Source of the DNA: Chlorokybus atmophyticus
Taxonomy: Eukaryota; Plantae; Mesostigma and Chlorokybus algae
NCBI GenBank assembly: GCA_009103225.1
Contig: RHPI01000777.1
Span: 124,001-188,000, forward strand
Direction: 5' to 3'
DNA length: 64,000 nt
Both the position numbers and the translations under genes were made by a program. Shown piece by piece: positions 1 to 64,000 of this stretch. The notes beneath the pieces are model-generated. The model was given only the letters and a program-made list of their open reading frames with translations. It did not search any database and was not told the DNA's origin. Each line of letters opens with the position of its first letter. Position 1 is the stretch's first letter.

Positions 1-72
1 GCGTGAGGCTGTGTTGTGTTGTATGGTCAAGTGGTCGTATGTCCAACACCCACAACTCACACATCTCCCCAC

Positions 73-3000
73 CTGTGTCTGTAGGTACAGCGCCGGGTTG
101 TTGAGCACCGTCCCCGCGCCCACGTCCTGTTCGAGGAACGCGTAGGCCATGGTGGGCAGCGCGGTCCAGAGGAGGTTGTACGTCGAGATCAGCGCCGTCG
201 TGTAGAGGGGCTGGCTGGAGAAACCGGAGAACCAGGCGAGGTAGAAGTTGCCGCCGACGTACACCAGGTTCTGCGAGGAGGGGGATGTGACCCAGATGAG
301 CTTCATGCGATAGTGATTGGATGTGCACTCTCGAACGCGCGCGCACGCACACACATGCGTGTGCGTGCGAAATCTCCACAAGCTCGCACACAGACACACC
401 CACGCACGCACGCATGTACACGCACAAACTCACATGCGTGCGCAGGTAGAAAAGCGTACACCCACATGCATGCACACAGGCGCAAGCGCGCGCACACACG
501 GGCGTTCACTCCCACACCCACAACCACACCGTGTACTTGCCTTGTAGAATGCGTACAGCACCAGCTCGCGGTTTCGGCTATAGGACCACCGCCCGTGCAC
601 AAGCAGCAACCGCACCAGAAACCTTTCATTCCAACTTTGTCAGTCACCACCACACACACAACATCACATCCGACATTTGACCCTCTTCTCTCCCCACCTG
701 AACTGTGCCACGGCATAGTCGCTGGCAAGCACCGCCGCCATGCCTTCTCGTCCGCTGATGCCAACCTGCACACGCGCACACGGGTACAGCATCAGTGAGG
801 TTTTGTGGGATGATGACACACAAGACAACATTTGCGTGTGCGTGTCTTGTTGTTTACCCCGATGTGCGCGGCTTTGATCATGCCGACGTCATTCGCGCCG
901 TCGCCCACGCCGAGCGTGACGGCGTGCGCGTGGTCCTTGACCAACTTTGTCACCTGCAGATGTGACGTATTGTTATGGCCTGTTACACGCACTCTGTGTG
1001 TGTGCGTGTGCTGTGGTTGTGTGTCTCTCTCTCTCTCTCCCCGCCATGCCTGTGCTTTTTGCAGTGGCGACACTCTGCAGCACAGCACGGCGTTGCACAT
1101 CATGCATAGTTCCAGGAACAGCAGGGCGTTCTCGGGCTCCAGGGCCCACTCAAGCACCGCACCGTCCACCACAACACCCATCTCCTTCTATACACACAGG
1201 TCCAAGTGAGCCACGCCCCGATCNNNNNNNNNNNNNNNNNNNNNNNNNNNNNNNNNNNNNNNNNNNNNNNNNNNNNNNNNNNNNNNNNNNNNNNNNNNNN
1301 NNNNNNNNNNNNNNNNNNNNNNNNNNNNNNNNNNNNNNNNNNNNNNNNNNNNNNNNNNNNNNNNNNNNNNNNNNNNNNNNNNNNNNNNNNNNNNNNNNNN
1401 NNNNNNNNNNNNNNNNNNNNNNNNNNNNNNNNNNNNNNNNNNNNNNNNNNNNNNNNNNNNNNNNNNNNNNNNNNNCCACGGTATCCCCACACCCACCTTA
1501 GCATCCACTGCTCTTATCCCCCTGGCCTCCTTCGCCATCCCTCCCAGCATCTCCCTCACTCCCTTCCTCGCACTCGCGCACGTCGCCTCTTTCCCCCCCC
1601 CCATCCCTCCTCCTCCTCCTTCAGCAGCCGCCATGACGATGCGCTCGGTGGCTAAGAACAGCTGCATCGAGTCGCGGAGTAGGTTGCAGCTAAGCGCAAT
1701 AGACACCGCCGTCTCGACCTGGACCAGAGAGAGTCGGTGAGTCGGTGAGTCAGTGACTCGGTGAAATCAGTGAGATAACACACCTACCTTATCTCCCGTC
1801 AGCAGCCATATCTTGATCCCCGCCCCCCCCAACGTCCCAATCGCCTCCGGCACCCCTTCCTGCAGCTTGTCCTCCACGGCGGTCGCTCCGACAAGGACCA
1901 GACCCACCTCGACCTCCTCCGCCAGGGAGGCCAGAAGGGAGTCGCGGTCGGAGAGGGCGATGGAGGCCTGGCGGAAACGGAGGGACCAGGAGGAGTACTC
2001 GGACTCGGAGAGCTGTGGAGTGGGGAGATGTGAAGAGCGTTGTTGTTGGATACAAACACATGCGCACACGTGTTTGTGATGCAAACACAAGCGACCGATC
2101 AAAGAAGAAGTCAACCAACGACATGGCCTCAGATATGCACACGCACGCGCAGTATCCGCAAGCAGTTGCAGTCGCAGGCACTTGCACGCGCGTGTGTGTG
2201 TACGCGCCCACACTCACACTTACACTCACACTCACACACATACACATACCCACCCAACCACCCACACACACGTACCTCACGGGCTGCGACGCACAGCGTC
2301 CTGTACCCCGCCCTCGCAAACTTCTCCAGGTGGTTCGTCGTCGCCGTGGCATGGATCTGGTTGGGCGCCAGTCTCGGGTAGATCGCCGTGTCCGCCCCTT
2401 TGCAATACAACCTAACAACAAACACATCTAGCATCAGCATCTCTATATAGCTCCTTGCCTGTGTGATACACTACACTCGCACCTTATTTTGCCTTGTGCG
2501 CCATCGGTGCCTTCTTCGCGCACCACCACGCTCATCCGCTTCCTGTCCGAGTTGAATTCTAACAGAGCGAGGATCTTGGACTTGTAGGACTGGGAGGCCT
2601 CGGCGCACTCCACCACAACCTCGTCGTTGGTGCGAGTCACGAGCCTGAGAGTGTGGGTTTGTGTGTGCGCGTGTGTTTGTGACAGCAACAGCAACAGCAA
2701 CAGCAACAGTTGGTCTTTACTTGAATCCGCATTCGGCTGCGCCTTTGACGAGGGCTTCCTCGTCCGGCGAGGCCGCTTGGTACTTGATGGTGCCGTTGGA
2801 CTCCACCGTTGGCACCACCGTGTGACACGTCGCCAGCACCTGGTCGACGATGTTGGTGTGTTGTGGCACGGGTCATGTGTCTCTCACTGACATACTCGTG
2901 CATCATTGGAAGAGAAAAATCCTAACATGCGGTTCTGCTGTATGCATGTGGGTTTGCGCGGGTCACATACACACTGTGTGTGCAAGAGCGCCAAGTCGAC

Positions 3001-3502
3001 TGCATACACACGTATATTGTGTGTATGTGTATACACACCTGCATATGCACGCATAGTCGCATACGCATGCATACGACCTCATACGACATCTGCAGTGGTG
3101 TAGATGCACATGTGTACTTGTGCATGTGTGCATGTGCATCCCTCACCCTGAAGAAGTCGCTGCAGTGATCCGCATGCGTCCCCCCCGCCCCATAAGCGTT
3201 CCTCTCCCCCCCTCTCTGTCCCGAAGCCGCTCTCTCCGCCCCCGCCGCCAGCGTCCTCTTCAGCAGCGGGTCCAGCGCCACCGTGTGCGGGGAGGACGAG
3301 GACGAGGAGGAGGGTTTGAGTGGGGATGTGAGGGTGGGAGTAGGGGGACCCTCGTACATCGTGCCGCCGATGGAACATTGGACGAAAGCCATCAGGTTCT
3401 GGGTGAGGGTGCCCGTCTTGTCCGAGAGGATGTACTCGACCTGGGTGTGAGCAAACACGCGTGAGTACATGCGTGCGTGCGTTGGCTTGTGTGCGCACGT
3501 GT

Positions 3503-3552
<50 letters not shown>

Positions 3553-6500
3553 GCTTACAAGTGTGCGTGTTCCTCTGCGTGTGTGTAGAGCATGCACGCG
3601 ATGGTAGCTATGCGTTACGTGTTTGCCTCATCGTGTACTCGCACTCACTCTTCTCGCGCACACAACATGCATACATCTGTGCCACGTGTTGGACTGTAAT
3701 GTCCACTCACTTGGCCAAGTTCTTCGTTGAGGTTGGAAGTGCGTGTGCGTGCGGGGGTATCCGTCTCCTCGTGGTACATCTGGAGGTCCCAGTTGATGAA
3801 CATGCACTGCCCAACCTGCGCAGAGATGGTCACGTGAGTGGCATGTTTTGTGTGTATGTGTATGTGTGTCTCAAACACACTCCCCACCTTGACCATCTCA
3901 AGGGTCACGTAGAGCGATATCGGTATCAGCTGGTTGAACAGTATGATGAAGCGGAGCCACTGCACCATGAAGGACCCGAACCCGGCCTTGAGATCGGGCC
4001 ACTTGCCGCTCGTGTAGATATAGGAACCTCTCGGGTAATCTGACCATTGCACATGGACACATGTTGGGTATGTATCATCACCCACAAACTCACGCAGACA
4101 CGCGCATTATGTGTAACTCTCCACCAGCCTTACCTGTCCAGATAGCGTTACCGAGCGTTGTTATCAACGCCAGACTGCCCATCAATGCGAACATCCCCGC
4201 CACCAAGTAGTTCATCGCCCTTTCCAGCTGAGAAACCTGCACAACAACCAGACACAAGTCAGTTAGGGAATCTAGTAGTAAGTAAAACAAGTGCTTGTGC
4301 ATGCGCATAGACCCAACGCAACATAAAAAGAAAACGAACCTTTCTTGGCGTGTGCACGGAGTTGCGCATCAGCTTAGAGTCAATCCCAGTGAATATCACA
4401 AGCCTGTAGTCGTTACCGTTATGTGATCAGATCAGGCACACACATGCACGCAAACACACGTGCACACACCAGCATCGTGTCCACGCGCACACACGCGGTG
4501 TCTCTCACCCAAGTATCCACGTGGTGTTGCGCAGTGTGGCCCCGCGCAGCAGCAGGTGGCCCACGTCCAGCGGGCGCGCCTTCCCCGCCGCCGCGCTCAT
4601 GCTGATGCTGCCCTCGAACTGGTACAACCTGTTGTTGGGCTGGACAAGGACCAAGAGTGTCAACCATCATGGACACACACATACACATACACTATGCATT
4701 CTCACACCTGTTCGCAGTCCACGCACAGCGCCCAGCCTGGACTTGACAGCTGTCGCACCTCATTCGCGCTCTGGTCAAAACAAAGGAGGTAAGTACACAA
4801 TCAGCCCCAATGCGATTATGTTGTGCAGTTGTATGTGTAGTCAGTCAAGTCCAGGGTGACTCATGGCTTGCCTGTAGGTGGCTTGTGTCGGTGAAGGCGT
4901 TCTTGATCTTGAGGTTGGTCTCGCCGTCCAGGTTGGCAGTCTCCACATATGCGAAGCCTGATCGAGTCAAACGGTGCTTCTAATCAGTCTCTGTGATGAC
5001 AAAACAAAAATCGATGTCATCACTCCATTTGGCTTCGCCAATGCGTGCCTCACCCTGGCTGTCGCTGGAAGAGAGCATCACCATGTCGGCGGGGAACTCC
5101 TGGTCCCTTTCCACCCGCAACACATCCCCGACTTCCACCTGACAAAGGACCATGTTTGTAGGGATGAATAGAAGTGTATCAGCCTGACGCCTAGCACAGT
5201 TGTGTGGTTCAGCAATCTTGAGCGTGGTTGAAGTATGACATATACTGCAGTGTACTAGGTTACAGTTGAGGCAGTATAGCATGGTGCAGTGCTGTATAGC
5301 TCCTCCTGTGCACAGTACTAGTAGTCGTGTTAGTGAGAGTGGGATGCTAGTACACCCACCCACATCCCCACCCACACACTCACATCCGCCCACGTGACCG
5401 TCTCCCACTCTTCCCCCCTCATCGCCTTGACCCTCCTGCCATTCACATCCCTGTCGCTCCGGTGGCGCGCGAGGTCGTCCCACCCCTCCTTGAGCGCGTT
5501 GATCAGAAGGACGACCAGCAGGGGGAAGATGGTGGAGAAGGGGGAGGTGGGGGTGAGACCGGGGATCACTTGCAAGCAGCCTATGAAGAGGAAGTAGAGG
5601 TTGGCGACGCGGCAGAACTGCAGGAAGAGGTTGACGGGGAGGAAGGTGAGGGCGGTGTACTTGCTGGTCACGATCGAGTTGCCGACGAACCTGTGGGAAG
5701 ATGTGGGTGTGGGGATGGGTGTGGGCGCGCGCAGGCACATGTGAGGCAAGTGCACACTTGATAGTCATGTCGTGTTGCTGAAGTAAAGAAACATCAGTAT
5801 GATGTTGGGTTAAGAACGAAAGATGTGCTGCTAGTTTGACACTGTGCAGCGGTACGCGTGCTGGAGTGTCGAGTGACTACCCGTCCAACGCTATGTATGT
5901 CTGATCCTGCCTGGTTGCCAGTGCGCGATCACATCAGTGTTGCAGTATGTGAATGATGCTACACGCCTACTGTGGTCGTAAACCTCAAAATACTTTAAAG
6001 GTGTAAACGGTTGTGCTATGAAGCCACTGTGCCAACGGGTAGTAAACTAAATGAACGCCATCTGGCACACGATATCATCAAAAGCCCCCTACCACAACTT
6101 ACTGTTTGGAGGGCTGCGCGTGCTTCGAGTTGGCCTCTTTGATGTAAACTCGCCTGAACTGCTTCGCTGGCTCCGGCGCTACCTGCCAAGCGAGCAACAA
6201 TGTGTATAGCGCGGTAACGTTTGCCAGATACAATGCTGGGTAGACGTGCGTGTGTGCACGTGCGTGCGTGAGTTGGTGCGTGTGTGTGTCTGTGTGCATC
6301 TGTCTGTGTGAGCGGGTGTCTCTGTGCGCATGCGTGTGTGTGCGCCTGTGTGTGTGTGCGTGACAGCTTTGCTTGCGTGCACGTTCAAATTAGATACAAC
6401 ATGTCCCACGTCCACTTCTGTTGTGTTCGTCTGTTTTGCGTACGAAGTGCATGCGAGCTACGCTGTGACAGACTTCCTTCACAACAGTGCAACAAATCCA

Positions 6501-6670
6501 CACTTGTTGCAGATACACCTTTTCTTCGCATGTTGTACCTGAACGTTCATGATCCCCAGTCCGGCCTGTTGCCTCAGGCCACACCGGCGCAGGGCTGCTG
6601 CCAGCTGGTCCGCATGTCCATTATACTCCTCCTTCTCAACCCTTGCATCTGTAGTATCATGCCTCTCCAC
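73..6670 (-). CDS. P4-type ATPase (phospholipid flippase, ALA/DRS2/ATP8A-like); about 20 exons, 3' end lies beyond the left edge of the window
   Basis: Spliced minus-strand exons give N-terminal GNSIVTSKY...F...R.AN.YFL (5390-5690), actuator [13 protein letters not shown] (about 4880-4958), TM4 [13 protein letters not shown] (about 3890-3935), phosphorylation motif [11 protein letters not shown] (about 3395-3430), [64 protein letters not shown] and [10 protein letters not shown]. The first exons (6670-6539, 6182-6103) join in frame; the start codon is tentative. An N gap at 1224-1475 lies inside the gene. Confidence 0.95.
1224..1475. other. Assembly gap (others at 39159-39196, 40704-40838, 45329-45637, 58544-58617)
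   Basis: Runs of N. Confidence 1.
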
Positions 6671-7617
6671 CAGCCTTACTCCTCCAGTTCAGACTCCTTA
6701 CCTCTACCTCCGCGCCCTGGCTGCTTCTCTTTGGCCCCGCCCAATCCGGCCTGATGGCCTGGCCTGGCGTGGCCTGGTGAAGGCGGAGCGGCGACGTGTC
6801 ACGTGAGGGCGGGCGGGGAAGCCGGGCGATACTATCCAGCACGGGAGATCTCTAACTATGCGGTAGGCCGCGCACCAAACCTGTGCTCATTATACCGGAC
6901 AGATTGTAGCTGTATCAATACATCTACTGCTCAAGGGCTGGTCCAGTCGGCAACAGAGTGCGCGAGCTGCCGGCCCCTTTCCGTTTGTCATTGCATGCCG
7001 GTTCGGCCCTAAGCAATGCATTTAGCGCTCGCACAGATTTGAAAAGACGTGTGTGCCCGGCTCTCAAAAGATGTTGGGTTTTAGGGTTCACCCGGTGCGC
7101 TTGTTGTGTCTACCCCTCGTTACCCCGAACCATTGCTTCCTTGAACGCTTCCGGAAGAGAGTTTTGAAGCTTCTGCTAAACGGTCAAGTCGAGCACTTGG
7201 CGGCTTCTGAGTGGCCGAGTACGCGGCGTAGACAGCGTCCCGGAAAGTTGGTGCCCACCACCGACGCTACTGTCGATACAGGCAGTAGCGAAGCGAGCCC
7301 TAGCTAGCCGTTGACGGGTCGACATTGTAGGCTCAACAGTCGGCGCATATGACGAGTCAGGTGACCTGACTAAGCAGTCTCAGTTGAGGCTTCGGTTGCA
7401 CGTGGCGTCATTTGGTGAAGTGCCGGCCAGCACTGTGGCGGCAGTGGCAGTATGGGCGGCATGGAAGATATGGCCAAGGATGGCATTAGAGATCATAGAG
7501 CGCTAGAGGATTGCGTGTGACACATAAGGCGTTAGGGTTTTGTGTTGAGGGATGAGCTGCTAGTAGGCGGCGGCGGAGGTAAGGAAGAGGAGGTTGAGGA
7601 GGTGGTTGGCTCCGCCC
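6671..7617. promoter_or_regulatory. Divergent (bidirectional) promoter region between the flippase and callose synthase, with a telo-box
   Basis: 947 bp separate the two opposing start codons. TTAGGGTTT (reverse of telo-box AAACCCTAA) is at 7532-7540 and a GC-rich segment is at about 6700-6840. Confidence 0.55.
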
Positions 7618-10600
7618 ATGGCTGCGGCCGGGGGCGGGGCCGCCGGGGCGATGGGGCCTGCGGCGACGGGCGGCGCAGCGGTGCTGCCGGACAACCTCGC
7701 CGCCATCAGGGTGTTCCTTCGCACGGCGGACGAAGTGAGGCAGCGCCGCCCCAGGGTGGCCTACCTATGCCGCGTCGCCGCCCTGGAGGAGGCCATCCGG
7801 AGGGACCCGCACTCACGAGGGCGACAGGTCCTGCAGTTCAAGACTGAGCTACTGCAGCAGCTAGAAAAGGAGGAGCATGAAACGCGACAAGTAAGGGGCA
7901 GGGCTTTGCTCTCACTGGCTTTATTAGACTTGAGTCACGTCTCGTTTGAGCAACAATTTTCTTGTCACTGAGATCTACTTTGAAGTAGTAAACCCCCTAA
8001 TCAGCAGCCATGTTGGATGCAATCAGCGTGTTTGTGCAACATTTGAATGATGAGTCCCAGTAACCTGAGTGTTTGCCATGGCATGCACTCCGCCTTGTCT
8101 ATGATAGAGCTCTTTATCTTATCCAAATGGCTTGCAGAGTTGTTGCAAAAGCTAATGCAACTGTTGATCGCACACATGCATGTGCAGCGGTGAGTAAAGT
8201 CATAATGTTTCATCATTCGTGTTGCAGAGTCGTGTGGAGTCCAGTGATCTGGCAGAGCTGCGGTCGTTCTTTGAGGAGTATGCCAGGGAGATATCCGAGT
8301 CCATGGATGCGGAGCTCACACAAAAGCAGCGATCTCGATTGGCGAGGCAGTTCCACACAGCAGCTGTCATTTATGACGTCCTTCGAACACAGGTATTGTC
8401 ACTTACTCCTGTTACTGTTTGCATGATGAAACATGATCAACCACCAGTGTTGACGTGCCCTGCATATGATGCCCACGCATGTGCTACTTGCCTCACCTAA
8501 AGTTCTTGACAACTGATTAACAAGTCCCAAATGTTGATATCAATGTTAACACGGCAAGTCATTGATTGTGTGGTCTGTTGCTGGCTGCTGATGGTGTGTG
8601 CATGCAAACAGGCAGCTGCAGACACTCAGGAGCTGCCAGAAGAGCTCAAGGACTTGGGCAGGCAGGTGGTTATTCAGGCAAAAGAGTTGACGCGGAAGGC
8701 TTACAACATGGTGCCGCTCGACGGCGTGTCAGACGACGGGATTACACTGCCCGAGGTCACGATGACGGTAGCCGCGTTCAAATCCGTTGCCGACAAGCTG
8801 CCTAAGACAAGCGAGATGCCCGCGAACGCAACCAACTTGGACGTGTTCGACTGGCTCCAGGCCCTGTTTGGCTTCCAGTCTGACAACGTTCGCAACCAGC
8901 GTGAGAACGTGGCGCTTCTTCTTGCCAACGCGCAAAGCCGATTCATGGACACCTCCTCGTCGGCCACACGGAGGCTAGACCCGCGGGCTGTCACGTGGGT
9001 CGCCAACAAGACCTTCCACAACTACCGCGAGTGGTGTCAGTACCTCAACCGCCCGCCCAACGTGCCCTCGGGAGCCTCTCCCGATGCGGACTGGGAGGAC
9101 TTGTTGCTCTTCACCGCCCTCTTCTACCTCATATGGGGCGAGGCGGCCAACCTTCGCTTCGTGCCCGAGTGCTTGTGTTACATCGTCCACAACATGACAC
9201 ACGACGTGAAGTCCATGCGCAACGGCAACGCGGCTTTGGTTGAGCTGCCGGCCATCGGCGCACCCGAGTATAGCTTCTTGAAGAAGGTGGTCACGCCTTT
9301 CTATGAGGTGTGCGCCAAGGAGGCCGACTTTGCTGATGAGAGCAGGAAGAAGCGCAACAGCGTCGGCTTCAAACCGCACACGGCGTGGCGCAACTACGAT
9401 GACATCAACGAGTTCTTCTGGTCCGAGAGATGCTTTGAGCTCAGCTGGCCGCTGGACCGCAAGAAGAACTTCTTTGTCACACCGAAGGAGAAGATCACGC
9501 CTGCAGAGAAGCGCATGCTGTATGAGAAGTCCGATGGCACGGGTCTCCCCGACAACACGAGGGAGCGAGAGCACAAGACCTTTCTGGAGAAGCGCAGCTG
9601 GCTGGTGTTGTTCCGATCATGGGATCGCCTTTTTAATCTGTAAGTTGTGTGCGCATGCGCACGCGCACATGTGTGTCGTATATAACTGGCGCAGCTGCTT
9701 CCTTGTTTGCAGTCCCAACCCACTCTTTGATGTTGTGTCTTCAGGTACATATTGTCTCTGCAGCTGTTGATTGTGATAGCCTTCCGCGAACAGAGCCTGT
9801 TTTCGACCCAGATGCTGCGATTGCTGGGCAGTTTGATCGTCACTTACGCATTGTTGAACCTGTTCCAAGCGCTGTTGGATTTGTGGTTTGCTTTTGGGAT
9901 CTGGACGCACATGCCCGTAACAAGACTGTTGCGACTTTTTGGCCATGCCGTAATGCACGCCGGCTGTGCTGTGGTCCTTCTCGTGTGGTACATCTTGGTA
10001 AGCACATAGTCTGCTGAGGGTTGGCGTTTGGCTGTGATGTTGCGTAGTTGGTATCCAAACGGTAATGTTTGTGTGCAGGTGATGGATCATAAGCAGTTCA
10101 AGTACGACATCATCTACATCTGGTTCATAATTGCCTACGTCGGGCCCACCATCTTCAGGGTGTTGATCAGGTTGATACCCATCTTCAACCGGTGCCTTGC
10201 CACGAGATCCAACGGGGTGCTCTACTTCCTGTTCTGTCCCCTTATTTGGTGGTCCAACACACGCTTGTATGTTGGACGTGAGTTGATGGAGCCCGTGAAG
10301 CAGACAGTGGGCTACTTGCTCTATTGGCTGGCGCTACTCGCATGCAAGTTCACATTCAGCTACTTCTTGCAGGTAATGTAAACAGGTTGTTCATTATGCC
10401 AAATTTGTCTGGACTTGAGAGAGTGTACAATGCATTGCAAACATGTTTAGTGTTGAGAATGACCAAGCGCGAAAGTGCTCAGTGGTTGTGACACAACTTG
10501 TGATCAGGTCAGACCGCTTGTGAGACCCACTCGCAGCCTCTGGAAGAACTGCGATCTCAAGTACAACTGGTTCGAGACCATTGGTGGCTGCTACAACCTG

Positions 10601-13600
10601 GGCGCCATATTCTTCGTGTGGTACGTTATTGCGCACTGACATGCTTTGGTCTTGACTGCATGGGGCCAGATGTGTTAACAGTATGTGAATTGCAGGGCTC
10701 CCATCGTGCTGGTCTATTTTATGGACATGCAAGTGTGGTATGCGATCTTCTCCACGCTTGTCGGCGGCTTCACCGGCCTGTCCTGGCGTTTGGGTGAGAT
10801 CCGCACGATGGGTGTGCTCACGTCGCGGTTCAGGTCCCTTCCCGCAATGTTCTGCAAGAAGCTCTTACCCAAAACGGGTTCGGTGTCGGCTACCGCCATC
10901 GAGCAGGCCCGCGCCGCCGCCAATCCCTACCGCGAGCTCCTCCTTAAGCGCAGGCCGAGCCAGCGCCTCGACCACGTTGGCCCCAACGGCGAGCTCACCG
11001 CGCGGCCCGAGCGGCTCCTATCCGAGGACTCGATGTCGGAAGACGACGTGTCACAAGACAAGAAGTTGGAGCCTTACGTCATGCCGCTCGTGATTGAGCG
11101 AGCTGAGCGCTTTGCGGGCATGTGGAATGAAGTCATGGAGAGCATGCGGGAAGAGGACTTGATCAGCGATGATGAATTGGACAGGCTGTTGATGCCCATT
11201 GGAAACAAGGACATGCCTGTGATACAATGGCCGCTGTTCCTGCTCGCTGGTTACATCCACAGCGCGATGGAGCTCGCTGCGGGGGATCTTGCAAGTGATG
11301 AGGACGTGTGGAATGAAATTGAGCAGCATGACTACCAGCGTGCCGCCGTCATCGAGGCATACGTGACCGCCGAGAGCATGCTCAAGTCTCTCGTGATCGG
11401 TGCAGAGGAGGTTCGCGTTGTGGGACTCATCTTTGAGCACATACAGCACGCCATCAGCCACAAGGACCTGTTCATGGCCTTTGACCTGCAGCAGCTACGC
11501 AGCCTCCACACCAAGGTGGTGGCGCTTGCGGACCTCCTGAGCAAGCCCGCAATGCCGGACAAGCACAACCAGGTGGTGCGTCTCCTACAGAACCTGTACG
11601 ACGCCACCGTGCATGACTTCATGCGCCCCGAGCTGCGCAAGGAGTTTGTGCTCCAGGAGACCAGCGCGGCGGGCTCGCTGTTCCTTGGCACGCCAACGCA
11701 ACCTGTCGTGCGCTACCCGCCTCCCCCCGAGGAGGCCGACAAGTTGATGGCCCAAGCCAAGAGGCTGAAGCTCCTTCTCACACTCAGCAACGCACACCGC
11801 GGGACGCTACACAGCGAGGAAGCCAAGCGACGATTAAAGTTCTTCACCAACTCCATGTTCATGAAGATGCCCAAGGCGCCGCCGACCCGTTCCATGCTGT
11901 CGTTCTGCGTACTCACGCCCTACTACTCAGAGGATGTCGTATACTCCATTGACCAGATCCTGAAAGAGAACATGGACGGCGTTTCCATCCTATACTATTT
12001 GCGCACGGTAAGTGCACTTGCAGTGCTGGCATGTACCTGTTAGTTTGACTATGTGCTGGTGTAATGTGCATCTTGCGCTTGGGATGCAGATATACCCTGA
12101 TGAGTGGGAGAACTTTCTCAAGAGGATGCGCATGACCGAAGAGGAGGTGTGGAAGTTCAACGACGGCATGGAGCTGCGGTTGTGGGCTTCATACAGAGGC
12201 CAGACACTGGCAAGGACAGTCCGCGGCATGATGTATTACCAGAAGGCCATACAACTGCAGGTACACATTAACAATGCGTCTTACTTGTGTTTAGTAGCTC
12301 CCAACAAGCTGATACTCAATGCCTCAATCTGCAGGCCTTCTTTGATCACGCCTCGGCTGATGTGTTCCGGGAAGGCTTCAAGAAAGCCATGTCGCAGCGA
12401 AGCGGCCCCGCGCGTCACGTACGCAATTGGGCCAACGCAATCGCCCACCTGAAGTTCACGTACGTGGTCTCGTGCCAGATCTACGGCAAGCAAAAGAAGT
12501 CCAACGACCAGCGCGCTGCCGACATCTCCGAGTTGATGAAACGGTACGAGTCCCTCCGCGTGGCGTACATCGATGAGGTCGAGGTCCCCGCCGATCCAGA
12601 ACCGGGTGAGACGGCAGCCAACAACGCAGGGATCAAAATGCGAACGGACTACTACTCCGTCCTCATGAAGTACTACCAGGGTCGCGAGCAGGAAGTCTAT
12701 CGCATCAAGCTTCCCGGCAAAGCCAAGCTTGGTGAAGGCAAACCGGAGAACCAAAACCACAGCATCGTGTTCACGCGCGGGGAGGCAATGCAGGTATGGC
12801 AGCAAAGTTGTTCTGCTTACACCTGAGACTCAATGATGCTTGTGTGGGGTCTCGTTGCTCAAGTGTTGTTCACTGCAGGCCATTGACATGAATCAAGACC
12901 ACTACCTGGAAGAGGCTTTCAAGATGCGCAACTTGCTGCAAGAACTTGAACAGGGTGAGTCTAGCTCTACGGGAGAGAAGCGCTTCCCCAACATTCTTGG
13001 TGTGAGGGAACACATCTTCACGGGATCCGTGTCCTCGCTCGCCCACTTTATGAGTCTCCAGGTAAGTTCACGCTGATGTTGTTGTTGTTGTTGTTGCGGT
13101 TGGCAATGAAGCACTGGAGACTTACTTACTTCTGACGTGCTTTGTGATTGTGCACAGGAAACGAGTTTTGTCACTATTGGTCAGCGTGTCATGGCCAACC
13201 CGCTGCGCGTGCGCATGCATTATGGCCACCCCGACGTGTTCGACCGTGTGTGGACTCTCACTCGCGGAGGCATGAGCAAAGCCTCTCGTGTGATCAATCT
13301 CAGCGAGGACATCTTTGCGGGCTTCAACTCTACGCTGCGTGGCGGTCTCGTGACGCACCATGAGTACATCCAGTGCGGGAAGGGCCGCGATGTGGGCCTG
13401 AACCAGATTACCAACTTTGAGGCGAAGGTGTCCTCCGGCAATGGTGAGCAGGTATTGACGCGAGACGTGTTTCGTATCTCACGCAACACGGACTTCTTCC
13501 GCATGCTGTCCTTCTACCACACCAGCGTGGGCTTCTACGTCAACAACATCATCGTGGTGTTGGCCGTGTACATCTACCTTTACGGCAGGATGTGGATATC

Positions 13601-14993
13601 GCTCAGCGGCATAGAAGAACAGATTGTTCACATCAGTCCCGCCCTCAACGCCGCCCTCAACGGCGTGTGGATTTTGCAAGTCGGGTTGCTTACGTCTTTG
13701 CCTATGATCGTCGAGTTGGGCATCGAGGTCGGTTTTAGGAAAGCCCTGCTAGACATACTGCAGATGCAGCTGCAGCTTGCGTGGGTGTTCTTCACGCTTG
13801 GCATTGGGACAAAGGCCCACTACTTTGGCCGCACCCTCACGCACGGCGGGGCCAAGTACCGACCCACCGGCCGCGGGTTTGTCGTGCAGCATGAGACTTT
13901 TGCAGAGAACTACCGCATGTACTCGCGCAGCCATTTCACCAAAGCCATCGAGATGCTGCTCATGCTCATCCTCTATGCCATCTTTGGCTTCACTGAAGGA
14001 AAGTACGGCTTGTTGACGTTTGCCATATGGATTCTTGTTGTTGCGTGGCTCTTTGGACCCTTCCTTCTCAACCCTTCGGGCCTTGACTGGCAAAAGTAAG
14101 TGCGTGGGGCTTATATATCCTGTGCGTGTACTTCATAGAGTGCAAGACACAGGTGATTAATCTTTGTTCTTTCTTTGTGGCAGAACCGTGGACGATTACA
14201 AGGACTTTGTTGCTTGGCTGAGTCACAAGGGTGGGTATGGTGTTGCCGCAACCGCGAGCTGGGAGTCATGGTGGGATGAAGAACAGGTTAGTGCATACTC
14301 AATACCAGCGCCATGATGACTGTTTATTGTTGGCCTGTAACTTGGTGTAATTTAATGCTCACATGATGTTAGTGTGGCTGACACGGGTAACTTGTTTTGC
14401 AGGACTACTTCTTCTACACGGGCTGGCGGGGACGCTTGTTTGAGGTGATCCTAAGCTTGCGCTTCTTCGTGTTCCAGTTTGGCATCGCGTACACGCTAAG
14501 CACGGCGCGCACAACGTCGATCGGCATCTATATCGCCTCCTGGATCATGGTGGCAGCGATCCTCATCTCCGTGAAGGTGGTCAACATCTTCCACGCCAAG
14601 TATGGCGGCACGTCAGAGTTCCTCTTCCGTCTGGTGAAGGCCTTCATCTTCTTCGCGGTGGTGGCGGCCGTGATCGCTCTCCTCGCCACGGGGGTGATCA
14701 CCTTTGGCAACATCGGCCACGTGCTCCTCGCCCTCGCTCCAACATTCTGGGGTGTCGTCCTCATTGGCGTGGCCCTCAGGCCATGGATGGAGCGCTTCGG
14801 CGTGTTCAGCGTCATACGCAGCATTGCGCAGGCATATGACACGATTATCGGACTATCAATCCTCCTTTGCATCGCCGTCGTGGCGTGGTTCCCATTCTTT
14901 GGGGAGATGCAGACGCGGCTGCTATTCAACCAAGCCTTCAGCCGAGGCCTGCAGATATCAAGAATCCTGGCTGGCAAGAAGAAGGTGGCTTGA
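7618..14993 (+). CDS. CALS: Callose synthase (1,3-beta-glucan synthase, GT48) with N-terminal Vta1/MIT-like domain; 13 exons
   Basis: Approximate exons: 7618-7890, 8228-8392, 8612-9639, 9745-9998, 10079-10371, 10508-10620, 10696-12007, 12090-12260, 12335-12792, 12879-13061, 13158-14096, 14184-14285, 14403-14993, all GT-AG. Motifs: DPHSRGRQVLQFKTELLQQLE, FGFQSDNVRNQREN, IWGEAANLRFVPECLCYI, NYDDINEFFW, EAKRRLKFFTNS, LTPYYSEDV, LWASYRGQTLARTVRGMMYY, GEGKPENQNH, IDMNQD, REHIFTGSVSSLA, RMHYGHPD, SEDIFAG, QCGKGRDVG, QTRLLFNQAFSRGLQISRILAG. Confidence 0.97.
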
Positions 14994-16237
14994 GTGGGAG
15001 GTTGACTTGTTGTACGTGTGTCAAGTTGAATTGAAACAGTTGCTTGTCTATATGTATTCACAGCTGTGTGCCAGCTTATTCACAGCTGTCTAGGAGTTGT
15101 ACAATAGATTCTTGTTGTGATTGTTGAGGATTGGTTGGGTGAGCAGTATCTTGAATGACAATAAGAGTTGTAGCAACCTTGTGAGTTGCGTGCACGTGTT
15201 GCGCTGTTCTGTTACTGTTCTGCCTGCTTTTGCTTGCGAAAATTGTTTGCTGTTGTTGTTGATGGGAGTTGCTGTCATCTGCATCCCAATGCACAGGTTG
15301 AGGTTTCAACATGATTTGAGCTCACAAAGGATACCTATTGCGACAGCAATGTTCTTACTATTAGGAGAGCTGTTAAAACTTGAGATGGATAGCACTGGTG
15401 TTGGTCATGGAATCCCTGTAACTTACTCTGAACACTTCAATGACGTAGCTCTAAAAGGTGGTGCTGGGTGTAGCTCATTGCAGATGAGGCAGTTTGTTAA
15501 GCACAACATGTCATGTCGTTGCCGCGATCACACAATACACACACACACACGCGCGCGCGCGCGCGCGCGCATGAACGCACGCACGCACGCACACTACTAT
15601 CAATGAATCTCCCCTACAAACCGTCTCTGCTTATACATCAACCACTCACTTGTGGTTGATAAAAGGTCATGCATAAATGCTACCACCCATGGCTACAACC
15701 CCTACCATTCCCTAGTGCCTGCTTGCTCGCTTGCTGTATCGTTATTGCTCCTGTAATTGTCATGTTCATATCCGTCATTTGCACATTCTTGCTACAATTT
15801 TTGCCCATCCATGCAGGAATCGCACTATGCGAGGTTTGCAGCTGGTAGCTTTCACTCCTCGCCATCACGAATTTTACAGTTATACTACACATTGGGATGC
15901 TCTATGCGCTGCGCTCACCTCTGAACTGTGCTGCTATTTGCTGCAGCTGTCGGTCACATGGCTCACATCCGATATAACCCCCAAGCCCAACTTACTGCTG
16001 GCATAAGACTGAACCTCTGCAAGACTTACAGCAACAACCATTCCATTGGACAAACAGGGTCTGGCACCAGAAATGTTTAATCATCAAACCTGTTCCTGCA
16101 AACGTCCCACATGCATTATTGAGATTCGCAAAGCGACTAGTGTACACTACAACAAACGCCACCGTGCAATGTTCGGCAGCCAATACTCTAACCACCTAAC
16201 GGTGTCTGTGTGTCTGCGTGTCTATGTATGTGTGCGA

Positions 16238-19200
16238 CTACTCAATGGCTGCTTCCGGCACAAACCAACCATGGAAGCCATATGGTACGCGCTGCGGGAG
16301 CACAATGCGTGCAACAGGCGCCTCCTCAAACCTCTTCGCATCAATGATGTGCACCTCACTCACTCCTCTCTTCTCATCATGAGCATAGCACACAAGGTAA
16401 CCATCATCTTCCTCCTTCGCTCCTTTGCACTCAACAAACACGGCCTCGGTAGCATACATCCCATCCGCCATGTTGTGTCGGAGTATTGTTGGAGTTTGTG
16501 AAAGCCCATCCGGGCCAAAGTCATACTTGACGAGAGCCTTATTGACCCCAACACCTCTGTTCTCAAGTGCTTTTTTCAGGTCACTCTCAGTGATGTAACC
16601 ATAGCGATGCTTCTTCCCAATGTAACTATCGTTGATCCTGGGGAAGTCGCCCACAACCAACTCCTCACCAGGGAGTGTGAAGTAAGCCTCTTCCACCTCA
16701 CCTGATGACAAGTTGATGCGCCACTCGTACATGCGGGAGATGTTTTGTTTGGCAAAGTTCTCCCCGTCGGGACTTAGCCAAGATTCAAGCCAAGGCTGCA
16801 GGTCTTCCTTCTTGGGAGCGACCAAGTCAATTTGCTCAGCGCGACAACCGCGCAAGATCAACGTGTCCCCATGCTCGAAGGCGTTGAGACCATGAAACAT
16901 GTAGCAGGTGTTCACCTCATACCACCTGCTCAGCATAATAATCAGCGCCACACACACACACATACACACACACACAACCACACAGCTGAACACAGCCACG
17001 CACACGGACAGCGACAGGCAAACATGCATGCCTAGAGACATGTACACGCACATGCACACACGCGCACCCACACAGCAACACACGCACTCTAACTCTAGCC
17101 CTTCTTGCATTGCCAACCCACCTGATATCCTTGTTTGTCCCGTATCGCGGCACCACGCCGATTCTTGCCTTGCGATCCTTCTCAAATTGGATGAACCCGC
17201 CGTCGAACATCTTCTCCGGGCGGATGGTGAGGGGGAAGTCCAGCAGCACCGTGTACTGCGCCGTGATAAAGCAGTCGTGCATCAGCGTGGGCACTGGCAC
17301 GTCAATCGGCGCGCTATGCACCAAGTCACCTGCCATGTGACACACACGTGTTGAGTGACATTATTTGGACCATACACCCGCACTATGTACAACCCAACAT
17401 ACCTGTTGCGGAGAGAACGCCGATGTTGACGAAAGGTGGTGTTGTGCGGCCACCCGCGCCGAAGAACACGAGCTCATTTGTGTCTGGGTCCATCTGTCCA
17501 ACACGTGACGCATGCATGAGACCGCAAGTGGTGTTGCTACTGTTTCGTGGTGAGTGCCTAAAGCACACCTTTGGGTGGGCGGTGAATGGGAAGTCAAGCT
17601 TGCCGTTGAAGGTCTGCTCGCCGACAGTGCTGAGGTCTTCCAGCCTCAACTCGGTTGGTGGTGAACCCTCGTGCAGGGCAAACAACCGGCCTGTACACCC
17701 ACATGCACACATGTCACTCTCCGTGTGTGTATGCCTGTGTGCGCGCGTGTGCTTCTGCACGTGTATGTGCATGTATGCGCTTGCATTGACCCATGTACGC
17801 GCATGTGTGCGTGCGTATGTGCATCCATGTCTGTGTCACTGTCAGTGTCAGCACACTGCTACAAGTCCTGTGACACAACAAGAGCAGCATACACCATGCA
17901 GGTGAGAGGCAGCTTGCGATGCTGCTCTTGTTGTGTCACAGAACTTGTAGCAGTGTGCTGACACTGACAGTGACACAGACATGGATGTCGCAAGCTGCCT
18001 CTCACCTGCATGGTGTATTACGCTCGTGTTCGCAGTGTTCTTGTTGACTGAGCCAATGCGCAGCTGGTTGAGCGCGGCATTAAGAATGAGAGCCAGCGGG
18101 TCGGCGTCCACCACTCCTCTCGTGAGGCGCTTCCCTGCCTTGATCTCCTTCTTCAGAGCCTCCGTCATGACATACCTGTATGAGGGTCACCATAGCGTGT
18201 GTCAGCAATGCAACAACAATGCAAGCGTGTATGCTGATCATGTAGTCATGCACATTAATACATGTCGACATAAATAAGTATACATGCATAAACAGATATA
18301 CACGTACATAACCTCTTGTCATTTGTCAGGAACATGTAGTTGAGGCATTGACACATGTACATGTGCGAATGCCCACATGCACATATGCAGTGGATGTATG
18401 TTTTGACATCAACATGCACACTCGCACCCATGTCGTCCTGTGTCTTGCAGGGTTGTGACATGGATTGACACACAGACAACTGGACATGACCATGGTCGTA
18501 CACACACATCAAACCAACCTGTTCTGGTATGAAGCTCTCCCGCCCCTGACCGACGTCTTATGCAGCATCCCATCGCCTTCAAACCAGTGGTGCGCCGTCT
18601 TCCCCAGGACAGGCAACTCGCTTTGGAGGGGCTCATACATAGGGTTGGGTCCATTGCGCAAGAACGACCCGTTTGGAAAATCCGCCGGGATCTGACCTAT
18701 TGTATAGTGCATATTGTATAATGTTGTGAGTTGTGTTGGGAACCCCGAAAGACCAGCTCACCGGCACACTGTAATGTACTCATTCATCTCTGACCTATCA
18801 CTGGGAGATTGTTGGCTGAGAGCTCCCTTGAAACGGGGCCGAAGTTGCCAGCCAGCACGGGGTTCTCGTGGTGGGGGTCTTGCGTTGGGGTGGGGGGTGG
18901 GATTAGGGTGCCGGGCTCAGCTACGCTACCACTTGTGGGAGCTTGAATTGCGACTACACCTTGTGGCCTCTTCCTTATGCTGCTACGATGAATTGTTATT
19001 GTGGAATGCACTGATGTACGAGTTACAGTGAGTTGTGGTGTGGCGTGAAGTGTACCTGTAGGCGCGTGATGAGATGTGCACTCGCAAATCTGCGTAGTGT
19101 GCTTTGCTGCTGAGTGAGTCTGCAGAACTGATGTTATAGGATATGCAGCGAGGTTTACCTCAAAAACAGCAGCGTGTAAGGCTAAGTTGAGGCAAACCAG

Positions 19201-19882
19201 GGTTAAACATGCAGAAGTTATCAAAGCAGCAAAACACGTGGCACGAGTTCTAGTTAATCTCACCTGTACTTTTGCTTTGTGAGCGTACAGCATTTGTTGT
19301 AGATACTGAGGCCAAGCCGCTGACGATGCTGTGACAAGCAGACAGATAAGAACCGAAATGAGGAGAGTGTTTTGCATAGGAACGCGCGCGATGCCATAGC
19401 CATTATGCCATGCATACACCATCGTCAAGCTTTGTAACACGCATGTGCCATCAAGTGGTCACTTGCGCGCAAGCTGCTAAACTTTTGCTTTTAAAATGAA
19501 GTGAAGCGCCTGTGCATTGACCACAAAAACTCGCAACTGACGGACAAAACAAAAGTAACAACCATGACCAGTGAGGGACTGAACACGCTAGACACAAGCA
19601 AAGAAGGCTGCAGACATAGCGCCAGCTCTTACCCGCTGACAACCGGCGCACAGCAGCGCACAGCCTGCGCGGCCATGACTCACTGCAACAAGTTGTTGCC
19701 GATGACCGCCCCTCAGACACTCGTACACTCACACCTGCTTGAAAGACGCCCGCAAGGAGGTGATGAATGTGTCGTACGTGGTGTCGTGGCGGGCGCGGGG
19801 CCACGCTGGCACGATGAGAGGCGTCCCCCGGATTCAAGTCGACCGTCGACGCACCTATGGGCGGAACCTGTCCAGCGAGCAT
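16238..19882 (-). CDS. CCD: Carotenoid cleavage dioxygenase (RPE65 family, CCD1/CCD4/NCED-like) with a long Ser/Thr/Pro-rich N-terminal extension
   Basis: Approximate exons: 19882-19736, 19056-18793, 18697-18520, 18177-18006, 17690-17569, 17492-17402, 17330-17122, 16926-16238. Motifs: NPVLAGNFGPV, GSFLRNGPNP, HHWFEGDGMLH, NTANTSVIHHAGRLFALHEG, and four Fe-ligand His contexts (FTAHPK, LMHDCFIT, YMFHGLNA, VPYGFHGWF). The start codon is tentative. Confidence 0.93.
17823..18016. repeat. Interlocked inverted repeats (68-bp pair plus 28-bp pair) spanning a CCD exon/intron junction
   Basis: 17823-17890 and 17919-17986 are reverse complements with one mismatch. The spacer 17891-17918 is the exact reverse complement of 17989-18016. 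Confidence 0.95.
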
Positions 19883-20550
19883 CGACCGTCGGTGGTGCTG
19901 GCCTCGGAGTGCTATGGATTAAATCAGCCACACGAAAGCATGGAAAGTTGCTGCATTAGCCTACCACTCATGACCTACCATTGGTAGGCACTCTGTGTGA
20001 CGTTACAACCTACCGGTGATGCAGCATGCATGCTATGCTTGCAAATGCAGTGTGTTGATGGTTTATCACACCAAGCATCCATGCAACCACTGCACCAAGC
20101 ACAGTCGGATACAAGTTATAAACATAATGTTAACGCTGACAATCTACTATACAGCATATCATAATATACCATATACATAGCATCCCATACCTTACCATAC
20201 CATAGCACACTATATATATATGTATATTTATATATATGTATGTATGTATACACACACATATATATACACACACATATTTATAACATACTGTTTGAACATC
20301 GTGGATTATAACCCACACAGTACATTTAATATATTTTAGGTAATGTGATGTCACACAAGTTTATGTTTAAAACACGTACGCATATGAGCATGCATTACTC
20401 TCGTGTAAGCAAGGCTCGATTGCAGGGTATGTCTCGCAGTAGGATTACGTACATTAAAATGCACAAGCGTGGAGAGTAGGTAATGCTGAAGGGCAGCATG
20501 CAAAGTTGCAAAGGAAAAGTAAGGAGCATAGGAGCTGCAGTGCTCGTAGT

Positions 20551-20580
20551 GGTGGGGTGGGGTGGGGTGGGGTGGGGTGG
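20551..20580 (+). repeat. (GGGGT)n tract with G-quadruplex-forming potential
   Basis: Five consecutive GGGG runs, each separated by a single T. Confidence 0.8.
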
Positions 20581-21084
20581 TAGTAGGTGCAGGAGGTAAG
20601 CAGGAGGGGAAAACAAATCGAGTGGTCCTCAACGATTGGTACGAGATAACAGTCATTAAACAAGCTCCTTGCCTAAGGATGCATGTAAACAAGCACACAT
20701 TAGTCATACAAGGGTGTTTGTGCGCAGTTCAAAGTTTTGGCTAAGTAATGCGAGTTTACGTGCTGCAAGCACTCAACAGCCGTGTGCCAATGAATGCCTA
20801 ACAACGGCCAAGGCGGATGTGCAAGGCATGCAAAGTATCGTGTTAATCAAGAGCTGGTGCAGTCCGCAGGCAACGGGGCAGTGGCTTTGCCACAAGGTCA
20901 ACAAGGAGCAGGGCTTGGTAAGGGCAAGGTATACAACCAGGGTGTCATGGTGTTCATTTTTACAAGTTCTGGGCTCTCACAAGGCAGCGTGCATGCACAC
21001 GGTTCGCCTAAGATGATGTGACCTCTCGGAAGTCTTCGGAGTTACGCCGCCGCATCCGTGCCGATCCGTTTACTTGCAACTTAC

Positions 21085-21161
21085 TGCTGACTTTCTCATT
21101 AGGGTTTGCCTAAGAGAGCCGTCAATGTCGGCCGCCGCCATAATCTCTCGCTGCTGATTGG
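21085..21161 (-). promoter_or_regulatory. Promoter/leader-like segment with CCAAT box, telo-box and 5' splice donor, oriented toward CCD
   Basis: On the minus strand: CCAATCAG (21161-21154), AAACCCTAA (21107-21099) and GCA|GTAAGT donor at 21084. Confidence 0.4.
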
Positions 21162-21450
21162 TTCGCATGAGAGGGGCGTCAATGGGTCTTGTCACGCTGG
21201 CTGCCAGTGGGTTGGCCGGGGAAACTGGTTCGAGTGATCCAGATGCTGGGGCATGGGGCACAAGGAGTGCAAGGGAGATGTGCGTGATGAGGGTCATAAC
21301 CGTAACATTATGTTACGTATGCGATGCAATGCATATACATCGTGTGCTTTATGTGCACCATTGAACTCCATTGTATGTGTGTACAAACGATATCATATCG
21401 TATCTGCAAACACATCTTTACAAGGTAGAGATGTGTGTGTAGCTTTCTAT

Positions 21451-21623
21451 TAAGCAAAACGTGCATGTACTTCATATTGTGCTCTAATTACTATGCACAA
21501 GAATTGAATGATCACGCATTGTTGAAGGACACAGTAATAAGCAAAACGTGCATGTACTTCATATTGTGCTCTAATTACTATGCACAAGAATTGAATGATC
21601 ACGCATTGTTGAAGGACACAGTA
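21451..21623. repeat. Perfect tandem duplication, 87-bp unit x2
   Basis: The unit starting TAAGCAAAACGTGCATGTACTTC begins at 21451 and again at 21538. Confidence 0.95.
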
Positions 21624-21750
21624 TTATGTAGCCCCATTAAAGCGTTTTTATAATGCATGTGCCAAGCATTGTATCTAGCAGTATATCACCGATATGATCC
21701 TTGTGCACATTTGTTGGGCTGATCACGTGGAAGATAGTAACATGTACCTT

Positions 21751-22067
21751 TGTAAAGGAGGGGTGCTACCGCCCCTCTAATGCCCTACCCCAACACCGCC
21801 TCCAGCCAGGCTGTCGACCACGCCGCCGCCAGGGGCAATTGCCAGAGCTGAATATCCCCTGGCTACGGCGGCCGCTGCGTTAAGAGTGCCGCCATACAGC
21901 TGATCTCTACACGAGATTTCGTGTCGATATCGGTGTTACAGATAAGTAACACTACATTAGGGCCTTAACGGCCTTAATACGGCTTAAATGGCTGTATATA
22001 CCCGTTGGGACCCTTATATAATTTTAAATAAGGCGGGGAACCTTCATAGAGGTAGCACTCCATTACA
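21751..22067 (-). repeat. 3' LTR (317 bp) with imperfect terminal inverted repeats of about 17-20 bp
   Basis: Begins TGTAAAGGAGGGGTGCTACC and ends GGTAGCACTCCATTACA; aligns to 24712-25062. Confidence 0.9.
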
Positions 22068-22094
22068 ATTCCCCCCACTTAGGTTTCAATGTCC

Positions 22095-24714
22095 TCATTG
22101 AAGGGTTAGCAAAGCCCCACCATGAGCACTGAAAACCAAAGCAGTGAGAGAACCAGGGCCGAAGCGGTAAAGATGTCTGCCAGCACCCTTATACCGTCCG
22201 CGTGTGGACACAGCACTTAAGTACCCCCGAAGCATCTCTTTGCAGTTGGTAAGATTCCTTTCGGGCTCCCACGTGTTGTGCTCAACACCATACCCTTTCC
22301 ATTTCACCAAGTAAGACGGCGCGCGTCCGCGTCGAGGCTTACGGTGACTCAGGATTGCTTCCACCTCATACTAAAAAGTATCTTCGCCATCCACTGCAAC
22401 GGGGGGTGGAGGAGGTTGAACTCGATCGTCAGAACGGTGCGGTTTCAGTACACTCACATGAAACACATTGTGAATGCGTATCAACTTCGGTAAGTTCAAA
22501 CGATACGCGTGAGTGCCGACCCGATCAGTCACTTTGAAAGGGCCTATCCACCGAGGGAAAAACTTGCGGGTACCCACTCCCTCGACGGATATGTTTTTGG
22601 TACCAAAAAGCACCAAACAACCCACATATGTATCGACTTCGGTAAGTTCAAACGATGCGCGTGAGTGCCGACCCGATTAGTCACTTTGGAAGGGCATATC
22701 TAACGAGGGAAAAACTTGCGGGTACCTACTCCCTTGACGGATATGTTGTTAGTACTCAGAAGCACCAAACAACCCACATCGTAGTTGGCCTCTCTACGAT
22801 GCGCATCAGCTTGGGCTTTTTGTCTGTCCTGCGCTGCGCGCAAACAGTCCTTTGCCAACGCTAACCTATCCTGCATGGCCGAAGCCATCTTGCGCGCTGC
22901 AGGTACGTGAGTAATATCCGTAGCGGGCAACTTGGTATTCGTAGAACTTTGTGGATGCACTCCGTAATCTTAAACAAAAGCGGAGTTTCCTGCACACTCT
23001 CTTGCCATGCATTTTTAATCGCGAACTTAACCATTGGAAGATGTACATCCCAACCACTCTGGTTCGGACTGACATAATGTCGGATGGTTTCCTCGAACAC
23101 TTGATTGGCGCGTTCAGTCTAACCATCCGTCTGCGGATGATAAGATGTGCTCACGTTTTGTTGATTTTGTAGGAAGCTGCATAGCGACTTCCAAAACTGA
23201 GCCACAAATTGCGGATTGCGATCAGACATAAAGTTGTGGGGCAAGCAATGCAACTTGAATACAGACGCATCAAAAACCATCGCTAACTCACGGGAGCCTA
23301 TTTCCGTATGACAAGGGACAATGTGAACCATTTTTATTGAACGGTCCATAAATTGCAGCCGATGTGCGACCTAATGCTGTTTTTAGGAGCTCAGTAATCA
23401 GGAACATCCATACTCACACTTTCCCATTTGCCATCAGGAACAGGCAATGGTCGCAGCAACCCAGCGGGTTTCTGACATAATGGCTTGTCACGTTGACGTT
23501 TGTCACATGTGTCGACATAATGCTGTATGTCAACAGGCAACGATGGCCACCAATACAACTATTGCGCTGCCTTGACAGTCTTGCAATTGCCAAAGTGCCC
23601 AGCGTACGGTGGATCGTGTACATCAGCTATGCATTTCGTACGCAACTCGGCATGGTTGGGTATCACCAAGCTGGTGCCCACGTAATACAAATTGTCTCGT
23701 TTGTCAAGCTTTAGCACGCTCTGAAGACCATAGGTTTGAAGCATACCCGTGCACAACAGCTTGCACACATTCATCGTTTGGAGACAATGTACCGCGCGTC
23801 GCAAGCAATTGCGCACGCATAACTGCCAACAACGACGGACAGCGACTCAGAGCATTAGCAACATTGGTTTTACATGGCCGGTATACCCACTCAAAAGTAA
23901 ACCGGGATAGAAACTTATTCCAGCGAGCTTGCCTACGTGACAAGCTTTGCTGTGTCGAGAAGTACACCAATGGATTCTGATCAGTCACCACTGTGAACTG
24001 AACCCCCTCCAAGTAACATCGCCGTGTTTTCAGAGCCTGTACCATGCCAAGGAACTCTTCTTCAATGGTAGTGTAGTTCACCTCTGCTGGGGATGAACTT
24101 CCTACTCTCATAAGCACATGGTTTGCCATCTTGCAACAGTACTGCACCACACCCAAGAGTGGACGCATTGCTAACCACAATGAAGTGCCTGTCCCAGTTC
24201 GGCAATGCTAACACTGGAGCCAAAGTCAAAGATCGCTTCATCTGTTGCATAGCAGCTTCTTGTTCGGATGTCCACAAGAATGGAGCGTCTTTTGGCAACA
24301 ATTTTGTTCAAGGCACCAGAACCGGTAAATACCCCATCATAAACCTACAAAATTAGTTTGCCAATCCCAAGAATAATCGCAGGTGATGTATATTCTTGAG
24401 TTAAGGCCAATCTTTTACGACTTGCACCTTGCGAGGGTCAGGTTTAACACCCGCACCGCTCATAATGTGCCTCAAGAATGGCAACTCCGTTTTGCAAAAG
24501 TTACACTTTGCAAGATTGGCAAACAAGCGATGTGTACGCAGTAAGGCAAACACCGCTTCTTAGTGCTGCTATGCTCTTTCTCTGTTTTACTGAAGACAAT
24601 AATATCATCCAAGTAATCCATCACATACTTGCCAAGTATGTTACTAAAAACCTCGTTCATTTCCTTCTGAAACACTGCGGGCGCATTCGACAGTTCAATG
24701 ACCAATGCGATCAC
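22095..24714 (-). pseudogene. Degenerate gypsy pol (RT, RNase H, integrase, chromodomain) with many stops and frameshifts
   Basis: LSNAPAVFQ and YLDDIIVFS (about 24604-24615); WDRHFIVVSNASTLGCGAVLLQDGKPCAYES; EEEFLGMVQALK and YRPCKTNVANALSR (RNase H); HDPPYAGHFG (integrase Zn finger); SDRNPQF...STSYHPQTDG (core); EAILSHR...[21 protein letters not shown] (chromodomain, 22364-22220). Confidence 0.93.
22478..22781. repeat. Diverged tandem duplication (about 152-bp unit) inside the integrase C-terminal region
   Basis: GTATC(A/G)ACTTCGGTAAGTTCAAACGAT begins at 22478 and 22630; both copies encode ..NISV.GVGTRKFFPR on the minus strand. Confidence 0.9.
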
Positions 24715-25062
24715 GCCGCCGCCAGGGGCAATGCCGGAGCAAAAGCTCCCCTGGCTATGGCGGCCGCTGCGTTAGCAGTGCCGCCATACAGCAAATATCG
24801 ACACGAGACTCATGTCTCGTGTCGATATCAGTGTTATAGAGTAACACTACATTAGGGCCGTAACAGTAGGTTAACGGCCCTAATGTATAGATGTGGTGGA
24901 CGATGGACAGCCACAGACATGTATTAGGGCCGTAACACTAGGTTAACGGCCCTAATACGGCTTAATTGGCTGTATAAACCCGTTGGGACCGTCCCAACGG
25001 GTGACCCTTGTTTATTCCTAAATGAGAACAAGGAACCTCTATAGAGGTAGCACTCCGTTACA
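24712..25062 (-). repeat. 5' LTR remnant fused directly to the middle of RT, containing four perfect hairpins
   Basis: Matches the 3' LTR from 21819 onward. The LTR end, PBS, gag, protease and RT N-terminus are absent. Stems are at 24795-24828, 24848-24887, 24921-24958 and 24978-25002. Confidence 0.88.
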
Positions 25063-26227
25063 ACCTTCAACATGTATAGTTGAACCCCTGCATGTCATTA
25101 AAATGCACAATTCGTTGTGGAAAATTTTCCACCACATCTCTTTGACTGACTTAAATTATAAAGACGGATGTAACATATGTGATTGATGATATATGATGTG
25201 AAGTGCATGTGCCGTTGTGCTTAGGTGGTGCCAACGACTATATCTGGGCAAGGCTTTAAACCACCGGTAAGCTAAGTTGGGTTCACGTAATGTCAATACA
25301 TAGCTGTTGAGGATTAATGTTGGTGCACGGGTCGTTAGGCAACAAGGGCAATAATGAAGAGTAAAAACGCCGACGTGACCTGATAACGCTAGCATGATAT
25401 GTCAGACATTATGATTATATACATATGTATATTGCATTGAATGTAACCATTTTAATCAAGCCTCCATTTGTACAGATTATGTTATGCTTCATTAGTATCG
25501 CAATCTTTTGTGCTCATTATTGTATGCACGCATGTACAAAGTGAATTGATTATTGCCTACATCTTACAGAAGCTGCTAGCTACAATGTACGCAATTGCAA
25601 TCAATGTATGTAAGGTTAAATGCGTGCGATAGCATGCAACTGAGCTATTACACTTTTTCGCATACACACGCAGCATGCACACAAGATCTTATAAACGCTC
25701 AGCAAACATGTTACACGCTACACAACTTTGACCTGTGCATGCGAGTATAGTTAACAATTTGTACCGGTTGTGCTGTTACTGTCTTGAACCCTTTGAAAGG
25801 CCCTATGTTGCGTGCATTAAGTTAGGGCTGGGTGGTACCTGCACTGCATTTGGACAAACGAACATGCACGCATAAAGGTCAGAAATCTAACTGATTTTCC
25901 CCCAGCTGAATTCTAGTAGAGCACACAGCGCGCGCACTTTGTGAAAGCGGGATATCAGCAGGGTGCGGCTGAAATCAGTATAAAAAATAATGGATATCGC
26001 GCTGGTCCCAAAATCTATAAGATGCTGCTTGGCGCATGCGCACTGCTTCCGTGCATGCGAGCGTCCAGCGGAGGGCGCAAGAAGCTCGCTGCATGCGGCG
26101 GCGGCGGCGTCGGGGGTTTGATTTAATAGCTGAGTGGCCTTAGTCTAGTGTTCTGGTTTGTTAAGGCTGTAGTGGGTTTGAGCTTGCAGCGTTGCCTGGA
26201 GCAGGCGTTTTTGGGAAGCAGGGAACG

Positions 26228-29200
26228 ACCGTCACGAAGCCCCCAGCATGGTAAGCAGTGCTGTCGTTGCCCAAGCTGCCGTCAAAGCACTTCAGATTGC
26301 GTGTGTGACCGAAAAAAGCTAGCGTTGCGCTTTACCGAAGCAGCTGCTCACGTAGTGCTCACAATGCTAGCATGCAAGCTGGAATCTAACGTCAATGCAC
26401 TGCAGACGACGCAAGCACAAGCTGTCAAAGAAAGCGCAGAACTGACTTCTGCTGAGTCACTACAGCTGGTAAGTATGGGGTTGTTCACTGCGAATGACCT
26501 GCAAGCGCTATTGATGGTACGTCAGTCAGGCGTTTGACAGCCTTGACCATGCTTCCATTCTGGCTGCAGACTCGCAATCTCCTGCGCATTGCGCTTTTCA
26601 ACATCACGTACATACGAGGCCTGTTTCCTGACGAGTACTTTGAAGGTAAGCTAAGAAGTGACCGCAGCTATGAACATGTGCGTTCTTGCTTGGTGGTGCT
26701 GACTACAGCGGCTGACGGTTGCCATGCTGCCTGCTTGTACTTGCAGACAAGGATGTCAAGTCACTTGGTAAGTTACTCATGCAATGGTCCTTGTTGAGCC
26801 AGCCTAGCTGACTAGAAGCTCACAGTCAGTAAATGTCCGCTGCAATAAGGTTCAGCCGAGTCACAGATGTTACCAGCTGAGCAGCTTGTCAGTCACTGAA
26901 CAGACACTGGCAGACTTGCAGGCACTGGTCGTCAGGTGATCACAAGGTGTCGTTGCCAACAGACATGTATGCTTTCATGAATCCACTGTTTTCTCACTTC
27001 AGGGATCAAAGTGAAGAAGTTGAAGCCACAGGACGAGGAGTCCACGCGCTTGATTGACTGGATGGAACAAGGTCTGAGCGCGCTTTTGACATGAACGCTC
27101 TCTGTGCACATTGCCAATGAACAAACATGCAAGGTGACCCCAGAGAGCTTAGCGCCATTCTTGACATGCAGGTGTCTATGACGCAATGAAACAGCACTAC
27201 TTGCGGCAGCTGGTGTTTGCGATATCTGACTTTCAAGCCAACGATGAAGAGCTGATACTTGAAGAGTACTCGTGTGAGTGCTGCAATCGTGTTTGTTTGG
27301 CCAAGCATGCCATCCAATGCTACTGGAGCCATGCAGGTCCTATAATTTGATCATGCCTAAGAACCTTCTCCTGGCAGTCGGGTTCAGCTATGCCGGAGAG
27401 AAGGTTGTCATGGACATTGGCCAGGCGCAGAATAAGGCCGCTTCGTTTCTTAACAACCTGAACACTCCTGATCTTGTCAAGTAAGTTCGCTTACAGAACC
27501 ACCTTGTTGCACAAGCACGGGTTCACCACGTGCAGGATGCATGGCATTGCACACGCATGTGTGCAAAAGTGGGGCATGATTGCGCCTTTTGAACACGGGT
27601 ACTCCTTTCTTGCTTACAGAAAGGCCGCCTGCAAGATGATTCGGACCCTGGTTCAGCTCATGCGCACGCTGGAGGAGATTCCTGCAGATGTAAGCAGCAA
27701 GCCATGAGCTGGCATGCCGCATGTCTTATCATGGCATTGGTATCATGATGGACAGCGACAACTGTCATACTTGCCTGCGCACTTGAACGTCTATTCGCAC
27801 TAAGTTACAGGCTGTCTTGTTAACATTGTAACTACGGGGGTGGTTGCAGCGTTACCTGGTCATGCGCATGTTCTACTACGATGATGTCACGGTAAGACCT
27901 GCCATGTGAACACCACTGCAATGCGTTTCTGTCCTCTTGACACCAAGGCTTTTCTGCGCTCGTGCAGCCTGCAGACTATGAGCCACCTTTCTTCAAGGCC
28001 GCTTCAGATGAAGACCGCAACGCCAAGTTTGCGAAACCACCACTTTCCATGAAGGTCGGGAAGGTTGACAGTGGCCACTTCGCCATCGCGCTCAAGGTGC
28101 GAGTCATAGGAGTATCAGCATAGCCTGCAGGAACGGTCTCCACGCCTCCTTGGGTGGACGCACACGCATGCACCAGGCCTTTGTAACATACTACGAGGAC
28201 ATGTCGGGTGTAAGCAATGCCACCATACGCATTGTTGCTGATTAGTCCTTTTGCCAGGTGCAAAGCGTTCTGGACCCATGTGAGGATGAACCGAACACGG
28301 CGGTCGACCCAATGGACATTGCGGGTGTGACAGACCAGAGTAATGACAACGCTTCCTCCGACTCCGACGCCACAACTCAAGGTGGCAGCACGTCTCCCCA
28401 GGCGGTGACCGCTGCCGCCACATCACAAGGACAAGCTACCTCTGAGGCTGCTGCTGACATCAACGCTGAGGTACTCTCTGTTGCAAAGACTCCATGACAA
28501 TATTGACTGTTTCTGTGTACCACAACGTCATTCTGTGTGCCACAATGTCGATAGAATCCTCGTGATGGTAGGCCCACGAACCCGAGAAGGATGATGTCAT
28601 AACTCCAAACGTGTCCGTGCGCCGAGCCCTGTTCACAGAGAAACACTCTGAGGCCCTTGTGAAGTATGCTGCCAACCCAGAAGATCACCAGTATCTGCTT
28701 GTGAGTTGCTACACTTTTGCAAGGTTATGTGGTTGCAGATGAAGACAACGCAACATCACATCGCATGTATTGTCTGCAGGCTTTGCAATATACAATCAAC
28801 TGCGAGAGCATCACCAGGGCAGAGCTTCAAAGCAAGCTGGGTCCGGGAGCTGATGTGCGTGCCATCCTGAAGCGCATGGAGACGGACGGTTTCGTGAGTG
28901 ACGGGCGCACCGGTGGCAGAAAAGGTTGGTTGTCACTGTTGAGAGCCTCTCGATGCACTGCATGGACTCAGATGTGACAAATTATCACGTGTTGCTCGCA
29001 GGTCGAGCAGTCATCCGTGACGAGCACACACAGCAGAGGTTGCATCAGGTGAGCAGCTCGAGTAGTTGTACTGGCTTTCTGTTGTGTGTCAAGCTGTAGG
29101 AGAGCTGGTCTTAAGGTTCGTGCCTGCAGCAAGCTGTCACATTCCTTGCGCAGCTTGCAAGCAGCCTACGCCCACCATCTGTCATGCCAACAGTGCCTGG

Positions 29201-30182
29201 TGGCATCAAAGCATGACGAGATGTGTACGCTGACCATGCAGGTGGTGGAGTCGTTGGCGCGTTGCTCCATCAAGCAGACAGTAGCAACACGGGAGGACCA
29301 GCAGATGGCGTCCAATGCCGGAGGCGGAAAGCAGCCTATCTCCCCAGTGGTCACACATACAACTGAAGGTGCGCACCCAAAGCATGCAACACACTCCAAG
29401 TACTTGAATGACACAGTGCCGTGGCAGCTGTGCACTTCAACACTGCAGTTACACTTGAGTATATACAAGTTTTGCTAGTGCGACGAGTAAGTCTCATTGC
29501 GCAGAACCGACTCTTCCAATGGCTGAAGAGGAAATCCGCAAACCTGTGGGCTCCACGGATGCGGCCATGCAGTCTGCCGGTGGTTCTCTCGTCACGCGCA
29601 GCGCCCTTGGGCCAGCAGAACAAGATGGCAGCACGAAAAGACTATCAAAGAAGGCTGTGTCGAACCAGTCCGTTGCACAGCGCTCTGAGCCAGTCTCCAA
29701 CAAAGGCGGGGTAAGCAGCAGGCGCAATGGCAACTACATCAAACAAACTGCATGACCGAGCGCAAAGTATAGACCAGGAGTCAACACCTGGGTTTGGTGC
29801 AGGGGAAGCCACCTAGAGCGCCTGCGAAGAGTGCAAAGTCGGATGGCACTTGGGCTGCAAAGCGTCCTTCCAGCCAGGTGTTTGACAGCCAGGACAGCCT
29901 GGTGAATCACCTCACGGGGCCGCGTAAGCTCAGCATTGTAAGCAAATCCCGCACAGACTCTTCACTGCTGTCATCTATTTCCAAGACGTTGACACATCAA
30001 GTTGACAGTTGCACTTGGCATGGCTGGCATGTCACGCATTTGTCTGCATGTACACCGATAAACTTTTGCCATCACTTAGGCAGTGGCAGATAGTACCGTG
30101 TTGGCTGACATTTGTGTGCTCCATCCAGGTTATAGATCCCATCCACCAAACGAAGCGCAGCCGCAATTGCGGGCTTGATTAA
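26228..30182 (+). CDS. ASY1: Meiotic chromosome-axis HORMA-domain protein (ASY1/HOP1/PAIR2 homolog); about 17 exons
   Basis: Spliced translation: [71 protein letters not shown]...EEYSFGFSY...[21 protein letters not shown]...[19 protein letters not shown]...[23 protein letters not shown] winged-helix/SWIRM-like exon follows (about 28780-28924), and the C-terminus is RKLSI|[17 protein letters not shown]. An ATG-only first exon (26228-26230) and a 21-nt micro-exon (26747-26767) are inferred. Confidence 0.92.
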
Positions 30183-30819
30183 GGTGGCCAAGCTCTGATC
30201 TGCCTTGCCTGGCGTGTTGTGCAATACAATGGTCGCATGCACGGGCAATCTGTGGAAGCAGTGCAGCTTGGTCTGCAGTGCTGCATTCTTTTTCATGCGC
30301 CATATAGAGGCTTAGGTAGCACACTTTCGCAAGCGTAAAGCATCCCAGGTGGCACTGCTGTACACTTGGGGGCTAGAATCTGCACCCCAGTCTGCAGCTT
30401 TTGCTGCTAACTGGGATGTCACAGTATGAAGGTTGTGATGTTCAATGGCGTTGGCAGTGCAACATACAAGTACATAAAGCACTACTGCTGGTCACAAGCC
30501 CTGCCAGTACCAGTCTTCGCAAGTGCTTATGCATGGGCGATTCACCCAGTCCTGCAATTGTTCTGTGATGCGCCTACTCAGCTGTCATGTGAAACTCGAC
30601 AAGATGGCGCTTAAAGCAATGCTGAAACACGCTGATGCACAACGAGCATCACAGCTGTCACAAGTACGAATGCTCAGCACACCAGGCAGAATGCACTATG
30701 TGGGCATAATCATGAGCACGAGCCATGCTGAGGAAGCCAGCGCAAGCACAGAGAGACAGGAGACAGCAGCAGCGAAGAGCAAACGAATTACACAGTTATG
30801 AGGCAGGAGTTTTCTACAA

Positions 30820-32365
<1,546 letters not shown>

Positions 32366-32488
32366 CGCGGATCCTGCTGCTCACCGTTCCCGCTCCTTCC
32401 CCACGCCGCGCTCACCTCGCTGCGGCGGTCGCCCACCCCACGGCGGCGGCGGCGGTGGCGGCCAAAGAGAACAACAACGCCGCCGCAC

Positions 32489-32504
32489 AAACCCTAAACC
32501 CTAA
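32489..32504. promoter_or_regulatory. Double telo-box upstream of RPL7A, in the RPL7A/COV1 divergent promoter
   Basis: AAACCCTAAACCCTAA lies 124-139 bp upstream of the RPL7A ATG. Telo-boxes are established elements of plant ribosomal-protein promoters. Confidence 0.8.
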
Positions 32505-32905
32505 CGCTGACTCACCGAAGCCGTCCGATCCAAGCTCCAAAACCCACGGACACGAACAAGTGTTTTTACTACCGGAAGCTTAGTGCTTGCTAACTTCCCC
32601 ACAACCATGCAAGTAACAAAGCTTCCAATCATGCTCCCCATCAATTAGACTTTGGCGCCAGGTTGAGGCGGCGGCGGCGGTGTCGTCTTAGGGTGGGGTC
32701 TACGGGCGGAGGCGGAGCTGTGATGCTGAGTTAGAGAGGGAGGATTGGCTTTGTGCGATGCAGTGAGCGGTGTTGCCATGTGAGTTGTTGGCATGGCGTG
32801 TGCAAGGTGTGCAAGGGTTGCATGCTCTCTGCGGCCTTGCTGTCGCCTGCTAGGCTAGGATTTGCGGGGTGTGGACAGCTGGAGTGGTAAAGACGTTGTG
32901 CAGCT

Positions 32906-35362
32906 ATGGTAGAACCGCAGGTCGCCTCGTCCCGGCCTACTGTGCGCGTGGATGCCGCGTTGTCCTCGGCCCCCATCGCCGCCGCAGACGCCGACGACGA
33001 GCACGCCTCCCTGGTCTCCACCGACCACGAAGGCCGGGACCGTCCGCCGCGAGGAGCCAACAGAGAAGTGAAAGAGGTATGCCACTCAACATATGTGAAG
33101 TTGCTATTTTGGCCCCGTGTACCACACACCAGGCCAAGCTACTTGGCGAGCTGTCGTTGAGGCATTTGGACATGCCAAATGCCATTTGCCACTGAACTTC
33201 TCAACTTCAATGCCACATTTCCTTGTTACGCCCTGCCCAGCTATGCAATTGGAGTTTGCAGGTGCTCTGGCAGCAGTGTACGTTACTGACTGCAATCAGT
33301 CAGCGTAACCTGTCGCACAGCAATATGCTCTCCTATGTTGCCAGCATGGCACAGCAATCAATTTGGTAGTGTAATCAAAGATGTTTGAGATCAAAGCACA
33401 ATTTACGCATGGAGAGTATTATACTTTGTTCACCAAGGACTCTGTCAGGAGTAGGGTAGACGAGTGATTGCTAGAGGGTTTAGTAGAGGACAAACCGGAC
33501 GCTAGCTCAAACTACCTTAGTTCACAGTTGTCGCTTGGGGCAGGGGGCAGTCATGCGTGAAGCGCAGAGCACAAAGTTGAGGCTTGGGGGGGACGTGGCG
33601 GGCTGCGTGCCGGGTGCCGCACGCCCTCAGAACAGCCACGACTACTTTGCGATCGGGCGCAGCCGCTCGTACCCCCAGCGCGCACAACCGGGGCCGCTGT
33701 CCCCTGGCAAGAGCCGGTCGACTGAGACCAGCCCTTTCTTGCGCTCTCCAGTTGCACACTCGAGGCCTAAAAGGGTACATTTCGTTTTACAATGTCTATA
33801 GAGCAGTGCAAGAAAGCGGCCTCATCTGTGTCTTTATGCACTTTTCACAATGTCTATATGAGAACAGTGCAAGTCAGTGAACACATCTGTGTCTTCGCTA
33901 CAGTTCACTCTAGGAGGGGCAGGGTGTGTAGCAGCAGCGACTGTGTACAGGATATGCTGACAGTAGTTGGAGACATGCATGACCTCACTCACAGCATGCC
34001 AAACAGCAACATGCAAGCACATTACAACACAGTGTGTTGCACATCACTTGTATGTTCTTTTTATCTTATTGGATGCATGAAACCTTGGTTGTTGTAGATG
34101 TGTACACAGTTAACGCAGCTGCTGCTATTATGATAGCCGATACAACAGTTCTTCATCAGCGTGCCAGTCAAGCTGTTAACACCAAGCTTGTCTATCTTTC
34201 AGGCACTGTTATCAATGCTGTCCAGCTGGGCGTCGCGCAAGTTCATGAGTGGCTGGTACGTGTGGCACAATGCACAAATGTCTAAGTAACATGCATGTGA
34301 AAGCCTTCTGCAATGCCTTGTCTTTCCACTCACATCGGCTTGCTTGCGCAGTGCCATCTTGTTTCCACTGGCCGTCACATGCTATGTTTCATGGTGGTTT
34401 TTGACATATTTTGACAGTTTCTTCTCCCCCCTGTTCGAAGCAGTGTTTGGCTTTCACATCTTTGGTATGTCACTTGCAAATCACCTGCAAATCAAAGTGG
34501 CTCTTGCAGTGCTTTGTAGCTTCTGTGGCCTGTCTTGTGTCGTTGTACGAGGCGCAGACACCCCTTTTTTTGCCAATCCTGCAGGTCTGGGCTTCCTCTC
34601 CTCCATGGCTTTCATCTTTTTCTCTGGTGTGTTCGTCTCATCATGGATCGGTGCGTGGGTACTGTCTCTGGGAGAGTGGATTATTCAACGAGTACCGCTG
34701 GTGAAGTGAGCTTGTCGTCATGAGTTGTTGCATGTTTTGGACATTGCCAGCACAAGTTCGACACTTTTGCGTGACTGTCATGGTTGTTGTTTTTGTGCGC
34801 TAGGCATGTGTACTCGGCGTCCAAGCAGATTAGCACAGCCATCTCTCCAGGTATGCATTACTATCTGCCCTTGCACTAGCACAGGCTGACCATGTTGGTG
34901 TGTTGTATCACAGATCAAAATTCGCGAGCTTTCAAGGAGTGCGTGATCATAAAACATCCGCGAAAAGGAGAGTTTGCTTTTGGATTCATCACATCTGAGG
35001 TTTGCTTACAGGTAAGCTAGGCGTTTGGGCCTTGTGTTGTTTATGGTGTCTGGATATTGATGGCAGAAAGTTGTGCACAGCTGGAAGAAGGGGATCTTGA
35101 GCTCTTTTCTGTGTATGTCCCAACCAACCATCTGTATGTGGGAGACGTTGTGCTGATTGCACCCAAAGACGTCATCCGGCCCAGGCTGTCCGTGCGCGAA
35201 GGCATTGGTAAGCTCTTGCATTCATGTCTTGATCCGGTAATGTTGTGCTCTTATGTGGATGCCTATCAACCTTGGTATCCTGTCGCAGAGATTGTGGTGT
35301 CTGGCGGTATGTCCATGCCGTCACTGATAGGTCACATGCCAACCACACCCCGAGGGCCTTGA
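32906..35362 (+). CDS. COV1/LCV-like DUF502 membrane protein; 8 exons
   Basis: Approximate exons: 32906-33078, 34203-34255, 34351-34465, 34585-34705, 34804-34849, 34914-35010, 35081-35208, 35290-35362. Translation includes SWASRKFMSGCAILFPLAVT, IGAWVLSLGEWIIQRVPLVKHVYSASKQIS, KHPRKGEFAFGFITS, SVYVPTNHLYVGDV and EIVVSGGMSMP. Confidence 0.92.
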
Positions 35363-37117
35363 TGGTTAACTGCTGCTGCGGTTAGATGCACGCAGCGTGC
35401 ACACAGAGGCTCTACTGGTAGGTTGCTCACCGCATGCATGGCACAGCTGTTCTGCCTGTGCCATGCTGCAAGCGCTGCGGAATACTGTAGAGCTGGCTTG
35501 GCATGCTCAGTGCCACTTGGTCTATCAAGTGCCACTTCCAGTTGTAGATAGACAGGTAGGGTGTTACTTGATAGCTTTATTTCTTGTTTTATCATATGGC
35601 GTTCGCACACCAAATGCTCGCACAGGGTATCCAGTCACTTACTGTGAACAGGAGCAATGCATCAGCTCACAGGCATCTGCATGCATGCCCTGCCCATCCA
35701 TTGCCATTAAGCTAGCAGTCCAGATTATCCGCTAGGCCCTCAATCCATATGCTGTGCTTCCCGCTTTCCTTGTGCCTTTGATAGCATGTTCTTGGATGCC
35801 ATGCTCAACAGTGCGCACACATGGCTTAATGCTTCAAATGCAGTAGAATTAGTCACACAATCCGGCGCGGCTGAGTGCACCAGGAGGCTAGGCCAGTGGC
35901 AGCAGCGGAAGCAGCAGTACAATATACATACAGCTTATGAGATCGACGCATACAACACTGCATTGCATTCTGTGTACAGGATATGCTGCCAGTAGTTGCA
36001 GACATGTATGAGGGTGAGTGCCTGCTGCGTGATGCTGCTATGCTTGCATGTGGTGCATGACATGATGCATGAGCCAAGACACTGCGCATTGTTTGTACAC
36101 AGGGGACCGACTGCACGGAGAATGGATGAAAGAGTGTGAGCCCAGTGAGCCATTCGCATGTGCACTCACAGCGTTGCATTCTCTGTTCACCCCTGGAGTT
36201 TTGTTTGTCAATGCATTACTGTGCATGTGTGCGCGCGCTGCGACAACCGGGGCATTGGCTGTGCGGGACGATGCAAGCTCCCACTCCACTGAGCAGACGG
36301 TTGGCTATTACCCGTGTCATGCGTTCATGCATTTATTCGCTTACTCAGTCAGTCAGTGAGTCAGTGTTTGTTTGGTTGAGGTAGTTGGTTCGTCTGTCTT
36401 CTTGCTAGCCAAGGAACTGATTGCTTGCATGTAATACACTTGTTGGTGTTGTTGTTCATTCACTCGAGCTTTCATGCGATTGGCGATTATGAAGTACAAG
36501 CAACTGCAGGTTGTGGTTGCGGGCGGGATGGCATTGGCGACAACAGCTGCTGGTTGTCGAGCAAGCTCTGCCTGTGGTGTTGCTGTGTAGTAGGAGGCGT
36601 AGCTGCACAGCGCAGCCTGCTGCTGCTGGAAACGTGGGCATCAGAAGCGTTTTCTAGGGCTTAGCTCGCTTAGGCGATTCTTTCTCCCAAAACCCTCAGT
36701 ACCACCTTGTGGTCATGCTATGGCTGGCTACAGAATGTCGCATACATTATGTATGCCTTCCGTGTCAGTCAATTCCGTGTCAGATGCAGAGACTTGTTTA
36801 CCCTCACTGAACACGTCAGTCAGAACATATATAGCCGCACAAGTTCTTGTGCGGCAGCAATGGACACGCCTTGTATGCAATGCATGCCGTTATCACAGTC
36901 GCTGCACCATTGCAACTCATGTGACGAAGCTTCCGGACTCTCAGCAAGTTTGCTTTTGCACATGCATTCTTGAATCTCCTGGTTGGATCTCCATGACACA
37001 CATGCCTGAGTTGGGAGGCAGCTTGTCAGTCAAACTTGTTTAGAGAGCTAACATGGCAGATAGGCTTGGCATTACAGTCGCAAACAACTGCCCTTGACCC
37101 TTTTGTCCAATGCGCAG

Positions 37118-38502
37118 ATGGCGTGCAATGGTGACTGTACGCCTGACTGGACTACACTGCCGTGTGTGTGGACTGCTTGCATCAGATTCTTCACAAATTG
37201 GTGCGAAAGAGGCTGCAAGGGCGGCTGCAGTATGCCGGTACGCAAATGATTGGTCCTAAAAAACCAATGCTGACAAAGTGTGCGTGCGTGCGTGCGTGCT
37301 GTAGCCGTGGTCAACTGATGACTGTTTGACAATTTGTAGCAATTGGAAGACTGCTGCGCACGATGGCGGTTTTTGGAGGATGTTGTATCATCTGAGGTTT
37401 CCAGCGAGCAGCGGCATGGCACGCTTGCTTTGCAACAGCAGTGCTGATGGACTCAGCTGGCGCAAGCGCTACAGTTCATACACAAATGCGTGGCGGATTG
37501 GCCCTCATCTAGGCGCGTGGCACAGCGCCAACACCAATTGCAACCACGCTGTCTCCTGTCACACGCATTACCGCTGCAACCTGCCAGGCTGGTTGATGTT
37601 ATTGCGCCACAAGTGGTGCTTTGCGGCACAGTCGCTGCCACTATCTACTCTCATAAAGGGGAGGTCTTGGGTTTGTATACGTATCTGCTGCATGTTTGGG
37701 ACTTGAACACTGATCAGTGCAAGAGCTTTCGCTTTCACGAGGCTCAGGAGAGTTACTACCATTACCGCTGCAATGGTGTGGGACAATGGCCTCCTTACCG
37801 TGTACGTGTTTGCAACCGGGCACTCCTGGCATTGGGATGTCTCTCGCCGCACCATCGTCATGCGCGGCATTGTGCCCATTTGTTGTGGCAATGAGGACCG
37901 GAAGGCTTTTCATCCTGTCTACATGGACAGCAGGCGTGCGGTTGTTGTGGGTAACGACCGTCCGTACACCGTGAGGGTTCAATCAGTACCTGACTATTCA
38001 ACCTTGCACGTTCATTCTATGGATGAAGGATTCGAGGTGGACAACGGGGCGGTGACAACGGCGGATGGCGGGTCAGAGACGAAGTTGCTGCTTCACGCAA
38101 TGAAGTGGGGTACTTGAGTATGAGCAGTTTGAGCTATGGTCGGTAACCACCCGCAACGGTGACATTACGACATTGCCAGGTGACCTTTATGCCGTGACCA
38201 TCAGAGCCATGTTGTTGAGAGAGCAAAACTTTGCCCTGTTTTGGAGCGCTCTCGACATGCCTTCGTGTGTCGTGATGATGCACATGTACATAATGGTTTG
38301 CTATGGCAAGACCGGGAGCAGCAAGACGCAGTTTGATGCACCAGAGGCGTGGAGCTTCGTTGCTGTGGCTTCCAGCTGCGACTGGTTGATGGGTCAAGTA
38401 ACGGATTCACGTGATGACGGCGCTTGGATGCTGCTGAATACAATCTCCTTCGAAGAACGTTGGCGATGCAGGAGTAACGGTGCTTACGAGTTGCGTGACT
38501 GA
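37118..38502 (+). pseudogene. Frameshifted F-box protein gene with a degenerate beta-propeller-like C-terminus
   Basis: MACNGDCTPDWTTLP / VDCLHQILHK / GAKEAARAAAVCR|NWKTAAHDGGFWRMLYHLRFP...LSWRKRY reconstructs an F-box only across two frameshifts (about 37165-37205) and one intron. Downstream coding is split among overlapping ORFs 37326-37706, 37490-37894, 37773-38117 and 38173-38502. Confidence 0.7.
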
Positions 38503-63389: not shown

Positions 63390-63830
63390 TACATGTTGGA
63401 AATTCTCGATACGTCCTCATTGTATGACTGTGTGGAAGCGCCTGGACAGTATGGCGTCAGGGATATTATGAGGCTTGATTTGCGGCTAGTGACGAGTAGT
63501 GGCCCGCAGTGGGCCACCCACTAATGATTGACACCTGAATATCCACTGGCAATCGATGACCTGATTTGGCTCGGTGATAAGTAGTGGTTGATCGACGGCA
63601 AAGCCGTCAGTCCGTCAACTCCAAACGACTGATTGAGTAATCTACAGTCAACATGTGGCTGTGGGCGTGTTTTGAGTACGAGATTATTACACGCTGGCCG
63701 CATTGGCAGTGCGGACGTCACTGCCAGGCTTACCACAAGGTGAGATGTGGAGCGCAGCAGCCAGGCAGCGCATACATATCCAGCCTGTATAATGCAGGTA
63801 GGAACTCAGTGCAGCACAATTGGCTCATAA
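63390..63830 (+). mobile_element. Possible very old gypsy-like pol remnant
   Basis: Weak resemblance of YDCVEAPGQYGVRDIMRL to the RNase H end motif and of LLHAGRIGSADVTARL to an integrase Zn-finger region; many stops. Confidence 0.2.
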
Positions 63831-64000
63831 CTTGCGAGTTGGAGTTGCCATGCTCAATGTAGTAGTCAATGTGAATGCATTATACATAAAATGCACGCAT
63901 AAAAGTGTATGCATAATCAACTCAATGGGTAAGCTTACTCATATCATGTGTTTGAGCCGCGAGAGTGCGATTGCTTTGTGGAATGAACGTCCATGCTCAC

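Follow-up and report, generated by a model that had tools for sequence, protein, structure and literature searches.

The locus examined here, an intron of a carotenoid cleavage dioxygenase (CCD) gene in Chlorokybus atmophyticus, contains an antisense copy of its own 5' splice site within the loop of a long hairpin, and the question that it raises is whether such an arrangement is a regulatory device or the trace of a mutation. The stretch of DNA analysed, referred to below as the window, is 64 kb long, and all coordinates are positions within it.

Identification of the host gene was based on domain and homology searches. Three minus-strand exons match the Pfam family PF03055 (RPE65), with E-values of 8e-49, 2e-15 and 3e-16, and the last exon, used as a query in HMMER, retrieved a 604-aa protein with 100% identity (EukProt EP00898, JGI Chrsp141S02175). 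Four iron-binding histidine motifs, AHPK, HDCF, FHGLNAFE and GFHGWF, are present in this protein. The extension of PF03055 across the fold, together with the four motifs, points to membership in the RPE65/CCD family, and since all four family motifs are readable in Chrsp141S02175, the gene looks intact. The annotated protein joins ...ANTSVIHHAG directly to RLFALHEG, and the intron therefore corresponds to positions 18005-17691. The gene and its relevant parts are as follows:

16241 to 19676, minus strand: host gene, a carotenoid cleavage dioxygenase of the RPE65 family; Chlorokybus atmophyticus model Chrsp141S02175, 604 aa, placed by tblastn.

18006 to 18177, minus strand: exon ending in ...ANTSVIHHA-G, matching residues 179-236 of Chrsp141S02175 at 100% identity (tblastn); its last 13 nt lie inside the exact B repeat described below.

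17691 to 18005, minus strand: intron of 315 nt, phase 1, GTGAG...ACAG, delimited from the sequence and the annotated protein; 217 nt without the insert.

In the annotated gene model, a spliced one and the only one on record, this intron is simply removed. Its insert-free length of 217 nt falls within the range of about 70-334 nt found for the other introns of the CCD gene, and the splice signals, comprising the first 18 nt of the intron, the branch region and the acceptor, are intact despite the insert. An additional acceptor-like site was noticed in the minus-strand interval 17846-17890, where the arm A' begins with a pyrimidine-rich run ending in CACAG/G at 17868; its distance from the donor changes from about 41 nt to 138 nt through the insert, and its use would bring a stop codon six codons later. 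Among neighbouring genes, exons of a 1,3-beta-glucan (callose-type) synthase (PF02364, E = 4e-110) are located on the plus strand at 13137-14993, convergent on the 3' end of the CCD gene. On the minus strand at 22095-23100, a chromodomain ORF (PF00385) stands beside repeated integrase-like ORF pieces, and these ORFs are probably the remains of a chromovirus-type retrotransposon.

The sequence-only reading of this DNA had described four blocks in the order B-A-B'-A' on the minus strand, and this order was recovered at the same positions by reading of the sequence and by inverted-repeat and pattern searches:

17988 to 18018, minus strand: B, the 31-nt exact repeat copy with the 5' splice site (donor between 18006 and 18005), taken as ancestral; exact inverted-repeat scan and pattern search.

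17919 to 17987, minus strand: A, a 69-nt arm regarded as the inserted copy; 99% complementary in the repeat search.

17891 to 17918, minus strand: B', the antisense copy of the donor region and loop of the A:A' hairpin; repeat and pattern searches.

17822 to 17890, minus strand: A', a 69-nt arm, the putative ancestral intron sequence and template, its ancestry being assigned by parsimony.

The 28-nt core of B (18016-17989) consists of the last 11 nt of the exon and the first 17 nt of the intron. Its inverted match to B' had been given as exact over 28 nt; the match is indeed exact, but our own exact-match scan extends it to 31 nt (18018-17988 against 17919-17889), so that 1 and 2 nt of it are shared with the A arms. 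The arms likewise differ at a single position, as had been reported, but are 69 rather than 68 nt long. The only difference between them, at 17942/17867, places U opposite G in the minus-strand RNA, and because this single mismatch is a G.U pair, the A:A' RNA stem is paired throughout. The repeat search also returned a hairpin loop that coincides exactly with the 28 nt of B'. Each A:A' pair crosses each B:B' pair, making the two helices mutually exclusive in a nested model, as had been pointed out. None of 100 dinucleotide shuffles gave two matches, either for the A repeat or for the B repeat, and the region folds with a z-score of -13.7 relative to shuffles. A pattern search found no further copy of either repeat in the 64-kb window.

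This anatomy is probably the young mutational scar of a one-step inverted insertion, and not an evolved device. B is considered the original and B' the copy, because B includes conserved coding sequence. The order B-A-B'-A' is of the form X1-X2'-X1'-X2, which results from the insertion of a reverse-complement copy inside its own template, and the near-identity of the copies indicates that the event is recent. The segment that would have been added in this way is the following:

17890 to 17987, minus strand: putative 98-nt insertion, made up of arm A, B' and one A nucleotide; the reverse complement of the ancestral position 18017 followed by B and A' (T+B+A').

When compared with the reverse complement of this contiguous stretch, the insert is identical at 97 of 98 positions and contains no untemplated base. 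The insertion point lies 30 nt within the 98-nt template, and the resulting repeats are 31 nt and 69 nt long. In the ancestral intron, A' would have come immediately after the donor region B. While the DNA was being replicated or a break repaired, the growing strand would have halted 18 nt into the intron, switched to the same-sense strand about 70 nt downstream and copied backward through A' and B, reaching 12-13 nt into the exon before returning to the point that it had left. The outcome of such an event would be a 98-nt reverse-complement copy within its own template, with two interleaved inverted repeats. At the DNA level, an origin in break repair, as a templated inverted insertion, is an alternative to an origin in replication. 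In the classification of template switches this corresponds to type 3-1-4-2, which "creates two inverted repeats" and accounts for 1% of human-chimp events (Löytynoja & Goldman 2017, PMC5453318). Two observations fit the one-step model less well: junction microhomology is absent at the first switch and amounts to 1 nt at the return, which offers little to microhomology-driven models, and 98 nt is long for this class.

Inverted repeats are not confined to the CCD intron. Seven loci in the 64-kb window have perfect inverted repeats of 13 nt or more with both copies within 150 nt, compared with 0.15 expected under a second-order Markov model, and this excess fits a recurrent process in the Chlorokybus genome. 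At 50545-50616, the arms of a perfect 22-nt inverted repeat are separated by a 15-nt spacer that repeats, in direct orientation, the initial 15 nt of the arm. This interleaved set of direct and inverted copies could fold into either of two hairpins and looks like another template-switch product. Three short perfect hairpins occur within 165 nt at 24795-24958, and two of them share the arm core TTAGGGCCGT, with arms of 13-14 nt and loops of 12 nt, and lie 73 nt apart. A 28-nt inverted repeat at 56178-56383 (86%, with 18 nt exact) has a 150-nt spacer that includes a second small hairpin.

Since the structure is known from one assembly, its reality in the genome has to be considered. This Chlorokybus assembly was produced from Illumina and BGI-seq reads only, using SOAPdenovo with k=85, GapCloser and Pilon (PMC7027972), and the 98-nt insert could in principle be absent from the genome, having arisen from chimeric molecules in the library or in the course of short-read assembly or gap closing. 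The reliance on short reads and on gap closing with GapCloser favours this explanation, as do six gaps of N in the window (1224-1475, 39159-39196, 40704-40838, 43958, 45329-45637 and 58544-58617), the window being part of a scaffolded short-read assembly. Protein search, exact look-ups and the 90% cluster likewise revealed no independent assembly. However, the nearest of the gaps is more than 16 kb away, and since neither repeat (31 and 69 nt) reaches k=85, mis-traversal of the assembly graph cannot produce the junctions and reads must contain them. The difference between the arms at 17942/17867 would also be surprising had a single stretch been used for both, and the layout conforms to a clean class of biological event. 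An assembly artefact is thus considered unlikely.

The same searches did not provide an insertion-free allele, as neither an outgroup nor a second strain was found among proteins, clusters or metagenomes. Neither the last-exon ORF nor the annotated protein was on record in exact look-ups, and the 90% cluster of the annotated CCD protein has a single member. Metagenome contigs scanned for exact B gave 0 matches, and a scan of metagenomes for related loci yielded only relatives that are at most 41% identical. A word search with residues 150-330 of the CCD protein gave 51% identity for the best non-self match. The protein collection contains no close CCD ortholog, the nearest relatives being 40-51% identical; the named ones are mostly cyanobacterial, with Klebsormidium at 47%.

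A further possibility concerns the fate of the hairpin, which could have been born from the insertion as a small-RNA precursor (a proto-miRNA or hairpin siRNA locus) processed by an algal Dicer-like enzyme. The pre-mRNA would form a 69-bp stem, of 68 Watson-Crick pairs and one G.U pair, with a 28-nt loop, Chlorokybus has algal-type DCL and AGO genes (PMC7994812), and new miRNA hairpins have been described as arising by template switching (PMC10710096). Against such a role, the arms are purely intronic and B' spans just 11-13 nt of the exon, leaving no evident target in mature mRNA, and the proposal is regarded as quite unlikely. The best match to the Rfam miRNA models reached 53 bits, where the gathering score is 98 bits, and both strands were matched equally; these matches were rejected as reflecting structure only, as for any long perfect hairpin.

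The sequence-only reading had also considered a neutral, recent origin by a double template switch, on the grounds that the block order is not that of a simple inverted duplication. The neutral and recent template switch is favoured by the present evidence, but a double event is needless, as one switch and return with a contiguous 98-nt template suffices if A' is ancestral. Two separate switches, with B-A ancestral and B' and then A' copied in turn, would gain some credit from the fact that which arm is older cannot be told from the sequence alone. They would, however, require two independently templated segments with borders matching the B/A border to the base, as well as a third jump back, whereas the one-step model covers the same sequence with one contiguous template. 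An origin by two switches is accordingly very unlikely, and a single inverted insertion is retained as the preferred explanation.

Whether the inserted sequence affects splicing was approached by folding the minus-strand transcript at growing lengths and by calculating how nine donor positions pair at equilibrium when the 98 nt are present or removed. From a transcript end at 17905-17889 to one at about 17855 (about 50 nt of transcription), the minimum-energy fold is the full 31-bp B:B' helix over the donor, and it flips to A:A' once about 40 nt of A' have emerged. The helix energies are -137.5 kcal/mol for A:A' and -61.4 kcal/mol for B:B'. In a growing transcript there would be a brief window in which the 31-bp helix covers the donor before the more stable 69-bp hairpin becomes favoured. 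Because all pairs cross, B:B' must melt fully before any A:A' pair can form, barring pseudoknotted intermediates, and owing to this requirement naked RNA could be kinetically trapped. As modelled, this kinetic picture is physically reasonable. At equilibrium, the nine donor positions have the same pairing probabilities whether or not the insert is present. We expect that the insert is tolerated and that any loss of splicing efficiency is modest at most. When the ORF that continues through the donor and into the repeats was used as a protein query, no match was obtained.

A stronger claim would be that one mutation created a bistable pre-mRNA, in which the 5' splice site is caught in the 31-bp helix before the 69-bp hairpin forms, so that splicing is measurably impaired or dependent on elongation speed. 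This is conceivable, if doubtful. If true, it would represent natural and datable raw material, supplied by template switching at a donor, from which a structure-based splicing switch or a hairpin small-RNA locus could develop, and the CCD case may be one among several in Chlorokybus.

The kinetic splicing switch suggested by the sequence-only reading survives in one respect, since B:B' can precede A:A' in the folds of the growing transcript. Two other results do not favour it: equilibrium accessibility of the donor is unchanged, and the annotated model splices the intron out. A switch maintained by selection would imply that B:B' hides the donor from U1, that A:A' or a helicase frees it, and that CCD splicing is thereby tuned by elongation speed or temperature. 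The predicted succession of the two helices and the possible trapping of naked RNA, where all 31 pairs would have to open first in the nested model, are in line with such a switch, and donor-sequestering stems are known to attenuate splicing, an example being the 5' splice site of murine leukemia virus (PMC2794156). Several features argue against it. The copies differ at 1 of 98 positions, which leaves no time for selection and, the copies being too alike, no observable covariation. The loop of the B:B' helix is 68 nt long, and the donor is transcribed about 70-100 nt ahead of B'. Eperon et al. (1988) reportedly observed that long-looped hairpins cease to influence splicing in vivo, since the site has by then been occupied by factors. 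The equality of equilibrium accessibility with and without the insert weighs in the same direction, as does the recurrence of this event class in the Chlorokybus genome, tested at the level of the window, which fits mutation better than design. A selected switch is therefore highly improbable.

Long terminal inverted repeats around a short loop would also suit a foldback element, here a transposon or MITE inserted beside the donor with 69-nt repeats at its ends. This reading is ruled out within the window, because the 64 kb contain no other copy of A or B and the flanks no target-site duplication, and the loop is an exact antisense copy of the adjacent host exon-intron junction.

The CCD insert is thus best regarded as the product of a known but rare mutation class, and a regulatory function as a switch is unsupported. 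If real, it represents an unusually large and clean case of the rarest observed class of template switch, located across the splice donor of a conserved enzyme gene. It also illustrates that a single copying error can make two competing RNA helices together, and Chlorokybus could be useful for studying how template-switch errors feed new RNA structures.

Comparison with known systems helps to delimit the case. As with the donor-sequestering stem of murine leukemia virus (PMC2794156), the 5' splice site of the CCD intron could, in the predicted folds, sit in a stable helix that would compete with U1. Those stems, however, are conserved, have short loops and were demonstrated by experiment, whereas the CCD helix is predicted to be favoured only transiently, has a 68-nt loop and faces a much stronger competing hairpin. 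With the RNA hairpins and new miRNA genes attributed to template switching (PMC8794818, PMC10710096) it shares the production of a long, perfectly paired RNA stem by one copying error; it differs in being a predicted, intronic and very young structure. At double-strand breaks, the templated inverted insertions that have been reported mostly measure about 5-34 bp and copy one side of the break (PMC11724301). Foldback or polymerase-theta-type repair of this kind resembles the CCD event in that a reverse-complement copy of flanking sequence is inserted with little or no microhomology, although the CCD insert is 98 nt long and would have been copied from both sides of the insertion point.

The closest counterpart is the type 3-1-4-2 template switch (PMC5453318), in which a single reverse-complement copy, made from a template spanning both the leaving and the return points, gives rise to two inverted repeats, and in which, as in every type observed, the return point comes after the leaving point. 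The CCD event differs in that the replaced spacer has zero length, so that it is a pure insertion, in that its copy of 98 nt exceeds the few tens of bases of the published events, and in that it spans a splice donor and is known from the derived allele alone. Judged from the sequence, the CCD insert nevertheless has two defining properties of this type, namely one contiguous nearby template and a template that spans both points.
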